Source of the DNA: a virus
DNA: 43,788 bases
IMG/VR virus record: IMGVR_UViG_3300045988_075868
Strand: one strand, 5' to 3'
Shown: positions 1 to 43,788 of the stretch, piece by piece
Position numbering within the stretch: position 1 is the first letter of the stretch
How the letters are laid out: the number at the start of each line of letters is the position of its first letter
Notes under the pieces: model-generated
What the model was told of the DNA's origin: nothing
Database searches by the model: none
What the model saw: only the letters and a program-made list of their open reading frames with translations
Translations under genes and position numbers: made by a program

Positions 1-99
1 ATAAACAAAAAAGTGGATAAATAGTATTGACAAGCGAAACGAAATAGTGTATTATAGTATCAGAAAGGAGGTGAAACACCAGTGAGCAAACAAAAAAAG
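1..99 (+). repeat. 99-bp terminal direct repeat, identical to 43690..43788
   Basis: Base-by-base comparison of both ends shows 99/99 identity ending exactly at the window borders. This is typical of a k-mer overlap in a circular assembly. Confidence 0.95.
27..55 (+). promoter_or_regulatory. Sigma-A-type promoter (TTGACA-17-TATTAT, TG immediately upstream)
   Basis: TTGACA at 27-32, a 17-nt spacer, and TATTAT at 50-55. It is followed by AAAGGAGGTG and a GTG start at 82. A duplicate copy lies at 43716-43744. Confidence 0.6.
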
Positions 100-198
100 G
101 GCGGCAAGGCCAAGCCCGACAGCTTAGTTAACCTTACCGCCGCAATCCTAAACCTCGTCACTGCCATTCTTCTCTTGATTGAGAAGCTGACAGAATAG
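82..198 (+). CDS. Small membrane peptide (38 aa, MSKQKKGGKAKPDSLVNLTAAILNLVTAILLLIEKLTE)
   Basis: GTG start sits 9 nt after AAAGGAGGTG. The peptide has a Lys-rich N-terminus and one hydrophobic helix. A GGGGGAGG/CCTCCCCC hairpin follows the stop. It is too short for the ORF track. Confidence 0.5.
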   Translation: MSKQKKGGKAKPDSLVNLTAAILNLVTAILLLIEKLTE

Positions 199-259
199 AG
201 GAGGGGGAGGGAAACCTCCCCCCCTAAAGAATAACAAAATGCTCAAGAGGTGTCAAGAT

Positions 260-340
260 ATGGATGCTTTGATTTATGGTCTGCTGGCCGTCAGCTTTGG
301 TCTTTCTATATGGGTGATTATTCGAAATATAAAAAAATGA
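260..340 (+). CDS. Small hydrophobic peptide (26 aa, MDALIYGLLAVSFGLSIWVIIRNIKK), type I toxin / Hol-Tox-like architecture
   Basis: ATG is preceded by AGAGGTG with a 7-nt spacer. The peptide has a single TM helix and a basic C-terminus. It is too short for the ORF track. Confidence 0.4.
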   Translation: MDALIYGLLAVSFGLSIWVIIRNIKK

Positions 341-440
341 AGGAGGTTTTTAAAATGACAGAAAGAACCACTGGACAGACAGTTCCCCGGCCAGCTCTGC
401 ATTGCCGGGATGGGAAAAGGATAGTGCAGTATTATAGCGA

Positions 441-483
441 AAAAACAGGGCCAGGGATCATTCCCTGGCCTCTTTCTTTTTGT
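441..483. terminator. Bidirectional intrinsic terminator
   Basis: A 9-bp stem GGCCAGGGA/TCCCTGGCC (449-470) with loop TCAT is flanked by an A-run upstream and a T-run downstream. It sits between convergent plus-strand small genes and the minus-strand endolysin stop at 486. Confidence 0.75.
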
Positions 484-485
484 TG

Positions 486-1241
486 TCACTTAACCACCTT
501 GACCATTAACGCCACCTCCTGGCGGGTAGCAAAGCTCTGTGGCCTGGTGCCGTCTGTGATGCCTTTCACTTTTGCCTGTTCCAGTCCAGCCTGTGCCCAC
601 TCATTGGCCGGTAGCTCCGCTCGCTCGGCCAGATAGCGGTCCATGTACTCCTTCCACTGCTCGTAGGTCACAGTCTCATCCTCTCCTTCCATCCATCGGG
701 CCACATCCGCCCGGAAATCATCCATAGTTTTGCCGAATTTTGGAAACCAGTGCAACACATCCCCGTGGTTACTGGCAATCCCCCGATGATATCCCTCCTG
801 GTGACAGATAACCACTCCCTCTGCCAACGGGTCCAGGTTGTACTCCCGACACAGCATGGCTGTCAGTTCCACGGCCTCCTGGTACACCGCCTCAAAATAG
901 CTGGCGTCCTCCAGGCCGTCCTCGCAGATCTCAAAGGAGATATGTGTGTTGTTGGCATCTCCCCCAGCGTGCCAGCCACGGCGATTCCAAGGAAGGGTCT
1001 GCACGGTGCCAACGCCTCCGTCGGCAAATTTGCCTACAAAGGCGTGGGCGCACTTTTCCAGTCCGGGCCTGTCCCAATCATTCCCGTACTGGTTCCGACC
1101 AATTACATCATCTCCGGGCACATAGCGGGCCACAGAGGGGTTATTAGCCCCAGTCGAGTGTACCATTACCCCCTGTGGCCGGATGGTCCTCCCGGCCCTG
1201 TAACAGTCGTTTCTGGTCAAATACTGTTGTACGATTCTCAT
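486..1241 (-). CDS. Endolysin, N-acetylmuramoyl-L-alanine amidase (Amidase_2/PGRP type) with a C-terminal SLH-like wall-binding motif
   Basis: Motifs VHSTGANNPS and WHAGGDANNTHISFEICE are present. The C-terminus reads WAQAGLEQAKVKGITDGTRPQSFATRQEVALMV. Start moved from 1286 to ATG 1241, which is preceded by GGAGGATATC. Confidence 0.85.
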   Translation of the reverse strand: MRIVQQYLTRNDCYRAGRTIRPQGVMVHSTGANNPSVARYVPGDDVIGRNQYGNDWDRPGLEKCAHAFVGKFADGGVGTVQTLPWNRRGWHAGGDANNTHISFEICEDGLEDASYFEAVYQEAVELTAMLCREYNLDPLAEGVVICHQEGYHRGIASNHGDVLHWFPKFGKTMDDFRADVARWMEGEDETVTYEQWKEYMDRYLAERAELPANEWAQAGLEQAKVKGITDGTRPQSFATRQEVALMVKVVK

Positions 1242-1279
1242 GATATCCTCCAAGGACGGCAAAAGGCCGCCCCGTCTAC

Positions 1280-1307
1280 TTGACAAAGCGGCCTGATCTG
1301 ATATAAT
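1280..1307 (+). promoter_or_regulatory. Near-consensus promoter (TTGACA-16-TATAAT) pointing antisense into the lysis cassette
   Basis: TTGACA at 1280-1285 and TATAAT at 1302-1307. No plus-strand CDS follows. Confidence 0.6.
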
Positions 1308-1313
1308 AATGAC

Positions 1314-1410
1314 GAAGGGATGACTGCGACAAGCGGTTAGCCCAAAGGAAATACGATCACGGAATGACCGCTATCTTTTGGACGAGAGGGCGGTCATTTC
1401 CGTTTTGTGA
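1314..1410 (+). ncRNA. Candidate antisense sRNA (type I antitoxin-like), convergent with the 28-aa peptide gene
   Basis: Predicted transcript of about 100 nt from the 1280-1307 promoter. It would end at hairpin AATGACCGC/GCGGTCATT (1363-1398) followed by TTCCGTTTTGTG. The 3' arm overlaps the stop codon of the minus-strand peptide gene. Ends are inferred, not measured. Confidence 0.4.
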
Positions 1411-1480
1411 TCTGAAGAATCAGACCCAAAATGCCTACGATCAAAATACCGATCTGGATCAGATCAGAGTATGTAACCAT
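1394..1480 (-). CDS. 28-aa hydrophobic peptide MVTYSDLIQIGILIVGILGLILQITKRK (putative holin-like toxin / type I toxin family architecture)
   Basis: ATG is preceded by GGGAGGTGGTGCTT. The peptide has a single TM helix and a KRK tail. It has its own promoter, and the SD can pair with an upstream CTCCC. It is too short for the ORF track. Confidence 0.55.
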   Translation of the reverse strand: MVTYSDLIQIGILIVGILGLILQITKRK

Positions 1481-1561
1481 AAGCACCACCTCCCTTCTGG
1501 GAGTGTGGCTAACCGCCTGCCGTTGTTGCAGCATCCCTCCGGTCCCTTGTGGGACAAAATC

Positions 1562-1590
1562 ATTCTATCAGAGGGTCCGCTTCTTGTCAA
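1562..1590 (-). promoter_or_regulatory. Promoter for the 28-aa peptide gene (TTGACA-17-TAGAAT on the minus strand)
   Basis: Reverse complement of 1585-1590 is TTGACA and of 1562-1567 is TAGAAT. The leader is about 75 nt and contains CTCCC-AGAA-GGGAG overlapping the SD. Confidence 0.55.
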
Positions 1591-1595
1591 TTCTT

Positions 1596-1618
1596 GCCGC
1601 CCAGTGGGGCGGCTTTTT
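1596..1618. terminator. Intrinsic terminator hairpin (GCCGCCC-AGTG-GGGCGGC-TTTTT)
   Basis: A perfect 7-bp GC stem has a T5 tract on the plus strand and an A-run on the other side. It lies directly after the stop of the 1620..1880 gene. Confidence 0.65.
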
Positions 1619-1619
1619 C

Positions 1620-1880
1620 TTATGCCTGCTCCGCCTTCCCGGCGGCCTCTTTGTCAGCCTGGATGCCAGCCTCAACGGCGGCCTCAAACGCCTCCTTGTC
1701 AGGGTAGGCGGCGGCCAGCTCCTGCCCGTGGCGGCCAGTGAACTCTCTCATGGCCCTGTCCTCTTCATGGGTAATCTCAGGGTGCTTCTCCCGGAGCATG
1801 GCCATGCCTACGGTAGCCAGATCGGGGGCGTCGTTCTTCTCAGTGATTTCGTACAGTTCATAGAGCATTTCGGTGTTCAT
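1620..1880 (-). CDS. Hypothetical acidic protein (86 aa) inside the lysis cassette
   Basis: ATG is preceded by AAAGGAGATTGAACT. No motif recognised. Confidence 0.6.
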   Translation of the reverse strand: MNTEMLYELYEITEKNDAPDLATVGMAMLREKHPEITHEEDRAMREFTGRHGQELAAAYPDKEAFEAAVEAGIQADKEAAGKAEQA

Positions 1881-1913
1881 AGTTCAATCTCCTTTGCAGT
1901 AAAAAATATGTTG

Positions 1914-2177
1914 TTATTCCTTCAACTGCTTGATGGCCTGGTTGACACCAGTTGCCGCCAGACCGCTTACAATGCCCACGGCAACGGCGGTCACGGGATC
2001 GCTGGCCGGGAAATCCGGCACGCCCAGGGCCAGACAGGTCACCCCCAGCAGTCCGCCCACCAGCCCGCATACCACGGGAATGAGGGCGTTGTTGTCGTAT
2101 GGGGTCGCCTTGACGATCAGGCCCACCAGGTAGCAGATGACGGTGACCGCCGCCACGCTCGCAATACCAAAGTCCAT
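1914..2177 (-). CDS. Holin (three hydrophobic segments, Hol44-like C-terminus)
   Basis: Sequence MDFGIASVAAVTVICYLVGLIV...GLVGGLLGVTCLALG...AVGIVSGLAATGVNQAIKQLKE. Start moved to ATG 2177, preceded by GAGGGGGTGAAAAT. It lies next to the XhlA-like gene and near the amidase. Confidence 0.75.
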   Translation of the reverse strand: MDFGIASVAAVTVICYLVGLIVKATPYDNNALIPVVCGLVGGLLGVTCLALGVPDFPASDPVTAVAVGIVSGLAATGVNQAIKQLKE

Positions 2178-2191
2178 ATTTTCACCCCCTC

Positions 2192-2554
2192 TCAAAGACC
2201 TATCTTGTCTAACAGAAAGGCCATAACCGCTGTAATAACCGCCGCAATTATGGCCCAACTCATTTTGCCTTTCAGGTCTTTCCAGTTGCGCCCTGGCTCC
2301 GCCTGAATGTCCGACAATCCCTTGGACAATGTGCTCACCTTACCCGTCAGGGCCTCCAACTTTTCAAGTATCGTTGTATACTGCTGGCCCTGCTCCGCAC
2401 GGGCGATCTCTAGCTCCCGGATTCTGTTGAAAAACTCTTTGTGCGTCTGTCGGGACTGCTCCTTCCATTCGCTCATCTGCTTTTCCAGCATATTAGCTTT
2501 CTGGAGGCCAAGGCAATCCCGCTGTGGGTCTAAGATACATTTTTCATCTGCCAT
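2192..2554 (-). CDS. XhlA-like lysis-associated protein (coiled coil with C-terminal TM anchor)
   Basis: Long helical region (EFFNRIRELEIARAEQGQQYTTILEKLEALTGKV) and C-terminal WAIIAAVITAVMAFLL. The position directly upstream of the holin matches the PBSX xhlA-xhlB-xlyA order. Confidence 0.5.
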   Translation of the reverse strand: MADEKCILDPQRDCLGLQKANMLEKQMSEWKEQSRQTHKEFFNRIRELEIARAEQGQQYTTILEKLEALTGKVSTLSKGLSDIQAEPGRNWKDLKGKMSWAIIAAVITAVMAFLLDKIGL

Positions 2555-2577
2555 TTAGATCTCCTTCCAGGCCTCTC

Positions 2578-2889
2578 TTAGCCCATTCCGCCGCCACCAG
2601 AGCCTCCGATGGCTTCTCCTTCTCCAATTACTTTGAATAGACCGTTACTAGCTCCAAGACTTCCAACATTGATTTTTTCTATGCCGGAACTCCTTTGGAG
2701 ATTTCCATTGATAAATATTGGAGAGCCAACAAATACTTCTATCGTCCCTGATTGGGCATTCGTGGTATTGTCGATTTCAAAGGTCCCAGTTTCAGATTCC
2801 GACATATAGTGTATAACTACACCAGAGTATCTAATATTTACCTTTTCTGGTAATGTTCCCCCACCTTGTATCACCGGATTCATTATCAT
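2578..2889 (-). CDS. Small beta-rich protein, paralog 2 (N-terminus MIMNPVIQGGG), Gly-rich C-terminus
   Basis: ATGA start/stop overlap with the upstream paralog. The region is markedly AT-rich compared with its neighbours. Confidence 0.65.
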   Translation of the reverse strand: MIMNPVIQGGGTLPEKVNIRYSGVVIHYMSESETGTFEIDNTTNAQSGTIEVFVGSPIFINGNLQRSSGIEKINVGSLGASNGLFKVIGEGEAIGGSGGGGMG

Positions 2890-3206
2890 ACTGTAATCAC
2901 CCCGTCTCCAGATACATATACCAAATTGGTCGTATGGCCACTCCGAGTGTATACCTCCGAATTTGCAACCACTTCTAACGCTCCGCTTAATGCGTCTTGT
3001 CTTACATCTCCTATCATTAGTGGAAGGATAAAAGAGTTTTTAGCTACTGATATAGTAAATTCTGTAGAGTTAAGTGGGGCATAGCCTTTTGTTCCGTCCG
3101 AAGTAATATAATGTAGACCATAATCAGGGCTTGATATTGTATCACGGCTTTTTATAGTAACTGTAGCAGTTTCTCCACCGCCCTGCACCACTGGATTCAG
3201 TATCAT
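2886..3206 (-). CDS. Small beta-rich protein, paralog 1 (N-terminus MILNPVVQGGG)
   Basis: Shares its first 11 residues with 2578..2889. It is preceded by a 117-nt AT-rich spacer after the tail-fibre gene. Confidence 0.65.
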   Translation of the reverse strand: MILNPVVQGGGETATVTIKSRDTISSPDYGLHYITSDGTKGYAPLNSTEFTISVAKNSFILPLMIGDVRQDALSGALEVVANSEVYTRSGHTTNLVYVSGDGVITV

Positions 3207-3323
3207 GTCGCACTGCCTTTCATCAAATCAAACAATTTTTGGGGTATATGTTGTCCCGACGCTTTAATGCAATAAAGTTATACATAATGCGTAAACCTTC
3301 TATTATTGGAGTATGGTGATTTT

Positions 3324-4403
3324 CTAAGTTTTCGGCGGGCGCTCCTGGAGGCGACAGCCGATGGTGAAGTCAGAGTACGACCTACTGTAACCGTTCACAT
3401 AGAAAGGCCCGTAATTCTGGTGGTGGTAATAGTCACTGCCATGGTACAGGCACGGGCTACCACCGTTGAAATTCCAGCCATCCGGGACATAGGTAGTCGT
3501 ACTGCCAGAAGATTCGGTGGGGTAAAGCGCCCACTCCAGATTGCTTTGAGTCGGGATGGCGAAATCGCTAGGGTAGCCGCTGGTCGGCCTGCCCACCAGA
3601 ACCCCGTTGGCGCTGTCGCTGAACTGATTGGGATTCTTGATGACGTTCAGGCCGCTGCTGTTGTAATAGCACCCGTCCATCCAGTCGTACACGTTGTCCC
3701 ACCAGCCCTCGATGTTCCGGTACTGGCAGAATCCGTAGGAATCCCGGCTGGCCGCCGTGGTTCCCGTGTGGTACTGCATGGTGTCCGTCTTGCCGTTGTT
3801 CTCCTTGGAGCCGCTGGCCGAACAGCCCCGGCCGATGCGCTCGCCATTCCAGTCCGCAAACTCCACCAGGAACAGCATGTTCACATACCACATCTGGGCA
3901 AAGTCCATCTGCCAGATGTTCGTCCCCAGGTTATGGGTGCGAGTCCGGGCCGTTCTCCGGGTAATATCCACCTGCTGCGCCTTATTGGTCTCCGACTTAT
4001 AGGTGCCGCTGGCGCAGTGGTAACGTCCGATATAGGAGTAATCCAGTTCGCCAAGGCCGTCGCCCCGGTCCATGTTCACCGGGTCCACATGGAACCCCTC
4101 CACCGGGCCGTCCGCAATTTGCAGCTTCAGCTTCTTCCCCGTCTTGGTCCACTTGTACCAGTATTTGGGCTCTTTCACCATCACGCCCCCGGTCCGGGTC
4201 GTTTTGGTCATGTCCTTCCACGGGTACAGGTTGTCAAATGGGGAAGAGCCGGAGCCGTTGTTAGCGGCGGGGGAGGGCTCGGCAAACTGTGCGGAACCAT
4301 CAGTACGTTTGCCCTTGGTGGAGCCGTTGCTGGTCCAGTCCCATTCTACACCGTAGATTTTAGGAGGAGGAGGAAACGGCTTGGCAGGACAACTAAAAAT
4401 CAT
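3324..4403 (-). CDS. Tail fibre / receptor-binding protein with a C-type-lectin / FGE-sulfatase-like C-terminal domain
   Basis: NIEGWWDNVYDWMDGCYYN resembles the FGE-type WEW motif. The C-terminus reads NGGSPCLYHGSDYYHHQNYGPFYVNGYSRSYSDFTIGCRL. ATGA overlap with the upstream fibre gene. Confidence 0.7.
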   Translation of the reverse strand: MIFSCPAKPFPPPPKIYGVEWDWTSNGSTKGKRTDGSAQFAEPSPAANNGSGSSPFDNLYPWKDMTKTTRTGGVMVKEPKYWYKWTKTGKKLKLQIADGPVEGFHVDPVNMDRGDGLGELDYSYIGRYHCASGTYKSETNKAQQVDITRRTARTRTHNLGTNIWQMDFAQMWYVNMLFLVEFADWNGERIGRGCSASGSKENNGKTDTMQYHTGTTAASRDSYGFCQYRNIEGWWDNVYDWMDGCYYNSSGLNVIKNPNQFSDSANGVLVGRPTSGYPSDFAIPTQSNLEWALYPTESSGSTTTYVPDGWNFNGGSPCLYHGSDYYHHQNYGPFYVNGYSRSYSDFTIGCRLQERPPKT

Positions 4404-5254
4404 GTCCCTACCTCCTGGATTACCACATAAACCTGTACATCTTCTGTCGGGACCGTCTGCGCCTTGAATGTCAATTTGTTGGCCGCCTGTCCCGTGCAGG
4501 ATATCCCAGCGGCAGAATACACAGCCTGGTCCGCAATAGTCGGCATTGGCTGAATCAACTGTTTACTCTCATCCGCAAGCACGCCCGGAACTGTAACAGT
4601 CTGGGTGTTGTTGGACCAGGCGGAGAGGGGGAGGGTAACCAGGGTGGATTTTGGTCTGATTTCCGTTTTTACATCTTCCATCGTAGGTAGGTAAGCGTCA
4701 TTTTCTACAAGGCCAGTTCTAAGCGCACCTCCGACGTTATAAAAAACCACACCTCCGCAGTCTACCCGTTGAATAACGCCAGATTCTCCGGATACCGCAT
4801 CAAACTCCCCTGGGTTTGCAAACATATATGCCGTATCATGATTACTAGAAATCCCGATCAGCGGTAACTTCTCAAGACCCAAAAAATCTCCATTCACAAC
4901 TAACTGCACTCTGTGATCTGTACCTTCGTCTACCGGATCAGGGGACTCAACAACCTCCAGCACCAACTCCCCCGTCATGGTCCCTCCGCTCAACTGGAGA
5001 TACCTCTGGTCGGCCTGTTCCTGTGTCATGCCAGATTGTGGCGCATCCTGTGGCACGGCGTTACCCCCGCTGTCAAAGCCAACCACCTGGCCCTGGGTGC
5101 CGGTGAGTTTATCCTGCTTCTCATTCGCCAGGGCAGCGGCCGCAGCGGGAAGGGAATCACTACCGGCCCCAACCGTCACGCCGGTATCACTAATAGTTTT
5201 CAGTGTGTCATTCACATTCTTCTTGATGCGGTCAATTTCGCTCTGTACGCTCAT
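4400..5254 (-). CDS. Tail fibre protein
   Basis: N-terminus MSVQSEIDRIKKNVNDTLKTI is paralogous to the N-terminus of 5266..6435. Call also rests on position in the fibre cluster. Confidence 0.6.
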   Translation of the reverse strand: MSVQSEIDRIKKNVNDTLKTISDTGVTVGAGSDSLPAAAAALANEKQDKLTGTQGQVVGFDSGGNAVPQDAPQSGMTQEQADQRYLQLSGGTMTGELVLEVVESPDPVDEGTDHRVQLVVNGDFLGLEKLPLIGISSNHDTAYMFANPGEFDAVSGESGVIQRVDCGGVVFYNVGGALRTGLVENDAYLPTMEDVKTEIRPKSTLVTLPLSAWSNNTQTVTVPGVLADESKQLIQPMPTIADQAVYSAAGISCTGQAANKLTFKAQTVPTEDVQVYVVIQEVGT

Positions 5255-5265
5255 GCCGCACCTCC

Positions 5266-6435
5266 TCAGATGGCCGCAAGGGCTTCCTCAATGTCACTGG
5301 TCAAGCTCACGCTGCCCCCGGAGGTGTACCCGGCAGGCACAGAATAGGAGGTCGTGGTAAGGCCATCGATGGTACCGGAAACAGCGCCGTTATTCGTCAT
5401 GGAGCCGGATACCAATGTGCCTTTCGCATCTACGATCTTCTTACCAGTCAGCACATCAGCCGCAGCAGCCGTTACTCCGCTTACGTCCTGATATGCGGCT
5501 GGAATAGCTCCAACGGTAACCTTAGACAACACCTTTCCAGTAGTTGGCGCAATCGTCTGGGCGGACTTGCTGGGGGTTGCGGTCTTTTCCTCCAGCGTGA
5601 TAGATACTGTTCCAGCGCCGTCATGGTGTCCTGCCGGAATCGTATAGGATGGAGCCGTAACGGTCAGCGTTTGGGTAACTGCCCCATTATCTGGCATCGT
5701 ACCTGTGACCTTGCTGCCGCCAACATACGCAGTTTCCCCATCGAGGATTTGTTCAGCCTCTGCGGTGGCATCTGTTGTGTCTACAAACTCCTCTGGGATA
5801 GCTCCCACGGTGACGGCGGAAAGCACCTTGCCCTCTGTTGCCTCTACAGTCTGCTCGGACTTTGTAGGCGTGACGGTTTTCGTCTCTGGGACAATCTGCA
5901 CCTTACCAGTACCAGTGTGGTACCCCTTGGGGATGGTGTATGACGGTTCCTCCGCTGTAAGGGTTTTATTTGCGGCCCCATTGTTTGGCATGGTGCCGGT
6001 AGAAACCTTACCCGTCTTATCTACAAACACCTTTCCAGTCAGCACGTCAGCCACAGCGGTGGTCACAACAGACACATCCTGGTAACTATCGGGAATCGGA
6101 GCTACCGTCACATCAGACAGTCCGTAATAACCGGGGTCTGGAGTCACGTTCTGCTGAACCTTGGTAGGCGTAACACTCTTGCTCTGGAGGTTATAGTTTC
6201 CACCGCCAGCCACACCGGACACCGTGCCACTGCCGTTGTGGTAGCCCTTCGGGATGGTGTATGTATCGCCCTCCTGGACTTGCGCCGATACAGCGCCCCG
6301 GTTTTCAATACCCTCGATCTCTGTCGCCAGCTTGTCCAATGTGTCAACGCTCGTGCCAATACCAAGCTCTACCGCTTTCGCACGGATCGTATTTCGTGCG
6401 GTTTGGATGCGGCTGATTTCAGTTGCTACGCTCAT
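5266..6435 (-). CDS. Tail fibre protein with about 3.5 tandem repeats of roughly 95 aa
   Basis: Recurring blocks YTIPKGYHNGSGTVS / YTIPKGYHTGTGKV / YTIPAGHHDGAGTVS / YSVPAGYTSGGSVS. Each is followed by a TPTK/TPSK..VTVGAIP..DV..VL.GK...GTMPNNGA block. Confidence 0.65.
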   Translation of the reverse strand: MSVATEISRIQTARNTIRAKAVELGIGTSVDTLDKLATEIEGIENRGAVSAQVQEGDTYTIPKGYHNGSGTVSGVAGGGNYNLQSKSVTPTKVQQNVTPDPGYYGLSDVTVAPIPDSYQDVSVVTTAVADVLTGKVFVDKTGKVSTGTMPNNGAANKTLTAEEPSYTIPKGYHTGTGKVQIVPETKTVTPTKSEQTVEATEGKVLSAVTVGAIPEEFVDTTDATAEAEQILDGETAYVGGSKVTGTMPDNGAVTQTLTVTAPSYTIPAGHHDGAGTVSITLEEKTATPSKSAQTIAPTTGKVLSKVTVGAIPAAYQDVSGVTAAAADVLTGKKIVDAKGTLVSGSMTNNGAVSGTIDGLTTTSYSVPAGYTSGGSVSLTSDIEEALAAI

Positions 6436-6448
6436 TTTTTACCACCTT

Positions 6449-7096
6449 TCAAATCGTCCCTAAAAGGATCTCGATATTTCCAACAGTATCCTGCACCGCC
6501 GCCGCGGTAATGGGAAGGGTGTTATCCCCCTCGAAGTCGCTCACCGCATTTACAGAGAGCGTATTCGTTTCTCTGTCCAGCAGTAGGCCGTGGCCGATCC
6601 TATAGCCACCACCGCCGCCCTCTGGTAATGGTATATCTGATTCCTCATATTCCCCGGAATCCGGGCTAAAAATGAGCCATGTCCCGTTTGTGCCGGGTTT
6701 TGGCGGATTATTGTTAATGTCTGTCAGACGGTCCTCCATCTGCTCAAACTCGGAGGGCAGGAGCGGTGGGAATGCGTCTACCGCATTGATGCTATTAAAC
6801 ACCATGGCATAAAACAGGTTGCTGTGCCGCACCTGGTCACCCAGAGTGCCCCGAACCTGCATGGCGTATGTACCGTCATCCGCCAGCATGGAGGCGGTAA
6901 GCAGCACACTGTATACTTCTCCATCACGGGAAAGCTGGATGATGTTCTTCTGTCCGTCCTTCTCTACGTCCACCTTTAAGTCCCAATCTTCCGTCAGGTC
7001 CGTGGATATTTCCAGAGAAGTGACCTCATTATCACCCTCAAATCCAAGGGAAAAACCGGGGGGCGTACAGATATTCCAATCGGTCATGTAAATCAT
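6449..7096 (-). CDS. Tail/baseplate-associated structural protein
   Basis: Synteny between the large tail protein and the fibres. AGGAGG lies 7 nt upstream of ATG 7096. Confidence 0.5.
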   Translation of the reverse strand: MIYMTDWNICTPPGFSLGFEGDNEVTSLEISTDLTEDWDLKVDVEKDGQKNIIQLSRDGEVYSVLLTASMLADDGTYAMQVRGTLGDQVRHSNLFYAMVFNSINAVDAFPPLLPSEFEQMEDRLTDINNNPPKPGTNGTWLIFSPDSGEYEESDIPLPEGGGGGYRIGHGLLLDRETNTLSVNAVSDFEGDNTLPITAAAVQDTVGNIEILLGTI

Positions 7097-7263
7097 ACGC
7101 CCACCTCCTGTGCCATAGCGGCCACCTTATCCAGAAGTGCGTCTATCTCTTCCCCACTGTATTTGCTGGTGTAGTAGCTCGTGGGTGTTTCCTCTGCAAG
7201 CGCCTGTAACTCCATGGTAGAAATCCTCTGTTCCAGGGCGGACAGCCTCTCTTCTATTGTCAT
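7093..7263 (-). CDS. Small coiled-coil protein (56 aa, MTIEERLSALEQRISTMELQALAEE...)
   Basis: ATG is preceded by GAGGTGAGATACC. ATGA overlap with the next gene. It is too short for the ORF track. Confidence 0.5.
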   Translation of the reverse strand: MTIEERLSALEQRISTMELQALAEETPTSYYTSKYSGEEIDALLDKVAAMAQEVGV

Positions 7264-7274
7264 GGTATCTCACC

Positions 7275-9545
7275 TCACACGACGAATCTTCGGCCCAGCT
7301 TGTCCAGAATAAAGCGGCCAGTGCGGTCCATTATTGGGCCGTTTTGGGTTTCTTTCGGAACGGAATAGTAGAGAATAATCAGGCCATCTCCGCCCTCGCC
7401 ACCTTGACTTGGCAATCCGCCTTCTCCTGGGTCAGCGGTGGTGGAACTCAAATTATAGGACCCGACCGGCGATCCATCGCTGCCGCTAAATGTCCCCGCC
7501 GCACCAATAGAGCTTCCACCGCCACCTCCATAGCCTCCGCGGCCTCCGTTTCCATTAAGAGCCTTTTTAGGGACTATAGCCGCATCCGCGCCTTTCAGTC
7601 CATTTGTTGCGTAGGCCCGTGCTGTAATGGTTGTTTTGGAACTGTTTCTGGAAACAGTAAATCTACCCAGCGCTGTGCCATTTTTGCCTGCTGCACCGGC
7701 TGCCGCACCGGACCCAAGCGCATACGATACTTCTGCGCCAGCGTATCCATCTCCAAGGTCCCCGTTAAAGCTGGCCTGGTCGCCATCTCCATCTAATTTT
7801 GGAGGCTCTGTGTTGTCGCGTGTTTTCGTTGTTCCCCCAGGCCAAAATGTCCCATCTTCATCTGTCACCCCGGCAGATGGAGTAAAGTGAAAACCATCCT
7901 GAGCCGTAGAATTTTCCCTGTCTTCAGCGGTCGTGCCTGCCCCGTCTCCTCCGGCGATTCCTTGAAGGCCGGTCGTTGCGTAAACTTCACCGGTTATGAT
8001 GTCCGTATAACCAAACTCAGATGAGCTGCCTAAATCGGATGAGATATCTCCAAGTGTTGTTGCGCTCCCTTCATTCCCTTCGGCTTCCGGATTTGATTCA
8101 TCGTAAGTGGCACCAGTTCCGCCGGGTCCGCAACTATACTCCAACTCATCGATGACAGATAGGTCCATCTCTCCACGGTAGATTTTCCCGCCATGTCCTG
8201 GAGCTCCGCCTTCTCCTCCTTTTCCCCCTTCTCCTGGGTGCTTACCACTGTACCGGGTATTTATACCGAGTAATGAGTATGAAAACGAGAGCGTAGTAGC
8301 GGAACCGGGCTCCCCCTTTTTACCAGCTCTGCCTCCCTGGCCAGGCCCTATCAGGACATATTCGATTCGAGTGACCCCGGCAGGCTTTTTCCATGTCCCT
8401 GAACCTGTCAAAACAACACGCTCGGTAATATATCCCGTTTCCGGTTTCGGCGGCACAAATCCAACCAGCAACGTTTCGTCCGCTTTCAACGTGTTGGACA
8501 GGTTGATGTCAGCGGATTCCAGACAGGCGGTGACTCCCGTTTTGTCATAAGGATGCCATGTCGCAACACGGTTACCCGGCACCTCTCCTTGGTATACAAT
8601 AGGAGCCTGTATTGTTTCGGTCCATTGGAAATAATTAGCCAGCCGCTCCGCTACCGCCGTTGAATTTACCAGACTAACCAGTGTTGCGTTCTTCACCGTT
8701 TTAATGTTAGGCTCTGCCGCCTCAGATACATCCCTTACCACCTCTCTGGTATTATGGATATACGCCCTCCCTTTCAGCGTGCCAGAGCCGCCAGAAACCT
8801 TTGCGTAGTTGGCCCCGCTCTCCAAGATAGAGAAGCCATCAGCAACCAGCTCATACATCGGGCTATTAAATGTGATAATATCCCCTTGCTGGGCAGTTCC
8901 TTCAAACAGCTTGGTTTCCTCTCCGCCCTCCACATATTGGTGTTCTGTGACTACCACCTGGGTTATTTTTGCTGTTTCCGGGGCTTTCGCTCCCACCAGC
9001 ATATAATCCTCATTGATATTTCCAGAGATGCCATCCCACAGGCTTTCAATGCGTAAAACGCCATCCAAATCCGTTTTGATCCATGCTCCAATCGCTATCA
9101 GGACTTGGACCAGGTTGTCCCGCTGTGTAGCAACAGGCAGCCAACCATATAGCTTAACGTCTGCGTATTTGTTTTGGATTGAAAAAGGGACTGTACCACA
9201 GATGCTGGCAATAACTTCCTGCGCTGTTTGCCCGGTGTATATTCCTCCATAATGTTGTCCCTCAGTTAAAATACCAATGGCGGATGTAGCGTAAAGACTA
9301 TATCTGCTAGGACCAACTCGCTCTCCTTCTTGAAGGTAAAATATCCCTCGCTGGGCGCCATTGTAGATCCATTTTAAGGGTGTATTTCGAGCGAATCCAA
9401 TAAACACTCCATCCGGGTCACGGGCCTCGGCGGATAGTGTATTGACCTCCAGAGAGGAGGAGCGGAGAGACATAGCTATATGTACATTTCCCGAAAAGAT
9501 ATCCTTTTGGTAAAATGTCTTTCCGTTATAAACAAGCTGATTCAT
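7275..9545 (-). CDS. Large tail protein (siphovirus tail-component-like N-terminal domain, glycine-rich C-terminal regions)
   Basis: 756 aa. Gly-rich runs GPGQGGRAGKKGEPG, GEGGKGGEGGAPGHGG and GRGGYGGGGGSS. Start moved to ATG 9545, which makes an ATGA overlap with 9542..9934. Confidence 0.65.
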   Translation of the reverse strand: MNQLVYNGKTFYQKDIFSGNVHIAMSLRSSSLEVNTLSAEARDPDGVFIGFARNTPLKWIYNGAQRGIFYLQEGERVGPSRYSLYATSAIGILTEGQHYGGIYTGQTAQEVIASICGTVPFSIQNKYADVKLYGWLPVATQRDNLVQVLIAIGAWIKTDLDGVLRIESLWDGISGNINEDYMLVGAKAPETAKITQVVVTEHQYVEGGEETKLFEGTAQQGDIITFNSPMYELVADGFSILESGANYAKVSGGSGTLKGRAYIHNTREVVRDVSEAAEPNIKTVKNATLVSLVNSTAVAERLANYFQWTETIQAPIVYQGEVPGNRVATWHPYDKTGVTACLESADINLSNTLKADETLLVGFVPPKPETGYITERVVLTGSGTWKKPAGVTRIEYVLIGPGQGGRAGKKGEPGSATTLSFSYSLLGINTRYSGKHPGEGGKGGEGGAPGHGGKIYRGEMDLSVIDELEYSCGPGGTGATYDESNPEAEGNEGSATTLGDISSDLGSSSEFGYTDIITGEVYATTGLQGIAGGDGAGTTAEDRENSTAQDGFHFTPSAGVTDEDGTFWPGGTTKTRDNTEPPKLDGDGDQASFNGDLGDGYAGAEVSYALGSGAAAGAAGKNGTALGRFTVSRNSSKTTITARAYATNGLKGADAAIVPKKALNGNGGRGGYGGGGGSSIGAAGTFSGSDGSPVGSYNLSSTTADPGEGGLPSQGGEGGDGLIILYYSVPKETQNGPIMDRTGRFILDKLGRRFVV

Positions 9546-9934
9546 GTCGGCACCTTCTTTGGCTCCCTGGCGTAAAATGTGACGGTCAAACCGCCCCAGC
9601 AAGTCCCATCATCCATATATTCCACCGTATCCTCAACAACCTCGATATAGGCTTCATAAGATAGTGTGGTTTGCCCGTATGGCACCACAACAGTGTGACT
9701 ATCCACCGGGGATATCAGTACCTCATAAAGAGAGTCATAGTCATCACGGCTCATCCCATCAGCAGAAAGTTGGAATGTGTAGTCAAAAAAAGTCCCCTGG
9801 AGGTCCCTCCAGTGATAACCGGAAAGAGCGTTGTCCGCATTTGGCCCATCTGAGAGTCTGGCTTTACGGGCAATAGATTCTACGCCTACGTTGTATCCAA
9901 CCCCGTCTATGGTGAAAATATTATCCATAGCCAC
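9542..9934 (-). CDS. Distal-tail-like protein (short)
   Basis: Position immediately after the tape measure gene. No motif recognised. Confidence 0.45.
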   Translation of the reverse strand: MAMDNIFTIDGVGYNVGVESIARKARLSDGPNADNALSGYHWRDLQGTFFDYTFQLSADGMSRDDYDSLYEVLISPVDSHTVVVPYGQTTLSYEAYIEVVEDTVEYMDDGTCWGGLTVTFYAREPKKVPT

Positions 9935-9935
9935 C

Positions 9936-11822
9936 TCACTCCACCAAATCTGTACCGCTTCTACGGTCCTCGTCCCTTAGATAAGGCCGCAAAAACATTG
10001 ATGCTTCTCTCGGATAGAAGCCAATGTCCAGTTTGACTCGTTGTGAACTGTTCCCATAAACCTCACCGCTCTTGTTTGTATCAGCAGTTTCTCGGACGGT
10101 CGTAGCCGCCACCGAACCGGGGACCATTCCGTCGTTAACTAAGGTAACACGCCGCTCAATATTAGGCATAGCACGCTCTAACTCGCTAAGTACATCTAGT
10201 CTGGATACAGCAGATTTGACAGAGGCTGCGTTTCCCTCCAGCCCGTTCGCTATCCCTTGGTCAATATTCTTGCCCAGTCGCTCCCCTCGCTTAGACGGAG
10301 AATGCACCTCTGCTTCTTTCTCGGCGGTTCCAAAAATCGCATCTATGACAGAACCTATGGCGTCTACCACATTCCCGACCATGGACAAGAATCCATCTAT
10401 CAGGCCCTGGATGATATTGGCTCCAATGTCAAACAGCATTTGTGGCAACTGGGCAAACCCATCCAAAATAGCTTTAACTACATCAGGAAGCGCAAGCACA
10501 ATGCTTGGAATCGCACTTATGATGCCGTAAACTAGAGCAGTAAGAATTTTGACGCCGGTTCCAATTATTTCAGGAAGATTCTCTACGATAAAATCGATAA
10601 TGGATGTAAGTATCTGCGGGAGATTTTCCATCAAAATTGGAATTGCGGAAACAATCCCATCTATCAGACTTATAAGAATGTCGGCCCCTGTATCTAAAAT
10701 AGAGGGAAGATTTTCAGTAATGTATCCAGAAATTGACGATATGATTTCCGGCAGCTTTTCGACAAGGGCCGGAATGCCCTTTTGAATCCCATCCGCAATG
10801 TATTGCAGTAATTCTAGTCCCGCATCTAATAGGGACGGGGCCAGCTCTACTAAAGCATTAAATATCTCTCCCACCACTTGGACCATTCCGTCCAAAAGTG
10901 TAGGAAGATTATCAATAATACCCTGTAAAATAGCCTGGAGGACATCCACACCAAAGGATAGAAACTCCGGGAGCTTTTCCACAAGAGCCGTGACCATCTC
11001 GCCGATGGCCTGAGAAAGCGCTTCATCCGCTCCCTCTACTCCGTTTACAAGATCATTGAATGCTGTGACAACGCTGGAGATGGATGGAAGAAACTCAGAC
11101 AGAAGATTATTTTTTACACGGGATACAGTCTCTCCCAGTTGGGCCAGGGTATCATCAAGCAGTATCTGGTTTTCCCTGGCTTGAATCAGCGCCTCATTGT
11201 TCCGGTAGAACGCTTCGCTCGCTTCGTCATAGGTAGCGGCCAGGGTGTCCATGATCAGCTGGTTACGTTCGCTTTCTGAAGTGCATTCGGCCAGCTTTTC
11301 GTTAAACTCATCCTCAGAGATACCGGCCCAGTTCAAGGCGTCAGCCAAGTTTCCCGTGACCTGCCCGACCTTCGCCGTCTCGTTGGCGCTCTCGATCAGC
11401 CCCTCAATGGGGAGAGAATCACCGAAGGTGCCGAACACGCCAGCGGCGATATCGGTCCATGTGGATACATCCTCTTCATTCTCCGCCAGCTTTGCCAAAA
11501 GCTGGGAAGCTTCGGTGGCTGTGTCTGTATCCCCCAGAATCTTATAAAAGTCACTGTACGCCTTGGAGGCTGTTTCAGGTCCATATCCCGCCGCCTCAAA
11601 GGCGGTATTCAATTTACCTTGGGCGACTCGGTATTCTTCGGTAGCAGATTCCAGGGCTAGGAGTCCGGTCACTGCGCCAGTTGCGGCGGTAGCTACTCCT
11701 CCAATGGCCGCTACAGTTCCTTTCAGCGCCGTCTTGGCAACGCCACCCAACTTGGATAAGCCAGACTTAAAACCGCTTTCGTCGATATCTGTTCCGATTT
11801 TTACAGTGCCATCGTTCTCCAA
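9936..11822 (-). CDS. Tail tape measure protein
   Basis: 628 aa, helical, with low-complexity repeats (LPEI/LPSI..I..I). Sits between the chaperone genes and the distal tail genes. Confidence 0.85.
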   Translation of the reverse strand: MENDGTVKIGTDIDESGFKSGLSKLGGVAKTALKGTVAAIGGVATAATGAVTGLLALESATEEYRVAQGKLNTAFEAAGYGPETASKAYSDFYKILGDTDTATEASQLLAKLAENEEDVSTWTDIAAGVFGTFGDSLPIEGLIESANETAKVGQVTGNLADALNWAGISEDEFNEKLAECTSESERNQLIMDTLAATYDEASEAFYRNNEALIQARENQILLDDTLAQLGETVSRVKNNLLSEFLPSISSVVTAFNDLVNGVEGADEALSQAIGEMVTALVEKLPEFLSFGVDVLQAILQGIIDNLPTLLDGMVQVVGEIFNALVELAPSLLDAGLELLQYIADGIQKGIPALVEKLPEIISSISGYITENLPSILDTGADILISLIDGIVSAIPILMENLPQILTSIIDFIVENLPEIIGTGVKILTALVYGIISAIPSIVLALPDVVKAILDGFAQLPQMLFDIGANIIQGLIDGFLSMVGNVVDAIGSVIDAIFGTAEKEAEVHSPSKRGERLGKNIDQGIANGLEGNAASVKSAVSRLDVLSELERAMPNIERRVTLVNDGMVPGSVAATTVRETADTNKSGEVYGNSSQRVKLDIGFYPREASMFLRPYLRDEDRRSGTDLVE

Positions 11823-11903
11823 TCATGCCACCTCCTGTGGCTATGGCACTACGGCACTTTCAGCTCAAATATTTTTTTGCAGATCTTGCACTTCAACCAT
11901 AGG

Positions 11904-12536
11904 TCATTTGCTCGTGCTTTCGGACCCAGCATCACCCGACTGTCCACTACTCCGCAGTACGGACAAATGGGCTTGCGCTTCTTCGTATCTTCGTTTGACA
12001 TAATCTTTCATGTCCTGTTCTGTCTTATAGCCTGTGTTTCCAGTCCCAAGAGAGTAGCGTGATTTCATTTCCCGGTAGAACTGTTTTTGCTGCTTTGGGA
12101 CATCCTTCAAATCTACTGTTCGGTAGGCCATGATCCGGCAGATCTCACAGTCTTGGGGAAGAGATTTGAACAGTGCTTTGAACCGCCACCAATGCAATTT
12201 TGCTGTGCTTAAATCTATCCCATAGCACTCCCAAAAAGCGGAGAAAATAAACTCGCTGTCCTGCTCAAAGTCAAATGCCTGTGGACGATTTTTCCCCTGT
12301 CCCGCTTTCTCTTGTGAAGCAGCAGAATAAAATTCCAGCATGGCCTCCAGTGTATTATTGGAGGGCGGAAGGCCCAGAGAAGTCATGAACTCACAGAGCC
12401 GTTCCGCTTTCTTGTTGTCTGTATCCTTCGCCAAAAGAAGTCCCTGAAACTCAATCCAGCGGCGGAAATCCGTATCTATGGGGTATCGTACCTCATCAAC
12501 TTCAATCTCCTTTGGCGGCTCCCAATACAGGCTCAT
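11904..12536 (-). CDS. Tail assembly chaperone, Gp15-like (T-like partner)
   Basis: Synteny. Its ATG overlaps the stop of the upstream chaperone inside an A6 run. Confidence 0.55.
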   Translation of the reverse strand: MSLYWEPPKEIEVDEVRYPIDTDFRRWIEFQGLLLAKDTDNKKAERLCEFMTSLGLPPSNNTLEAMLEFYSAASQEKAGQGKNRPQAFDFEQDSEFIFSAFWECYGIDLSTAKLHWWRFKALFKSLPQDCEICRIMAYRTVDLKDVPKQQKQFYREMKSRYSLGTGNTGYKTEQDMKDYVKRRYEEAQAHLSVLRSSGQSGDAGSESTSK

Positions 12537-12892
12537 TTTTTCAGATTCTGTAGGGTGAGCAGCTTCTGTACCTCCGGTCGGTTCAGTGCTTCCCTGGCTT
12601 CCGCCAGCTTCGCTTCCATTCTTGCTTTCCGTGCGGGTGCGTCATAAGCCGCAATAATGTCCTCACACGCCTTCATCAATTCGTTTGTATCTACCTCTTC
12701 CACTCCGGGCAAAGAGCCGGGAGCAAGATCCAAAACGAACATATGGAGCCGCTGGACAGCCTCCCGGCGGGTGATCTCACCACTACGGTACTCCTGATCG
12801 ATTTTTGCCACAGATTCGATCTTATCATCCACGGACAATGTTCTAGCGGGTAACTCATAGGTCTTTCCTTGGATGGTAACTTTGTAATTCAT
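12533..12892 (-). CDS. Tail assembly chaperone (G-like)
   Basis: Position between the major tail and tape measure genes. Ends in CTG AAA AAA TGA. Confidence 0.55.
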   Translation of the reverse strand: MNYKVTIQGKTYELPARTLSVDDKIESVAKIDQEYRSGEITRREAVQRLHMFVLDLAPGSLPGVEEVDTNELMKACEDIIAAYDAPARKARMEAKLAEAREALNRPEVQKLLTLQNLKK

Positions 12893-12904
12893 GTTGTTCT
12901 CTCC

Positions 12905-13402
12905 TTAGACAGCAGAATATGTGTACTCTGTGGGGGCAGTTCCAACGCTCCGCAGGTCTACGGAAATAGCGGAGTTTTCGCCAGCATTTCCGCCGCCATC
13001 AGAATTGACGATGATGGAAACGGTGCCCTTCTCTCCCTTACCAGTCAGCAGGGAGAAATAGACATAGGGCACAACGACCTTCTGACCCACGCCGTGGGCG
13101 ATATCCAGGCCAAAGCAGTAGTCCTGGAAAGCGTCGCCAATGTAGCGGTCGCCGGTGATGGCAAAGGTGCGCTGTGTGCCAGTCTTGGAGGTGGACAGTC
13201 CCGTTCGGATATACTGTTTGTCCTGGGTAACGGGGTTCATCTGTGGGTCCAAGCCAGCAATGCCCATCTGCACAACGGTATAGTCCTTCTCCGTGGTGGC
13301 CTCCTCTCCAATCCCGACTGCCAATACCCAATCATCGTTGGTAGCAAAGCCAGCAAATTCATCATTCGGAGTATATCCGGCCATTAATTCAGATACTTTC
13401 AT
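12905..13402 (-). CDS. Major tail protein
   Basis: 165 aa and beta-rich, directly upstream of the chaperone pair. Confidence 0.65.
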   Translation of the reverse strand: MKVSELMAGYTPNDEFAGFATNDDWVLAVGIGEEATTEKDYTVVQMGIAGLDPQMNPVTQDKQYIRTGLSTSKTGTQRTFAITGDRYIGDAFQDYCFGLDIAHGVGQKVVVPYVYFSLLTGKGEKGTVSIIVNSDGGGNAGENSAISVDLRSVGTAPTEYTYSAV

Positions 13403-13836
13403 GCTTTCACTCCTTCTGTATAATACCTAACCCTGACCTGGAACATATAGCGGGCGACGGTGCCCGCCTCATTCACCCCGGCCAGATTCGGCATATTTTG
13501 TAGATTTTCAATACTTAGCACCTTACATCCCTGGAATTTAGGGAAGTTTCGTGATCTGTTCTGCTCATCGATCCAGTCCATAAAGTCCTGAACAATCTGC
13601 GCCTGCTCTGCGTTGACATCGCTTGTGCCTTGGTCCTGGGGCAGCATCTGCACAACGGCGAACTCATAGACCTTGATCCCCACGTCCCGAATGAACCGCT
13701 TCTCCCACACGTCGCTGTACACCGTTTCAACGCTGACACGCCCCGCCTTATCTGTGGCGCTGTTGAAATAGAGGAAGGACTTCACGGCGGGGCACTGCTC
13801 CAGAAATTCGAGAATTTCTTTATTTTTGTTCGCCAT
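13399..13836 (-). CDS. Tail completion / head-tail joining protein
   Basis: Synteny and overlapping start/stop with the major tail gene. Confidence 0.5.
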   Translation of the reverse strand: MANKNKEILEFLEQCPAVKSFLYFNSATDKAGRVSVETVYSDVWEKRFIRDVGIKVYEFAVVQMLPQDQGTSDVNAEQAQIVQDFMDWIDEQNRSRNFPKFQGCKVLSIENLQNMPNLAGVNEAGTVARYMFQVRVRYYTEGVKA

Positions 13837-13840
13837 AAAA

Positions 13841-14230
13841 TCACTTCCTCTTGATGTACTGTTCGATATCCTCCGCTAGTCTGTCGCCTTTAGCTTTCAT
13901 GGCAGCCCGTTCCCAGTGGGAGGTCGTCCCTGGTGTATGGTATTCTAACGGCTTGCCAGATGGATATTTTGATTCGTTTTTCTTTGCGTAGCTGCTTCCG
14001 TTTTCGGCCAGGTACAGTTCCCCCTCCCATTGATAGTGAGCATAGGGAGATTTGTAATGTACGAAATCTTTTGTGACATCTATGTTTACATTGAGTTGCC
14101 CTCCACTTCCACCTGGAACATATTGTGAGCAATAGGCGTGGAGTCGTGTATTGGCATATTTCCTGACATCATCCGAAAAAATGCGCTTGAAGGTTTTATT
14201 CGGATTGAAAATCTCAACACTGATATTCAT
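13841..14230 (-). CDS. Head-tail joining protein (minor capsid-type)
   Basis: Start moved from 14413 to ATG 14230, which makes an ATGA overlap with 14227..14622. The N-terminal extension in the track is Arg/Gly-rich and implausible. Confidence 0.5.
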   Translation of the reverse strand: MNISVEIFNPNKTFKRIFSDDVRKYANTRLHAYCSQYVPGGSGGQLNVNIDVTKDFVHYKSPYAHYQWEGELYLAENGSSYAKKNESKYPSGKPLEYHTPGTTSHWERAAMKAKGDRLAEDIEQYIKRK

Positions 14231-14622
14231 ACGCCCTCCAGGTGGATGTGTCCCAATGGAAGCCTTGTGTTGTCCCGGACGGAACGGACGGTCATGAACT
14301 CGTATCGTCCCGCCACCGCCCGCACATTGTCCGGGGTCACATTTTCCTCTACCTTCCCATGTACCACGATGTCGCCAACAGAGGCTGTAAAGCCGGTCAT
14401 GTCGCCTTTCCACTCCTGGTATGGGTGGTAATCCGGCGATTCCGGGATACGGACCGTAACCGTCTGCCCCAACGACACATCAGCGCCCGACACACTCCTC
14501 ACGGTGGTTCGGACAAACACGCAGCCGGTCAACACGGTCATTTTCCAGGCATCCAGGCCGTCCCCGTCCTCCGCAGCACGGCGGTTCAGAATAGTCACGG
14601 TATCACGAAACAGCGGCGTCAT
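14227..14622 (-). CDS. Head closure / head-tail joining protein
   Basis: Synteny and overlapping gene ends. Confidence 0.5.
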   Translation of the reverse strand: MTPLFRDTVTILNRRAAEDGDGLDAWKMTVLTGCVFVRTTVRSVSGADVSLGQTVTVRIPESPDYHPYQEWKGDMTGFTASVGDIVVHGKVEENVTPDNVRAVAGRYEFMTVRSVRDNTRLPLGHIHLEGV

Positions 14623-14963
14623 ATCCCAACCTCCAGGCTGACCAGCTCAACGGGAAGTATCTCCACGATTTGGTCATACACGGAGCCCATCATCTGCTCC
14701 TCTGTCCGGGCAGAGGCATAGGTCACACTCACACCGTCGTTGCTGACGCTGGACACATCCTTTTCGCCCCGGCTGATTTTTCCCATAGCGTCGATGATGA
14801 GCACCATACAAAGCCGGATATCATCGTCTGGTCCTGTAATCCGTCCCTGCGTCCAGTAATCCAGCTTTTTTCTCGCCAGTTGCTCCAGGCGGGGGAAGGC
14901 CGATGAGTTGGCCGTCCCGCCAAGGGCTTTATACTGTTCGTATGTGATATAGCCACACATCAA
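14619..14963 (-). CDS. Head-tail connector (gp6-like adaptor)
   Basis: First gene after the major capsid gene, with the size typical of this role. Confidence 0.5.
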   Translation of the reverse strand: MMCGYITYEQYKALGGTANSSAFPRLEQLARKKLDYWTQGRITGPDDDIRLCMVLIIDAMGKISRGEKDVSSVSNDGVSVTYASARTEEQMMGSVYDQIVEILPVELVSLEVGI

Positions 14964-14981
14964 GCCTTCCCCCTCCTTCTT

Positions 14982-16154
14982 TTAGGTCTTGGCCGTCACA
15001 GTAGCGTTACCGGCATTCTGGGCCTTATAGGTGCTGTCAGCTTCTACAACGGTGATCTTATGGCCGGTGGTGGCAGTAATGTCAGACACGCCGTCCCAAG
15101 TAGTCCAGTTCCGCACACTCTGACCGTAAGTAACTACCGGAGCCGTAGAGGGGTCAGTTTTGTACTTGTACACGTTGGTGGGGGACTCCTTTATGGGAGT
15201 AACTGTCAGCTTGGTATCGCCGGATGCGGTTCCCGCCGCACTCTGCACCGTCAGCGTCCCCAGGGTGGGAGTGCTGTCCACATCAATGACCGCGATCCCG
15301 TCCAGATACTCGGCAAACAGGGTCATGCCCATGATGGCAAAGCTCTCGGACACGGCAGTGTGGTAGTTGCCCTCCACATGGAAGCCGATCAGATTCGTCT
15401 CACCATCCGTGGTATAGACCAGGCCAGCCCTTGCAAAGTCACTGGTAGACGGGTCCACATAATACAGAACAATATTCTCCACGGGGGTGGCAATCACTCG
15501 GCCACGGGGGATTTCCTCGTCAGACAGCAGGAACACAGTGGAGAAGCCCATAAAGTTCTGCACATACTGGAAGCCGAAAGCTGTCTGGACGGTGATGTTG
15601 GCGTCGCCCAGATAGTCGTAGAGGTCCAGGACATTGGCAAATCCCACTACATTGGTGACGGTCCGGTGGATCTGCTTGAACTTATTGATAACCAGGCCCT
15701 TGGCCATGGCGAGGGCTCTTTGCCAGGTGGTTTCAGAGCTGGCAAGTTTGCCGGTGTTCAAGTAGGCGTAGAAGCGGCGGGTCACGTTGTCCTGCAATTC
15801 ATACAGGAATGCGTCGTCCGTCATGCCAACGGCCACGTCATAGCCATAGGTCTTAATGGCCTCGATAGAAACAGCCTTGGCATACTTCTCCACAGTCATC
15901 TCTTCGTAGGGGGTCTCAATGACTGTGGCCTTAGAGTAAGGAATTTCCTCGCCCTCTCCCACGTTTCCGCTCTGAAGGGTAACAGAAGCAGTCTTACTCT
16001 TTAGAATAGCGCCGGGCTCTTTGCGGATAGGGCGCATGATGCCCAGGACCTCCCGCAGGTGCTCCCAGTTGCGGGCAAAGCGGGTCACAAAGTCAATGAC
16101 ACGCGCGGTAGCCTGGATGTCGGACGATTTGGTCAAATTATCTTTTGCTGCCAT
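14982..16154 (-). CDS. Major capsid protein with a C-terminal Ig-like decoration domain
   Basis: Follows the scaffold gene. C-terminus LTVQSAAGTASGDTKLTVTP...ITVVEADSTYKAQNAGNATVTAK resembles Big_2. Codon 16166 in the track is TTG, so ATG 16154 is preferred as the start. Confidence 0.8.
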   Translation of the reverse strand: MAAKDNLTKSSDIQATARVIDFVTRFARNWEHLREVLGIMRPIRKEPGAILKSKTASVTLQSGNVGEGEEIPYSKATVIETPYEEMTVEKYAKAVSIEAIKTYGYDVAVGMTDDAFLYELQDNVTRRFYAYLNTGKLASSETTWQRALAMAKGLVINKFKQIHRTVTNVVGFANVLDLYDYLGDANITVQTAFGFQYVQNFMGFSTVFLLSDEEIPRGRVIATPVENIVLYYVDPSTSDFARAGLVYTTDGETNLIGFHVEGNYHTAVSESFAIMGMTLFAEYLDGIAVIDVDSTPTLGTLTVQSAAGTASGDTKLTVTPIKESPTNVYKYKTDPSTAPVVTYGQSVRNWTTWDGVSDITATTGHKITVVEADSTYKAQNAGNATVTAKT

Positions 16155-16162
16155 AATCTTTA

Positions 16163-16771
16163 TCAATCCTTTCTAAACAGGTCTAAATGTTCGGCAATAG
16201 CGGCCTGACGCTCTGAGGCATCTTTAATACTCATGATCTGGTCCTTAGTCATATTGCCGCTGGTGTCGGTTTTGGTAACTCCGGCGATCTTCAACGGTTC
16301 ATGCTGTGGGTTCTTGAAAATGCCGTCCACGTCTTTGGTCATGTCGGAAAACAGGTCAGCGGGCTTTTTGCCTTTGTTTGCTGGGTCTTGGATGGCCTTT
16401 TTCAACTCCCCCAAAAAATGGGTGCGTGTATACTCGTTGACAAACTCCCGACCCTCGAGGGCGCTCTCTGCGGTCTGTGTGAGGATGGCGTCCACCTGCG
16501 CTTCCTTCTCCGCCTTGGCTCGATCCGCTTCGGCCTGCTTGTACTTGTCAAGCTCCGCCTGGATAGCGGCGGCGTCGCCCTTGGCCTTTTCCAAGTTGGC
16601 GATGGTCTCGTCCTTTTCGGCAAGTTGTCTTCGGAGATTTTCCAATTCGGTCTTTTGGTCCTCCGTCTTTCCCTTCACTTTTCCAATGTCACGGCTGTTT
16701 AAGTCCAAAATGCTGTTTACTTGCTCGTCCGAAATGTCCTTCAAAATTGCTTTGATCTCTTCTCTGGTCAT
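16163..16771 (-). CDS. Scaffolding protein (GP20-like)
   Basis: Charged coiled coil (ELENLRRQLAEKDETIANLEKAKGDAAAIQAELDKYKQAEADRAKAEKE). Start moved to ATG 16771, preceded by GAGGAGAAGATT. Confidence 0.75.
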   Translation of the reverse strand: MTREEIKAILKDISDEQVNSILDLNSRDIGKVKGKTEDQKTELENLRRQLAEKDETIANLEKAKGDAAAIQAELDKYKQAEADRAKAEKEAQVDAILTQTAESALEGREFVNEYTRTHFLGELKKAIQDPANKGKKPADLFSDMTKDVDGIFKNPQHEPLKIAGVTKTDTSGNMTKDQIMSIKDASERQAAIAEHLDLFRKD

Positions 16772-16889
16772 AATCTTCTCCTCTACCACTTCGCTTTTTT
16801 CTCGTGGGTCGCATCCACTGTGGCCCCGTAGTTTCTCGACTTCGGGTCGGTCAAATGTTGTATAAAATCCGCAAATACGGGTTTTACCG

Positions 16890-17246
16890 TCAAATTGCTT
16901 TGGCATCTTGCCATGCTTGATAAACTTTTGGCCCTTGAATTGCAAACCAATCTACCATTTCTTCGTTTTCTGCCCAACTTCCTTGTATTTCAACGCTGTT
17001 ACTGTTCAGTCCACTTTCATACAGGAATGCGTGTACGATTTCATGCCTAACTGTTTGTTTCTGCAATCTTTCGCAGTATGTAGTAGTTTCATGCTCATTT
17101 CCTCTATATGTGGTCATGTCACAATATACAATCTGCTTTTCCATAAAATCGCAGTATCCGCAGATAGATCTTCGTTCAAACTCCTCGTCTTCATCGTATT
17201 TCTTACTCATAATAGAATACTCAATGCCCAAAATATTAACTGTCAT
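16890..17246 (-). CDS. Small HExxH zinc-metalloprotease-like protein (SprT-like motif TVRHEIVHAF)
   Basis: HEIVH motif plus Cys pairs (CGYCD...YCD). Located between the minor head and scaffold genes. Confidence 0.5.
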   Translation of the reverse strand: MTVNILGIEYSIMSKKYDEDEEFERRSICGYCDFMEKQIVYCDMTTYRGNEHETTTYCERLQKQTVRHEIVHAFLYESGLNSNSVEIQGSWAENEEMVDWFAIQGPKVYQAWQDAKAI

Positions 17247-18412
17247 ACTCTCTCAACCGTCGGTCCTGTCATAGATCTTGTTCTTTCCGGCCTGGGCGTA
17301 AGCCCTGCCTGCTCACAAAACCGTTTGTACTCTGCGCTCAGTGCCGCTGATTTCTTCCGGGCCTGTGTAGCTCCCAGCTTGTCGCCTGTGGCTATCATGG
17401 CATCCCTCTCGTCCTTTGCATAGCGGATCGCAGTTTCCATCTGCCTTTGTCTCTGGCTGGCTTCGTATCGGCTCATTTTCTGGCCCTTATACTCAATCCT
17501 CTCTGTGGAACGTTTGTTGATATCCGCCAGCTCTTTTCGGCTATACACCGGCTTGGACACTCCCAAAACAATAGGAGTTGCAAAGTGTTGACAGTTGAGT
17601 GTCCCAATGGGCCGTTCTAGCCTCCGGTTCAGCCTCTCAAATTCCTCTTTGCTGTATTGCTTGCCCTGGATGTCCCTGTGGTCTGGGGCGCACAGTCCGT
17701 GGGCGGAGATCTCCACACCGTCGGCTCCAAACTCCCGTCCGGTCTCCTCCATCATTTGACTGTTGAGCCGCCGAACGCCCTCCAGGATATTCATGCGGGC
17801 GGAGGAATCCAGGCGGCGGGAGTATCCGCTTTCCCAGGTCACCCGGCGTAGGCCGCTTCGGGCCATCTCCTTGACTGTTGAGCGCATTGCGCTCTGATAA
17901 TCCACAACGCCGGTCTGCACATAGGTAATCGCCCGGTCAATAGCGGAAATGTAGTATTCCCGCAATGGGATGGTCTGCTTTCCACGCTTGAATCCAATCA
18001 TGTAGGTGTTGGAGATATTGGCTGTACCATCCATAGCCTGACGCTTTGCGGCGTCCACAAAGGAGGACAGTACCGACCTGGCGGCGTAGCTCTGGAGCGC
18101 ATCCATTTTCCTTGCTCTGTAATAGGTGTTGGCAAACTCCACATTCTCCTTTGCTACCTCTTCAAACAACCGCTCCACTTCCCGCTGATTCATCCCCATA
18201 ATACGGGCCATTTCTTTCTCAATGGCCTTGAGGTCCGCCCCAGCATATTCGATGGCTGTTTTCAGGCGGTGAGCGTCCGCCGCGCCGATATCTCCAATTT
18301 TACGGATTCGCTCACAGATACGTTGAACAACATAGTTGTTCAGGCTCTCCAGGTTTTCCACGATGTTGTCCGGCAAGCCCTCCAGCCAGGACTCATTCAT
18401 CAGTCGGCTCAT
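17243..18412 (-). CDS. Minor head (head morphogenesis) protein
   Basis: Position directly after the portal gene, with the size and helical N-terminus typical of gp7/minor-capsid-2-like proteins. Confidence 0.7.
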   Translation of the reverse strand: MSRLMNESWLEGLPDNIVENLESLNNYVVQRICERIRKIGDIGAADAHRLKTAIEYAGADLKAIEKEMARIMGMNQREVERLFEEVAKENVEFANTYYRARKMDALQSYAARSVLSSFVDAAKRQAMDGTANISNTYMIGFKRGKQTIPLREYYISAIDRAITYVQTGVVDYQSAMRSTVKEMARSGLRRVTWESGYSRRLDSSARMNILEGVRRLNSQMMEETGREFGADGVEISAHGLCAPDHRDIQGKQYSKEEFERLNRRLERPIGTLNCQHFATPIVLGVSKPVYSRKELADINKRSTERIEYKGQKMSRYEASQRQRQMETAIRYAKDERDAMIATGDKLGATQARKKSAALSAEYKRFCEQAGLTPRPERTRSMTGPTVERV

Positions 18413-19811
18413 TTATAATCGGCTGAATTGCCGCCTCCTGTATGTACTGGCTTCCGGCTTCTTCGGCAATCTCCTCCACACGGGCCTTTGCGGTCTCGTA
18501 GTCCTCGTCCATCATCCAGGCACGGACCTCTGCTTTATCTACAGCGCCGATCCCTTCAGCCACTGTCAACTGGTTGAAGTGCTCGTTTAACTGTTCGATA
18601 TAGGAGGCCGACCAGTCGTATTGCGTGTCCCAGTCCCCGATAGGGGCCAGGTCGTTGTAGTTGGCAATCACATCCACAGCCCGGAGCAAGTCATCTGTCC
18701 CCCGCTCCAGCGCCCGTCGAAACTTGGTAATGACAGCGAATGTGGAGTTGAGCGCCGCCCGCATTTCTGTTGCGGTGGCATATGATGTAGTGGGAGGTGT
18801 CAGTATTCCGGGAGACAGCCCGCACAAAAGCTCCACCATTTTGTTGTTGACCGTGATCCCGACCTCCAGGTCCGCCCCCCGTATCTCCGGGGAAAATTCC
18901 TGGATCATCTTGCCGGGGTTTGAATTGTCTCCCACACCACGCATCATCTGCAAGAAACGCCGTTTTTCCTGTGGTAGAACTACATTTCCGTTTTCATCCT
19001 TCACCAAAAGAGTCTTGTCGACAAAGATCATAGTCTCCTTGGCGCTGTACTCCCGATTGAAACGCTCATACGCCTCCACCGCCTTTGCCATAGGGCCGTC
19101 CACACCGGCTGTAATCTTCACGCCGTTTACGCCGTTCACGTCCGCCCGGTTGACCGCAGGAGACTTATAGCGACCAAACAGAGGGCGGTCCACATTTGGG
19201 ATGATCTGTTCCTCTGGGATGTCCTTCCAGGCTGGCACTTGGTCCAACCGAATCTCGTTCGCTCCCTTAAAGGCTACGTTACGGATGATAAGGGCGCTGG
19301 TTTCCTGCCCACTCTCAGTCTGTGCCTCCTTAACCATCTGAATCTCATATCGCTGATATAACCCGGACTCATTTTTGATTTCTCCGACCTTCAAAATACA
19401 GGACAGGATATCATTCCCGATGGACTCGCATACAGCGAAGTCTCCATTTTTCACGATATCTACGCCCAGGCGCTTGCCATCGGTATATGGCTTAACAATG
19501 CAATCCCCAGTTCCCAGAGCTACCTCAGCGGCCACATCCATTCTGTCTCCCAGGTAGTAGTCTAAAAAATTCTGAATAAATTTCGCTCTGGCACTATCCC
19601 CCTCGACTGTGATAGTGCTGTCCTGCATAGCCAGGGTCGCCACTTTGTTTGCCACAACCGCTGTTACGGAGATATTTGACATATCGCTGTAATCATCCCG
19701 GTATATTGGCTTATCTTGCAACTCCAGCCCGACCTTCTGGGCCAGATAAAGCAAAATGTTCTTCACAAATCCCGTAGGGTACACCCCCTCAATACATATA
19801 CTGCTTGACAA
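18393..19811 (-). CDS. Portal protein
   Basis: 472 aa, directly after terL. The start is uncertain: codon 19811 is TTG, and GTG alternatives lie a few codons downstream. Confidence 0.8.
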   Translation of the reverse strand: MSSSICIEGVYPTGFVKNILLYLAQKVGLELQDKPIYRDDYSDMSNISVTAVVANKVATLAMQDSTITVEGDSARAKFIQNFLDYYLGDRMDVAAEVALGTGDCIVKPYTDGKRLGVDIVKNGDFAVCESIGNDILSCILKVGEIKNESGLYQRYEIQMVKEAQTESGQETSALIIRNVAFKGANEIRLDQVPAWKDIPEEQIIPNVDRPLFGRYKSPAVNRADVNGVNGVKITAGVDGPMAKAVEAYERFNREYSAKETMIFVDKTLLVKDENGNVVLPQEKRRFLQMMRGVGDNSNPGKMIQEFSPEIRGADLEVGITVNNKMVELLCGLSPGILTPPTTSYATATEMRAALNSTFAVITKFRRALERGTDDLLRAVDVIANYNDLAPIGDWDTQYDWSASYIEQLNEHFNQLTVAEGIGAVDKAEVRAWMMDEDYETAKARVEEIAEEAGSQYIQEAAIQPIINEPTDE

Positions 19812-21048
19812 AGTGATTTATGGAGTACCGTAGCTCGTCCATAGCGTGATTGTATGCGTCTACTGGATTCCCGTGCTCGTCCACGCAGTACATACCGATC
19901 TCTTTCAAAAAATCTATGTGTCCATATGTTTCATCTTCCACTAGAAAGAAACATCCGTCCTGAATCATATTTTGTGTGTACTCTATCCCGACCTTGATTC
20001 CCTTGGTACTCCCGCGGATATCGTGTGCATTATTGTCCGCGTTTAGTGCGTCGATTCCATAAAGTTCCAGTTCCTTTCGTAACGCCTTACAGGCCGGGTC
20101 AATATACCATGCGTCTTCCCGCATATTCCAGCGGTTGCGGCAATATGGGGCAAATTTCCCGGCCAATTCACGGGCCTGTACGCTCATAGCCTTGTTCCCG
20201 CCGTCGTAGTACCAGTTTGCCACACGGTATAGCGCCATCCCCTTCTTTGTGCGGCAGACCAGGTTGCAGGACACGCTTGTGGCATCCGTCAGGCCGCCGT
20301 CTCCGGCAAAGTACATCTCAATAGGGCGGGCATCGTTCGGCAGCCGGGTCAGGATGTGCTTAGTCGGATCAAACATGGAGTAAATCACACCCTGGGGGAT
20401 ACACCGTTCTCCCAGCCAGTCCCGCTGATAGAGATATGGATTTCTCTCCAGCGTCTGGCGTAACTCTTCCTTTCGCTCCGGTGTGATAATCGGGTTGTCA
20501 TCCACCGTCCAATGTGTCCAGCGGGTGTCCTGCACATTGAACACATCTGTGATGACCGGGTGCATGGGTGCTGGCGGGTTCAGGTCGGCCAAATGCCAAC
20601 GGATATGGGCGGCATACGTCCGGCGGAAGCACTCCTGAATCATGTTCATGTGCAGGATGTCAATCTCGCAGAAGTACACCCCGCCCAAGGATAGGCCACG
20701 GATGGTCTTGTCGCTGTCCGCCTTGGCTCCGCCCTTGTAATAGATCTTCTTTACGCCGGAACAGGTTAGAGCCTCCAGGTGGTCCCCATGGTCATCATGC
20801 TTCAAGTTCGCTTGCCTTCCAAACAAGTGGATCAGGCCATTTCCATCACCATCCATGACCAACCGAAACGCCTGCTGCTGTGATGCGCCGACCACTAGGA
20901 AATTGCTGTCCTTGGAGGTGTTCAAGAAGTCATAGAACCGCAGGATGCAGGCCGTGGTCTTGCCGCTTCTGGGCGTTCCCTCCGCCACATCCAACGTCCG
21001 GTCAAATGGGCGATTCAGAAAATCTATTTGCTTTGCGGAAAGGCTCAT
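19789..21048 (-). CDS. terL: Terminase large subunit (PBSX-type)
   Basis: Walker A motif GTPRSGKTT, a C-terminal nuclease-like region, and a TAATG overlap with terS. Confidence 0.9.
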   Translation of the reverse strand: MSLSAKQIDFLNRPFDRTLDVAEGTPRSGKTTACILRFYDFLNTSKDSNFLVVGASQQQAFRLVMDGDGNGLIHLFGRQANLKHDDHGDHLEALTCSGVKKIYYKGGAKADSDKTIRGLSLGGVYFCEIDILHMNMIQECFRRTYAAHIRWHLADLNPPAPMHPVITDVFNVQDTRWTHWTVDDNPIITPERKEELRQTLERNPYLYQRDWLGERCIPQGVIYSMFDPTKHILTRLPNDARPIEMYFAGDGGLTDATSVSCNLVCRTKKGMALYRVANWYYDGGNKAMSVQARELAGKFAPYCRNRWNMREDAWYIDPACKALRKELELYGIDALNADNNAHDIRGSTKGIKVGIEYTQNMIQDGCFFLVEDETYGHIDFLKEIGMYCVDEHGNPVDAYNHAMDELRYSINHFVKQYMY

Positions 21049-21443
21049 TATTTCCTCGATTCATACATATCACGCAGTAACGGGTGAATCTCTTGCCTTT
21101 GCTCCGTATTCGCTGTAAATTTGTCAATCAGCGTTCCCAGTGCAGTGGTAATCTGCGCTGGACTGGCCTCCGCCAGCTTCTCTGGGTCGTTCAGGGCGGC
21201 CAGCCCTTTTCCGATAATCTCGCAGACAACTCCCTTTTGACTGTCCATATACGCCAGAATGTCGGCGGTGTTCTCGTCTTTTTTCTGATTGCACATTTCT
21301 GCAATATCTGCATTTCCTTGCACAATTTTCTTCACCGTGTTAAGAGAAACGCCATTTACTTTTGCTGTTGCGTTATAACTGCCCAACTGTACATAGTCAG
21401 CAATAATTTTCTTTTTCTGCTTATCCGTCAGCCGTGCAGCCAT
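21048..21443 (-). CDS. terS: Terminase small subunit
   Basis: N-terminal HTH-like MAARLTDKQKKKIIADYVQLGSYNATAKVNGVSLNTVKKIV, immediately upstream of terL. Confidence 0.65.
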   Translation of the reverse strand: MAARLTDKQKKKIIADYVQLGSYNATAKVNGVSLNTVKKIVQGNADIAEMCNQKKDENTADILAYMDSQKGVVCEIIGKGLAALNDPEKLAEASPAQITTALGTLIDKFTANTEQRQEIHPLLRDMYESRK

Positions 21444-21480
21444 AACACCACCTTCCTGTCATACAAATCCGCCCCCATCT

Positions 21481-22101
21481 CCCGCAACGAGGCACGGCAT
21501 ATATACCCCTTCTGGGGTATGTTGCGGGTTTGGTCAGGCTTTCCGGAGGCCTGCTCTGTAAGGACTTGCGTCCTGGTGCCACCGCCCGCCTCATACGGCG
21601 AGGAGCGGCATATGTGCGCTTCCCGCTTAATTGTCACACCCTTATGTGCGGCTGGTCATTCCGTCCTGGTACACATAAGGCAGTTTTCAGCGGGATAGCG
21701 CCGGGGCAGGTCATAGCTGCCGCCGCTTCCGCCTCCATGACAGGCGGGTGCCCTTTACCCTTCTCCGGTGCATAATTAGGCACTGTAAGCCCCCGGTATA
21801 GTGTCTTTCCACAGTCATAGGAACCTGCAAGATTTGAACTTGCGACCTCTACCCCTTTCGGTTAAGTGACGGATTCCGCCCCGTCCCAGGTTCCGCATGC
21901 CCCCGTCTTTCCGGGGTGTCAGCTCCTTGGCCTTTGGAGCAAGCTTCATTTAGTGCCCGCAAGGGGCAATGTTTCGCCGCATGGAGGGTGCGACCCTCCG
22001 GCCCGGATGTGCGGCGTATGTACCCCGGCAAGCGCCGGGGTTGAGGAGGAAATAGAAGAAGCGAATGGGAGCGCAGGGGCATACGCTCCCACACTCCCAT
22101 T
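21481..22101 (-). ncRNA. Candidate large structured non-coding RNA (possibly ROOL/GOLLD-like) or a highly structured late-operon leader
   Basis: No credible CDS across 733 bp. Many GC-rich nested helices are present (coordinates in the findings). An embedded tRNA-like element fixes the strand. Boundaries are approximate. Confidence 0.5.
21819..21894 (-). ncRNA. tRNA-like cloverleaf with an aberrant anticodon arm (probably non-decoding)
   Basis: Minus-strand features: acceptor GGAACCT/AGGTTCC (7 bp), D arm GACG-GGGCGGAATC-CGTC, T arm GCAAG-TTCAAAT-CTTGC. The anticodon region forms only an imperfect helix or a CC-GAAA-GG hairpin, has no U33, has an 8-nt variable region, and has no encoded CCA. 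Confidence 0.55.
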
Positions 22102-22124
22102 GTCGCATAGATGGCACTTTAATT

Positions 22125-22140
22125 TTCACAGATATGTGAA
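22125..22140. promoter_or_regulatory. Palindrome TTCACA-GATA-TGTGAA in the AT-rich stretch upstream of the structured region
   Basis: Perfect 6-bp inverted repeat seen in the sequence. A role as an operator for late transcription is inferred only. Confidence 0.3.
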
Positions 22141-22176
22141 TACAACAAAATTTTTCATGAGATGATTAAAGGTTTA

Positions 22177-22404
22177 CTATTTCTTTGGCGGCCTGTTTGG
22201 CCAGTCCGTCCTGCCTAATAAGTAGTCAATCGAAACATCGAAATAATCAGCCAACCCCTCCAGAGCCTTCCTTGATGGCTCAATTTCTCCCCGCTCTAAT
22301 CTTCCAATTGCATTTCTGTCCAGGTCGCAACACTCAGATAAAGCGCACATTTTCAGCCTATTTCTCTCCCTCAGCCTCCTCAGCCTCTCCGGGAACTCGT
22401 TCAA
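22177..22404 (-). CDS. XRE-family HTH protein
   Basis: TTG start 7 nt after GGAGGG. Sequence ERLRRLRERNRLKMCALSECCDLDRNAIGRLERGE is a typical HTH_3 pattern. Confidence 0.7.
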   Translation of the reverse strand: MNEFPERLRRLRERNRLKMCALSECCDLDRNAIGRLERGEIEPSRKALEGLADYFDVSIDYLLGRTDWPNRPPKK

Positions 22405-22407
22405 GGG

Positions 22408-22632
22408 CTATCCCTCCCTATGTCTTTTCTCCTGCCTGATCCAATACCGGATGGTGGAGGAGTCTATCCCCGTATCGTTGGCGATGGAATAGATGCTCTC
22501 TCCGTTCCTATTCCGCTCTACGATCTCCCGCTTGTATTCACGGCTGTACTTGCGGTGGGTCGTGCCGGCTCCCTCAAGGCAGTTAACACAGTCCAGAAGT
22601 GTGCAGTTAAGGCATTGCTCAATCTCACTCAT
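22408..22632 (-). CDS. Small HTH protein with an N-terminal Cys cluster
   Basis: CLNCTLLDCVNC followed by NGESIYSIANDTGIDSSTIRYWIRQ, which resembles a resolvase/IS3-type HTH. Confidence 0.6.
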   Translation of the reverse strand: MSEIEQCLNCTLLDCVNCLEGAGTTHRKYSREYKREIVERNRNGESIYSIANDTGIDSSTIRYWIRQEKRHREG

Positions 22633-22925
22633 TGATACCGCTCCTCCCTGGGGATATAGTACGGACCGACCACCATCCGCAGCCGCTCCTCGAATTTCGT
22701 TCTGGTGTACTCCATGTCCCTGGTGTCGCCCTCCACCATGTCGGCGGTCTCATTGACCACGGCGTTGAGGGCATCCATAAACCTCTTGCACCGCTCCGGC
22801 CCGAATCCGAACGCATTGTTGAGTGCGATCGCCGCGAAGTCGGCCATCTCCTGCCTAGTGACCCGGCGCGTCACCGCCAGCTCGATCCGGTGCCGCTGGT
22901 GGAGCCGGTCAAGCATCCCGCTCAT
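22629..22925 (-). CDS. Hypothetical protein
   Basis: Start moved to ATG 22925, 9 nt after GGAGGG. ATGA overlap downstream. Confidence 0.55.
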   Translation of the reverse strand: MSGMLDRLHQRHRIELAVTRRVTRQEMADFAAIALNNAFGFGPERCKRFMDALNAVVNETADMVEGDTRDMEYTRTKFEERLRMVVGPYYIPREERYQ

Positions 22926-23346
22926 GCTGTCCGCCCTCCCCGTCGTGGACGTTGCCGATGATCTCAATTCCGCCAGTTGAAAGATGCTTATTTACGCCCA
23001 TACTTTCAGCGCCATTCAGCCAAACGCAAAATCTATTCCACTCTGGGTCATAGCATACAGGGGCTTCTTTTTGTTCGCCCTTCCAGTTCGTCCAGCGGAT
23101 GATGTCTCCCTCAAAAATCTTCTTCCCGTTCTTGTCGGTCAGACCCGCGTACTGACAAACCGTGGAGGGGTCAACCTCAATTGGAACAATATCATCTCCC
23201 ATTTTAATTTCGCCAGTTCTTGCGTTCCTGCGCCTGTAAGCCTTGTTTTGAAGGATAAATGCTCCGCTGTATTCTCCCCAGTACGGGAATCCCTCCACCC
23301 ATGCTCCATCACTCAGCCGCTTGGCTTTGAAAAGGATTTCTCTCAT
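22909..23346 (-). CDS. YopX-family protein
   Basis: MREILFKAKR..., YAGLTDKNGKKIFEGDII and IEIIGNVHD are typical YopX motifs. Confidence 0.75.
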   Translation of the reverse strand: MREILFKAKRLSDGAWVEGFPYWGEYSGAFILQNKAYRRRNARTGEIKMGDDIVPIEVDPSTVCQYAGLTDKNGKKIFEGDIIRWTNWKGEQKEAPVCYDPEWNRFCVWLNGAESMGVNKHLSTGGIEIIGNVHDGEGGQHERDA

Positions 23347-24146
23347 TGGGCACCTCCGATGATCTCGTCAAGGGTGACGGCCATTTCATTTTTCAGGGAT
23401 GGAAAAGCATTTTTGCGGAGATAGATGATTTTCCCATCAACCTTCATCGTTACCATATCAGCAACTTTTCTTAATTCTGCGGGGCCAACTACTTCAAGAA
23501 GGTTCTTCGCCCTCTCCACCTCCTGCTGCGTCCAGCAGGGCTTGCGGATAATACGGTCGGGGTCGTTGATAAAATCAACAAGGCAAGGCATACCAGCAGG
23601 AATCCAACTTCCATATCCCTCTCCATTGTATTTAGGCATGGCATATTCTAACGCAATCCCACCACTTATCCTGTAAATCGCTATGTCATTTCCAGAAACA
23701 GTCCACTCTTCATCTGGTTCAACCCCCAGCACCTCACAAATTCTCGGCTTGTCCATGTTGGCCTCCTCCTTCGCATATGGCACCCAGCAAGTGCTCCTGT
23801 GGTGGCAATCCTCGTTTTCGTCCCAAGAGCAGCAGGGGCCGCCATGAGCACAGTCGCAGCACATACCCTCCACGGCGTTAGCCGTGTTGGCCTCCTCCTT
23901 TACAGGGGTACAATTTGTACCCTCATTTAATCCGTTACAATCTGAAACGGGTTCATCCTCCACCACCTCGTAGCCCATCAGGCGGGCGGCTTCGTGTGGA
24001 TGGGTTTTTCTGAAATGAACGCAACCATCGTTGGTAGGCGCTTTTTGATACATTGGACATTCCAGGCAGTTTCTACCTTTGCAAAATAGTCCGTGTGCTC
24101 TTTCACCAGGCACTACTTCCCCTGTCTTGGCGTTCCGAAACTTCAT
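23343..24146 (-). CDS. Hypothetical Cys-rich protein with an internal KEEAN duplication
   Basis: AGGAGG lies 6 nt before the ATG. No family recognised. Confidence 0.6.
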   Translation of the reverse strand: MKFRNAKTGEVVPGERAHGLFCKGRNCLECPMYQKAPTNDGCVHFRKTHPHEAARLMGYEVVEDEPVSDCNGLNEGTNCTPVKEEANTANAVEGMCCDCAHGGPCCSWDENEDCHHRSTCWVPYAKEEANMDKPRICEVLGVEPDEEWTVSGNDIAIYRISGGIALEYAMPKYNGEGYGSWIPAGMPCLVDFINDPDRIIRKPCWTQQEVERAKNLLEVVGPAELRKVADMVTMKVDGKIIYLRKNAFPSLKNEMAVTLDEIIGGAQ

Positions 24147-24200
24147 GGGCAGCCTCCTTGTCCCTTTCTATACAATGCCGGATGTATTCCTCTATCATTT

Positions 24201-24335
24201 TCATGTCCTCATGGTCCATCTCAATTTTCCCTTCCATCCACAGGAGGGGCAATAGAAGGTATCTCCACGGCCTCCGTTTCCGCAGATTCCGCCGCAGTTC
24301 GGGCACTCGGCATCAACGAACATCAGGTTACTCAT
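24201..24335 (-). CDS. Zinc-ribbon peptide (44 aa, CPNC...CPSC)
   Basis: ATG 24335 overlaps the GNAT stop by 8 nt. It is too short for the ORF track, and the competing frame 24103..24306 cannot be excluded. Confidence 0.35.
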   Translation of the reverse strand: MSNLMFVDAECPNCGGICGNGGRGDTFYCPSCGWKGKLRWTMRT

Positions 24336-24648
24336 GCTCAATCTCCTTCATCTGCATAAAAAAGTTTTCGTCATCTTCGTCAAAAATGCAAAAACCCAAT
24401 TTTCTGTATAAGGACAAAGCGGGAGTGTTCTCTTTATCAACTGATAACTTTTTCCCGCCAAGAAGAGCCGAAAATTGTAATAAATCTTTTCCCAAACCAT
24501 TTTTTCGATATGCAGGAGATACATATACCCCACATATCCACTTAACCCCTTTTTCTTGCTTGATTTCGACAGTAGCCACAAGTTCGTCCTTGTCGTACCA
24601 GAAAAACTGATTGTGATTATTGCAGAAATCAAAATCACCCAGCCTCAT
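24328..24648 (-). CDS. Small GNAT-family N-acetyltransferase
   Basis: Motif A VSPAYRKNGLGKDLL. Start moved to ATG 24648, preceded by AAGGGGGACGAGC. The segment is low-GC. Confidence 0.65.
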   Translation of the reverse strand: MRLGDFDFCNNHNQFFWYDKDELVATVEIKQEKGVKWICGVYVSPAYRKNGLGKDLLQFSALLGGKKLSVDKENTPALSLYRKLGFCIFDEDDENFFMQMKEIEHE

Positions 24649-25138
24649 GCTCGTCCCCCTTATCCATGCGGGCACCGTGTCTATGTACTTTCTCTGTAAG
24701 TGCTCTTTCGTGGCCCCAGCCACGCCTTGTGATGCGATCCCTTAAAGTGTGTGGGTTTATACCCAGTCTTTCACTCCAAACTGTAAGAGGGAGTGTTTCA
24801 TTCCCCATCGTCAGGAAAATTGTATTTTTCCTATTGTTAGTTTGTTCTTTTGGCGTTGCCCATCGGCAATTATCGGGGGAATACCCTTTTGTCCCGTCTA
24901 TTCTGTCAAGAGTAAGGCCGGGGCGATATCCACTTTCTTCTGCCCATTTTTTGAAGTTCCTTATATCATGCCATTCTTCACAAACCGCCACGCCACTTCC
25001 GCCATACTGAGGATAACTTTCAACCTTTTTGCAATAGCACCTATCCATCATACAACGATAATTCACGTACCACGGTTCGTAGTAATATCCGTGCTTGAAC
25101 CCCTTCTTGTTTTTGTAGTGTTCTTTTAACTCAGCCAT
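24635..25138 (-). CDS. HNH-type endonuclease with a C-terminal HTH-like region
   Basis: LTLDRIDGTKGYSPDNCRWATPKEQTNNRKN is a typical HNH_3 signature. Confidence 0.7.
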   Translation of the reverse strand: MAELKEHYKNKKGFKHGYYYEPWYVNYRCMMDRCYCKKVESYPQYGGSGVAVCEEWHDIRNFKKWAEESGYRPGLTLDRIDGTKGYSPDNCRWATPKEQTNNRKNTIFLTMGNETLPLTVWSERLGINPHTLRDRITRRGWGHERALTEKVHRHGARMDKGDEHEAG

Positions 25139-25346
25139 TCTTCATCCCCTCCAGCGCGGCCTCAGCCTCGGCACGGGTTAGGAAAACTGTTCTCCCCATA
25201 AATGCAAAATCGCTTTTTGTGCATTTCTTTCTGATACATAGCACATATCTGGTTGTTTCCTCTTTCGGCCTATACGCTCCGCACGGCCATGTCAACCCAG
25301 AGCCTGTCCGGCAGTCATCGTATTTTTTGCAGTTCTGGCAGTTCAT
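25131..25346 (-). CDS. Small Cys-rich hypothetical protein
   Basis: GGAGAGGAGG lies upstream of the ATG. Gene ends overlap on both sides. Confidence 0.55.
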   Translation of the reverse strand: MNCQNCKKYDDCRTGSGLTWPCGAYRPKEETTRYVLCIRKKCTKSDFAFMGRTVFLTRAEAEAALEGMKNG

Positions 25347-25732
25347 GTGTCCTCCTCTCCCTCCGGCGGGCGGCGGTAGACCGGACCAACCTGCTCATAC
25401 CAATCATGCGCAGAGCATTTTTCACCATCTGGGAACGTAAACAGTGGTACAAAAGGATTTTTGGTGACCAATACCCAACAGTTTATTTCTGGCGCAAAAG
25501 CCGCTTTTCCGTCCATCTCCAGCAGCTCCTCCAGCGTCAGCGGCTCGTTGCTGGGCTGGGGGAGGGTGGGCGCATACTCTACATACTCGATTTTCCCCTT
25601 ATTGACTGTTGGTGTCCACCTGTCGGCGTTTTCAAGACTGGTATAAATTCGGGGGCGTAGTTGACTATCTAAAATGGCTTTCCCATTTTGAAACGCTATA
25701 AAAATATGTTGCCCTTTTTCAAGATTCCGCAT
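25343..25732 (-). CDS. Hypothetical protein
   Basis: AAGGAG lies 10 nt before the ATG. Confidence 0.55.
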   Translation of the reverse strand: MRNLEKGQHIFIAFQNGKAILDSQLRPRIYTSLENADRWTPTVNKGKIEYVEYAPTLPQPSNEPLTLEELLEMDGKAAFAPEINCWVLVTKNPFVPLFTFPDGEKCSAHDWYEQVGPVYRRPPEGEEDT

Positions 25733-25735
25733 CGT

Positions 25736-26641
25736 TCAGCGTCTCCTTTTTGGATCATACTTTTTGAAATCTGGCTCACTTTTGAATATAAAACGATTAT
25801 TGCACCACCGCTGTAGCATCCTCACCTCACTCGGGGCGTTTGGCTTGTCGTAAATCATCACATATGGGTCGTACCCCATGTCCCGCAATGTATAGATGCG
25901 GTATAGGTTCTCTTCCATGGTGGTGTCATAGCCGGTCAGGCAGTATACCGTCCCGTATGCCCCATTCACCTTGCGTCTGGCCTTGGCCGAATATAGCCGT
26001 AGTCCCTTCAAAACGGCATCCGTTTCGTGCATATAGTCCCAGGCGAAATGAATGTCTTTTAACCTTATCTGGTTGATCGCCGCAATGTTTTGCTCTGTCA
26101 GCAATCGGCAATCCAATCCCTGGTTGATATCTACCCACGCTTGGCTGTCTGCAAGCTGGCCCAGCAAGCCCATGTGCTGTGGGCAAGCCAATATATTGGG
26201 GTCCATCAACACGATGTTTTTCTGATCCCTCCACCATTCAGATAGATCAGCGACTTTGACCGATCGCCGCCCCTCTTTTCCGGACACAATACAGAAATGA
26301 CATCCTCGAGGACAACCACGGGTAAGAAAGCCATAGGCTGTGTCTTTCGTTAGCTTTGGGTATAAAGAGTAATCAGGATATATGTGCTCGATTTCATCCG
26401 GCAGTTTATTATCCAGCCCATAGCCCGTTCCACCTTTGATGATCTCCGTGGCATTGACCGGCTCCGGGATGTCTGGACTGTATGTATCATCAAACACCTT
26501 GCTCATGTACACTCGGTCATACTGTTCCCAGCCCCACCACCATTCCACGCTATCCCCCTGCGCCTTGTGCCATGCGGAGAGTTTCATGAGGGCCAAATTC
26601 GGGAAGTTGTGCCCATCTACATCAATCAGCCCGATTTTCAA
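25736..26641 (-). CDS. Radical SAM protein (phage type, unknown substrate)
   Basis: CxxxCxxC cluster GCPRGCHFC. TTG start 4 nt after GGGAGGGG. Confidence 0.7.
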   Translation of the reverse strand: MKIGLIDVDGHNFPNLALMKLSAWHKAQGDSVEWWWGWEQYDRVYMSKVFDDTYSPDIPEPVNATEIIKGGTGYGLDNKLPDEIEHIYPDYSLYPKLTKDTAYGFLTRGCPRGCHFCIVSGKEGRRSVKVADLSEWWRDQKNIVLMDPNILACPQHMGLLGQLADSQAWVDINQGLDCRLLTEQNIAAINQIRLKDIHFAWDYMHETDAVLKGLRLYSAKARRKVNGAYGTVYCLTGYDTTMEENLYRIYTLRDMGYDPYVMIYDKPNAPSEVRMLQRWCNNRFIFKSEPDFKKYDPKRRR

Positions 26642-26981
26642 GTAGCCCCTCCCATCTCTTTCTCAGTTCCTCCCACGCCTTCGGGGTCATTGCTCGGCCA
26701 CAGTTTGGGCAAAAGTCACACTTGACCGGATAACATCTTTCACATTTTATGCATTTGAAAATACCGCCCCGGCCTCGCTTATCGGCCCCGATCATTGTCC
26801 ATGTAGATCTCCACACCCGCTCCATCTGCTCCTGCGTGGGTGGGGTAAGGGCAGAGAGGGCAAGGTCAATGGCTTCATGGAGTTTGCTGTATTCATTTTC
26901 CCCCTCAACAGTAGTAACAGGGATGAGCAAATCCCACCATCCACCGTTTTCAAGGACTTCAATCGCTTCTTCCCGCGTCAT
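26622..26981 (-). CDS. Zinc-ribbon hypothetical protein
   Basis: CIKCERC...CDFCPNCG. Start moved to ATG 26981, which makes an ATGA overlap. Confidence 0.5.
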   Translation of the reverse strand: MTREEAIEVLENGGWWDLLIPVTTVEGENEYSKLHEAIDLALSALTPPTQEQMERVWRSTWTMIGADKRGRGGIFKCIKCERCYPVKCDFCPNCGRAMTPKAWEELRKRWEGLLENRAD

Positions 26982-27409
26982 GACTTGGCCTCCTTTCCAT
27001 CCCCAAGCGCCAAGTATCCGCCTTGATAGAGCTGGTACAGCGTACGGCCCTTCCCGTCTGTCAAATAAGGCAAAAACACCTCGTCGATCTGGACTTGCCC
27101 GGCCTCGATAATCGCCATCTGTGCCATAATCCAGTCCCGAACGTTGCGCCAAGCGGTTCGTTCTGCTTGCCCAGGAGCTGCTTTAACTTTTTGCCGGCCA
27201 AATACCACCCGAACCCCATCCACATTGGCCGGCAGGGAGAACCCTCGTGGGCCGTCCGGTGTCTCGATGCCGAACATTATCCCGATTGGCTGGCCTGTGG
27301 TGTCGTAGTCCACCATGATCTTTCTCGCCCCGTGGCTGGCAAGAGCGCCTTGGATTTCCCCCAGGCTTTTATAGACATCAATGGTGGTCGTATAATTCTT
27401 AATCGCCAC
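26978..27409 (-). CDS. Hypothetical protein
   Basis: GTG start 7 nt after GGAGGGG. Confidence 0.55.
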   Translation of the reverse strand: MAIKNYTTTIDVYKSLGEIQGALASHGARKIMVDYDTTGQPIGIMFGIETPDGPRGFSLPANVDGVRVVFGRQKVKAAPGQAERTAWRNVRDWIMAQMAIIEAGQVQIDEVFLPYLTDGKGRTLYQLYQGGYLALGDGKEAKS

Positions 27410-27749
27410 TTTTCATCCCCTCCAGCATCTCCATCTCCTCCGCACTCAGAATCGGCGCACGGGTGTTCCAGGCGAGAAGGGCTTCATTTGCCCCATTACG
27501 CTTAATAACAACCATTCCGTTGCTATCTTGGTATATTTCGCTTTCAAATGTCTTAACTTCGCAGCATCCACTTGGGCATTCAACTGTCCATTTATCTAAA
27601 ATTGCAACCGGATTTGTTCTATACCCGTTTGAAGTCCGGCGTAACTCCCCGGCTCCTCCGCAGAACGGACACGGCAGCAGCGCCCCCGCTTCCGTCAGCC
27701 GTCGAGCCGCCTCTTTTGAGCCGAGCATCGCTAATTTAATGTCATCCAT
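27399..27749 (-). CDS. Lar-family restriction-alleviation-like protein
   Basis: LLPCPFCGG...ECPSGCC zinc ribbon and ALLAWNTRAP motif. Confidence 0.55.
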   Translation of the reverse strand: MDDIKLAMLGSKEAARRLTEAGALLPCPFCGGAGELRRTSNGYRTNPVAILDKWTVECPSGCCEVKTFESEIYQDSNGMVVIKRNGANEALLAWNTRAPILSAEEMEMLEGMKSGD

Positions 27750-28674
27750 GTATAATCCCCTTCTCTATGTCCGCTATGGCCTGAAACACCGGATAAAACT
27801 GCTGGGGAACTACTGCGTTTCCAAGGCATTTAAGTCTGTCCACCCGAGAGGGAACCCCATAAGCCACTCTACAAATGTCGGGTTCAATTGGCCACCAGCC
27901 ACCACGTCCAGGCTTGGCCCTCCGTCTCTGTGCCTCTCTCCATTCCCTCTGCTGTTCTGCGCTTTCGGCGTGGGCCACATCTTCACCATCCCGCTCAAAT
28001 TTGGCTCGCCCCTGCTGTTGTGATAAAACTTCCGGTTCGCCGAATCTGACGCAATCGGAGTTTTCCAAAGAATAGGTTCTCCGTCCTCTCCCGTTATGTT
28101 TTCTTTCCAGCGCTCTACACCCGATAATCGCGCATCTGTCCCTCCTGTGCGGGGCGTCGACGGAACAAGCCGGAATAATAAACGCTTGGACGGAGTAACC
28201 TTCGTTTTCCAGGTCAGCGTACACCTGGTCGAGTGCCATATTGACGATCCCAGCAACATTCTCGCCAACGACCCAAGCGGGCCGGAGTTCCGATATAACT
28301 CTAAGCATTTCAGGCCAGAGGTAACGGTCATCGTCACTGCCTCTTCGCTTCCCGGCAACGGAGAAGGGCTGGCACGGAAATCCTCCTGAAACAATGTCAG
28401 CTGTTCGCAGTCCTGTTTTTTCATAAAAGCTCTCCTTTGTCAGCGTCCTGATGTCCCTCCAGCGTGGCACATCTGGCCAGTGTTTTTCCAGCACCTTTGT
28501 CGGATAGTCCGCCCACTCACATTGTCCAACGGTTTTAAATCCAGCCATTTCCGCCGCAAGATCCAAGCCTCCAATGCCGGAAAACAGGGATAGATGGGTT
28601 AGCTTCGCCGCCTCTTTGTCGCCCAGCAGGGCACGCTTAATATCGTCCATATGGTTCGTAATGTATGTATTCAT
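27742..28674 (-). CDS. DNA (cytosine-5)-methyltransferase
   Basis: Motif I SLFSGIGGLD, motif IV GGFPCQPFS, motif VI VGENVAG, motif X GNAVVPQ. Confidence 0.9.
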   Translation of the reverse strand: MNTYITNHMDDIKRALLGDKEAAKLTHLSLFSGIGGLDLAAEMAGFKTVGQCEWADYPTKVLEKHWPDVPRWRDIRTLTKESFYEKTGLRTADIVSGGFPCQPFSVAGKRRGSDDDRYLWPEMLRVISELRPAWVVGENVAGIVNMALDQVYADLENEGYSVQAFIIPACSVDAPHRRDRCAIIGCRALERKHNGRGRRTYSLENSDCVRFGEPEVLSQQQGRAKFERDGEDVAHAESAEQQREWREAQRRRAKPGRGGWWPIEPDICRVAYGVPSRVDRLKCLGNAVVPQQFYPVFQAIADIEKGIIHG

Positions 28675-28677
28675 TCA

Positions 28678-29010
28678 TCACAACCTCCCATCCAGCGCCG
28701 CACTCAACCTGTCGGCGTTCTCCAATGTGCGGTTTTTTCGGTAGGCGTTTTGGGCGGCTTCAACTGCTTTTCTTAAATCGCTGTTCCAACGGTACATAAT
28801 ATCTTCATACGATTTCAAATTCCGTTCTACTGTGTACTTTCTCATCAGGTGCTTTTTTTCAATTTGTCCTTGTTCCTGCGTAATCGCCTTTTGAAAAAAT
28901 CTAAAATATAATGCTGCCAAACCCTGATACATTACTGCATCAATAAAATCCAAACTATCCGACATCGGCTCTCCACGCATGGCCGCTCTTTCAAAAGGAA
29001 GTTCTGTCAT
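28678..29010 (-). CDS. Hypothetical protein
   Basis: Start moved to ATG 29010, which makes an ATGA overlap with the primase-helicase stop. Confidence 0.5.
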   Translation of the reverse strand: MTELPFERAAMRGEPMSDSLDFIDAVMYQGLAALYFRFFQKAITQEQGQIEKKHLMRKYTVERNLKSYEDIMYRWNSDLRKAVEAAQNAYRKNRTLENADRLSAALDGRL

Positions 29011-30782
29011 AGTGGCAATTCCTCCTCCACTGGCTGAAAATAATCCTCCCACCCGTAATGCCTTGGATAAAGTCCATAAGGAAAAATTCTTTTTGTCCTC
29101 TCGCTGTAACACAGTTTTATGGCTTTGTCCTTCGTGGCATATTTTCCAAACAGACGGTTTTTTGTAATTGACAGCTTGCTATCACATGTATCGTCATTTT
29201 CTATTCGCTCATAGGACATGACTACGTCGGCCTTGTTAGTGATGTCTGCGGAACCGGCCACATCATCGTTGTCAAACTCCAATTTGCTTTTTCTGGGATG
29301 AGCGACCAGAATAACAACTACATCATATTTGACAGCGATCTTTTTAAGCTGACCCACAAAATTGCTCTGTGCCAAATAAAGCTGATCGTTTTCCTGAACT
29401 GTTTCCATAGCTGTCATCAAATTGTCGATGCAGACTAGCCGAACTCCGTATTGCTTAATGACTTTTTCAATGGTTTCTGGAAGGCTTTCAAATTCCGCGC
29501 CATCCTCCGGAAGCCAGTTATTGTCGTATATATAAGCGCGGCCCTTATACCAATCACTGATCTGTCGAATTACGCCGTCCCCGATGGTATATTCATAGTC
29601 CCCATAGATATTTTGAATGGCCTTTATGTAATCCGTTCCGGCTAGCTGAAAATCGATCCATCGTTTAAAGTGATAATCAGCCAATTCACCAGAGTAAATA
29701 AATACATTCTCTCGTTGATCCAGTGCCTCACAGACCAGTTGGCTCATAAATGTGGACTTTCCATGTCCCCGCTTTCCGGTTAGCAAAATCACTTGTCCCA
29801 TAACCAATCCGCCAATCAGACGGTCTATATCCGGGATATTGGTTTTGATTTTCGGCAGGGCGTTGATGTCCACCGACTGTACCAAAGCCAGGTCTTTAAC
29901 ATTTTCCATCTGGGGTATCTCCGCGTTTTCGATTGCCGTCCTGATTGCCTGTTTCCCATATTTCAGAAGAATATCATTCGCGTCCTTTTCCCCCAGATAG
30001 TCCTTTTTACGAACCACCTTTACCGTCTGTGGGAGGCGGGCCCGTAAAGTGTCAGCCAGCGTGATCTTTCCATGCTCGTTATCGCCAAATACCACAACAT
30101 CATGAAACTTTGTAATCCAGTCCCAGCAATTTGCAAGCCATGTAAAGCCTGTTGCCCCCGTTGGAACAGAAACCGCATTGTTAAAGCCGCATTCCGCTAC
30201 TGATAGGCTGTCTATCTGCCCTTCCGTAATAATCAGGCGGTCAAAGTCCTTGCACTGCTTTATTCCAAATAAGATTGGCATAGTTTCCGCCTCAGACCAT
30301 TCTTTGTTTTTGTCAATGCCTTTGCGGAACTTCATGTTGCGGTATTTGACAAATTGGAGTGTACCAGTCTCATCGTAAAAGGGGAAAACCAAAATGTCCT
30401 TGTTATCTGTCCGAGTGGTCAGTTCATACTTTCGGCAAATTTCGGAGCTAATTCCCCGTTTTGCCATGTACTCGATTGCTCCATTCCGAACTACTACCGG
30501 CTTCTGTGGCAGTTTTCGGTAAACTCGCTTTTCACCGAAACCCAAGTCATAATCAAAATCTCTTGCCAGCTCTACAAAATGTCCATGGTAATCGCAGCTC
30601 GCTCGGAAGCACTTGAACAGACCGCTTTTAAGATTCACGGAAAATGTATTCTTGTCCCGATTTCCGCCTCCCCGACACTGGGGGCAATACTTGAAAAACA
30701 GCTCGTCCCCTTTTTCATGGATATCGGCCCCGATGGCCCTGGCCAATCCATAAGCATCTTCAGTCTTGAACTCATAGCTCAT
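29007..30782 (-). CDS. Bifunctional primase-helicase (zinc finger, Toprim and DnaB-like ATPase; T7 gp4/Twinkle-like)
   Basis: CPQCRGGG zinc finger, Toprim ITEGQIDSLS...GDNEHGK, Walker A LTGKRGHGKST. Start moved to ATG 30782, which makes an ATGA overlap. Confidence 0.85.
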   Translation of the reverse strand: MSYEFKTEDAYGLARAIGADIHEKGDELFFKYCPQCRGGGNRDKNTFSVNLKSGLFKCFRASCDYHGHFVELARDFDYDLGFGEKRVYRKLPQKPVVVRNGAIEYMAKRGISSEICRKYELTTRTDNKDILVFPFYDETGTLQFVKYRNMKFRKGIDKNKEWSEAETMPILFGIKQCKDFDRLIITEGQIDSLSVAECGFNNAVSVPTGATGFTWLANCWDWITKFHDVVVFGDNEHGKITLADTLRARLPQTVKVVRKKDYLGEKDANDILLKYGKQAIRTAIENAEIPQMENVKDLALVQSVDINALPKIKTNIPDIDRLIGGLVMGQVILLTGKRGHGKSTFMSQLVCEALDQRENVFIYSGELADYHFKRWIDFQLAGTDYIKAIQNIYGDYEYTIGDGVIRQISDWYKGRAYIYDNNWLPEDGAEFESLPETIEKVIKQYGVRLVCIDNLMTAMETVQENDQLYLAQSNFVGQLKKIAVKYDVVVILVAHPRKSKLEFDNDDVAGSADITNKADVVMSYERIENDDTCDSKLSITKNRLFGKYATKDKAIKLCYSERTKRIFPYGLYPRHYGWEDYFQPVEEELPL

Positions 30783-31390
30783 TGGTACATCCCCTTTACG
30801 AACAGGCCAAGGTCCTTCCCCATAGCTTCTGCGTCTCGTCTCCACCTGGATGGGAATCTGTACAACCTCCCATCAATCACAATGGAGTCATCACCCGTCC
30901 CCTCGGCGGGGAGCCCGCCGTCCTCAGACGGCGCGGCGACGCCGCAGCTATCTTCTTTTCTTCTATTCCTTCTTATTCCTTCTTTATTATGTCCGTCCGT
31001 TGTCCGTGAGTTGTCCGATTTTCGTTCACGGCGTTGTTTCGTTTGTTGCCCTCTGCCCTGGTAAACCTCCCAATTTTCAATGGTTATCGTTGTTCCATTC
31101 GTTGTATCACTCTTTGTTTCAACCATTGTTTCATTTTCGAGGGATTTTAAAAATCTACTAACCTTGTTCCGGCTCCATTTCCATCGCTTGGACAATTCTA
31201 AGATGCTCTTATAGACAGTTCCAGGCTGGAACTCCATAAATTTCCCATTTTTGAAAATTGTATTCTCCGTCCCTTGGGCCATAAGAAGCAGGTCAACCCA
31301 AGCTTGTCCTTTGGTAAATGGTTCCGAAACCCATAAGGGGTCATCCGCAAATTTTCTCCAGAGTTTGATCCACCCTGCTTTTTCGTCCAT
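30779..31390 (-). CDS. Putative replication initiator / replisome organiser (winged-helix N-terminal domain)
   Basis: N-terminus WIKLWRKFADDPLW...KGQAWVDLLLMA. Located directly upstream of the primase-helicase. Confidence 0.5.
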   Translation of the reverse strand: MDEKAGWIKLWRKFADDPLWVSEPFTKGQAWVDLLLMAQGTENTIFKNGKFMEFQPGTVYKSILELSKRWKWSRNKVSRFLKSLENETMVETKSDTTNGTTITIENWEVYQGRGQQTKQRRERKSDNSRTTDGHNKEGIRRNRRKEDSCGVAAPSEDGGLPAEGTGDDSIVIDGRLYRFPSRWRRDAEAMGKDLGLFVKGMYQ

Positions 31391-31393
31391 AGC

Positions 31394-31582
31394 TTACTCC
31401 CATGTTGAGGCGATTCTGGCATATATCTGCTCATATCCGTTTCTGAAATAAACATCCATGAGACAGGTCAGCTCATCCATCGTCAAGTCGTACAGGGTCA
31501 TAGGCCTTCCATTGGTCATAACCTTAAAGTCATAGCGGCACGGAAGGTGGTCGGTCTTAATTCTCCGCTTTTCATTCTTCAT
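31394..31582 (-). CDS. Hypothetical small protein
   Basis: Start placed at ATG 31582 (MKNEKRR...). No motif recognised. Confidence 0.4.
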   Translation of the reverse strand: MKNEKRRIKTDHLPCRYDFKVMTNGRPMTLYDLTMDELTCLMDVYFRNGYEQIYARIASTWE

Positions 31583-31748
31583 CCTTTTCAGCCTCCGATA
31601 CAATCACCTGGTAACCATCATGGATTTCTCTGCTGGTGTCCAATTCTAAGTTGTCGGTTATGTAAGTTTTGGAAAGTTCCGCCGGTTCCTGTCCATTGAA
31701 AAAGTCCTGGGGATTATGGGTGCAGGTGATTCTAAATTTCTTCTTCAT
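31572..31748 (-). CDS. Hypothetical small protein (58 aa, MKKKFRITCTHNPQDFF...)
   Basis: Fills the gap between flanking genes and overlaps both. It is too short for the ORF track. Confidence 0.35.
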   Translation of the reverse strand: MKKKFRITCTHNPQDFFNGQEPAELSKTYITDNLELDTSREIHDGYQVIVSEAEKDEE

Positions 31749-32247
31749 CCGGCATTTCCTCCAATCGCTCCTTTAGCTCCCTGTACAGTACATCATGGAT
31801 GACCCGTCCGCTGTTCTCCTCTTTGCAAAACAGGATTTGGCAGTTATAGCGGGCCAGCCAAGCCAGCATAGAGGCCGTTAGTGATGCCGGGTGAACTCTT
31901 GCCCTATAATGGCCGCTGTAAGCCTCGTCAAGACTCCCATTCTCCACCAGGAGGTATAACTTTGCCCCCGCCTCTTTAGCCCGCTTAAACTCCCTGACAA
32001 AGCGTTTCCGGTCTTGACAATAGCAGTGAGCCAGTTCGGTCAAATCCATCTTACGCTCAATAGCTACCTGGTCCCTTAAGTCCAATGTGTCACACTTAAC
32101 GGAGTAATCCCCGAAAGAGAGGGCTACTCTCTCAATCGGGGCTCCGATCTGCTCCATACGTTTTTTGGCCCGTGGTGTGTCCTGTTCTCTAGTGTCCCAT
32201 AAAACGGACATTGTAGATAGGGCGCGCTTGACCGAAAAATGATCCAT
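31732..32247 (-). CDS. ERCC4/XPF-type nuclease (structure-specific, resolvase-like)
   Basis: DTREQ, GDY and ERK motifs appear in the canonical order. Confidence 0.6.
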   Translation of the reverse strand: MDHFSVKRALSTMSVLWDTREQDTPRAKKRMEQIGAPIERVALSFGDYSVKCDTLDLRDQVAIERKMDLTELAHCYCQDRKRFVREFKRAKEAGAKLYLLVENGSLDEAYSGHYRARVHPASLTASMLAWLARYNCQILFCKEENSGRVIHDVLYRELKERLEEMPDEEEI

Positions 32248-32813
32248 CAGAAGGGCAGCTCCCCACTGTCTTCATTGATTTGGGCAAAGCTGTTTTCTGC
32301 GGCACTGGTGACTTTTAACGGCTTGTCCTTTGGCTGTCGATACTTTCCCTGCCGAATATCGTCTACATCAGTCAGAGCGCAACACTCCGTGGTCCAACCA
32401 GTATTTCCGTTCATTTCCCACTCCCGATTGCGGAACAAAACGCCAACAAGTTTTCCTTTCAGCTTCGTTTCATCCCAGTCCCAGTGGTAGCCAGGGTTGC
32501 TGGCCTCGATGGACCAGACAGCATTTCCAAAAGCGCGCTTAGTCCATCCGTCCTTTTCGCTCCCGTCATCTTTTGGCTCAGAAAGGCGGTAAGTTCCTCT
32601 CCATTTCTTGTCCTCTCGATCCTGCTCTTTATAATCCTTTGCAAAAAAGTCTTTGTACTGGCCCTCCAGAATATCAAAGGAGATCAGAAGTACATTCCCC
32701 CAGTCGTAGGAAACCTCCTCGGCATTTAGAATTTTGGCGACATAGCCACCAGCAGGAAGGAGCTCTCTGGCCCCAGCAGACTTCTTGGCTTCAAATCCGC
32801 TAAACTGTTTCAT
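32247..32813 (-). CDS. DUF669-type single-stranded DNA-binding protein
   Basis: Acidic C-terminal tip DSGELPF resembles SSB tails. Located next to the AAA_24 ATPase. Confidence 0.6.
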   Translation of the reverse strand: MKQFSGFEAKKSAGARELLPAGGYVAKILNAEEVSYDWGNVLLISFDILEGQYKDFFAKDYKEQDREDKKWRGTYRLSEPKDDGSEKDGWTKRAFGNAVWSIEASNPGYHWDWDETKLKGKLVGVLFRNREWEMNGNTGWTTECCALTDVDDIRQGKYRQPKDKPLKVTSAAENSFAQINEDSGELPF

Positions 32814-32817
32814 TACT

Positions 32818-33027
32818 CTATTCCTCCGTATTTTCGATAATATTTAAAGGGCACCAATACCCTCTATAACGAGTGTCTACGATGTATTCAGCCGTCCTTC
32901 GGCACTGTTTTCTTGCGTATGTTTCTAATAATGGGCAAAATTCACAGCATACACGGTCATCGGGGAAAAACAGGTCTACGGTTGCTTTGGTATAGCTGGT
33001 TACCCCTTCGTCCTTTGCCTTACCCAT
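32818..33027 (-). CDS. Small Cys-rich hypothetical protein
   Basis: CCEFCP...QCRR...YWCP. Overlaps the stop of the upstream gene. Confidence 0.5.
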   Translation of the reverse strand: MGKAKDEGVTSYTKATVDLFFPDDRVCCEFCPLLETYARKQCRRTAEYIVDTRYRGYWCPLNIIENTEE

Positions 33028-33671
33028 CAGAAGTCCTCCAATGCCTTTAGAACAAATCCCATGTCATTATCGATCTCAAAGGATTTAAAGGCTCCCATGG
33101 GGCTTTTTGCTGTGCTGTTTTTTGCCTGCGTCTCGAATATATAGCGGTCATCATCGGTCTTCTTGGCCAGTAGAACAGTCCCAAACAGACTTTCTGGAAC
33201 CAGCTTTTCCAGTTTTCTGCCATTCGTTTTAATTCTTGTAAAGCTGTATCCAAAATCATCCCGGATCGTCTCACTATGCATGACAAAAATGATGGTCAGA
33301 TTGTCCCGCTGCCGGCCGGCTATCTCGATCAAGTCCCACACAAACTGTGTCAAGTCTATCCATTTGCCAAAGCCCGTTTCTTTCATACTTTTTACTTCTT
33401 TGTCCACCATACAGGTGTTCAACGTGTCGATGACAATGGTTTTCGTCTCTGGTTTTTTCTGGCTGATATTGACAACTAGGCCAGCGATTTTCTGAATGTC
33501 TCTGGTATATGCAAAATTCCTATTGGCTTCATTGTATTGGCTCCGCCAGTCTTTCCAGGCCAGTCCTTTTCCGTCGCAGTCAATATAATAGGTGCTTTTA
33601 GGGTCCAGATTCCGCATAGCCGTTGTTTTCCCAGACCCGGATTCACCCATTACACAAATTAAGCGGCTCAT
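33027..33671 (-). CDS. AAA_24 / Sak4-like recombination ATPase
   Basis: Walker A GESGSGKT and Walker B-like TIVIDTL, with typical size and context. Confidence 0.75.
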   Translation of the reverse strand: MSRLICVMGESGSGKTTAMRNLDPKSTYYIDCDGKGLAWKDWRSQYNEANRNFAYTRDIQKIAGLVVNISQKKPETKTIVIDTLNTCMVDKEVKSMKETGFGKWIDLTQFVWDLIEIAGRQRDNLTIIFVMHSETIRDDFGYSFTRIKTNGRKLEKLVPESLFGTVLLAKKTDDDRYIFETQAKNSTAKSPMGAFKSFEIDNDMGFVLKALEDF

Positions 33672-33844
33672 ATTCCTACCTCCGGCGGAAGATTCGCCAC
33701 TGGTACCCCGTCAGATCCCATAATTAAAAAGCCAGATCGCCCATCCTTCAGCCTGACACGAACTGTCCCGTTTATAGCTTGAACCTCTTCCAGTGGACCT
33801 ATGTTTTCAGTTGCCCATGTAAGCAGTTTTGTTGTAGTTTCCAT
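33668..33844 (-). CDS. Hypothetical small protein (58 aa)
   Basis: ATG is preceded by GGAGTTGGTTAT. ATGA overlap with the ATPase gene. It is too short for the ORF track. Confidence 0.45.
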   Translation of the reverse strand: METTTKLLTWATENIGPLEEVQAINGTVRVRLKDGRSGFLIMGSDGVPVANLPPEVGI

Positions 33845-33863
33845 ATAACCAACTCCATATCCC

Positions 33864-34091
33864 TCAATTCAGCCAGTCTTGATAAGTCGTGGCTCCGTAA
33901 CCCGTGGCATATTCTGAAAATTCCCGAATGATGCCAGGATAGCCGTCCAGAAGCCACTTGATGATCTCAAGTGCATATTCTGTTGCGTATTCCTTTAGTT
34001 CTGCCATTGTGTCCTTGTTCTCGCATTCAATCCAGGATGGATAACCTGTCCGCTGAATCGCCGTAATGTCTGGATGCTCTGGAATATTCAT
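33864..34091 (-). CDS. Hypothetical protein (75 aa)
   Basis: Start moved to ATG 34091, which makes an ATGA overlap. Confidence 0.5.
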   Translation of the reverse strand: MNIPEHPDITAIQRTGYPSWIECENKDTMAELKEYATEYALEIIKWLLDGYPGIIREFSEYATGYGATTYQDWLN

Positions 34092-34213
34092 AGCCCCGCC
34101 ACCTGTATCCCTACGGCGGCACCCAGCCAGAACACCAGGCATCCAAAGAGGATCACCATGCCGGTCCAAAACCGCTCTTGCCGCCGCTGACGGCGCTCAT
34201 TTCGTGTCCTCAC
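34088..34213 (-). CDS. Small membrane protein (41 aa, Arg-rich N-terminus and one TM helix)
   Basis: GTG start 8 nt after AGGAGG. Its start overlaps (GTGA) the stop of a further 25-aa hydrophobic peptide, MGAYACIIVAMVLIIWDIWDRRRKK (34210..34287). Confidence 0.4.
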   Translation of the reverse strand: MRTRNERRQRRQERFWTGMVILFGCLVFWLGAAVGIQVAGL

Positions 34214-34382
34214 TTCTTCCGCCTCCTGTCCCATATATCCCAAATGATTAGAACCATCGCCACAATGATACAGGCGTATGCGCCCATAAACAGAAAGGTA
34301 TTCAAGGCTTGTCCTCCTCTCCCTTGCTTCCAAATAACCGCAGCCTCAACCTACCTCAAAGGACTCTAATAGCTCAAAAGAT

Positions 34383-34685
34383 TCAGATATTTTTGTCCTT
34401 CCCTTCTATCGCCGCAGCCACATCCTCCGGTGTGATACCGTGGTATTCCACACCCCACATTTCACAAAGTTGCCGGTCGTTTAAAAACTTGGGGATATAA
34501 AATAGTCCCTCTTCAAAGGTACAGGTCCTTGGTATCCTGACTCGGCGATATGTAGTTGACCGGGCCTTCGGCGCCCGCTTTGCCAAGTCGTCAATCGTTT
34601 CCGCCCTGCGCTCCAGGCCGTAGAATACTGCGGCTCTGAACACCCGCTCCATCCGTTGGACCGGGGTTTCTTTCAATTTCGGCAT
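34383..34685 (-). CDS. Hypothetical protein
   Basis: GAGGAGGGG lies 5 nt upstream of the ATG. Confidence 0.6.
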   Translation of the reverse strand: MPKLKETPVQRMERVFRAAVFYGLERRAETIDDLAKRAPKARSTTYRRVRIPRTCTFEEGLFYIPKFLNDRQLCEMWGVEYHGITPEDVAAAIEGKDKNI

Positions 34686-34714
34686 AAAGGCCCCTCCTCT
34701 CTATCTCGGAAATC

Positions 34715-34945
34715 TCAAAACTCTGTTTGTTCTAGCAGGATGGGACGAGCTGGAACAATGGTAGAAATGGCGTGCTTGTAGATGATCTGCTGTTTTCCAT
34801 CACTGTCCAGGACTACGGTGAAGGCATCGAAGGCAGAAACGGTTCCCTGCATCTGGTAGCCATTCATCAAAAACACGGTGACGGGTTGCCGCTCCCGGCG
34901 GAGCTTGGTCAGCAAAATTTCCTGCAAGTTGTTTTTCTCTCTCAT
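34715..34945 (-). CDS. hfq: RNA chaperone Hfq
   Basis: Sm1 motif [25 protein letters not shown] and Sm2 motif [12 protein letters not shown]. Start moved to ATG 34945 (76 aa). The upstream part of the track ORF is implausible. Confidence 0.9.
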
Positions 34946-35127
34946 AGCAATCGTCCTTTCAAAGATGGATGTAAAAATCGAATAGCTTCCCGACGGTTTC
35001 GGCCTCCTCCGCCCGCCGTTCTGCAAGCTGTCGGGGCTTATTCCCTGGCAGGCCTCACTCCCGCCCTCACGGGCGGTTTTCTTATGCTCCTTGGTCGTCG
35101 GTGATGCGCTGGTCGGGGTGCTTTTTA

Positions 35128-35156
35128 TTGCCCCTCCCGCTGGAATATGGTAGTAT
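35128..35156 (+). promoter_or_regulatory. Promoter (TTGCCC-17-TAGTAT with TGg extension)
   Basis: Located upstream of the 35183 gene. It is preceded by the plus-strand hairpin CCGCCC-TCAC-GGGCGG-TTTT at about 35058-35082. Confidence 0.45.
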
Positions 35157-35182
35157 GTGGTCGAAAGGGGATGATCCATTTG

Positions 35183-35641
35183 ATGGAGTGGATAACATTC
35201 GGTATTGCAGTTGCAGGTTTTTTGATGTCTCTAGCAACATGGATTCTCACATTTTTATCTCAAAGAAAAAATATAGGAATCAGAATTACAGAATGTAAAT
35301 CGGATGACGAAATTACGCTTTGCTTTGTCCATATTGAAAATAAATCTCGGCTTCCGATTGCTATCACACGAATTGTTTTGCTGTCTGGAGAAAATGAAGT
35401 AGATTGCGTCCCCTTCCCGACTTGGGTTTTGGATGATACCCGAAGAAGCGGAAAAGAAATCATATCAAGGAAAAGTTATTACTCAATGCAAATGCCAATC
35501 GCTATATCTGCCCTTGGAGCTGTGAGCGGATACGTTCTTTTTCAATCAGATCAACGTATGCTTCCAGATGATGCCAAGCTTCTGAACTTGAAAGTCTATA
35601 CCAATCGGGGCCTGACAAAAATATGGTCAATTCCACTTTGA
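35183..35641 (+). CDS. Membrane-anchored protein (N-terminal TM helix, beta-rich domain); candidate superinfection-exclusion-type gene
   Basis: [25 protein letters not shown]. Low GC, opposite strand to the surrounding early operon, own promoter. Function not recognised. Confidence 0.6.
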
Positions 35642-35792
35642 TTGGAGAATTAACACCGCCATACATCTCTCGGATTTGATATGTTATCGCCCTCCCCTCC
35701 TTTTCATGTTCCCTGGTCGTCGGACCATTTGAATAGCGTTTCCTGATCCATGTCAGGGAAGAATTTTTCCAGTTTCGGAACTTTTCTTCCTG

Positions 35793-35826
35793 TATATTGT
35801 ATAGAACAAATTTTCTATACAATATA
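35793..35826. promoter_or_regulatory. Perfect 14-bp inverted repeat (TATATTGTATAGAA-N6-TTCTATACAATATA)
   Basis: Abuts the -35 element of the following promoter. Candidate operator or bidirectional AT-rich hairpin. Confidence 0.5.
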
Positions 35827-35855
35827 TTGATTTTTGTCGTCGGATATGGTACAAT
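35827..35855 (+). promoter_or_regulatory. Promoter (TTGATT-17-TACAAT with TGg extension)
   Basis: Correct spacing, followed by AAGGAAAGGAGG and ATG 35913. Confidence 0.55.
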
Positions 35856-35912
35856 TATCCAAGAAGGGTAACTGTTTCTTGCCCTCCATTTTCAAGGAAA
35901 GGAGGCTCCGCT

Positions 35913-36083
35913 ATGCCTAAACCGTTATACAAGCCAGGAGAAGACAATAAGCCGCGTGGCGAGTATGTGGAAGTCGGCCCCCGTGGTGGTCAAGTCAATG
36001 ACCCTCGGCAAATAACAATTGACCCGGGTGATCGTCTGCCACCCACTCAAAAGCCGGGCAACAAATGGACACCTAAAAAGTGA
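35913..36083 (+). CDS. YjzC-like small protein (56 aa)
   Basis: MPKPLYKPGEDNKPRGEYVEVGPRGGQVNDPRQITIDPGDRLPPTQKPGNKWTPKK matches the YjzC pattern (KPGE..G.Y.E.G..G..V.dP....GD..P.T...N.W). GGAGG lies 7 nt before the ATG. A hairpin at about 36093-36130 follows. It is too short for the ORF track. Confidence 0.65.
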   Translation: MPKPLYKPGEDNKPRGEYVEVGPRGGQVNDPRQITIDPGDRLPPTQKPGNKWTPKK

Positions 36084-36253
36084 TTTCTTCTGGGATAGGG
36101 CCTTTGCTGTTTGCAAGGGCCCTATATCTTTGCTCTGACTCTCCACAAGCAGAAACAGAAACTGAATAGATTGATTTGTAGCCAAGCTTCAGCATATTGA
36201 ACCCCATTTTCCTCGTACTTCGTGATGTAGTGGTGCATAAAAACCACCTCCTT

Positions 36254-36466
36254 TCAGTCATCTAATCGGTCATTGAAGTAATCATAAGGAACACCTATCA
36301 CATCACAGATTGCTAAGAAGTCATCTGCAGCCATTTTAGATCGCCCACTGATAATGCAACTGGTTTTCTGTCTGGACCAGCCACACTTTTCAGCGATAAA
36401 CGCTTGTTTAATCCCATGATCCTTCAAATATATCTGAATACTCTGCGCTACACTCAATTTCCTCAC
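36254..36466 (-). CDS. Cro-like HTH regulator
   Basis: HTH GIKQAFIAEKCGWSRQKTSCIISG. Divergent from the CI-like gene. The start is uncertain: 36466 is GTG, with a TTG alternative 3 codons in. Confidence 0.65.
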   Translation of the reverse strand: MRKLSVAQSIQIYLKDHGIKQAFIAEKCGWSRQKTSCIISGRSKMAADDFLAICDVIGVPYDYFNDRLDD

Positions 36467-36598
36467 CCCCCTAGAAGTAGCGATTTTCTGGACTTACTTT
36501 TATGCTATCACAATATTTCGCTACTGTCAATAGGAAATCACGAAATTCTTGACTTTTGTTTTTTCGTGTGATATGCTCATGTCAAAGAAGGTGATTAT
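36467..36598. promoter_or_regulatory. Genetic switch region with divergent promoters and ATTTCG/CGAAAT repeats
   Basis: Plus strand has TTGACT-17-TATGCT (36549-36577, TG-extended). Minus strand has TTGACA-17-TAGCAT (reverse complement of 36505-36533). AGTAGCGA/TCGCTACT inverted arms are present. Confidence 0.55.
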
Positions 36599-37453
36599 AT
36601 GGAGACAGGCAGAACAATATCCTTGCGGGAACGAATCCGAATAAATCTTGTCACTGCAATGGAAAATGCCGGAATAAATCAAGTACAACTTGCTGACAAA
36701 TTAAACATAAGTAAAGGCACAGTCAATAATTGGACCCGTGGGAATAACTCTCCGGATGTCGATATGGTTCCAAGGATTTGTGAAGTCTTGGGAATATCTG
36801 TTTTATCTCTTTATTCACCAACAGAATTTGAAAGCCCGGAGGGGGAAACAACAAAAAAATCCCCCTCCGAACTATCGGAGGAGGCACAAAAAATCGCAAA
36901 GAGCTATGAAAAGCTGACCGACCATGGAAAAGGGGCTGTCAAGCTTATTATGGAATATGAGGGGAAGGCCGAGATCACAGCAACACCAAAGCAGCCTGTC
37001 GGCCACCCTAAAGTCATTCCCCTGCCGAAAGTAAAACGTAGCCACGGCTTTACAGAGGTTGAAGTGTTTGACGAGCCCGCCGCCGCCGGCCTTGGGAATC
37101 CGATAGAAACTCCTCCCAGTCATATGGAGCAGTATCCGTCCGACTATGTTCCCACAAAAACGAATTTTGGTGTGCTGATCTCCGGAGATTCTATGGAGCC
37201 GAAGATACCAAATGGCTCTACAGTCTTTCTCCAGGCCACTCCCGTTCTTGACAATGGTGAAATAGGTATCTTTGTTCTGGACGGGAAGTCGTACTGCAAG
37301 CAGTTGAAGAAGGACGAAGAAAGCCAGGAGGTAAAACTGCACTCCCTCAACCCGGAGTATAAGGATATTGAGATACCACCGTTTACCGAATTAAAAGTGC
37401 TGGGCCGTGTGCTGGGTGGCTACGACCCTCACACGAGGGATATCATCTGGTAA
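36599..37453 (+). CDS. CI/LexA-like repressor (XRE HTH with S24 peptidase domain)
   Basis: N-terminal INQVQLADKLNISKGTVNNWTRGNN. C-terminal GDSMEP and FVLDGKSYCKQL, giving the Ser/Lys dyad context. Confidence 0.85.
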   Translation: METGRTISLRERIRINLVTAMENAGINQVQLADKLNISKGTVNNWTRGNNSPDVDMVPRICEVLGISVLSLYSPTEFESPEGETTKKSPSELSEEAQKIAKSYEKLTDHGKGAVKLIMEYEGKAEITATPKQPVGHPKVIPLPKVKRSHGFTEVEVFDEPAAAGLGNPIETPPSHMEQYPSDYVPTKTNFGVLISGDSMEPKIPNGSTVFLQATPVLDNGEIGIFVLDGKSYCKQLKKDEESQEVKLHSLNPEYKDIEIPPFTELKVLGRVLGGYDPHTRDIIW

Positions 37454-37455
37454 TG

Positions 37456-37494
37456 TGTGACCCAACCGCCAGAGAGCGGAAAAGATAGAGAGGG
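37456..37494 (+). repeat. Imperfect direct repeat, copy A (TGTGACCCAACCGCCAGAGAGCGGAA...TAGAGAGGG)
   Basis: 23/26 identity over the first 26 nt with copy B at 38105..38141. Contains a CCGC/GCGG hairpin. Confidence 0.7.
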
Positions 37495-37502
37495 GGAAAG
37501 AT

Positions 37503-37895
37503 GTGCCGGAAAATTTCAATAAGCTATTTTGCGTCGGAGAGTATGTTACAGAGTTCAATTTAGCAACCGGACAGCATCTTCCTTGTGGGCCAATTTACCA
37601 ATCTTATGGTCTAATGGCACATATTCAGAAAAGACACCCCTCCGAGGTTTCAAATCTATCTTATGTGCCGGAGATCATATCTTCTCCTGATTATATTGGA
37701 AAGCACCCTAAAGAGCCGGATAGTATTGAACTAGTGAAAATTTTGAGCGGCAACATAATGGTCTGTATAAAATTGGATAGGGATGAAAATTACCTGTTTG
37801 TTGCAAGTGTTTTCGAGATTAGTGAAGGAAAATTGAAAAACCGCATTAACAGTGGGAGATTAAAAAAGTTGACAAATCACAAAATGTGTGATTAA
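37503..37895 (+). CDS. PBECR-like (Barnase-EndoU-ColicinE5/D-RelE-like) putative nuclease
   Basis: AHIQKRHPSEV...YVPEIISSPDYIGKHPKEPDSIELVK...VASVFEIS fits my recollection of the PBECR pattern. GTG start after GAGGGGGAAAG. Low GC. Confidence 0.45.
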   Translation: MPENFNKLFCVGEYVTEFNLATGQHLPCGPIYQSYGLMAHIQKRHPSEVSNLSYVPEIISSPDYIGKHPKEPDSIELVKILSGNIMVCIKLDRDENYLFVASVFEISEGKLKNRINSGRLKKLTNHKMCD

Positions 37896-38071
37896 ATGAA
37901 GTTGCAAAAGCATAGACTGTATTGGGTGTTGAGGTCGGAAATGGCTCCCGACACTCCCTTGTATGAGGATAGAACGGGCATCTATCACCTATATGGGTAA
38001 TGCGTGAGTGCCGACACGCCGCAAGGGAACCTGAGATGTAGGATACGCCGCCCTACCAACATCCAAAACAC

Positions 38072-38105
38072 AGGCAGGCAACTTCGGTTGTCTGCCTTTT
38101 GCTTT
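38072..38105 (+). terminator. Intrinsic terminator (11-bp stem, UUCG loop, U-tract)
   Basis: AGGCAGGCAAC-TTCG-GTTGTCTGCCT followed by TTTGCTTTG. Confidence 0.8.
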
Positions 38106-38141
38106 GTGACCTAACCGCCGGAGGGCGGAATAGAGAGAAGG
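38105..38141 (+). repeat. Imperfect direct repeat, copy B
   Basis: TGTGACCTAACCGCCGGAGGGCGGAATAGAGAGAAGG. See copy A. Confidence 0.7.
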
Positions 38142-38216
38142 TACGCCTATTATCTAGTTGCAAAAAAATGTGCATAAAAAGACCACCCTGGGTTTCCCCG
38201 GAAGCGGCCTTTTATA

Positions 38217-39443
38217 TCAAACCTGTTCTGTATCGCTTCTTGCGATATAGTCGTCTAATTCATTTAGATTGATTGAATAGTAATTTGTCTTTCCACGCCT
38301 CGATTTTACAAGTAGATTTTGTGGTATTTGCTCTAACTTGCGTGTCAATGTTGTGCGACTAAGCATTGCATGTTTCAGCACTACATCAGTTGATACACCA
38401 AATTCAGAGAAAAGCGCCGCTTGGATCAGAAGGCTATAGATTTCTCCCAGTTTTTCATCCTTCCCAGCGCACAGATCCTCTATTCTCTGCAAATACCTGT
38501 TTAATCGGACAAGCCCTTCCTGCAAGCTTTCCTTCAGCTTTTCCACTGATGTTTTTATTATATTTAAGAACATCGTTAGAAACGGCGTCAAATCCCCGAG
38601 GTTTACTTGGTCGTTGCATACAGTAAACGCTTTGTAGTAGTCATTGATATTTTCCTTTATTGTATATGAAAGCCGATAGCCTGTCACCGGAACTAACTCC
38701 TGCGAGAGAAGATAGCTACATATAAAGCGGCCAAGTCTTCCGTTCCCATCATAAAACGGATGGATATACTCAATCAAATAGTGAAAAATTGCAATCCTGC
38801 AAAGCGCTTCATGAGATTCGTCATGTAAAAATATAAGCGCCTTTTCCATGGATTGAATTATACTTTCTTCCGGGTATACCCCCTTATGAATCTCCTTCTG
38901 GCTCGGACTATAAATGCTCACCGACTCTTTGCGAAACCACTTCCCGTCTGGTAGGTTATCTGGATTCTCTTCTTCCACTTCTGCAAGCACCAGCTCATCG
39001 TAGATCGCCCTAATGTCCTGGCAGCTTTCAATGGGGATTTCTTCTTTTGTCATCAGCATGTCATACTTCTGAACTAATCCGAAAAAACGCTTCCCTTTGC
39101 TTTTTTCCTGCAACTCATCCAGAATATCGCTAATTTCCTTTCTGGTGCTCCGAACACCTTCTATGCTGTTAGTCAACACAATCTCATCTATGAGACATCT
39201 CCTAGAAAACTGACTAATAGCCGCACCAGGCAGTATGGAGCAGAGATTTGAAACAGCAGTGTTCATGCGCAAAATATCTGTAATCATATGGTTGATCTCC
39301 GGCGTTTGAATGAAAAATGCATTGTTTCCATTAACTTGGAAATCTAAATGTATCGCATATTCACTTTGATACCGTTTTTCATATAACGCTTTATACGCTT
39401 CCTTGTCTTTGTAATACAGCTCTGATAAATTTTGATATCCCAT
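38217..39443 (-). CDS. Fic-domain protein (AMPylase family, class II inhibitory motif) with a C-terminal winged-helix-like region
   Basis: Fic motif HPFYDGNGRLGR and N-terminal inhibitory-type motif TNSIEG. GGAGGTG lies 6 nt before the ATG. Low GC. Confidence 0.85.
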   Translation of the reverse strand: MGYQNLSELYYKDKEAYKALYEKRYQSEYAIHLDFQVNGNNAFFIQTPEINHMITDILRMNTAVSNLCSILPGAAISQFSRRCLIDEIVLTNSIEGVRSTRKEISDILDELQEKSKGKRFFGLVQKYDMLMTKEEIPIESCQDIRAIYDELVLAEVEEENPDNLPDGKWFRKESVSIYSPSQKEIHKGVYPEESIIQSMEKALIFLHDESHEALCRIAIFHYLIEYIHPFYDGNGRLGRFICSYLLSQELVPVTGYRLSYTIKENINDYYKAFTVCNDQVNLGDLTPFLTMFLNIIKTSVEKLKESLQEGLVRLNRYLQRIEDLCAGKDEKLGEIYSLLIQAALFSEFGVSTDVVLKHAMLSRTTLTRKLEQIPQNLLVKSRRGKTNYYSINLNELDDYIARSDTEQV

Positions 39444-39504
39444 GTGAACACCTCCGTTTCTTTGCGGCTTATATTTTCGTGGAAATATATACCCGCTTTC
39501 GCTG

Positions 39505-39541
39505 TTTCATTCACCAAAACGGCTTATTTTGGCGAATGAAA
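39505..39541. promoter_or_regulatory. 15-bp inverted repeat (TTTCATTCACCAAAA / TTTTGGCGAATGAAA) in the fic-int divergent region
   Basis: One mismatch between the arms. Candidate operator or hairpin. Confidence 0.45.
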
Positions 39542-39609
39542 TCAGTTTATCATAGTCAAACAGAAAAATCAAGCGTATTTTGGAGCACAATAAAACTCCC
39601 CACCCCGGC

Positions 39610-39698
39610 GCTACCAACACCGAGACAGGGGAACAAAATAAAAACGCCCCCAGTGCTACCAACACCGAGGGCGGGCCGTAGATGCTACCAACATCGAC
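39610..39698 (+). repeat. Three direct copies of GCTACCAACA(C/T)CGA(G/C) upstream of int
   Basis: Copies at 39610-39624, 39655-39669 and 39684-39698. The first two are flanked by complementary C-rich and G-rich runs. A partial fourth copy CTACCAACATC lies at 38053-38063. Confidence 0.7.
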
Positions 39699-39795
39699 GG
39701 TAAGCAAAGCACCCCAAACTACTAGATCCAAGGCACCTTTGCGCCCTCATTGTATCATACATAGGTACGCTGGTGCAAGAGAAAGGAGAAAAAAC

Positions 39796-40881
39796 ATGGC
39801 CACTGCTAAACAGCTTCCCTCCGGCTCCTGGAGATGCCAAGTCTATGCTGGCACCGCACCTGACGGAAAACGTCAGTACCGTTCTTTCACTGCCTATACT
39901 AAGAAGGAAGCGGAGTATGCCGCCCTGGAGTGGCAGCTCCACTACCGGGAAATATCTAGGGACTCTTCTAATATGACCTTAGCCGAGGCGATGGAGCGAT
40001 ATCTGGCCTCTAAAGACAGTATATTGTCACCATCGACCGTCAGGGGCTATGACATCATACGCAGGAGGCACCTGCAAGGGCTCATGCAAATCCGCCTAAA
40101 TCGATTGACACCATCTATGATCCAGGAAGCATTCAATATAGAGAGCAAGCCCTATACTGATAGTCAGGGCCGAGTCCATATGCCCACCCCAAAGTCTGTA
40201 CATAATATTCATGGGTTCTTTTCTGCTGTTCTACGGGAGTATCACCCAGCTTTGCGTCTAAATATCACCCTTCCGCAAAAGGAATTGAACGAGCAGCAAT
40301 ACTTAGAGCCTGAGCAGGTAGGTAAGCTTTTACGGGCAATCAAAGGATCAGAAATGGAAGTCCCTATACTTTTGGCACTCTGGCTTAGTCTTCGATCTTC
40401 TGAAGTCACAGGTCTGACCTGGAAATATGTAGACTTTACACACAATACTATTACGGTTCGTCAAGCCAGAGTAAGGAATAAAGAAAATCAGTGGGTCGAA
40501 AAGTCTACCAAAACGACCTGCTCCACACGCACTCTCCATGCGCCTGAGTATATCATGGAACTGCTAAAGGCCAGCAAAGGCAATGATGGCCCAGAGGATC
40601 ATGTAGTCAAAATCAAAGGAAATTGTTTACTTCAAAGGCTCAAAACAATCCTGCGCAAAAATAATCTTCCTCTTATCCGCTTTCATGATCTGCGGCATAC
40701 CAATTGCAGTTTAATGAGTGCTCTTGGGGTACCAGAAAGATATATGATGGCCCGCGGTGGCTGGTCAAGTCCGCGGGTTATGCGCTCGGTGTATGACCAT
40801 ACGATGCGTAGTAAACAGAATGAGGTCGACCAAAAAATCGATAGATGTTTTTACCAGCTTATGAAAGAGGAGGACGCCTGA
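39796..40881 (+). CDS. int: Tyrosine integrase
   Basis: RFHDLRHT and GGWSSPRVMRSVYDHT (catalytic Tyr region). Start moved to ATG 39796, preceded by AAAGGAG. Confidence 0.9.
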   Translation: MATAKQLPSGSWRCQVYAGTAPDGKRQYRSFTAYTKKEAEYAALEWQLHYREISRDSSNMTLAEAMERYLASKDSILSPSTVRGYDIIRRRHLQGLMQIRLNRLTPSMIQEAFNIESKPYTDSQGRVHMPTPKSVHNIHGFFSAVLREYHPALRLNITLPQKELNEQQYLEPEQVGKLLRAIKGSEMEVPILLALWLSLRSSEVTGLTWKYVDFTHNTITVRQARVRNKENQWVEKSTKTTCSTRTLHAPEYIMELLKASKGNDGPEDHVVKIKGNCLLQRLKTILRKNNLPLIRFHDLRHTNCSLMSALGVPERYMMARGGWSSPRVMRSVYDHTMRSKQNEVDQKIDRCFYQLMKEEDA

Positions 40882-41034
40882 TTTTAATCGCCCCCCTATC
40901 AATCTGTGTGATATTTCGTGTTGCATGATTGTTCGGCGTGTGATATTTACTTGCCTTTTTTCTCGTTAGAGTGTAAAATATGGAAAAAAGCAAGGGAGGG
41001 AGCAATCACCAAATCCCTTGTGCCGCAACGTTTT

Positions 41035-41107
41035 CAGGAAAAATGAAGAAACCAGGCCTTTTCAGACCTGGTTCTTCTTGGTGCGCGAGGCGGGAGTCGA
41101 ACCCGCC
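41035..41107 (-). other. attP core region: 3' end of a tRNA gene (T arm, acceptor 3' strand and CCA) with its own terminator
   Basis: Minus strand 41107->41079 reads GGCGGGTTCGACTCCCGCCTCGCGCACCA (T stem GCGGG/CCCGC, loop TTCGACT, acceptor CTCGCGC, discriminator A, CCA). It is followed by hairpin GAAGAACCAGG...CCTGGTTTCTTC and ATTTTT. No matching 5' half (GCGCGAG) lies upstream, so this is a fragment. Confidence 0.7.
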
Positions 41108-41152
41108 AACAAAAGCACAAAGTAATTGTGGCACAATGGTTTTCGGTTTTTG

Positions 41153-41161
41153 TGGTATAAT
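41153..41161 (+). promoter_or_regulatory. Extended -10 promoter element (TGgTATAAT) upstream of the Spo0A_C gene
   Basis: TGGTATAAT at 41153-41161. The -35 element is weak. Confidence 0.4.
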
Positions 41162-41276
41162 TGTGTTGCATCTTGTGTGATATAGCAAAAAAATCGAGAG
41201 GCCCGCTAAGACAATGCCGCGGACCTCCCCAGAGGCATGGCGTATCCCGCATAAAGATAGAAAGGATTGAAACGTC

Positions 41277-41651
41277 ATGCCTATAACCATGGACCCTATA
41301 CAGGAATGTAGCGATTTGCACATTGTTGTAGAGCGAACTCTACGCCGCCTCCGAATCAGCGGAAAGTTGAAAGGTTTTCGCTTCTTGAGGTATGCCCTTA
41401 CAGTAACCGTAAAAGACCCTTACCGGACTGATCTTATCACGAAAGTTCTTTACCCCGAAATAGCCGCAGAATTTAGTGATAAAGATACCAGGGTCGAGCG
41501 GGCAATCCGTACTGCGATTTGCGCCTGCTGGGACAGCTACGGCAGAGATGAACTGAATAAGATGGCGGGCTATACCTTAGAAAAGCGCCCCACAAACTTA
41601 GAGTTTATTGACTTGGTAGCAGCATATATTCGTTACATCCTGGACAGGTAA
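41277..41651 (+). CDS. Stand-alone Spo0A C-terminal (DNA-binding effector) domain protein, no receiver domain
   Basis: ITKVLYPEIAAEF..TRVERAIRTAICACWDSYG...KRPTNLEFIDLVAAYIR aligns with B. subtilis Spo0A ITKVLYPDIAKKF..SRVERAIRHAIEVAWSRGN...KPTNSEFIAMVADKLR. Confidence 0.85.
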   Translation: MPITMDPIQECSDLHIVVERTLRRLRISGKLKGFRFLRYALTVTVKDPYRTDLITKVLYPEIAAEFSDKDTRVERAIRTAICACWDSYGRDELNKMAGYTLEKRPTNLEFIDLVAAYIRYILDR

Positions 41652-41658
41652 CCACTGG

Positions 41659-41690
41659 CCGGACAGGAGGATTCTCCTGTCCGGTTCTTC
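41659..41690. terminator. Bidirectional terminator (11-bp stem CCGGACAGGAG/CTCCTGTCCGG)
   Basis: Lies between convergent genes 41277..41651 (+) and 41692..41940 (-). T-rich 3' flank. Confidence 0.75.
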
Positions 41691-41691
41691 T

Positions 41692-41940
41692 TTATGCCTG
41701 CCAATGGTATCCACAGGTCTGACATACCCACATAGATTTATGTATAATTTTAGTTTTGTATTTACGAGGGGCAAAAATCTTAGCTATCAATGCAAGTACA
41801 GTAAAACAACACCATTTAACTGGAAGCCACCACCAACCAATACAAATCCACCAGAAAATGCCACGGTGTTTGGTAAGTAACTGCGTTTCCGATACCATTT
41901 GAACATTAATACTATTACTTCCACATTTTGGGCAAACCAT
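41692..41940 (-). CDS. Zinc-ribbon membrane protein (CPKCG...CQTCG flanking a Trp-rich TM hairpin)
   Basis: GGAGGAGTGAAGG precedes the ATG. The minus-strand promoter is TTGACA-18-TATTAT (reverse complement of about 41998-42027). Confidence 0.6.
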   Translation of the reverse strand: MVCPKCGSNSINVQMVSETQLLTKHRGIFWWICIGWWWLPVKWCCFTVLALIAKIFAPRKYKTKIIHKSMWVCQTCGYHWQA

Positions 41941-42060
41941 CCTTCACTCCTCCAAAACACACATAATTCATAATATTTAGTCATCTTTGGCATAATAATA
42001 GCATAAAAAGTGTGTTAGTGTCAATCCCGAAATAGTCACTTTTGGGATAGGATTGATAGT

Positions 42061-42318
42061 ATGCGATTGTTAACATGGAATGGAAAGTGCAACTGTTGTG
42101 GTGAAAGGGTCCGCCTTGCTCGGGAAAAGGCGGGATTATCACAAGAGAAACTGGCCGCTATAATCCAGCTTAATGGGCATGGTCTTACACAGAAGGCAAT
42201 CAGCCGAATTGAAACAGGGGAGCGCATCGTTCCCGATTTTGAGATTCCGCTTCTCGCAACTGCGTTGAATGTAGATCCACTATGGTTGTTAGGTATAACA
42301 GAATGTAATAGAGAGTAG
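42061..42318 (+). CDS. XRE-family HTH regulator
   Basis: GERVRLAREKAGLSQEKLAAII...TQKAISRIETGER. A hairpin follows at about 42322-42350. The start and promoter are unclear. Confidence 0.65.
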   Translation: MRLLTWNGKCNCCGERVRLAREKAGLSQEKLAAIIQLNGHGLTQKAISRIETGERIVPDFEIPLLATALNVDPLWLLGITECNRE

Positions 42319-42429
42319 AGAAAGGCCAGGGATCACGCCTTGGCCTCATTGGTAAATATCGATCATAATTGAAGGAAACGGGGCTGTCAGGGCTCCTTCA
42401 AAAATTTTATATAGAACATTCGTTTGTTA

Positions 42430-42458
42430 TTGTCAATCCTCACATTCGCTGATATAAT
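42430..42458 (+). promoter_or_regulatory. Promoter (TTGTCA-17-TATAAT) for the Panacea operon
   Basis: Canonical spacing, followed by GAAAGGAGGG and ATG 42485. Confidence 0.6.
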
Positions 42459-42484
42459 ATATTATAGAAAGGAGGGTCTAGAGC

Positions 42485-42955
42485 ATGCCAATGTCAGCGA
42501 CCGTTGTTTGCAACAATATTTTGAAGCGCGCATTTTCAGAAAGTGTTGCTGTTTCTCCCATGAAATTACAGAAATTACTGTATTTTGTAAGCTGTGAATA
42601 TGTCAAGGCTACTGGTAACGATCTTTTTTCGGAAGATTTTGGCGTGTGGCAGTATGGCCCCGTTCTCCCTACCGTATATGATGAGTTTAAATCCTTTAAG
42701 AGCACTCCCATCAATAAATATTCTACAGATGCAAACGGTATAGCGTATGCCATTGATGAAGATAGTGCTCCAAATCTAAAAACTGCTATTGTTCGAATTT
42801 GGAACAGTTTCAAGTTTTTTGACGGAGTGACATTATCAAAAATTACACACAAAGATGGCTCTGGCTGGTCAAACGCATTTTGCCAACATCGCTCCAAAAT
42901 TACAACTGAGGATATGAGGTCGGATAATACATATGGGGAATATCTGCTCACCTAA
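42485..42955 (+). CDS. Panacea-domain (DUF4065, SocA/GepA-like) antitoxin-type protein
   Basis: SPMKLQKLLYFVSCEYVKATGNDLFSEDFGVWQYGPVLPTVYDEFK matches the DUF4065 core (LQKLLYy...g.pLf.e.feAW.yGPV.p.vY). Confidence 0.75.
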   Translation: MPMSATVVCNNILKRAFSESVAVSPMKLQKLLYFVSCEYVKATGNDLFSEDFGVWQYGPVLPTVYDEFKSFKSTPINKYSTDANGIAYAIDEDSAPNLKTAIVRIWNSFKFFDGVTLSKITHKDGSGWSNAFCQHRSKITTEDMRSDNTYGEYLLT

Positions 42956-43271
42956 TACAAATAAAAAGCCAGAAATTATCTCAGAAATTGATGCGCCTTT
43001 TCCTCCGGTCAATCAACCTCTGCAAACATCTGAAGATGTTCCGAACTTAATTAAACTCAAAAATCAACAACACAGTCATGCAGTCGAAGACCTGAAAAAT
43101 ACCGTTGGGAAAAAATTGCTATATGGGTGTCTAATTGCAATCGCGGTCTTTGCTCTTATTGACGCAAAGTTCCATGTTGATTCCCCGATGTTTACCAGTG
43201 CATTTGAAGTCGCAAAAATTGTTGCAACTACTGTTCTCGGATATCTATTTGGTAGTAAAACAAAATCTTGA
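42933..43271 (+). CDS. Small protein with two TM helices; candidate toxin partner of the Panacea protein
   Basis: Overlaps the upstream gene by 23 nt. Hydrophilic N-terminal 60 aa, then LLYGCLIAIAVFALI and AKIVATTVLGYLFG. No family recognised. Confidence 0.55.
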   Translation: MGNICSPNTNKKPEIISEIDAPFPPVNQPLQTSEDVPNLIKLKNQQHSHAVEDLKNTVGKKLLYGCLIAIAVFALIDAKFHVDSPMFTSAFEVAKIVATTVLGYLFGSKTKS

Positions 43272-43278
43272 CATAGAT

Positions 43279-43316
43279 AACTCCCACCACCCGTCCCGGT
43301 AGTGGGAGTTGTTTTT
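43279..43316. terminator. Intrinsic terminator (AACTCCCAC...GTGGGAGTT followed by GTTTTT)
   Basis: 9-bp outer stem with an inner CCG/CGG pairing and a T5 tract on the plus strand. Confidence 0.7.
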
Positions 43317-43339
43317 GTCGCCAAAATCGAAAATATAGA

Positions 43340-43368
43340 CGGTTCATCCCCACGCATGTGGGGTTTAC
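43340..43368 (-). CRISPR. Solitary type I-E-like CRISPR repeat unit (no array)
   Basis: The minus strand reads GTAAACCCCACATGCGTGGGGATGAACCG. It has 29 nt in a 5+6+4+6+8 layout, identical to that of the E. coli I-E repeat GAGTTCCCCGCGCCAGCGGGGATAAACCG. The 3' handle is ATGAACCG versus ATAAACCG. Only one copy is present. Confidence 0.6.
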
Positions 43369-43401
43369 GTCTCTGCGTGGGCTAGGTGTTAATATACACC
43401 A

Positions 43402-43620
43402 TTAAATCACCTCTCCAGTGTCATTCATAGTGAATGAGGCGGTATAAGTGCAGTTTAATGCTTCCGCTATTGCCCGTAAATCTTTTTCAGTAAAATTGTC
43501 ACGGCTTACCTTATTGGATAAGTTTTGTCGGGATTGTCCAGTTTTTTCCGCCAATTCTCCCAATGTCATATTCCTACGTCCAAGGACTACTTTAATCTTT
43601 TCCCCCATACTTAATGTCAT
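43402..43620 (-). CDS. XRE-family HTH protein (Aca-like position upstream of the solitary repeat)
   Basis: NMTLGELAEKTGQSRQNLSNKVSRDN. AAAGGAGG lies 8 nt before the ATG. Confidence 0.75.
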   Translation of the reverse strand: MTLSMGEKIKVVLGRRNMTLGELAEKTGQSRQNLSNKVSRDNFTEKDLRAIAEALNCTYTASFTMNDTGEVI

Positions 43621-43646
43621 ATTTGATTCCTCCTTTTTATAAGCTT

Positions 43647-43675
43647 ATTATACACTATAAAATGTAAATCGTCAA
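43647..43675 (-). promoter_or_regulatory. Promoter (TTGACG-17-TATAAT, TG-extended) for the HTH gene and solitary repeat transcript
   Basis: Reverse complement of 43670-43675 is TTGACG and of 43647-43652 is TATAAT. Confidence 0.6.
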
Positions 43676-43689
43676 TATTAAATATAAAA

Positions 43690-43788
43690 ATAAACAAAAA
43701 AGTGGATAAATAGTATTGACAAGCGAAACGAAATAGTGTATTATAGTATCAGAAAGGAGGTGAAACACCAGTGAGCAAACAAAAAAAG
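43690..43788 (+). repeat. 99-bp terminal direct repeat, identical to 1..99
   Basis: See 1..99. It contains the duplicate promoter and the first 6 codons of the 82..198 gene. Confidence 0.95.

What the first reader, a model, noticed from the sequence alone, without database searches (positions are those of the whole stretch)
21444..22176. 733-bp structured non-coding region with an embedded tRNA-like cloverleaf between the early and late operons
This genome is tightly packed, with most genes abutting or overlapping. These 733 bp nevertheless hold only Arg/Gly/Pro-rich ORFs open on both strands, none with an SD sequence.

The DNA is full of GC-rich nested helices:
- CCCGCAAC (21481-88) pairs with GTTGCGGG (21521-28), enclosing ATACCCC-TTCT-GGGGTAT (21503-20).
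- CCTTATGTG (21640-48) pairs with CACATAAGG (21672-80).
- GCCGCA (21976-81) pairs with TGCGGC (22010-15), enclosing GGAGGG-TGCGA-CCCTCC (21983-99).
- CCCCGGC-AAGC-GCCGGGG (22023-40).
- GGGAGCG (22067-73) can pair with CGCTCCC (22084-90). This is mutually exclusive with AATGGGAG (22064-71) pairing with CTCCCATT (22094-22101).

The minus strand from 21894 to 21819 folds as a tRNA-like cloverleaf. It has a perfect 7-bp acceptor stem, a D arm with GG, and a canonical TTCAAAT T-loop. The anticodon arm is non-canonical, and there is no U33 and no CCA.

Large ornate RNAs of the ROOL and GOLLD classes are known from phages and prophages of Firmicutes and are often next to or fused with tRNAs. This locus fits that description in size, context and tRNA association. 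An elaborate antitermination leader for the late operon is the alternative.
Basis: partly seen in the sequence, partly recalled or inferred. Interest (0 to 1): 0.8.

Follow-up and report, generated by a model that had tools for sequence, protein, structure and literature searches.

The report
Phage late-gene leader RNA island
The 733-bp gap in this gut-bacterium prophage holds the late-gene promoter and a long leader built from separate conserved folded RNA pieces, several of which imitate parts of tRNA; two pieces match no family in the public RNA family library (Rfam 15).

Summary
Every helix is at the stated coordinates, the region is non-coding, and ARAGORN calls a tRNA-like cloverleaf at 21894-21819 (minus strand).

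It is not ROOL, GOLLD, tmRNA, a T-box or an intron: Rfam 15 gives no such hit. It is also not one large RNA.

More than 250 related viral contigs and two Flavonifractor phages show a collinear mosaic of independent modules on the minus strand:
- **Promoter.** A palindromic operator sits exactly 28 nt upstream of a -10-like hexamer. The palindrome co-varies with the recognition helix of the small HTH protein encoded just upstream.
- **5' hairpin A.**
- **tRNA-derived elements B, T, G and H3.** G is a near-invariant 32-nt acceptor/T-arm-like minihelix ending in an encoded ACCA.
- **A ~208-nt RNA (D-E).** It has a covariation-supported pseudoknot, two hairpins with fully complementary 7-nt loops, and a widespread "E2" stem. 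E2 almost always sits a few bases upstream of a tRNA or a tRNA-like element.

In relatives, genuine tRNAs occupy the same slots.

Best reading, inferred: a late-promoter transcript that host tRNA-processing enzymes cut at tRNA-like marks. This would release the D-E RNA and leave a hairpin-capped terminase mRNA. D-E and G match no Rfam family.

The parts
22125..22140 (.). Palindromic operator TTCACA-tatc-TGTGAA, the inferred binding site of the HTH protein encoded at 22404-22177.
   Evidence: In 22 of about 30 distinct configurations in relatives, a perfect palindrome is centred exactly 28 nt upstream of the -10-like hexamer. Eight half-site types map one-to-one onto eight recognition-helix variants of the upstream HTH protein.
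22099..22104 (-). -10-like hexamer GACAAT, preceded by TGC (extended -10-like). The predicted transcription start is near 22092 (inferred).
   Evidence: The hexamer consensus across relatives is nAnAAT (GACAAT, GAAAAT, TAAAAT, AACAAT, TAGAAT). No -35 consensus was found. The start site is inferred, not measured.
22065..22100 (-). Hairpin A. The long form pairs AUGGGAGUGUGGG with CCUGCGCUCCCAU. From the predicted start site only the short form can form (GGGAGCG 22090-22084 with CGCUCCC 22073-22067).
   Evidence: Folds at -25.8 kcal/mol with z = -5.3 for the long form and -18.4 kcal/mol with z = -4.5 for the short form. Three pairs are G-U on the minus strand. The Castelnaud version keeps the hairpin with a different sequence.
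22043..22064 (-). Pyrimidine-rich spacer containing the conserved UUCCUCCU.
   Evidence: Conserved in all types of the A module while its surroundings vary. Function unknown.
22016..22040 (-). Hairpin A2 (CCCCGGCGCUUGCCGGGG, 22040-22023), followed by U 22022 and the leader ACAUAC (22021-16).
   Evidence: Folds at -17.6 kcal/mol with z = -4.2. Other types replace it with a different hairpin at the same place.
21975..22015 (-). Module B, a reduced tRNA-like element. It has an acceptor-like stem (GCCGCA/UGCGGC) and a T-arm-like hairpin (GGAGGG-UCGCA-CCCUCC). The window copy lacks 18 nt that most relatives carry.
   Evidence: Relatives have a 58-nt form with an extra hairpin, GCCC..GGGC, which covaries to CCCA..UGGG. 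It follows an AUAU/AUAC leader, as real tRNAs do.
21918..21974 (-). Module C, two small hairpins (UGCCC..GGGCA and GCUCC..GGAGC).
   Evidence: Conserved as a block in 44 loci. The fold is not better than shuffles (z = -0.6). This is the weakest module.
21895..21917 (-). Hairpin CCCCG-GAAAGA-CGGGG, which travels with the tRNA-like element, followed by GCAUGC.
   Evidence: Present or absent together with T, as a 100-nt indel relative to most relatives.
21819..21894 (-). Module T, the tRNA-like cloverleaf. ARAGORN labels it 'tRNA-Arg(CCG)', which is probably meaningless.
   Evidence: ARAGORN. Rfam tRNA model 24.0 bits, below the gathering score of 29. There are 12 distinct variants. All keep A33 and a mismatched (A-G or G-G) anticodon stem. 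An acceptor change of C5 to U5 keeps the pair with G. Some copies end in an encoded ACCA.
21749..21818 (-). Module D: a hairpin GUG-GAAAGA-CAC plus an H-type pseudoknot (CCGG 21796-93 with CCGG 21768-65, crossed by GUGCC 21783-79 with GGCAC 21752-48).
   Evidence: Compensatory changes occur in both pseudoknot stems. Stem d2 is 100% paired, with GC->AU and GC->CG changes. Stem d3 shows CG->UA and UA->CG changes.
21702..21748 (-). Module E1: two hairpins whose 7-nt loops, GUCAUGG (21741-35) and CUAUGAC (21716-10), are fully complementary.
   Evidence: Stem 1 covaries (CCGCCU/AGGCGG to CCGACA/UGUCGG). The loop pair is seen as G-U, A-U or G-C, never A-C. The loops are almost invariant, so covariation evidence for loop-loop pairing is thin.
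21616..21701 (-). Module E2: a long stem (GCGCU/AGCGC and UCCCGCU/AGCGGGA) around a conserved asymmetric internal loop (GAAAAC opposite UGACAAUUA) and a variable hairpin.
   Evidence: Alignment A2 of 55 distinct sequences is 87.8% paired against 32-56% in slid controls, with 73 cells changed on both sides and 0 of 500 shuffles reaching that. Covariance model R1 scores 83.5 bits in the window, with one copy. The variable insert is 11-83 nt.
21610..21615 (-). Leader ACAUAU, ending in U at position -1, directly before the minihelix.
   Evidence: The same leader precedes genuine tRNAs after E2 in relatives.
21574..21609 (-). Module G, a minihelix GCCGCUC-CUCGCC-GUAUGA-GGCGGG-C-GGUGGC followed by an encoded ACCA. 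It forms 7+6 bp with a conserved C-C mismatch.
   Evidence: Near-invariant in more than 130 loci, with over 15 different 5' and over 20 different 3' contexts. Conservation starts at AUAY and stops after ACCA. Folds at -23.2 kcal/mol with z = -3.9 and a free ACCA tail. As plus-strand RNA it reaches only -14.5 kcal/mol.
21469..21573 (-). Module H: hairpins (AGGAC..GUCCU, CAGGC..GCCUG, AUACCCC-AGAA-GGGGUAU), then AUAUAU, then element H3 (GCCGUGCCUC...GGGGGCGG, 21498-21469).
Evidence: Hairpin h2 keeps its pairing with a different sequence in L054.
21443..21456 (-). Ribosome-binding site GGAAGGUGGUG and start codon of terS, the first late gene.
   Evidence: In many relatives the ribosome-binding site follows directly after the ACCA of module G.

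Best explanation
The region is the late-operon control and leader segment of a temperate siphovirus-like prophage of gut Clostridia.

**Step 1 (inferred from covariation).** The small XRE-type HTH protein encoded just upstream binds its own palindrome, centred about 40.5 bp before the predicted start site. There it activates a promoter that has a -10 but no -35.

**Step 2 (shown).** The ~650-nt leader transcribed on the minus strand is not one RNA fold. It is an island of separate, individually conserved RNA modules. They comprise a 5' hairpin (A), four tRNA-derived elements (B, T, G, H3), and a ~208-nt pseudoknotted RNA (D-E1-E2).

**Step 3 (inferred).** The tRNA-derived elements act as punctuation for the host tRNA-processing enzymes.
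- RNase P would cut after the AUAU/AUAC leaders at G+1 of B, G and H3.
- RNase Z or exonucleases would trim the 3' side of T.
- This would release the D-E RNA (about 21818-21611) as a stable small RNA.
- The terminase mRNA would be left with a base-paired minihelix at its 5' end, which would protect it.

The function of the released D-E RNA is unknown. Its two complementary 7-nt loops suggest self-association.
For: **Shown**
- Module mosaic with fixed order.
- RNA-level covariation in E2 and in D-E1, including the pseudoknot.
- No coding signal and minus-strand asymmetry.
- Genuine tRNAs occupy the same slots in relatives, behind the same ACAUAU leader. About 105 of 120 distinct contexts downstream of E2 have an AYAU|G junction: 11 are ARAGORN tRNAs and 26 are the G minihelix.
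- G has the features of a model RNase P substrate: U-1, G+1, a 7+6-bp helix and a free ACCA. Its conservation stops exactly at those ends.
- Conservation of D starts at UGAC directly after three different upstream elements.
- In many relatives the ribosome-binding site and ATG follow G directly.

**Promoter**
- Fixed 28-nt spacing between the palindrome and the hexamer.
- One-to-one match between half-site and HTH recognition helix in 8 classes.
- No intrinsic terminator or sigma-70 consensus promoter on the minus strand of the region.
Against: - No transcript data: the start site, the processing sites and the stability of any product are all inferred.
- RNase P or RNase Z cleavage was not tested.
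- G is almost invariant, so its hairpin has little covariation support. Such strict sequence conservation, including a C-C mismatch and a G-U/U-U site, suggests a sequence-specific partner, which simple punctuation would not need.
- B and H3 lack a CCA, and T is preceded by GCAUGC rather than AUAU.
- The conserved 3' strand of the E2 internal loop (GTGTGACAAT) looks like an extended -10. Part of that conservation could therefore be promoter DNA.
- In some relatives E2 is followed by a terminator or directly by a gene, so D-E-type RNAs do not always need tRNA-like marks.
- RNAalifold proposes an alternative partner for one pseudoknot strand.
Confidence: 0.5

Rival explanations
1. The whole leader is one large ornate RNA of the ROOL/GOLLD kind. 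It would fold and act as a single unit, with variable peripheral domains and an embedded tRNA-like domain.
For: - Its size (~650 nt), prophage context and tRNA association match what is described for ROOL and GOLLD (PMC5737381).
- The folding z-score is strong.
- The modules keep a fixed order.
Against: - Rfam shows no ROOL or GOLLD match even at E<=10.
- Each module occurs without the others: E2 alone in 20 loci, G alone, and A-G-H.
- Genes of 50-212 aa lie between modules in relatives.
- No long-range helix is supported. The MFE long-range pairs are replaced by local pseudoknot partners.
Confidence: 0.08
2. The region is a cis-acting regulatory leader of the late operon. Candidate mechanisms are processive antitermination (put- or EAR-like), attenuation at hairpin A, or control of terS translation. 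In the last case the CCUCC-rich spacer or the minihelix would mask or expose the ribosome-binding site.
For: - Its position lies between the late promoter and terS.
- Hairpin A has two alternative pairings and a U-rich tail.
- UUCCUCCU is conserved.
- G often abuts the ribosome-binding site.
Against: - There is no intrinsic terminator in the window's leader to antiterminate.
- The same modules occur inside tRNA arrays, and before terminators, far from any terminase gene.
- There is no match to the EAR family or to other leader families in Rfam.
Confidence: 0.15
3. The tRNA-like modules (T, B, G, H3) are decoys or sponges. They would imitate tRNA acceptor/T arms to soak up, or be preferentially attacked by, host tRNA-targeting defence enzymes, or to occupy tRNA-handling enzymes. 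This would extend the known use of phage tRNAs to evade tRNA-cleaving defences.
For: - G is strictly conserved in sequence, including its non-Watson-Crick sites and free ACCA, as expected for recognition by a specific protein.
- T keeps non-canonical features under selection.
- Phage tRNAs are known to counter tRNA-cleaving retron and other effectors (PMC11555353, abstract as listed).
Against: - No defence system or target was identified here.
- Known anticodon nucleases need an anticodon loop, which G, B and H3 lack.
- This reading is compatible with, rather than exclusive of, the processing model.
Confidence: 0.15
4. Conservation reflects DNA-level functions. Candidates are a packaging (cos/pac) site next to the terminase genes, recombination linkers that promote module exchange, or internal promoters (the extended -10-like TGTGACAAT inside E2).
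For: - The region is adjacent to terS/terL.
- Block boundaries are sharp, as expected for recombination junctions.
- The word TGnGACAAT is shared by the late promoter and E2. In short E2 variants CTGAAA lies 17 nt upstream of it.
Against: - G-U pairs make the hairpins strand-specific.
- Compensatory changes include G-U intermediates in E2 and D.
- G and E2 occur with several unrelated terS types, and in tRNA arrays away from terminase genes.
- The conserved ends of G coincide with tRNA-like mature ends.
Confidence: 0.07
5. The tRNA-like pieces are decaying remnants of a former phage tRNA cluster and have no present function.
For: - Relatives carry intact tRNAs in the same places.
- The window's B is an 18-nt-deleted version of the common form.
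- T scores below the tRNA gathering threshold.
Against: - G is near-identical across more than 130 loci whose flanks and neighbouring genes differ.
- T's odd features are the same in all 12 variants.
- Pseudogenes would drift.
Confidence: 0.05

Closest known systems
ROOL (RF03087) and GOLLD (RF01998) large ornate RNAs of phages and prophages
   Same: Both are non-coding, highly structured and encoded in prophages of Firmicutes. Both are frequently next to, and probably co-transcribed with, tRNAs, and have no known function (PMC5737381). Both are reported to form homo-oligomers (PMC12286853 abstract), which the complementary loops of E1 could also allow.
   Different: There is no sequence or structure match. 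Here the ~650 nt are a string of independent modules rather than one conserved multi-domain fold. The largest coherent unit is ~208 nt.
Stable small RNAs in the phage T4 tRNA gene cluster (species 1 and 2; own knowledge), and other tRNA-punctuated transcripts such as MALAT1-mascRNA (own knowledge)
   Same: Non-tRNA structured RNAs lie between tRNA or tRNA-like elements on one precursor. Their ends would be made by the tRNA-processing enzymes.
   Different: Processing here is only inferred. There is no sequence relationship. In the window the punctuation marks are reduced tRNA mimics rather than working tRNAs.
Acceptor/T-arm minihelix model substrates of bacterial RNase P (own knowledge; general RNase P reviews are listed but were not read for this point)
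   Same: G has a ~12-13-bp continuous helix, a hairpin loop, U at -1, G at +1 and a single-stranded ACCA 3' end.
   Different: G is a natural, strictly conserved phage sequence. It has a 6-nt loop that is not a T loop, a conserved C-C mismatch and a variable G-U/U-U site. Cleavage has not been tested.
drum, int-alpA and skipping-rope RNAs (Rfam; Weinberg et al. 2017)
   Same: All are candidate structured RNAs of gut Clostridia and their phages, with unknown function. In relatives, drum and int-alpA sit in the very same non-coding islands. skipping-rope is elsewhere in this window.
   Different: None of them matches inside 21444-22176. D-E and G are different motifs.
Class II activator-dependent promoters (operator centred near -41.5, overlapping the -35 region; own knowledge)
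   Same: A palindrome at a fixed distance places its centre near -40.5. There is a -10-like hexamer and no -35 consensus. A cognate dimeric HTH protein is encoded next to it.
   Different: The start site, the binding and the sign of regulation (activation or repression) are not measured.
phi29 pRNA (own knowledge)
   Same: It is a phage RNA encoded near packaging genes whose complementary hairpin loops pair between molecules to build a ring.
   Different: There is no homology. Loop-loop pairing of E1 is unproven and could be intramolecular or absent. No link to the packaging motor is shown.

Membership tests
ROOL RNA (RF03087) | Match to the Rfam covariance model at or above the gathering score. 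| tested here: not met
   There is no hit at the gathering score in the whole window, and none at E<=10 in 21300-22400.
ROOL / GOLLD | One conserved multi-domain fold of ~580-800 nt whose core is always present together. | tested here: not met
   The modules occur separately and in about 70 different combinations. Genes are inserted between modules in relatives.
ROOL / GOLLD | Prophage or phage context and proximity to tRNAs. | tested here: met
   Prophage genes flank the region. tRNAs lie between the same modules in relatives.
GOLLD RNA (RF01998) | Match to the Rfam covariance model at or above the gathering score. | tested here: not met
   No hit.
Canonical tRNA (RF00005), for element T | Covariance-model score at or above 29 bits. 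| tested here: not met
   T scores 24.0 bits (E = 0.0022 on 101 nt). Genuine tRNAs in relatives score 45-70 bits.
Canonical tRNA, for element T | A 7-bp acceptor stem and a 5-bp T stem with a 7-nt T loop. | tested here: met
   GGAACCU/AGGUUCC and GCAAG-UUCAAAU-CUUGC. A C5 to U5 change keeps the pair.
Canonical tRNA, for element T | U33 and a fully paired 5-bp anticodon stem with a 7-nt loop. | tested here: not met
   All 12 variants have A33 and an A-G or G-G mismatch in the stem.
Canonical tRNA, for element T | Aminoacylation and decoding. | not testable with these tools
   This needs charging or translation assays.
tmRNA | A tRNA-like domain plus a tag reading frame, as detected by ARAGORN or Rfam. 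| tested here: not met
   ARAGORN finds no tmRNA in the window or in 83 sequences. Rfam finds none.
T-box leader, group I / group II introns | Match to the Rfam models. | tested here: not met
   No hit at E<=10.
RNase P minihelix-type substrate, for element G | A continuous ~12-bp acceptor/T-like helix closed by a loop. | tested here: met
   The helix is 7+6 bp around one C-C mismatch, at -23.2 kcal/mol.
RNase P minihelix-type substrate, for element G | U at -1, G at +1 and a single-stranded RCCA 3' end. | tested here: met
   The sequence reads AUAU|G...GGC-ACCA in nearly all copies.
RNase P minihelix-type substrate, for element G | Cleavage by RNase P at G+1. | not testable with these tools
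   This needs an in-vitro cleavage assay or in-vivo end mapping.
Class II activator-dependent promoter | A dyad-symmetric site at a fixed position overlapping -35 (about -41.5), with a -10 element. | tested here: inconclusive
   The 28-nt spacing to an nAnAAT hexamer is fixed in 22 configurations, and the protein co-varies with the operator. The start site itself is only inferred.
Protein-coding gene (small ORFs in the region) | Third-position substitution bias and frame-preserving indels. | tested here: not met
   None of the six ORFs shows the bias. The terS and HTH controls do. The plus-strand 24-aa ORF is in a different frame in the second A type (read).

The most novel reading that the evidence does not exclude
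The ~208-nt D-E RNA is a new class of phage non-coding RNA. Host RNase P/Z would cut it out of the late leader at tRNA-mimic punctuation marks. It would then self-assemble into dimers or rings through its two fully complementary 7-nt hairpin loops, as recently seen for ROOL, GOLLD and OLE. The near-invariant ACCA-ended minihelix G would be a dedicated, sequence-specifically recognised tRNA acceptor-arm mimic, acting as a decoy or as a handle for a host or phage protein.
Probability: 0.15. Interest if true: 0.85.

Novelty: new variant of a known kind. Interest (0 to 1): 0.62.

Why it matters
Phage and prophage non-coding islands next to tRNAs are where the largest unexplained bacterial RNAs (GOLLD, ROOL) were found, and nobody knows what they do.

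This locus offers a smaller, modular and widespread example, seen in hundreds of viral contigs. Its parts are sharply delimited and have predicted ends:
- a pseudoknotted ~208-nt RNA with self-complementary loops;
- a near-invariant 32-nt tRNA acceptor-arm mimic followed by an encoded ACCA;
- a degenerate cloverleaf.

All three sit downstream of what looks like a simple activator-operator-promoter cassette.

This makes several questions directly testable. Do phages use tRNA mimics as RNA-processing marks? Do such RNAs oligomerise? How do these Clostridia phages switch on late genes?

It also warns annotators on two points. ARAGORN's 'tRNA-Arg(CCG)' call here is doubtful. The 'hypothetical proteins' annotated over the homologous stretch in Flavonifractor phages Castelnaud and Chenonceau are probably not genes.

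Tried and rejected
1. **ROOL, GOLLD, tmRNA, T-box and introns.** Rejected by Rfam at the gathering score and at E<=10.
2. **Repeat or diversity-generating element.** No part of the region recurs elsewhere in the window.
3. **Small proteins.** Rejected by codon-position and indel statistics. The plus-strand 24-aa ORF behind GGAGG is in a different frame in the second A type.
4. **Long-range helices of the single-sequence MFE fold.** One example is 21796-87 pairing with 21552-43. These are replaced by local pseudoknot partners that covary.
5. **The hairpin UCACA/UGUGA at 22139-22126 as RNA.** It is better read as a DNA operator.
6. **Genome-collection scan.** The loose G pattern was swamped by chance hits in GC-rich Actinobacteria. 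Only two true hits survived filtering: L216 (an Oscillospiraceae genome assembled from a metagenome) and L278.
7. **K-turn reading of the E2 internal loop.** Considered by eye and dropped, because there are no tandem G-A pairs.
8. **RNase P RNA-like reading of module D (GGAAAGAC...).** Considered and dropped. The resemblance is limited to a few bases, and no RNase P RNA match was listed.
9. **Literature searches.** Searches for a described tRNA-like minihelix or for this motif found nothing specific.
10. **Metagenome scan, structure prediction and the large protein searches.** Not used, because they would not have discriminated between the explanations.
Full report
**Setting**

Nearly all genes of the window run on the minus strand. 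The 733 bp lie between a 75-aa XRE-type helix-turn-helix gene (22404-22177) and the small and large terminase genes (21443-21048 and 21048-19789), which are followed by the portal gene.

The window is a temperate prophage. It carries a CI-like S24 repressor, an integrase and a Fic protein. Its large terminase is about 54% identical to those of Streptococcus and Bacillus siphophages.

The closest DNA relatives of the region are two Flavonifractor plautii phages, Castelnaud and Chenonceau. In both, the homologous stretch also follows a small "transcriptional regulator" gene and precedes the terminase genes. There it is annotated as short hypothetical proteins.

**Check of the observation**

ARAGORN calls a cloverleaf at 21894-21819 on the minus strand.

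Four lines of evidence show the region is real and non-coding:
- **Folding.** It folds better than shuffled sequence, with z = -5.0 on the minus strand and -6.0 on the plus strand.
- **No coding signal.** The six ORFs inside the region show no excess of third-position substitutions, and their indels mostly break the frame. The flanking terS (451/440/1365 by codon position) and HTH gene (69/26/156) behave as genes.
- **No repeats.** The region has no repeat elsewhere in the window.
- **Strand.** G-U pairs make several elements clearly more stable as minus-strand RNA. The energies are G -23.2 against -14.5, T -30.0 against -24.0, and H3 -23.2 against -16.6 kcal/mol. The RNA is therefore read in the direction of the genes.

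**What it is not**

Rfam 15 at the gathering score finds only a skipping-rope RNA elsewhere in the window. A permissive search of 21300-22400 at E<=10 finds nothing relevant: no ROOL, GOLLD, tmRNA, T-box or intron.

The tRNA model scores the cloverleaf at 24.0 bits, below its gathering score of 29. Genuine tRNAs in related loci score 45-70 bits.

**Relatives show a mosaic, not one RNA**

Four exact-pattern scans of the viral contig collection returned more than 250 loci. Mapping the window onto them splits the region into about ten blocks. Their order is essentially always the same: A, A2, B, C, T, D, E1, E2, G, H. They are present in about 70 different combinations. Only the window has all of them.

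In some relatives, small genes (50-212 aa) sit between blocks.

The cloverleaf T, together with a small hairpin, is a 100-nt insertion relative to most relatives.

In other phages, genuine tRNAs (Thr, Ile, Met, Gln, Trp, Gly) lie between the same blocks. So do the known candidate RNAs int-alpA and drum.

The region is thus a non-coding "RNA island" with interchangeable cassettes.

**The upstream end is a promoter with its own regulator**

An alignment of the A block shows a -10-like hexamer directly before hairpin A. The hexamer is GACAAT in the window (22104-22099), and the consensus is nAnAAT. Upstream of it lies a palindrome whose sequence differs between phage types.

In 22 of about 30 distinct configurations, the best perfect palindrome is centred exactly 28 nt before the hexamer.

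The protein encoded immediately upstream is always a member of one small HTH family. Eight variants of its recognition helix correspond one-to-one to eight half-site types. For example, DRNAIGRLERGE goes with TTCACA in the window and in L085. SKNSILRYERDG goes with TTCCCT, and SPDALRKYERGE goes with TCATAA.

A start site 7 nt after the hexamer (about 22092) would put the operator centre near -40.5. The simple scan finds no -35 consensus and no sigma-70-type promoter on this strand.

This geometry is that of an activator-dependent promoter. I infer that the HTH protein is the late-gene activator. The start site, the binding and the sign of regulation are not measured.

From that start, the transcript would begin with the short form of hairpin A (GGGAGCG/CGCUCCC, -18.4 kcal/mol, z = -4.5).

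**tRNA-derived elements**

*G (21609-21574).* G reads GCCGCUC-CUCGCC-GUAUGA-GGCGGG-C-GGUGGC-ACCA. It forms a 7+6-bp helix with one C-C mismatch and a free ACCA tail.
- It is almost invariant in more than 130 loci.
- Those loci have more than 15 unrelated upstream and more than 20 unrelated downstream contexts.
- Conservation begins at AUAY and ends exactly after ACCA.
- A rare variant replaces the inner stem CUCGCC/GGCGGG with CUAUCU/GGAUAU.
- The next gene's ribosome-binding site often follows at once.
- U at -1, G at +1, a ~12-bp helix and RCCA are the features of a minimal RNase P substrate (own knowledge).

*B (22015-21975).* B has an acceptor-like stem and a T-arm-like hairpin. Most relatives have a 58-nt form with one more hairpin, which covaries (GCCC/GGGC to CCCA/UGGG). 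The window copy lacks 18 nt of it.

*H3 (21498-21469).* H3 is a further hairpin behind an AUAUAU leader.

*T.* T exists in 12 variants. All keep A33 and a mismatched "anticodon" stem, while an acceptor change (C5 to U5) preserves pairing. Some copies end in ACCA. T is therefore under selection, but not as an ordinary decoding tRNA. The "Arg-CCG" label should not be trusted.

**The D-E RNA (about 21818-21611)**

*E2.* E2 is a stem (GCGCU/AGCGC plus UCCCGCU/AGCGGGA) around a conserved asymmetric internal loop (GAAAAC opposite UGACAAUUA) and a variable hairpin of 11-83 nt.
- On 55 distinct sequences, 87.8% of cells are paired, against 32-56% when partners are slid.
- 73 cells are changed on both sides, and 0 of 500 shuffles reach the observed values.
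- Examples of compensation are CCCGCU/AGCGGG, CUCGCU/AGCGAG, GCCGCU/AGCGGC and CUCCGCU/AGCGGAG.
- A covariance model built from this alignment finds one copy in the window (83.5 bits). It also hits 38 of 65 loci that had been fetched through the G seed, including a metagenome-assembled Oscillospiraceae genome.

*D.* D contains a hairpin (GUG-GAAAGA-CAC, which becomes GCG/CGC in one lineage) and an H-type pseudoknot. Both pseudoknot stems covary:
- CCGG/CCGG, CCAG/CUGG, CCGGG/CCCGG, CCGA/UCGG and CCCCA/UGGGG for one stem;
- GUGCC/GGCAC, GCGUC/GACGC and GCGCCU/AGGUGC for the other.

On 24 sequences the D-E1 model is 97.2% paired, against 37-45% for slid partners. There are 23 cells changed on both sides, against 5.1 expected, and 0 of 500 shuffles reach that.

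*E1.* E1 has two hairpins whose 7-nt loops, GUCAUGG and CUAUGAC, are complementary over all seven positions. The variants seen are G-U, A-U and G-C at one loop pair, never A-C. The stem of the first hairpin is fully replaced in one lineage (CCGACA/UGUCGG) while the loop is kept. The loops hardly vary, so their pairing is suggested, not proven. With a linker of only 4-12 nt, a 7-bp loop-loop helix is easier to picture between molecules than within one (inference).

RNAalifold, which cannot predict pseudoknots, proposes an alternative partner for one pseudoknot strand. The doubly compensated changes favour the pseudoknot.

**Link between E2 and tRNA-like elements**

There are 120 distinct sequence contexts downstream of E2.
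- About 105 have the same short leader (ACAUAU, CCAAUAU or similar) followed by an element beginning with G.
- Of these, 11 are tRNAs by ARAGORN (more by Rfam), 26 are the G minihelix, and the rest are H3-like or other unknown elements.
- Nine run straight into a ribosome-binding site and ATG.
- A few run into a terminator.

G therefore occupies the slot of a tRNA. Conservation of D starts at UGAC immediately after three different upstream neighbours (the 3' ends of C, T or B). The D-E unit thus has sharp borders on both sides.

**Most likely mechanism (inferred)**

1. The late promoter drives a long precursor.
2. Host RNase P cuts at G+1 of the tRNA-like elements, and the 3' tRNA-processing enzymes cut after T.
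3. The D-E RNA is released as a stable species.
4. The terminase mRNA starts with a base-paired minihelix.

This follows the logic of tRNA-punctuated precursors, such as the phage T4 tRNA cluster with its two stable RNAs, and MALAT1/mascRNA (own knowledge). What D-E then does is unknown.

The strict sequence conservation of G argues that more than a cutting signal is involved. One candidate is a protein that reads the tRNA acceptor arm. Decoy functions against tRNA-directed defences are a live alternative, since phage tRNAs are already known to evade such defences (PMC11555353, abstract as listed).

**Caveats**

- There is no expression data of any kind.
- Most loci were found with exact seeds, so the seeded segments are invariant by construction and the sample is dominated by related viral contigs. 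The host is known only for the two Flavonifractor phages and one Oscillospiraceae genome.
- The genome-collection scan was wasted on a pattern that was too loose.
- Module C and parts of H have weak structural support.
- The E2 internal-loop strand GTGTGACAAT resembles an extended -10. It is the same word as in the late promoter, and in short variants CTGAAA lies 17 nt upstream of it. Some of its conservation could therefore be promoter DNA.

**Novelty and verdict**

The kind of thing is known: phage non-coding islands that mix tRNAs with structured RNAs of unknown function. The D-E RNA, the E2 motif and the ACCA-ended minihelix match no Rfam 15 family, and three full-text searches listed no paper describing such a motif.

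I rate this as a new variant of a known kind, of moderate to high interest. It should not be filed under ROOL or GOLLD, and the cloverleaf should not be annotated as tRNA-Arg.

Noticed in passing
window 37503-38064 (+): A skipping-rope RNA (RF02924, 65.6 bits) at 37924-38064 starts 29 nt after the stop of a PBECR3 (Barnase/EndoU/ColicinE5-D/RelE-like) nuclease gene at 37503-37895. Both lie next to the CI-like repressor gene. This may be an RNA-protein pair.
   Followed up: partly
L002 (Flavonifractor phage Chenonceau) 3429-3498; also L079 4518-4585 and L086 3402-3472: An int-alpA RNA (RF02996) lies in the same non-coding island. In Chenonceau it comes directly after module H.
   Followed up: no
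L311 230-335 and L302 3449-3554: A drum RNA (RF02958, ~72 bits) sits in the same tRNA/E2 arrays. It is preceded by a module (GGUGUGCCGACACAUAGAAA...GUAGAGAC) that replaces E2 after E1 in some gut phages.
   Followed up: no
L002 ~3115-3165: Chenonceau carries a ~50-nt tRNA-like element without an anticodon arm. It has an acceptor stem, a D-like stretch and a T arm (GGAGGUUCGAUUCCUCC), and it ends in UCCA. It sits where the window has T.
   Followed up: no
window 21630-21639 (minus strand), compared with 22099-22107: The conserved 3' strand of the E2 internal loop, GTGTGACAAT, has the form of an extended -10 (TGnGACAAT), as does the late promoter TGCGACAAT. In E2 copies with the shortest insert, CTGAAA lies exactly 17 nt upstream. 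This could be an internal promoter for the downstream tRNA or minihelix.
   Followed up: partly
L303, L316, L329, L350 and more than 30 other loci, directly after E2: An unidentified conserved element, GCGGCAUAGGUGCCCCGUAAGGGGAGACCACAGCGAGUGACGGGG..., follows class-ii E2 behind the same AAUAU leader. ARAGORN does not call it a tRNA.
   Followed up: no
L001 2992-3363 and L002 3002-3485: The 'hypothetical protein' genes annotated by PHANOTATE over the homologous stretch in the two Flavonifractor phages overlap the conserved RNA modules. They are probably not genes.
   Followed up: partly
window 24635-26641 (minus strand): An HNH endonuclease (24635-25138) and a radical-SAM protein (25736-26641, phrog_9298) are among the early genes. 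Their roles were not examined.
   Followed up: no
window 22408-22632 (minus strand): The 74-aa ORF just upstream of the HTH activator candidate has a transposase-type or terS-like HTH (HTH_Tnp_1; weak PHROG hits to small terminase). It could be a second regulator or a packaging-specificity protein.
   Followed up: no

What the first reader, a model, noticed from the sequence alone, without database searches (positions are those of the whole stretch)
41153..41690. Phage-encoded stand-alone Spo0A effector domain without a phospho-receiver
The 124-aa product aligns along its whole length with the C-terminal DNA-binding/activation domain of Spo0A, the master regulator of sporulation (ITKVLYPEIA, RVERAIRTAI, RPTNLEFI). 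The N-terminal receiver domain is missing entirely.

In B. subtilis, removal of the receiver domain is known to make the C-terminal domain constitutively active in DNA binding. A prophage gene of this kind, with its own TG-extended -10 element and terminator next to attP, could activate 0A-box promoters or occupy them competitively. It may therefore reprogram host sporulation or stationary-phase decisions. It also points to an endospore-forming Firmicutes host.
Basis: partly seen in the sequence, partly recalled or inferred. Interest (0 to 1): 0.7.

Follow-up and report, generated by a model that had tools for sequence, protein, structure and literature searches.

The report
Phage Spo0A DNA-binding domain gene
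A gut-bacterial prophage carries a small gene for only the DNA-binding half of the sporulation master switch Spo0A; this kind of gene is already described but untested, and here it seems built to bind DNA without activating genes and is kept under tight translational control by a conserved RNA hairpin.

Summary
ORF 41277-41651 (+) encodes a 124-aa protein that is a complete Spo0A_C domain (Pfam 102 bits; predicted fold matches Spo0A structures 1LQ1/1FC3). No receiver domain is encoded anywhere in the window. The window is a complete circular temperate phage. An identical gene lies in a prophage of Muriventricola aceti H5_61 (Oscillospiraceae), as the first gene inside one prophage end, next to a tRNA-type attP.

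It is not new. The exact protein is in GenBank, a one-residue variant there is named Spo0A C-terminal domain, and Schwartz et al. (mBio 2023) described receiver-less spo0A genes in gut phages. No experiment was found.

Three points appear to be unreported:
- The gene belongs to a large stand-alone clade. It keeps the Spo0A recognition-helix triad but replaces residues that are near-invariant in full-length Spo0A (F236A, D258A, a 3-aa deletion). This favours occupying or repressing sites over activating transcription.
- A conserved, covarying 5' leader RNA (41196-41279) pairs the ribosome-binding site and the AUG, so expression is probably gated rather than constitutive.
- The gene repeatedly sits at prophage ends beside unrelated integrases.

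Canonical 0A boxes are not enriched in the phage. Whether the host sporulates is undocumented.

The parts
39682..40881 (+). Tyrosine integrase (context). In the prophage it lies at the opposite end from the Spo0A_C gene.
   Evidence: Pfam Phage_integrase PF00589, E 3.4e-12
40906..40946 (+). attP P-arm repeats: GTGTGATAT at 40906 and 40938, GTGTTGCAT at 40918. Putative arm-type integrase sites.
   Evidence: GTGTGATAT occurs 4 times against 0.31 expected. GTGTTGCAT occurs twice against 0.26 expected. Five of the six copies flank the att core. Their function is inferred.
41049..41074 (-). Terminator-like hairpin that follows the tRNA 3' fragment on the minus strand.
   Evidence: Its position relative to the tRNA fragment was read.
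41079..41107 (-). attP core: the 3' part of a tRNA (T-arm, acceptor strand, CCA). This is the prophage/host junction in M. aceti.
   Evidence: Reverse complement reads GGCGGGTTCGACTCCCGCCTCGCGCACCA. Identity with M. aceti contig NZ_JAOQKF010000002.1 starts at 41079. No complete tRNA is called here. The inner limit of the core is not determined.
41153..41161 (+). Extended -10 promoter element TGgTATAAT with a weak -35.
   Evidence: Read from the sequence. Not called by the consensus scan. Untested.
41163..41183 (+). attP P'-arm repeats GTGTTGCAT and GTGTGATAT, directly downstream of the -10.
   Evidence: A related TGTGTTGYAT-N4-GTGTGATAT element lies upstream of the leader in L015, L021 and L026.
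41196..41279 (+). Conserved 5' leader RNA.
- P1: GC-rich hairpin, 41198-41206 paired with 41219-41227.
- P2: 41236-41243 (CAUGGCGU) paired with 41272-41279 (ACGUCAUG, which includes the start codon).
- P3: 41244-41247 (AUCC) paired with 41264-41267 (the GGAU of the Shine-Dalgarno).
- A purine-rich apical loop.
   Evidence: RNAalifold predicts P2 with compensatory changes. All 13 distinct leaders fold on their own to the same architecture; z is -3 to -6.6 for 11 of them, -1.7 and -0.6 for L005 and L026. Covariance model R1 gives 33 full-length hits (32-92 bits, plus two partial ones), each upstream of a Spo0A_C ORF on the gene strand and ending at or a few tens of bases before the listed protein match, in 606 kb. 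Nothing exceeds 19 bits in an 872-kb control. 83% of cells are paired against 34-47% for slid partners, and 8 pairs show double changes, reached by 0/500 shuffles. In P2+P3 there are 29 G.U cells against 3 A.C cells. No Rfam family matches.
41277..41651 (+). CDS: 124-aa stand-alone Spo0A_C protein (six-helix HTH domain, no receiver).
   Evidence: The exact protein is in GenBank (SCI78653.1, DAQ65495.1) and was seen on 736 contigs.
41657..41686 (+). Terminator-like hairpin (13-bp stem, 8 GC pairs) between the convergent Spo0A_C gene and the Zn-ribbon membrane protein gene.

Best explanation
This is an accessory ('moron'-type) gene of a temperate siphovirus-like phage of Muriventricola aceti and related Oscillospiraceae.

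Shown: it encodes a receiver-less paralogue of the Spo0A effector domain. The protein belongs to a large clade of ~110-135-aa stand-alone proteins that turn up repeatedly in prophages and other mobile elements.

Inferred:
1. The helix-turn-helix and the conserved recognition-helix triad (equivalents of E213, R214, R217) are intact. The protein therefore most likely binds Spo0A-box-like DNA (TGTCGAA type) without needing phosphorylation.
2. The surfaces that full-length Spo0A conserves for contacting sigma factors are replaced. It most likely occupies such sites without activating transcription, so it would act as a competitor or repressor that damps or rewires the host Spo0A regulon in lysogens. 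That regulon covers entry into sporulation where the host can sporulate, and otherwise stationary-phase programmes.
3. Expression is not simply constitutive. The mRNA starts with a conserved leader whose long hairpin pairs the Shine-Dalgarno sequence and the AUG. Translation should be off until something opens or processes the leader. That trigger is unknown.
For: Domain identity, fold and lack of a receiver.

DNA-binding residues kept: ITKVLYPEIA and RVERAIRTAI differ from B. subtilis Spo0A at D200E, K203A and H218T. The E-R-R triad is present in 38/38 full-length-like and 119/129 stand-alone domains.

Activation-surface positions replaced:
- Phe236 is present in 97% of full-length-like proteins and is Ala in 79% of stand-alone ones.
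- Asp258 is 97% against Phe/Ala.
- A deletion of positions 242-244 is found in 93-97% of stand-alone proteins.
- Ala254 becomes Asp in 85%.
- 119/130 stand-alone proteins carry the triple signature, against 35/38 full-length-like with the canonical state.
- Five of eight full-length-like controls pass TIGR02875 and two more score 195-197 bits.

Precedents:
- The isolated Spo0A DNA-binding domain binds its targets without phosphorylation (PMC3485338).
- A257V/E and C-terminal deletions abolish sporulation but keep abrB repression (PMC9195935).

Lysogeny-type placement:
- It is the first gene inside the prophage end in M. aceti, with its own -10 and terminator.
- Homologues sit at prophage ends or beside tyrosine or large serine recombinases in L003, L005, L009, L015, L016, L017-20, L021-23 and L026.

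Leader RNA.

The gene is maintained: the exact protein is found on 736 contigs.
Against: - There is no experimental data on any member of this clade.
- Canonical 0A boxes are not enriched in the phage: 3 found against 4.45 expected. The host regulon could not be examined.
- The recognition helix has H218->T, and His is invariant in full-length Spo0A, so specificity may have shifted.
- The activation-surface assignment rests on B. subtilis genetics recalled from the literature, not on anything tested here.
- The host is not known to sporulate.
- Some phages carry a second copy in an early operon, and many homologues are tandem multi-domain proteins. Both hint at roles unrelated to host sporulation.
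- The stand-alone set was collected by similarity to the query, so the signature describes the query's clade, not every stand-alone Spo0A_C protein.
Confidence: 0.42

Rival explanations
1. Phage-internal regulator. The protein works on phage DNA and merely shares ancestry with Spo0A. Possible roles are lysis-lysogeny control, superinfection immunity, or an architectural or directionality factor at att.
For: - The gene recurs next to integrases of two unrelated families and next to att sites.
- L017/L020 carry a second, 105-aa copy inside the early operon.
- The domain is used widely outside Spo0A, including in tandem arrays.
- The att core contains TTCGACT, a 6/7 match to the 0A-box complement (read).
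- The family occurs in lineages not known to sporulate.
Against: - There is no excess of TGTCGAA in the phage and none near the early or CI promoters.
- The gene is a separate unit outside the lytic operons.
- The att sites of homologues differ (tRNA in some, feoB in others), so a common att-binding role is unlikely.
- The TTCGAC match lies in a generic tRNA T-arm and is probably a coincidence.
- There is no homology to known excisionases.
Confidence: 0.28
2. Constitutive activator. Without a receiver, the domain switches on Spo0A-activated promoters and forces or accelerates sporulation, trapping the prophage in spores.
For: - Receiver-less Spo0A binds its targets without phosphorylation.
- Constitutively active receiver-deletion alleles such as sad67 exist in B. 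subtilis (literature, from memory).
- Schwartz et al. raise activation or repression as equal possibilities.
Against: - Positions near-invariant in full-length Spo0A and linked to sigma-factor contact are replaced across the clade.
- Translation is held off by the leader.
Confidence: 0.12
3. Decaying or neutral passenger: a captured fragment of a host spo0A gene with no function.
For: It lies in a hypervariable accessory region. The stretch from 42347 to 449 is replaced in close relatives.
Against: - The ORF is intact and the model is high-confidence.
- 913 clusters of relatives were found, with strong conservation of DNA-contact residues.
- The exact protein is on 736 contigs.
- The leader RNA is conserved and covaries.
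- Identity to full-length Spo0A is only 41% at the median, against up to 75% within the stand-alone clade. This indicates an old, separately evolving lineage rather than a recent fragment.
Confidence: 0.03

Closest known systems
Spo0A effector (C-terminal) domain of Bacillus (PDB 1LQ1, 1FC3; Pfam PF08769)
   Same: Same six-helix fold (TM up to 0.92). Same helix-turn-helix. Recognition helix RVERAIRxAI with the E/R/R triad.
   Different: No receiver domain or linker. H218T. The helix E region and the C-terminal helix differ at positions that are near-invariant in true Spo0A (G227Y, I229R, F236A, D258A, A254D). Three residues are deleted after helix E.
Phage-carried truncated spo0A homologues of human-gut viromes (Schwartz et al., mBio 2023, PMC10294663)
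   Same: Exactly this kind of gene: effector domain only, in gut phages of Bacillota, proposed to act independently of host signals.
   Different: That paper reports 29 sequences and an alignment. As far as the text read here shows, it does not report the residue signature, the prophage-end placement, the leader RNA or a cultivated lysogen. Whether this phage is in their set is unknown.
B. subtilis Spo0A separation-of-function alleles (A257V/E, deletion of the last 15 residues) and the isolated Spo0A-DBD
   Same: These proteins still bind DNA and repress abrB but cannot activate stage II promoters. The isolated DBD binds DNA without phosphorylation. This is the working model for the phage protein.
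   Different: They are laboratory mutants of a chromosomal regulator. The phage protein is a natural, long-diverged paralogue and is untested.
Phage-encoded sporulation sigma factors (sigF/sigG-like; Schwartz, Lehmkuhl and Lennon 2022, cited)
   Same: A phage copy of a sporulation transcription regulator. In that case expression in the host was shown to lower spore yield.
   Different: A different protein family and step. Those have experimental support and this one has none.
phi29/Nf control by host Spo0A through 0A boxes in the phage genome (PMC2731898, listed)
   Same: Links phage development to Spo0A-box recognition.
   Different: There the host protein binds boxes in the phage. Here the phage encodes the binder, and its own genome has no excess of boxes.
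Leaders that sequester the Shine-Dalgarno sequence and start codon (type I toxin mRNAs such as hok/tisB, RNA thermometers, translational riboswitches; general knowledge)
   Same: A stable hairpin occludes the SD and AUG, and the structure is conserved with compensatory changes.
   Different: It matches no Rfam family. It is predicted to stay closed from 25 to 55 C, so it is not thermometer-like. No ligand pocket or trigger has been identified.

Membership tests
Spo0A_C domain family (Pfam PF08769) | Significant full-length match to the family HMM above the curated threshold | tested here: met
   101.9 bits against a cut-off of 25, model positions 1-104 of 104
Spo0A_C domain family (Pfam PF08769) | Six-helix fold with helix-turn-helix, as in 1FC3/1LQ1 | tested here: met
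   AF2 pLDDT 90.5 with six helices. Foldseek TM 0.75-0.92 to 1lq1/1fc3 and no other match with E<1.
Spo0A_C domain family (Pfam PF08769) | Recognition-helix residues equivalent to E213, R214 and R217 | tested here: met
   E74, R75 and R78 are present. Actual DNA binding was not tested.
Bona fide Spo0A response regulator (NCBIfam TIGR02875 equivalog) | N-terminal receiver domain with a phospho-accepting Asp | tested here: not met
   The protein is 124 aa and aligns only to model positions 143-256. No receiver-like ORF is found in the window at E<=10.
Bona fide Spo0A response regulator (NCBIfam TIGR02875 equivalog) | Score at or above the curated equivalog cut-off (200 bits) | tested here: not met
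   79.7 bits. Full-length controls score 135-273 bits, and 5 of 8 are above 200.
Bona fide Spo0A response regulator (NCBIfam TIGR02875 equivalog) | Conserved helix E and C-terminal positions (G227, F236, D258, and no gap at 242-244) | tested here: not met
   The query has Y, A, A and the deletion. 35/38 full-length-like proteins have the canonical state.
Phage-carried receiver-less spo0A (Schwartz et al. 2023) | Encoded in a phage genome, effector domain only | tested here: met
   Complete circular temperate phage with portal, terminase, capsid, tape measure, integrase and CI-like repressor. Domain content.
Moron / lysogenic-conversion gene | Independent promoter and terminator, located at a prophage end outside the lytic operons | tested here: met
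   Extended -10 at 41153-41161 and terminator at 41657-41686. It is the first gene inside the prophage junction in M. aceti. All evidence is in silico.
Moron / lysogenic-conversion gene | Expressed in the lysogen and changes the host phenotype | not testable with these tools
   No transcriptome or phenotype data are available. The leader hairpin predicts restricted translation.
Recombination directionality factor / excisionase | Homology to known Xis/RDF families, or a demonstrated effect on recombination | tested here: not met
   Only Spo0A_C is found in Pfam, NCBIfam and PHROGs. PHROG families 24603 and 37855 are of unknown function. The functional effect was not tested.
Anti-phage defence system component (PADLOC) | Match to a defence-system protein model | tested here: not met
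   No PADLOC hit for the Spo0A_C protein
Structured cis-regulatory leader RNA | Conserved secondary structure with compensatory base changes, specific to one gene context | tested here: met
   18 distinct sequences. 83% of cells are paired against 34-47% for slid partners. 8 pairs show double changes, reached by 0/500 shuffles. Hits occur only in front of Spo0A_C genes. Caveat: the alignment was fitted to the model.
Structured cis-regulatory leader RNA | A defined trigger (ligand, temperature, protein or sRNA) that switches the structure | tested here: inconclusive
   Temperature is ruled out in silico. No Rfam family matches. The trigger is unknown.

The most novel reading that the evidence does not exclude
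The phage gene is a natural 'anti-Spo0A'. It would be a DNA-binding-competent, activation-dead decoy whose translation is released only under a particular signal by a previously undescribed leader riboregulator. This would let the prophage conditionally veto the host's Spo0A-dependent developmental decision. In serine-integrase relatives attP lies inside the leader, so integration could additionally rewire the gene to a host promoter such as feoAB.
Probability: 0.2. Interest if true: 0.7.

Novelty: already known. Interest (0 to 1): 0.42.

Why it matters
Receiver-less spo0A genes in gut phages were reported in 2023 as candidates for viral control of bacterial dormancy, but nothing has been tested. 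This case offers a cultivated type strain, M. aceti H5_61, that carries an identical gene in a prophage. It also offers a specific, falsifiable prediction: the protein binds Spo0A-type sites but cannot activate, and so acts as a competitor. Finally, it offers a conserved leader RNA that must be taken into account in any expression experiment. If the prediction holds, prophages could tune spore formation, and therefore transmission and persistence, of abundant gut Clostridia.

Tried and rejected
- **0A boxes in the phage.** TGTCGAA occurs 3 times against 4.45 expected. TGNCGAA occurs 34 times against 22.9 expected, but 25 of the 34 matches are on the minus strand, which carries most of the genes, so this probably reflects coding composition. 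This gives no support for self-regulation through canonical boxes.
- **Second Spo0A_C or receiver ORF in the window.** None found.
- **Known RNA family for the leader.** None in Rfam.
- **RNA thermometer.** Rejected, because the SD and AUG stay paired from 25 to 55 C in silico.
- **DNA palindrome or operator instead of RNA.** Disfavoured, with 29 G.U cells against 3 A.C cells in P2+P3.
- **Defence-system membership.** No PADLOC hit.
- **Loose DNA pattern scan of IMG/VR for the leader.** It returned 120 chance hits and none had a Spo0A_C ORF. A tighter RBS-ATG pattern gave 6 hits, of which 3 were already-known Spo0A_C loci and 3 were chance.
- **Primary papers on the sigma-A activating region of Spo0A.** Not held in the library, so those residue assignments are marked as recalled.

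Full report
**1. The observation**

The ORF at 41277-41651 (+) encodes 124 residues. It matches Pfam Spo0A_C over the whole model, at 101.9 bits against a cut-off of 25. It aligns to the solved Spo0A C-domains 1LQ1 and 1FC3 at E about 1e-16. It reaches only 79.7 bits on the full-length Spo0A equivalog TIGR02875 (cut-off 200) and aligns only to that model's C-terminal half.

An AlphaFold2 model built on 63 relatives has pLDDT 90.5 and six helices. Its only meaningful PDB neighbours are 1LQ1 and 1FC3, with TM up to 0.92. An HMM made from the N-terminal halves of full-length Spo0A-like proteins finds nothing in any frame of the window.

**2. Genomic setting**

The window ends in a 99-bp exact repeat of its start, so it is a circular assembly of 43,689 bp. 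It carries tail, tape-measure, capsid, portal, terminase and primase/helicase genes on the minus strand. It also carries a lysogeny block with a CI-like HTH-S24 repressor, a PBECR3 nuclease, a Fic protein and a tyrosine integrase.

Just after the integrase lies the 3' part of a tRNA on the minus strand, followed by a terminator. A genome scan found an identical gene in Muriventricola aceti H5_61 (Oscillospiraceae). Similarity between that contig and the phage begins exactly at the CCA end of the tRNA fragment, at window 41079. This is attP. In the lysogen the Spo0A_C gene is the first gene inside one prophage end, reading inward, while the integrase lies at the other end.

The repeats GTGTGATAT and GTGTTGCAT flank the core on both sides, which suggests arm-type integrase sites. 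The P' pair lies directly after the TGgTATAAT extended -10 element of the gene. A 13-bp terminator hairpin follows the stop codon.

**3. Prior knowledge**

- Schwartz et al. (mBio 2023) reported that spo0A homologues in human-gut phage genomes are truncated to the effector domain. They suggested these may activate or repress sporulation without host signals, and reported no experiments.
- Pfam PF08769 was already noted as enriched on gut Firmicutes mobile elements.
- The exact 124-aa protein is in GenBank (SCI78653.1, DAQ65495.1) and was seen on 736 contigs. One deposited name is 'Stage 0 sporulation protein G [uncultured Flavonifractor sp.]'. [quoted passage not shown]]'.
- Literature searches found no functional follow-up.

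The finding as stated is therefore already known.

**4. What the protein looks like compared with real Spo0A**

A profile search returned 913 clusters. The best 120 are nearly all 109-187 aa with PF08769 alone. The 50%-identity library holds 5,423 homologues at E<=1e-3.

I aligned 299 domains from 262 fetched proteins to B. subtilis numbering. My remembered B. subtilis sequence reproduces the residues expected at known mutant positions, and its C-domain agrees with the aligned 1LQ1 residues shown.

*Kept in both groups.* The helix-turn-helix and recognition helix are conserved in full-length-like and stand-alone proteins. The E213/R214/R217 triad is present in 38/38 full-length-like and 119/129 stand-alone domains.

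*Changed in the stand-alone clade:*

| Position (B. subtilis) | Full-length-like | Stand-alone clade |
|---|---|---|
| H162 | His | Arg |
| A168 / H169 | Ala / His | Gly / Thr or Lys |
| F236 | Phe, 97% | Ala, 79% |
| 242-244 | present | deleted in 93-97% |
| G245 | Gly | Lys |
| A254 | Ala | Asp, 85% |
| D258 | Asp, 97% | Phe or Ala |

In all, 119/130 stand-alone proteins show the triple signature (deletion, non-F236, non-D258), against 35/38 full-length-like proteins with the canonical state. The query carries G227Y, I229R, S231E, S233N, F236A, V240L and D258A. Five of eight full-length-like controls pass TIGR02875, and two more score 195-197 bits.

From the literature as I recall it (Hatt and Youngman 1998; Buckner et al. 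1998; Kumar et al. 2004; not retrievable here), residues 227-240 form the sigma-A activating helix and 257-260 affect sigma-H-dependent activation. A held paper confirms that A257V/E or loss of the last 15 residues blocks sporulation while abrB repression persists. Another confirms that the isolated DNA-binding domain binds its targets without phosphorylation.

The simplest inference is a phosphorylation-independent binder of Spo0A-type sites that lacks the canonical activation surfaces.

Identity to full-length Spo0A is only 41% at the median, against up to 75% within the clade. This is an old, separately evolving lineage, not a freshly truncated host gene.

Caveat: the stand-alone sample was gathered by similarity to the query.

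**5. A conserved leader RNA**

Upstream regions of homologues that share only 45-75% protein identity, and that have unrelated flanks, are alike at the nucleotide level. RNAalifold pairs CAUGRCGY with RCGUCAUG, which includes the start codon, and shows compensatory changes.

Each of 13 distinct leaders folds on its own into the same architecture:
- a 5' GC-rich hairpin;
- a long hairpin in which AUCC pairs with the GGAU of the Shine-Dalgarno sequence and CAUG... pairs with ...CAUG at the start codon;
- a purine-rich apical loop.

For 11 of the 13, z-scores are -3 to -6.6; L005 and L026 give -1.7 and -0.6.

A covariance model finds 33 full-length hits of 32-92 bits, plus two partial ones. Each lies just upstream of a Spo0A_C ORF on the gene strand and ends at or a few tens of bases before the listed protein match, in 606 kb. 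Nothing exceeds 19 bits in 872 kb of control DNA.

On 18 distinct sequences, 83% of cells pair, against 34-47% for slid partners. Eight pairs show double-sided changes, which 0/500 shuffles reach. That alignment is fitted to the model. The unfitted alignment gave the same direction.

G.U cells outnumber A.C cells 29 to 3 in the two downstream helices, which argues for selection on the RNA rather than on a DNA palindrome. The SD and AUG remain paired from 25 to 55 C in silico, so this is not a thermometer. Rfam has no matching family.

The leader is found only in the close subfamily (about 45% identity or more). More distant stand-alone genes lack it. Translation of this gene is thus probably held off by default, which weakens the 'constitutively active' picture. 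The trigger is unknown.

**6. Context across relatives**

The gene recurs at prophage boundaries:
- immediately after a large serine recombinase (L003, L009);
- near a tyrosine integrase (L005, L015, L017-20, L026);
- as the first gene after host purL or feoB, next to the lysis module (L016, L022).

L024 is an exception, lying inside a myovirus-like genome.

This pattern fits a lysogeny-expressed accessory gene. It also keeps alive a rival in which the protein serves the phage's own regulation. One phage has a second copy in its early operon. However, the window holds only one copy and has no excess of canonical 0A boxes.

**7. Host inference**

The host is a Clostridia member. Its sporulation phenotype is listed as 'no data', and neighbouring genera are non-sporulating or variable. 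Spo0A is present in 32 of 42 non-spore-forming Clostridia surveyed by Galperin et al.. Non-sporulating Faecalibacterium expresses three Spo0A homologues. The gene therefore does not by itself indicate an endospore-forming host. Where the host does not sporulate, its target may be the non-sporulation part of a Spo0A regulon.

**8. Verdict**

The class and this exact protein are already in the literature and the databases.

The residue-level prediction (binder without activation surfaces), the leader RNA and the identification of a cultivated lysogen are the useful additions. All three are computational and need the experiments listed.

Noticed in passing
window 37924-38064 (+): A skipping-rope RNA motif (Rfam RF02924, 65.6 bits against a gathering score of 36.7). 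It lies between the PBECR3 nuclease gene and the Fic gene in the lysogeny block.
   Followed up: no
window 38217-39443 (-), 37503-37895 (+), 42485-42955 (+): The prophage carries defence or toxin-like accessory genes. They are a Fic protein matching the SoFic defence model (116 bits), a PBECR3 nuclease and a SocA/Panacea antitoxin-domain protein.
   Followed up: partly
proteins P0121, P0124, P0122, P0123 and 25 others: 29 of 262 fetched homologues consist of 2-4 complete Spo0A_C domains in tandem (for example 439 aa with four copies). The E/R/R triad is less conserved in these. I know of no description of such proteins.
   Followed up: partly
L021 6927-7003 versus L022 6928-7003 and L157: The same Spo0A_C gene has different DNA upstream, starting from inside the 5' arm of leader hairpin P1. 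In L022 it abuts a truncated host feoB, downstream of feoA. The serine-recombinase attP therefore seems to lie inside the leader, and integration would replace the gene's upstream promoter region.
   Followed up: partly
L017 12467-12784 and L020 5155-5472: Some phages encode two Spo0A_C genes. One (122 aa) is convergent with the tyrosine integrase. A shorter one (105 aa) sits in the early operon after an HTH_17 gene.
   Followed up: no
window 36566-36574 (+): A fourth copy of the att-arm repeat GTGTGATAT lies 25 bp upstream of the start of the CI-like repressor gene (36599). It may be chance, or it may link integrase binding to repressor expression.
   Followed up: no
window 21819-21894 (-): ARAGORN calls a tRNA-Arg(CCG) between the packaging and replication modules. 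Rfam's tRNA model does not reach its gathering score there.
   Followed up: no
window 41692-41940 (-) with promoter 42024-41995: An 82-aa zinc-ribbon membrane protein is convergent with the Spo0A_C gene and has a near-consensus TG-extended promoter (11/12). It is conserved in the M. aceti prophage. It may be another lysogeny-expressed moron.
   Followed up: no
window 42347 through the circular junction to 449: This segment (Panacea-domain gene, membrane protein, HTH_26) is replaced in the M. aceti prophage and in IMG/VR relative L001. This marks a hypervariable accessory region next to the conserved Spo0A_C unit.
   Followed up: no
L016 7885-7960, L014, L017, L005 upstream of the leader: Relatives integrated beside complete tRNA genes carry three or four direct repeats of TTTCGGGGCA-like (or TTAGGGTAT-like) motifs between the tRNA end and the leader. 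These are presumably arm-type sites of a different integrase.
   Followed up: no

Follow-up and report, generated by a model that had tools for sequence, protein, structure and literature searches.

A probable PanAT-type toxin-antitoxin operon with a small membrane-protein partner in a temperate phage of gut Oscillospiraceae

Does a Panacea-domain protein encoded by a temperate phage, together with the small hydrophobic protein whose gene overlaps its own, form a toxin-antitoxin pair? A first-pass annotation of this DNA had proposed so, and in this study we examined the two-gene cassette within the window, that is, the whole stretch of 43,788 nucleotides that was analysed. The earlier observation was confirmed as correct in nearly all its details, and its interpretation of the cassette as a PanA-PanT pair is supported. 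We consider the cassette to be probably a PanAT-type (type II) toxin-antitoxin moron with a membrane PanT and putative repression by LexA. The 112-aa protein appears to represent a new family inside the known PanA-PanT membrane-toxin class.

The window represents the whole genome of a temperate phage in circularly permuted form. It carries an exact 99-nt terminal repeat, and a viral contig of 99.7% identity runs on from position 43788 into position 1. The host is a gut clostridial bacterium of the Oscillospiraceae, with Flavonifractor phage Chenonceau as the closest isolate. On the circular map that the repeat and the joining contig indicate, the cassette is flanked by the integrase side and by the lysis genes, so that its described place in a lysis-proximal accessory island is borne out, although it is not on a linear reading. 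The features considered here are as follows.

42414..42425, + strand: candidate LexA (Cheo/SOS) operator GAACATTCGTTT, ending 4 nt 5' of the panA -35
42430..42458, + strand: sigma-A type promoter, with -35 TTGTCA, a 17-nt spacer and a TG-extended -10 TATAAT
42470..42475, + strand: Shine-Dalgarno AGGAGG of panA, 9 nt 5' of the ATG, kept in the cassette alignment
42485..42955, + strand: panA, candidate antitoxin of 156 aa, a standalone Panacea (DUF4065) protein without extra N-terminal domain, ATG start
42933..43271, + strand: panT candidate, small membrane protein of 112 aa, ATG start inside panA
43279..43316, + strand: intrinsic terminator, a 17-pair interrupted hairpin (43279..43310) with a 6-nt loop, then GUUGUUUUUGU
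486..1286, - strand: endolysin, about 1 kb past the cassette on the circle and convergent with it
1914..2258, - strand: holin (Phage_holin_5_2), past the cassette on the circle, convergent
2192..2554, - strand: XhlA-like gene, past the cassette on the circle, convergent

The cassette had been described as self-contained and low in GC, with its own promoter and terminator, and each of these points held. Its GC content is 39.1%, against 49.2% for the whole phage genome. By sequence scoring, the promoter gives 11/12 matches and has the TG extension; the TTG of the -35, TGnTATAAT, the Shine-Dalgarno sequence and the ATG are kept in an alignment of seven divergent cassettes whose flanks otherwise do not align. 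The terminator hairpin, followed by a U-run, has a folding energy of -29.6 kcal/mol (z=-7.6), and none of 200 shuffled sequences was equally stable. Related cassettes each have a distinct hairpin of their own after the stop codon. DNA homology to other cassettes (blastn) begins at 42428 for L001 and at 42400 for L003, i.e. at the -35 or about 30 nt upstream of it, and stops at the stop codon.

The ORF coordinates bear out the 23-nt overlap that had been reported for the 156-aa and 112-aa frames, which lie on the same strand. Both ORFs are real genes because their dN/dS is 0.11-0.15 where dS can be computed (it is saturated elsewhere); panA and panT are under purifying selection. That panT starts within panA suggests translational coupling, its only Shine-Dalgarno sequence being a GAGG 13 nt upstream of the start. 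A single promoter would drive panA and, through coupling via the overlap, panT as well, with the strong terminator closing the presumed unit.

The identity of the upstream protein as a DUF4065/Panacea protein is firm. It matches Pfam SocA_Panacea (PF13274) with E=3.2e-17 and 63.9 bits, well over the cut-off of 25.7, across profile positions 1-112 of 113, and phrog_1281 with E=2e-34. Residues W55, Y57, G58, P59, V60, H122 and W128 are invariant in 11 PanAs, among them the validated one of E. coli. The substitutions Y56A and H120E have been found to abolish neutralisation by a validated standalone Panacea antitoxin, and Y57 and H122 of the window protein lie in the same invariant motifs as these interface residues (Ernits 2023, PMC10440598). 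Structure prediction contributed little for PanA: AlphaFold, run on the single sequence, gave helices and two short strands at a pLDDT of 47.7, too low to be relied on, and the PanA sequence matched none of the solved structures.

The 112-aa protein lies outside every curated toxin family, as stated before, with no match in Pfam, PHROG, NCBIfam or PADLOC. From its N-terminus it consists of a hydrophilic region, a pre-TM helix, TM1 (residues 62-80), a short loop, a second helix and a basic tail. The hydrophilic N-terminus that had been noted is also predicted to be disordered over residues 1-36 and has the conserved motif KPEI..E.D.PFP, while the pre-TM helix carries a conserved QxHxHxVExxKN. 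Of the two transmembrane helices claimed, TM1 is unequivocal, being strongly hydrophobic (KD 2.06-2.79). Helix 2 (about residues 86-107) is only moderately to marginally hydrophobic (KD 1.26-1.58) and is amphipathic; it bears a conserved AFExxKxxATTVLGYLFG ahead of the tail and contains E92 and K95, the latter invariant throughout the wider family. AlphaFold predicts a helical hairpin (H37-80 and H85-111) with a pLDDT of 73-87 over residues 51-110, in a model of moderate overall confidence (pLDDT 65).

We found 23 close homologues of the 112-aa protein, relatives in 82 representative clusters at E<=1e-3, and 340 proteins in a profile search with the family. Hosts of the family comprise Oscillospiraceae, Lachnospiraceae, Bifidobacterium and prophages of Streptococcus pyogenes; a scan of 185,579 species genomes for the close family returned one Oscillospiraceae MAG. 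The first-pass annotation had proposed a survey of the neighbourhoods of these homologues. We assembled 16 distinct cassette types, with toxin identities among them of 22-99%: window/L008, L001, L003, L004, L005 (phage Chenonceau), L007 (Blautia phage Montmirail), L009/10, L011, L012-14 (Blautia obeum), L015 (Bifidobacterium), L016, L017 (S. pyogenes prophage Javan470), L029/30, L031/32, L033/34 and L035/36. A PanA gene lies directly upstream, overlapping or abutting, in 16/16 types, the window counted; in L016 and L033 it had been missed by the gene caller and is present in the ORF translation. Adjacency, the criterion of the PanAT class (Kurata 2022), and its reciprocal, that relatives of the toxin adjoin PanA, thus hold throughout. 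The two tests of the earlier interpretation that are feasible in silico, the DUF4065 match and the linkage to PanA, both came out in its favour.

Among the cassette types the panA-panT junction varies between a gap of 7 nt and an overlap of 59 nt, and the identities of PanA and PanT co-vary (Pearson r=0.89, 55 pairs). The flanking genes, by comparison, vary by locus and include CHAP or Amidase_2 lysins, terminase, integrase, Abi_2 and an MNT-type nucleotidyltransferase. As the flanks differ between loci, only the panA-panT pair is conserved.

How does this pair relate to known systems? Small toxins with a charged N-terminus and TM helices at the C-terminal end, partnered by PanA, are a validated class, exemplified by T3, T12 and the Helicobacter PanT (Kurata 2022, PMC8832971; Ernits 2023, PMC10440598). 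The suggestion that the pairing may be new therefore stands in part: the toxin family is undescribed, but the combination of PanA with a membrane toxin was already published (PMC8832971). Like the PanTs of E. coli STEC O31 (T3) and Bartonella apis/choladocola (T12/D11), the window toxin gene is adjacent to or overlaps a standalone Panacea gene that comes first, and its product has an N-terminus that is charged or unstructured, a C-terminal pair of hydrophobic helices and a basic tail. This is the layout of the membrane-disrupting, T3/T12-like class, and the E. coli PanT has it too. The E. coli T3 pair is also prophage-borne (PhiR47_1). Alignment of the family with the E. coli T3 family by hhalign gave a probability of 15.9% (E=0.0016), in register over TM1, loop and TM2 and aligning the conserved TM1 Cys, the loop, and G-x-LF plus the basic tail; against the single T3 sequence the probability was 1-3%, and homology to T3 is thus not statistically secure. 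The window toxin differs from T3 in length (112 aa, against 182 aa for the E. coli toxin) and from both T3 and T12 in that its family is hosted by Gram-positive gut anaerobes and has a conserved E/K pair in helix 2. Its promoter further has a candidate LexA box, none being reported for T3 or T12 in the portions of the published accounts considered here.

Membership in the described PanT clusters T1, T4 and T16 was rejected. T16, represented by bIL312 Orf25, is soluble and unrelated (hhalign probability 0.9%), T4, represented by Streptococcus phage P9 gp52, is likewise unrelated (0.5%), and T1 is a predicted mRNase by its authors' annotation. The accessions and taxa of the family had no match in the portions of the Kurata and NetFlax datasets searched. 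Set against the T3, T4 and T16 sequences, and T1 by annotation, the 112-aa toxin family looks undescribed.

Homologous pairs are found in phages in which the small protein is annotated as hypothetical. One is the pair of Flavonifractor phage Chenonceau (ON453904; WAK79834/WAK79833), with PanA 69% and PanT 41% identical to those of the window, which adjoins hemolysin, holin and endolysin genes. Blautia phage Montmirail encodes a distant PanT homologue (WAK79246/WAK79247; hhalign probability 94%), but its pair lies upstream of terminase, unlike the window pair beside the lysis genes. Both are isolated, inducible phages of OMM12 mouse-gut strains, and their pair genes are annotated as hypothetical. 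In S. pyogenes/dysgalactiae prophages, Javan470_0053/0054 (GepA and a 104-aa hypothetical protein) lie between lysin and paratox. The 104-aa protein is genuinely, if distantly, homologous to the window toxin, hhalign aligning the hairpin with a probability of 97% (E=8.5e-11), and has a diverged N-terminal region; the accompanying PanA is 32% identical to that of the window, and its gene overlaps the toxin gene by 17 nt.

A further question is how the operon might be controlled. The sequence GAACATTCGTTT, upstream of the -35 and not overlapping it, is the sole exact GAAC-N4-GTTY site on both strands of the 43.8-kb genome. It matches the clostridial operator form GAACnnnnGTTT, which occurs at lexA, recA and ruvC of C. 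difficile, and the consensus GAAC-N4-GTT(T/C) (PMC4234289). L003 and L012, the latter a Blautia obeum cassette that does not align, likewise have an exact box ahead of panA (1/500 and 0/500 shuffles), and L001, L005, L011 and L035 have one with a single mismatch. The recurrence of exact boxes at independent cassettes suggests SOS control. One-mismatch GAAC-N4-GTTC sites show no enrichment within the window, and weight attaches only to the exact clostridial box and to its reappearance at other cassettes. Judging from the sequence, LexA may bind at 42414..42425. Host LexA would then repress the operon, and DNA damage would switch it on along with prophage induction. A phage operator in the lysogeny switch has the same TATAGAAC half-site, however, and therefore a phage repressor could be the real binder. 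An operator shared with the upstream 85-aa HTH gene is conjectural, as the 18-nt repeat common to the two promoter regions largely coincides with -35-like TTGTCA/TTGACA hexamers in opposite orientations.

If the pair acts as a PanAT toxin-antitoxin operon, the most plausible course of events is as follows. PanT would be a small inner-membrane protein with a cytoplasmic N-terminus, a membrane helical hairpin and a basic C-terminal tail. In free form it would insert, oligomerise and dissipate the membrane potential, like the E. coli, Bartonella and Helicobacter PanTs, and thereby be toxic. PanA would neutralise it by binding directly to two parts of the toxin, its unstructured N-terminus and the helix before TM1, the KPEI..D.PFP and QxHxHxVExxKN motifs being the likely contact sites. 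Such a mode of action would be consistent with the Bartonella PanT:PanA interface, which involves the N-terminal region and pre-TM helix of the toxin, and where a standalone Panacea protein neutralises directly (PMC10440598).

Against this, PanT could be a non-toxic prophage membrane protein serving superinfection exclusion or receptor masking, with PanA as a regulator or sensor and not an antitoxin, a reading that we regard as unlikely. It would fit a cassette that occupies the moron position and has a promoter and terminator of its own, as well as the proposal that Panacea is mainly a sensor (Ernits 2023, PMC10440598). Some predicted membrane PanTs have, moreover, proved non-toxic on testing, such as the C. 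difficile T4 protein in E. coli (Kurata screen, PMC8832971). Yet toxin neutralisation typically involves just such an arrangement, in which a protein is strictly linked to a cytoplasmic binding partner, co-evolves with it and is coupled to it in translation, and panAT also occurs next to Abi_2 and MNT-type genes in integrated elements that are not phages. The polar or charged D77, E92 and K95 conserved within the hairpin equally speak against it, as they point to a pore or oligomer and not to a passive anchor. We find it quite improbable, too, that panAT is an accessory lysis-timing module whose holin-, antiholin- or pinholin-like PanT is restrained by PanA and freed at induction. The window, L001, L003, L004, Chenonceau and Javan470 do have the pair beside the lysis cassette, the candidate SOS box would activate it at induction, and the likely N-in/C-in two-helix topology of PanT resembles that of class II holins. 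A holin identity was nevertheless rejected: PanT and 58 family members hit none of the holin families of Pfam or PHROGs, Foldseek against viral structures gave nothing with E<1, and the cassette forms its own transcription unit, which converges on the lysis genes and lies outside the lysis operon. The phage already possesses its Phage_holin_5_2 holin and XhlA-like protein, and elsewhere panAT precedes terminase (L007, L035/36) or adjoins an integrase in a neighbourhood free of lysis genes (L015, L029-L034, L012-14).

A type VI system like SocAB, with PanA as a proteolytic adaptor that delivers the toxin to ClpXP and not as a stoichiometric inhibitor, appears highly unlikely. The Panacea domain was first characterised in SocA, and the NCBIfam model SocA_antitoxin (NF047745) does match PanA at E=5e-24; the score of 84.9 bits is, however, below the equivalog cut-off of 190. 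Tested PanAT pairs form stable, type II-like complexes (PMC8832971), and the partner here is a small membrane protein, not SocB.

With the toxin-antitoxin operon as the preferred reading, its biological role may be abortive infection or exclusion, stabilisation of the element, or an SOS-linked function. PADLOC has no model for PanA or PanT, and a defence role is therefore conjecture. The E. coli systems TisB/IstR-1, DinQ and HokE are SOS-regulated small membrane toxins with a LexA operator that depolarise the membrane. Like these, the window encodes a putative small hydrophobic toxin behind a putative LexA operator; unlike these chromosomal type I systems with RNA antitoxins, its antitoxin is a Panacea protein and LexA control is deduced from the box. 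It is conceivable, though rather doubtful, that the family of about 340 proteins is an undescribed and fairly widespread PanT family whose clostridial-phage operons are SOS-wired by the LexA box, a TisB analogue with a protein antitoxin that fires at induction. Were this so, the role could be competitor exclusion, lysis tuning or dormancy of non-inducing lysogens, and the pair would not be a constitutive addiction or abortive-infection module.

The practical gain is that small "hypothetical" membrane proteins acquire a name and a testable function, in a family that recurs in temperate phages and integrated elements of the abundant gut commensals Blautia obeum, Flavonifractor and Bifidobacterium and in S. 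pyogenes prophages, and that extends the list of Panacea partners. Given that Chenonceau and Montmirail (OMM12) carry the pair, experiments on it are feasible in a tractable gnotobiotic system. Should the link to LexA prove true, a type II membrane toxin-antitoxin system would be tied to prophage induction in anaerobes. That PanA neutralises small membrane toxins was already established, and the conceptual gain is therefore modest.

Two minor observations concern the surroundings of the pair. We considered a CreTA/crlRNA arrangement, in which the solitary CRISPR repeat adjacent to the cassette would direct Cas proteins to the panA promoter, and rejected it, as the 33 nt after the repeat match the phage at 22/33 positions, against a null maximum of 23; the near-identical contig L008 excepted, the repeat was not found in the other panAT cassettes examined. 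A PanAT pair right after a Gram-positive prophage lysin is already on record, in Streptococcus phage P9. Its gp51/gp52 (PanA and a T4 "membrane" PanT) resemble the window pair in position, immediately following the endolysin at the end of the genome of a Gram-positive temperate phage, and in that PanA comes first and overlaps the next gene. Unlike the window PanT, gp52 has 269 aa, a long N-terminal region and 3-4 hydrophobic segments; in the Kurata screen, the P9 PanT was toxic in E. coli and was not neutralised (PMC8832971).

The cassette is a new example of a kind of system that is already known, a Panacea antitoxin paired with a membrane toxin (PanAT), and its candidate toxin probably represents a new family; the observation of the first-pass annotation is confirmed and its PanA-PanT interpretation supported. 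Its features are:

42414-42425: candidate LexA box GAACATTCGTTT, directly upstream of the panA -35
42430..42458: TG-extended promoter, TTGTCA-17-TATAAT
42485..42955 (+): panA, ORF of 156 aa
42933..43271 (+): panT candidate, ORF of 112 aa
43279..43316: terminator (long hairpin, then a U-run)

As first described, the two ORFs overlap by 23 nt, and the cassette is low in GC (39.1% vs 49.2% for the genome) and has its own promoter and its own terminator, the hairpin of which folds at -29.6 kcal/mol (z = -7.6; equally stable shuffles, 0/200). The DUF4065 core recognised in the upstream protein was confirmed by a match covering nearly the full Pfam SocA_Panacea model (PF13274; E = 3.2e-17, 63.9 bits, gathering score 25.7 bits), and PanA also matches phrog_1281 (E = 2e-34). 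Since the panT start codon lies inside panA and its sole Shine-Dalgarno sequence is a distant GAGG, the arrangement suggests that panT is translationally coupled to panA.

Consistent with the earlier failure to place the 112-aa protein in a known toxin family, PanT has no match in Pfam, PADLOC, PHROGs or NCBIfam. Of the two TM helices initially assigned to it, the first is borne out by a strongly hydrophobic segment (residues 62-80), whereas the second (about 86-107) is amphipathic and only moderately hydrophobic, containing E92 and K95, the latter invariant in the wider family. An AlphaFold model built from a 49-sequence alignment (mean pLDDT 65; 73-87 across residues 51-110) has residues 1-36 disordered, followed by a helical hairpin (H37-80/H85-111). 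Conservation in the cytoplasmic part is highest in two motifs, KPEI..E.D.PFP and QxHxHxVExxKN, the second of which immediately precedes TM1.

A single-sequence search with PanT returned 23 homologues (59-99% identity), none annotated, and profile searches identified 82 clusters at E ≤ 1e-3 among 1.84 billion representatives and 340 family proteins in a 5.8-billion-protein set. Named sources include Blautia obeum, B. producta, B. pseudococcoides, Lachnospiraceae and Flavonifractor plautii, and further Bifidobacterium sp. SO4 and B. samirii; among species-representative genomes, the close family was found in only one Oscillospiraceae MAG. Flavonifractor phage Chenonceau carries a pair adjoining hemolysin, holin and endolysin genes (PanA 69% and PanT 41% identical to those of the window), and distant PanT homologues occur in Blautia phage Montmirail (hhalign probability 94%) and Streptococcus pyogenes prophage Javan470 (probability 97%, E = 8.5e-11), where the order is lysin, GepA, the 104-aa homologue and paratox.

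The proposed pairing held in a neighbourhood survey of these homologues: in 16/16 distinct cassette types, the window counted, a Panacea-type ORF immediately precedes the homologue's gene in the same orientation, and the junction ranges from a 7-nt gap to a 59-nt overlap. At two of the loci PanA was uncalled by the gene caller and the hallmark motifs were found in the ORF. The neighbours vary by locus (CHAP or Amidase_2 lysins, terminase, integrases, Abi_2, MNT-type nucleotidyltransferase), DNA similarity of the window to other cassettes begins at the -35 or ~30 nt upstream and stops at the stop codon, and each cassette has a different terminator hairpin. PanA and PanT pairwise identities are correlated (r = 0.89, among 11 PanA-PanT pairs), and dN/dS is about 0.11-0.15 for both genes where dS is unsaturated. 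Because of this combination, panAT is, as judged from sequence, a mobile, co-evolving two-gene unit.

With respect to published toxin clusters, the family profile matched an alignment of 32 E. coli-type T3 toxins weakly (probability 16%, E = 0.0016) and in register, the conserved Cys of TM1, the loop, and G-x-LF with the basic tail being aligned. Membership of three other clusters was rejected: P9 gp52 (T4) is unrelated to the PanT family, bIL312 Orf25 (T16) is soluble and unrelated, and T1 is a predicted mRNase. The family's taxa and accessions were not found in the searched portions of two published datasets (Kurata, NetFlax). Based on these comparisons and the dataset search, the PanT toxin family is probably undescribed.

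PanAT systems, in which Panacea antitoxins are partnered by toxins of 88 clusters, were defined by Kurata et al. 2022 (PMC8832971). The antitoxin gene usually comes first, tested pairs form complexes in a type II-like manner, a number of the partners are short peptides predicted to have TM helices, and membrane depolarisation is caused by the toxins of E. coli (T3), Bartonella (T12) and Helicobacter (PMC8832971). In the Bartonella pair, the standalone Panacea is predicted to touch two parts of the toxin, an unstructured N-terminal region and a short helix before the TM segment, and PanA substitutions Y56A and H120E abolish neutralisation (Ernits et al. 2023, PMC10440598). PanA in the window likewise consists of a Panacea domain alone. 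All 11 PanAs compared, among them the validated E. coli protein, conserve its Y57 (within WQYGPV) and H122 (within ITH); these residues share motifs with the Bartonella positions, a correspondence drawn at the level of the motifs. PanT has the layout required by a Bartonella-type Panacea:toxin interface. For these reasons, we infer that PanT would be a membrane-depolarising hairpin toxin and that PanA would neutralise it directly. A SocAB-like mechanism, with PanA as an adaptor, is disfavoured, as its SocA equivalog score is below threshold and tested PanATs behave as type II. So is a lysis-timing or holin-like role for PanT, which has no holin match, in a phage that already encodes its own holin; moreover, some cassettes lie far from lysis genes. 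It is possible that PanT is a non-toxic, exclusion-type membrane protein.

Clostridial LexA operators take the forms GAACnnnnGTTT and GAACnnnnGTTC, the GTTT form being found at C. difficile lexA, recA and ruvC (Walter et al. 2014, PMC4234289). The box at 42414-42425 is the sole exact GAAC-N4-GTTY site on either strand of the whole genome. Exact boxes recur upstream of panA at L003, another panAT locus (1/500 shuffles), and in the Blautia obeum cassette (AGAACAAATGTTCG; 0/500), whose promoter is non-alignable with the window's; one-mismatch boxes occur at L001, L005 (Chenonceau), L011 and L035, and the scan upstream of panA found none in high-GC Bifidobacterium-type loci. This unique exact box by the -35, together with its recurrence at other cassettes, suggests SOS control of panAT, and an SOS-wired PanAT may act at prophage induction. 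The SOS reading is qualified by the position of the candidate box, upstream of the -35 and not over it, and by a possible alternative ligand. The intergenic region of the lysogeny switch holds a perfect inverted repeat of 13 bp (ATATTGTATAGAA-N6-TTCTATACAATAT, 35794-35825) with a GAAC-N4-TTTC core at its centre, probably the principal operator for a repressor or LexA; since the half-site TATAGAAC is common to this repeat and the panA promoter, a phage repressor could be the true ligand of the panA-promoter box. Separately, an 18-nt direct repeat, GT(G/T)TGTTA(G/T)TGTCAATCC, occurs upstream of an 85-aa HTH gene (42010..42027) and in the panA promoter (42422..42439), with an inverted partner, GGATTGATAGTA, at 42050..42061; the HTH protein may use this repeat as a common operator, or it may reflect coincidental -35-like hexamers.

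The window has a 99-nt exact terminal direct repeat (1..99 and 43690..43788), and L008 (IMGVR_UViG_3300045988_043726), a 42.7-kb viral contig 99.7% identical over the compared stretch, joins position 43788 directly to position 1. The window is therefore a complete, circularly permuted temperate-phage genome and not a prophage fragment. Its lysogeny/accessory region and lysis cassette contain:

36599..37453: CI-like HTH + S24 peptidase repressor
37503..37895: PBECR3 (Barnase/EndoU/RelE-like) nuclease
38217..39443 (-): Fic protein, 408 aa
39682..40881: integrase
41277..41651 (+): Spo0A_C-only protein, 124 aa (Spo0A C-terminal DNA-binding domain, E = 2e-29)
42061..42318: HTH protein, 85 aa
486..1286 (-): endolysin, lysis cassette
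1914..2258 (-): holin, lysis cassette
2192..2554 (-): XhlA-like gene, lysis cassette

Past panAT, the circle continues with a solitary CRISPR repeat, then with genes for a 72-aa HTH protein (-) and a 38-aa membrane peptide, and finally with the minus-strand lysis cassette, so the location of panAT in a lysis-proximal accessory island was correct on the circle.

The solitary type I-E CRISPR repeat (GTAAACCCCACATGCGTGGGGATGAACCG, 43340..43368, minus strand) follows the 72-aa HTH gene on that strand at a distance of 33 nt, sits just ahead of a bidirectional hairpin, and has the appearance of a Racr-type RNA anti-CRISPR (PMC10651486). Its 24-mer forms true arrays elsewhere (contig L022, 30 copies, 61-62 nt period) and is single-copy in other viral contigs (L021/L028, L023, L025, L026). 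The 33 nt after the repeat have no above-chance match within the phage, and among the other panAT cassettes examined the repeat is missing except in the near-identical L008. The 38-aa ORF (MSKQKKGGKAKPDSLVNLTAAILNLVTAILLLIEKLTE, +, 43771..43788 continuing at 82..198), divergent from the 72-aa HTH gene, is preceded by a strong promoter (TTGACA-17-TATTAT) and a Shine-Dalgarno sequence (AGGAGG); its product, with a basic N-terminus and a single hydrophobic helix, is reminiscent of small membrane peptides or type I toxins.

Between the PBECR3 gene, which it follows directly, and the convergent Fic gene lies a skipping-rope RNA motif (RF02924; 37924..38064, +; 65.6 bits vs gathering score 36.7), and this stretch may be a second toxin-like module of the accessory region. 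The Spo0A_C-only protein, a similar gene for which lies near panAT in L003 (2539..2898), may disturb the host's control of sporulation. A stretch immediately beyond the integrase gene (about 40990..41190) is 71% similar, inverted, to L003 2976..3172, near the integrase end of that locus; translated ORFs there resemble a tRNA T-arm, ARAGORN called no tRNA in the stretch, and it may be an attP core or tRNA-fragment remnant. The phage genome also carries a tRNA-Arg(CCG) gene (21819..21894, -) and, at the early region's edge, a gene (34715..35179, -) whose 154-aa product has an Hfq domain at its C-terminus (E = 3e-30), preceded by about 80 aa of additional N-terminal sequence.

Follow-up and report, generated by a model that had tools for sequence, protein, structure and literature searches.

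Solitary repeat units as RNA anti-CRISPRs

Solitary CRISPR repeat units (SRUs) carried by viruses have been defined as candidate RNA anti-CRISPRs (Racrs) by Camara-Wilpert et al. (2023, Nature; PMC10651486). As reported there, RacrIF1 sequesters Cas6f and Cas7f, with the RNA upstream of the cut being the species retained with these proteins, and all nine Racr candidates assayed, type I-E being among the subtypes represented, inhibited CRISPR. The same source describes a functional bicistron of an open reading frame and a Racr, acrIC5-RacrIC1, in a Bifidobacterium pseudocatenulatum prophage. It gives the presence of a promoter within 250 bp as a selection criterion, and quotes an earlier speculation that SRUs are involved in integration into CRISPR arrays. 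Phages also carry Cracr arrays, or viral mini-arrays, of which type I-E examples have been documented (bioRxiv 10.1101/2024.10.29.618823).

The element described here lies on the minus strand at positions 43340 to 43368 of a 43,788 nt stretch of viral DNA, the whole of which was analysed and is referred to as the window. Its sequence, strand and coordinates are those of the row 'IMG/VR3 DTR_828823_43340_43368 DTR_828823 43340 43368 CGGTTCATCCCCACGCATGTGGGGTTTAC I-E I-E:73358 100 100' in the SRUFinder table (supplementary file 3, PMC10651486), the two closing figures being identity and coverage, in per cent, against repeat I-E:73358; hence the window is almost certainly contig DTR_828823; the same 29-mer occurs at least 11 times in the SRUFinder supplementary file. 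The element is already catalogued as a Racr candidate, such that its class, subtype and locus are known, and the reading of it as a candidate RNA anti-CRISPR in our first-pass annotation is, on the evidence of that row, the published one.

Having passed the SRUFinder filter as a type I-E SRU, in a class where nine out of nine tested members were active (PMC10651486), the element can reasonably be treated as a Racr candidate. We put the likelihood that it acts as an RNA anti-CRISPR, a decoy for Cas6e and Cascade, at about even, which makes this the best supported of the readings considered. The serious rival is that it is a neutral remnant, left by a recent recombination, whether illegitimate or mediated by repeats, with a CRISPR array or another mobile element and since hitch-hiking behind a helix-turn-helix (HTH) gene. 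The high experimental success rate of the published class (PMC10651486) argues against such an origin, which we consider unlikely but to which several of the observations below lend weight.

A single type I-E repeat on a temperate phage

On the minus strand of the window, positions 43368 to 43340 have the sequence GTAAACCCCACATGCGTGGGGATGAACCG. As the annotation had claimed, this has exactly the geometry of a type I-E repeat: 5 nt are followed by a 6 nt stem arm (CCCCAC), a 4 nt loop (ATGC), the second stem arm (GTGGGG) and an 8 nt handle (ATGAACCG), giving 29 nt in total. A search permitting up to three mismatches found one copy in the 43.8 kb window, and no matches in 100 dinucleotide-preserving shuffles of it. 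A degenerate pattern of stem plus handle returned the same single site and no other, bearing out the assertion that the repeat is present only once; the phage has no other full or partial repeat, as expected of a viral SRU. Searching the region against Rfam, even at E <= 10, produced only chance matches, with no CRISPR-DR or other family.

When a 151 nt segment of the putative transcript was folded (z = -4.8), the repeat hairpin was present in both the minimum free energy (MFE) and centroid structures, which favours a function as a Racr. An alternative fold through pairing with an upstream CCCACGCA had been suggested, but this pairing is absent from both structures. Applying the cut position established biochemically for the E. 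coli enzyme, Cas6e would be predicted to cut this repeat between 43348 and 43347.

The first 99 bases of the window are repeated at 43690-43788; with this terminal overlap, the genome is circular and 43,689 bp in length. Among its products are a tyrosine integrase (39682-40881), a CI/S24 repressor (36599-37453), Fic, PBECR3 and Spo0A_C-domain proteins and an endolysin. No cas homologues were detected in the window by tblastn with eight type I-E Cas proteins, nothing scoring below E = 0.05. Hence the repeat resides on a circular temperate phage of the human gut, equipped with integrase, CI-like repressor and lysin but no cas genes of its own, as would be the case for an SRU, and the lack of cas homologues in the window favours a decoy. 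The lack of any recognisable acr gene near the repeat, conversely, counts against one.

Predicted transcription with a repressor gene

Upstream of the repeat on the same strand is a gene for a 72 aa XRE/Cro-type HTH protein (43402-43620, minus strand), which matches Pfam HTH_26 (2.6e-09) and HTH_3 and falls into PHROG 'transcriptional repressor' families, and is hence a member of a generic phage repressor family. It is preceded by a sigma-70-type promoter, TTGACG-17-TATAAT (43647-43675, minus strand), detected by scanning; the annotation had called this near-consensus, and it agrees with the consensus at 11 of 12 positions. The context of the -10 box, TAGTGTATAAT, is conserved ahead of homologues of the HTH gene in other phages. 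The stop codon, TAA, occupies 43404-43402, leaving a gap to the repeat of exactly the 33 nt reported. This linker (43369-43401, minus strand) contains a small GGUGU/ACACC hairpin and the segment AGCCCACGCAGAGAC. As there is no terminator between the gene and the repeat, we infer that the two are cotranscribed, with the promoter driving the HTH gene and, through readthrough, the repeat. The sense orientation of the repeat behind a promoter of this strength favours a Racr. However, the repeat is 279 nt from the end of the -10 box, with an open reading frame in between, and approximately 270 nt from the predicted transcription start. This places it in the 3' untranslated region of an mRNA and beyond the 250 bp selection criterion of PMC10651486, which argues in the other direction.

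Such a position might instead point to a cis-regulatory 3' end, at which cutting and binding by Cas6e would set and stabilise the terminus of the HTH mRNA and couple the repressor to the presence of host Cascade proteins. A repeat lying 33 nt past the stop codon, in one transcription unit that has no dedicated terminator on the same strand, would be consistent with this arrangement, as would the retention of the RacrIF1 RNA upstream of the cut (PMC10651486). Nevertheless, it is purely inferential and ordinary terminators suffice for the homologues of the HTH gene, such that we regard it as very improbable.

These homologues, 39-78% identical to the HTH protein, were found on nine other viral contigs, with six distinct sequences downstream. 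They retain the conserved divergent promoter, and are directly followed by their own hairpin-plus-T terminator; no repeat is found behind any of the nine, even with up to six mismatches permitted. This implies that the regulator came first and the repeat was gained later behind it, and the existence of homologues without the repeat is compatible with a neutral remnant. It also bears on the suggestion that the protein is an Aca-like regulator. Like an Aca, it is encoded in the operon of a candidate anti-CRISPR, being on the same strand, 33 nt upstream and not separated from it by a terminator. However, the nine homologous loci without a repeat show no recurrent association of the family with an anti-CRISPR, and a search of the divergent promoter region for a palindromic operator gave nothing but a resemblance between the two -10 boxes, at which the sole inverted repeat, a 9 nt pair, ATACACTAT/ATAGTGTAT, is located. 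The suggestion is therefore not borne out, the protein belonging to a general repressor family; an Aca-type role is possible, with nothing specific to support it.

Type I-E systems with the same repeat

The 22 nt core of the repeat was used to scan one genome per species, identifying at least 120 loci, mostly arrays with a 61 nt period, in many phyla. Among the matches listed, the 24 nt comprising the stem-loop and handle were common to type I-E arrays of many phyla, and a match to all 29 nt was seen just once: in Butyricicoccus pullicaecorum DSM 23266 it opens a small array directly following a Cas6e gene (PF08798, 2.3e-38). Ten further B. pullicaecorum-type loci were then found to have the organisation cas3-cse1-cse2-cas7-cas5-cas6e-[array, 12-30 repeats]-cas1-cas2, and the exact 29-mer accounts for 143 of their approximately 220 repeats, making it the dominant form. 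Other gut Oscillospiraceae have type I-E loci with repeats that differ from that of the phage by 1-4 nt: the array repeat of one (L222), GTAAACCCCACATGCGTGGGGATGGACCG, matches at 28 of 29 positions, and GTAA(A/G)CCCCACGTGCGTGGGGATGAACCG and GTAAACCCCACGCACGTGGGGATGGACCG are other variants.

In its 29 nt length, its stem-loop, its 8 nt handle and its match to repeats beside type I-E cas genes, the element is a type I-E repeat. Given this identity with array repeats and the lack of cas homologues in the window, it is close to certain that it constitutes a genuine solitary type I-E repeat, perfect in sequence, on a phage; the sequence, the arrays and the strand of the promoter all confirm the initial description of such a repeat in the crRNA-sense orientation. 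A decoy is favoured by the occurrence of this exact 29-mer once in the window and never in its shuffles, by its agreement at 29 of 29 positions with arrays in complete operons, by the small divergence of the repeats in other gut Oscillospiraceae and by the wide distribution of the 24 nt core. A perfect copy in the sense orientation behind a strong promoter, folding as the repeat hairpin, is likewise at odds with a neutral remnant.

Prophage host and distribution of the repeat

Integrated copies of the phage were identified through look-ups of the exact Spo0A_C-domain protein; the integrase returned no record when looked up as an exact protein. The junction between phage and host is at window position 41079, with a core resembling the 3' end of a tRNA, and adjoins host genes encoding VWA, endonuclease, PpiC and PBP proteins. 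The flanking host proteins are residue-for-residue those of Flintibacter hominis / Muriventricola aceti (Oscillospiraceae), which is hence the prophage host.

B. pullicaecorum, Pseudoflavonifractor sp., Dysosmobacter sp. and a Lawsonibacter-like lineage proved to have type I-E loci. None of the loci was assignable to Flintibacter/Muriventricola in searches with Cas6e and Cas7, in cluster names or in the literature, which is absence of evidence only; in the literature search for such a system, the IJSEM paper contained no mention of CRISPR. Hence the comparison with the repeats of candidate hosts that the first-pass annotation had proposed gave an identical repeat in the B. pullicaecorum arrays, but not a type I-E locus tied to the host itself. 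This mismatch, with a prophage in Flintibacter/Muriventricola and a perfectly matching repeat in Butyricicoccus, a member of another family, argues against a Racr and is what might be expected of a neutral remnant. No spacers matching the phage over at least 24 nt were present among 2,830 from the arrays of the repeat scan or 53 from metagenome arrays, nor did any of the 81, 134 and 86 distinct spacers of the three closest type I-E lineages match it. The absence of phage-matching spacers from these approximately 300 closest and 2,883 more distant sequences again counts against a decoy.

Within the prophage, the repeat belongs to a variable accessory region, approximately 2.3 kb in from the left end. 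Four sibling prophages occupying this att site (L205, L207, L210 and L211) lack the whole cassette of HTH gene and repeat; its absence from such close relatives is evidence against a Racr and consistent with selective neutrality. On the other hand, 108 blocks of the assembly collection have an entry for the exact 72 aa HTH protein, which speaks against a neutral remnant, and all nine of the further contigs with this protein that were read have the identical repeat module. The latter observation favours a decoy, although each copy is in a context approximately 99% identical to the others, so that the conservation says little about selection and offers no evolutionary test of constraint.

The sequence downstream of the repeat

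Beyond the repeat on the minus strand are an A/U-rich tail of 31-32 nt (43309-43339) and a GC-rich hairpin with a 13 bp stem (43281-43308). In the annotation it was suggested that the former could act as a spacer-like tail, and the latter was described as a terminator loosely resembling a degenerate repeat. The hairpin is evident from folding, but a terminator scan called it on the plus strand only, where its T-run, TTGTTTTTGT, follows the stop codon of the convergent gene at 42933-43271; on the minus strand, which continues TTATCTATGT, the hairpin is followed by UUAUCUAUGU. The plus-strand operon at 42485-43271 hence has the hairpin as its intrinsic terminator; on the strand of the repeat, the transcript of the HTH gene and repeat may at best meet a weak stop there, should the hairpin act in both directions. 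Hence the hairpin itself stands as described, whereas the T-run belongs to the opposing gene. That operon, which converges on the repeat, consists of a SocA/Panacea-domain gene (Pfam SocA_Panacea, 3.2e-17) overlapping a gene for a 112 aa membrane protein, likely to be a PanA-type toxin-antitoxin pair. A SocA cassette in Flavonifractor phage Chenonceau has a different terminator, and is uninformative with regard to the conservation of the hairpin.

The extent of the conserved unit is revealed by one metagenome contig, L188. The HTH gene, linker and repeat are kept at 99% identity, but approximately 1.6 kb corresponding to window positions 41694-43339, comprising the tail, the hairpin and the SocA/Panacea cassette, has been exchanged for 427 bp that hold one gene for a ribbon-helix-helix (RHH) protein and a second RHH gene that is truncated. 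The replacement runs from 43339, such that the breakpoint is exactly at the 3' end of the repeat, and no second repeat follows it. Within the truncated RHH frame, 19 nt downstream of the repeat, the last 15 nt of the linker recur with 13 of 15 identical. Opposing interpretations can be placed on this exchange. That the HTH-repeat unit survived it intact favours a decoy, and is not what would be anticipated were the repeat a neutral remnant; yet the truncated gene, the flanking direct repeat and the breakpoint at the edge of the repeat are footprints of recombination that such a remnant would be expected to leave.

The position of the breakpoint also raises the prospect that the repeat is itself a recombination handle, supplying short homology or a boundary for the exchange of phage cassettes or for recombination with host arrays, as the speculation on integration into CRISPR arrays quoted in PMC10651486 would allow. 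As only one such breakpoint is evident, and the phage has its own tyrosine integrase and tRNA-like att core, with its junction at 41079 not in a CRISPR array, this too appears very improbable.

A further alternative is that, following a cut by Cas6e, the handle, tail and hairpin enter Cascade as a crRNA-like guide, with a competing phage as its target or, for silencing, the promoter of a cas or toxin gene of the host. The intact handle (ATGAACCG), the length of the tail, which fits the 32-33 nt of type I-E spacers, and the resemblance of the base of the hairpin (CCCAC/GUGGG) to the stem of the repeat are all compatible with this, as are the documented phage Cracr arrays against type I-E systems. 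Furthermore, other gut phage contigs (L046/L049/L056 and L018/L033) carry units in which a promoter and repeat are followed, after 32 or 34 nt, by a degenerate repeat. Here, however, the likeness of the hairpin to the repeat is confined to CCCAC/GTGGG, the hairpin is the terminator of a plus-strand gene, and both it and the tail are replaced in L188 precisely from the end of the repeat, without a second repeat being gained.

Nor did the tail have targets above the level of chance. Seed-plus-PAM matches to it occurred at chance level only in 630 kb comprising the window, the host flanks and 34 type I-E loci, with none upstream of cas3 or cse1, including the B. pullicaecorum cas3-cse1 stretch. 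A scan of viral sequences for a protospacer, in which every sixth base was left free, produced one unrelated partial match of 21/23 positions, divergent thereafter and with a TTC flank, which we judged to be due to chance. Equivalent seed-plus-PAM scans of the window, host flanks and 34 loci with the tail of L188 and the 33 nt linker gave chance matches only, as did those with spacer-like segments taken from two further mini-arrays of phages, and when the upstream linker was considered as a former spacer, a viral scan found just the same phage. The locus therefore does not have two or more repeat-like units around a spacer-like segment, and the scans gave neither a segment with at least nine PAM-proximal positions matching a cas or creT promoter, in the 34 type I-E loci covered, nor a full protospacer in a rival element. 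As the tail is replaceable and had no targets beyond chance in these scans, reading the locus as a guide, mini-array or Cracr is unsupported, and we consider it most improbable. The same results leave the spacer-like tail and the degenerate second repeat unsupported.

A possible decoy for Cas6e

If the repeat is a Racr, its activity might proceed as follows. Transcription from the promoter at 43675-43647 would pass through the 72 aa HTH gene and, there being no terminator in between, on into the repeat, so that a pre-existing repressor would in effect lend the repeat its promoter. The RNA is predicted by folding to form the CCCCAC/GUGGGG hairpin. By analogy with RacrIF1 and the tested type I-E Racrs, the host Cas6e would bind this hairpin, cut after the last G of the stem (43348|43347) and remain bound; Cas6e, and possibly Cas7 and Cas5, could thereby be titrated away from genuine crRNAs, with the proposed consequence that less functional Cascade is formed.

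A more elaborate form of this scheme would treat the whole as one self-regulated unit, in which the HTH protein sets the dose of the Racr in the manner of an Aca, while the cut by Cas6e makes and protects the 3' end of the repressor mRNA, allowing phage regulation to sense Cascade. Under such an arrangement, the combination of a perfect Butyricicoccus repeat with a Flintibacter prophage would imply a decoy acting across families, or mark the horizontal spread of one type I-E system. We think this combination of roles improbable.

Were the simpler decoy to prove correct, the element would be a type I-E RNA anti-CRISPR occurring naturally in strictly anaerobic Clostridia of the gut, for which there are few tractable phage-host models, and an example of a repeat decoy carried on the mRNA of a repressor. 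The value in terms of discovery is small, since the class, subtype and locus were already in the published SRU catalogue. What is added here is the source of the cognate repeat, which is the B. pullicaecorum type I-E consensus, the identity of the prophage host as Flintibacter/Muriventricola, and grounds for regarding the HTH partner, the 'spacer' tail and the 'degenerate repeat' as incidental.

Comparison with described systems

The relationship of the element to the arrays from which its sequence is known is one of identity without context: it shares all 29 nt, the hairpin and the 8 nt handle with the B. pullicaecorum consensus repeat, but is solitary and without flanking spacers, and is found on a prophage of another family (Oscillospiraceae: Flintibacter/Muriventricola). 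Resemblance to the Cracr and viral mini-arrays (bioRxiv 10.1101/2024.10.29.618823) extends to its being a repeat-derived phage RNA that would engage host Cas proteins; unlike them, it has no second repeat-like unit, and no spacer-like segment in which nine or more PAM-proximal positions match the promoter of a cas gene or creT.

The Aca repressors are comparable in that a small HTH protein is encoded in one transcription unit with a putative anti-CRISPR, under a strong promoter. However, the HTH gene here is upstream, rather than downstream, of the candidate anti-CRISPR, its family has no specific tie to repeats, and no operator was identified.

The closest correspondence is with the Racr SRUs (PMC10651486), which are likewise single repeat mimics carried on phages without cas genes, in the sense orientation behind a promoter, and include type I-E representatives. 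This repeat differs from the promoter-proximal Racrs in its distance of approximately 270 nt from the predicted start and its position in the 3' untranslated region of a repressor mRNA. For this arrangement the acrIC5-RacrIC1 bicistron (PMC10651486) provides a precedent that favours a Racr, in which an SRU comes within some tens of nucleotides of the end of an open reading frame, the two forming one RNA in that case; there, however, the system is type I-C and the partner a validated Acr protein, whereas here it is a generic HTH repressor.

Cassette exchange next to the solitary repeat

The window carries a 99-bp terminal direct repeat (positions 1-99 and 43690-43788), and the contig is therefore circular. 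Across this junction, a gene for a 38-aa lysine-rich and hydrophobic peptide (82-198, plus strand), which is also called in sibling contigs, is preceded by a TTGACA-17-TATTAT promoter and points away from the HTH gene, so that the two are divergently transcribed. On the other side of the solitary type I-E repeat, a gene encoding a SocA/Panacea-domain protein overlaps another encoding a 112-aa predicted membrane protein (42485-43271, plus strand); these probably represent a PanA-type antitoxin and its toxin. The pair is swapped as one cassette, along with the tail that follows the repeat and the terminator.

In the sibling metagenome contig L188, the counterpart of window positions 43340-43401 lies at 2430-2580 on the minus strand, and the breakpoint of the cassette swap coincides exactly with the 3' end of the repeat. 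The 15 nt preceding the repeat, AGCCCACGCAGAGGC, have a second copy 19 nt past it in L188, with 13 of 15 positions identical, which sits within a truncated RHH gene; both copies read AHAET in frame. The breakpoint and the recurring 15 nt together form a recombination footprint.

The first 23 nt of the tail are matched in two HMP viral contigs (L236, 3345-3367; L237, 2450-2472), each with a TTC 5' flank; the only mismatches fall on sixth-base positions (6 and 12), and the similarity ends after these 23 nt. The matches were judged to be due to chance.

Other features of the phage genome

The lysogeny region contains a skipping-rope RNA (37924-38064, plus strand; Rfam RF02924, bit score 65.6, gathering cutoff 36.7), flanked by genes for a PBECR3 nuclease-domain protein (37503-37895) and a Fic protein (38217-39443). 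Immediately adjoining attP is a gene for a stand-alone Spo0A C-terminal DNA-binding domain protein (41277-41651, plus strand; PF08769, 2.4e-29); the index of the assembly collection lists the identical protein in 1,517 blocks, a sign of how widespread it is among gut metagenomes. A tRNA-Arg(CCG) gene is found mid-genome (21819-21894, minus strand).

Type I-E arrays and repeat units elsewhere

Several lineages of gut Oscillospirales, namely B. pullicaecorum, a Lawsonibacter-like lineage and one further lineage, have their type I-E array between cas6e and cas1, rather than after cas2. It begins around 90 nt after cas6e, extends up to the start of cas1 (loci L212-L219, L226-L235 and L240-L249) and comprises between 2 and 54 repeats, depending on the strain. 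Pseudoflavonifractor-type I-E loci (L220, 10623-10790; L223, 5408-5620) are devoid of cas1-cas2 and have just two to four mutually divergent repeat-like units directly 3' of cas6e, followed by a serine recombinase; these units represent an array in decay or, alternatively, regulatory units of the crRNA-like kind.

Other phage contigs (L046, L049 and L056, from IMGVR 3300045988, plus L018 and L033) carry a type I-E repeat, CAGAACCCCACAGCGGTGGGGATGAACCG, directly behind a TTGACA-17-TATAAT promoter. Next come 32 nt that include the palindrome GGATAAGCGCTTATCC, and then a degenerate second repeat; a search of the collected loci gave no target. These units resemble mini-arrays with a single spacer, or units of the Cracr type.
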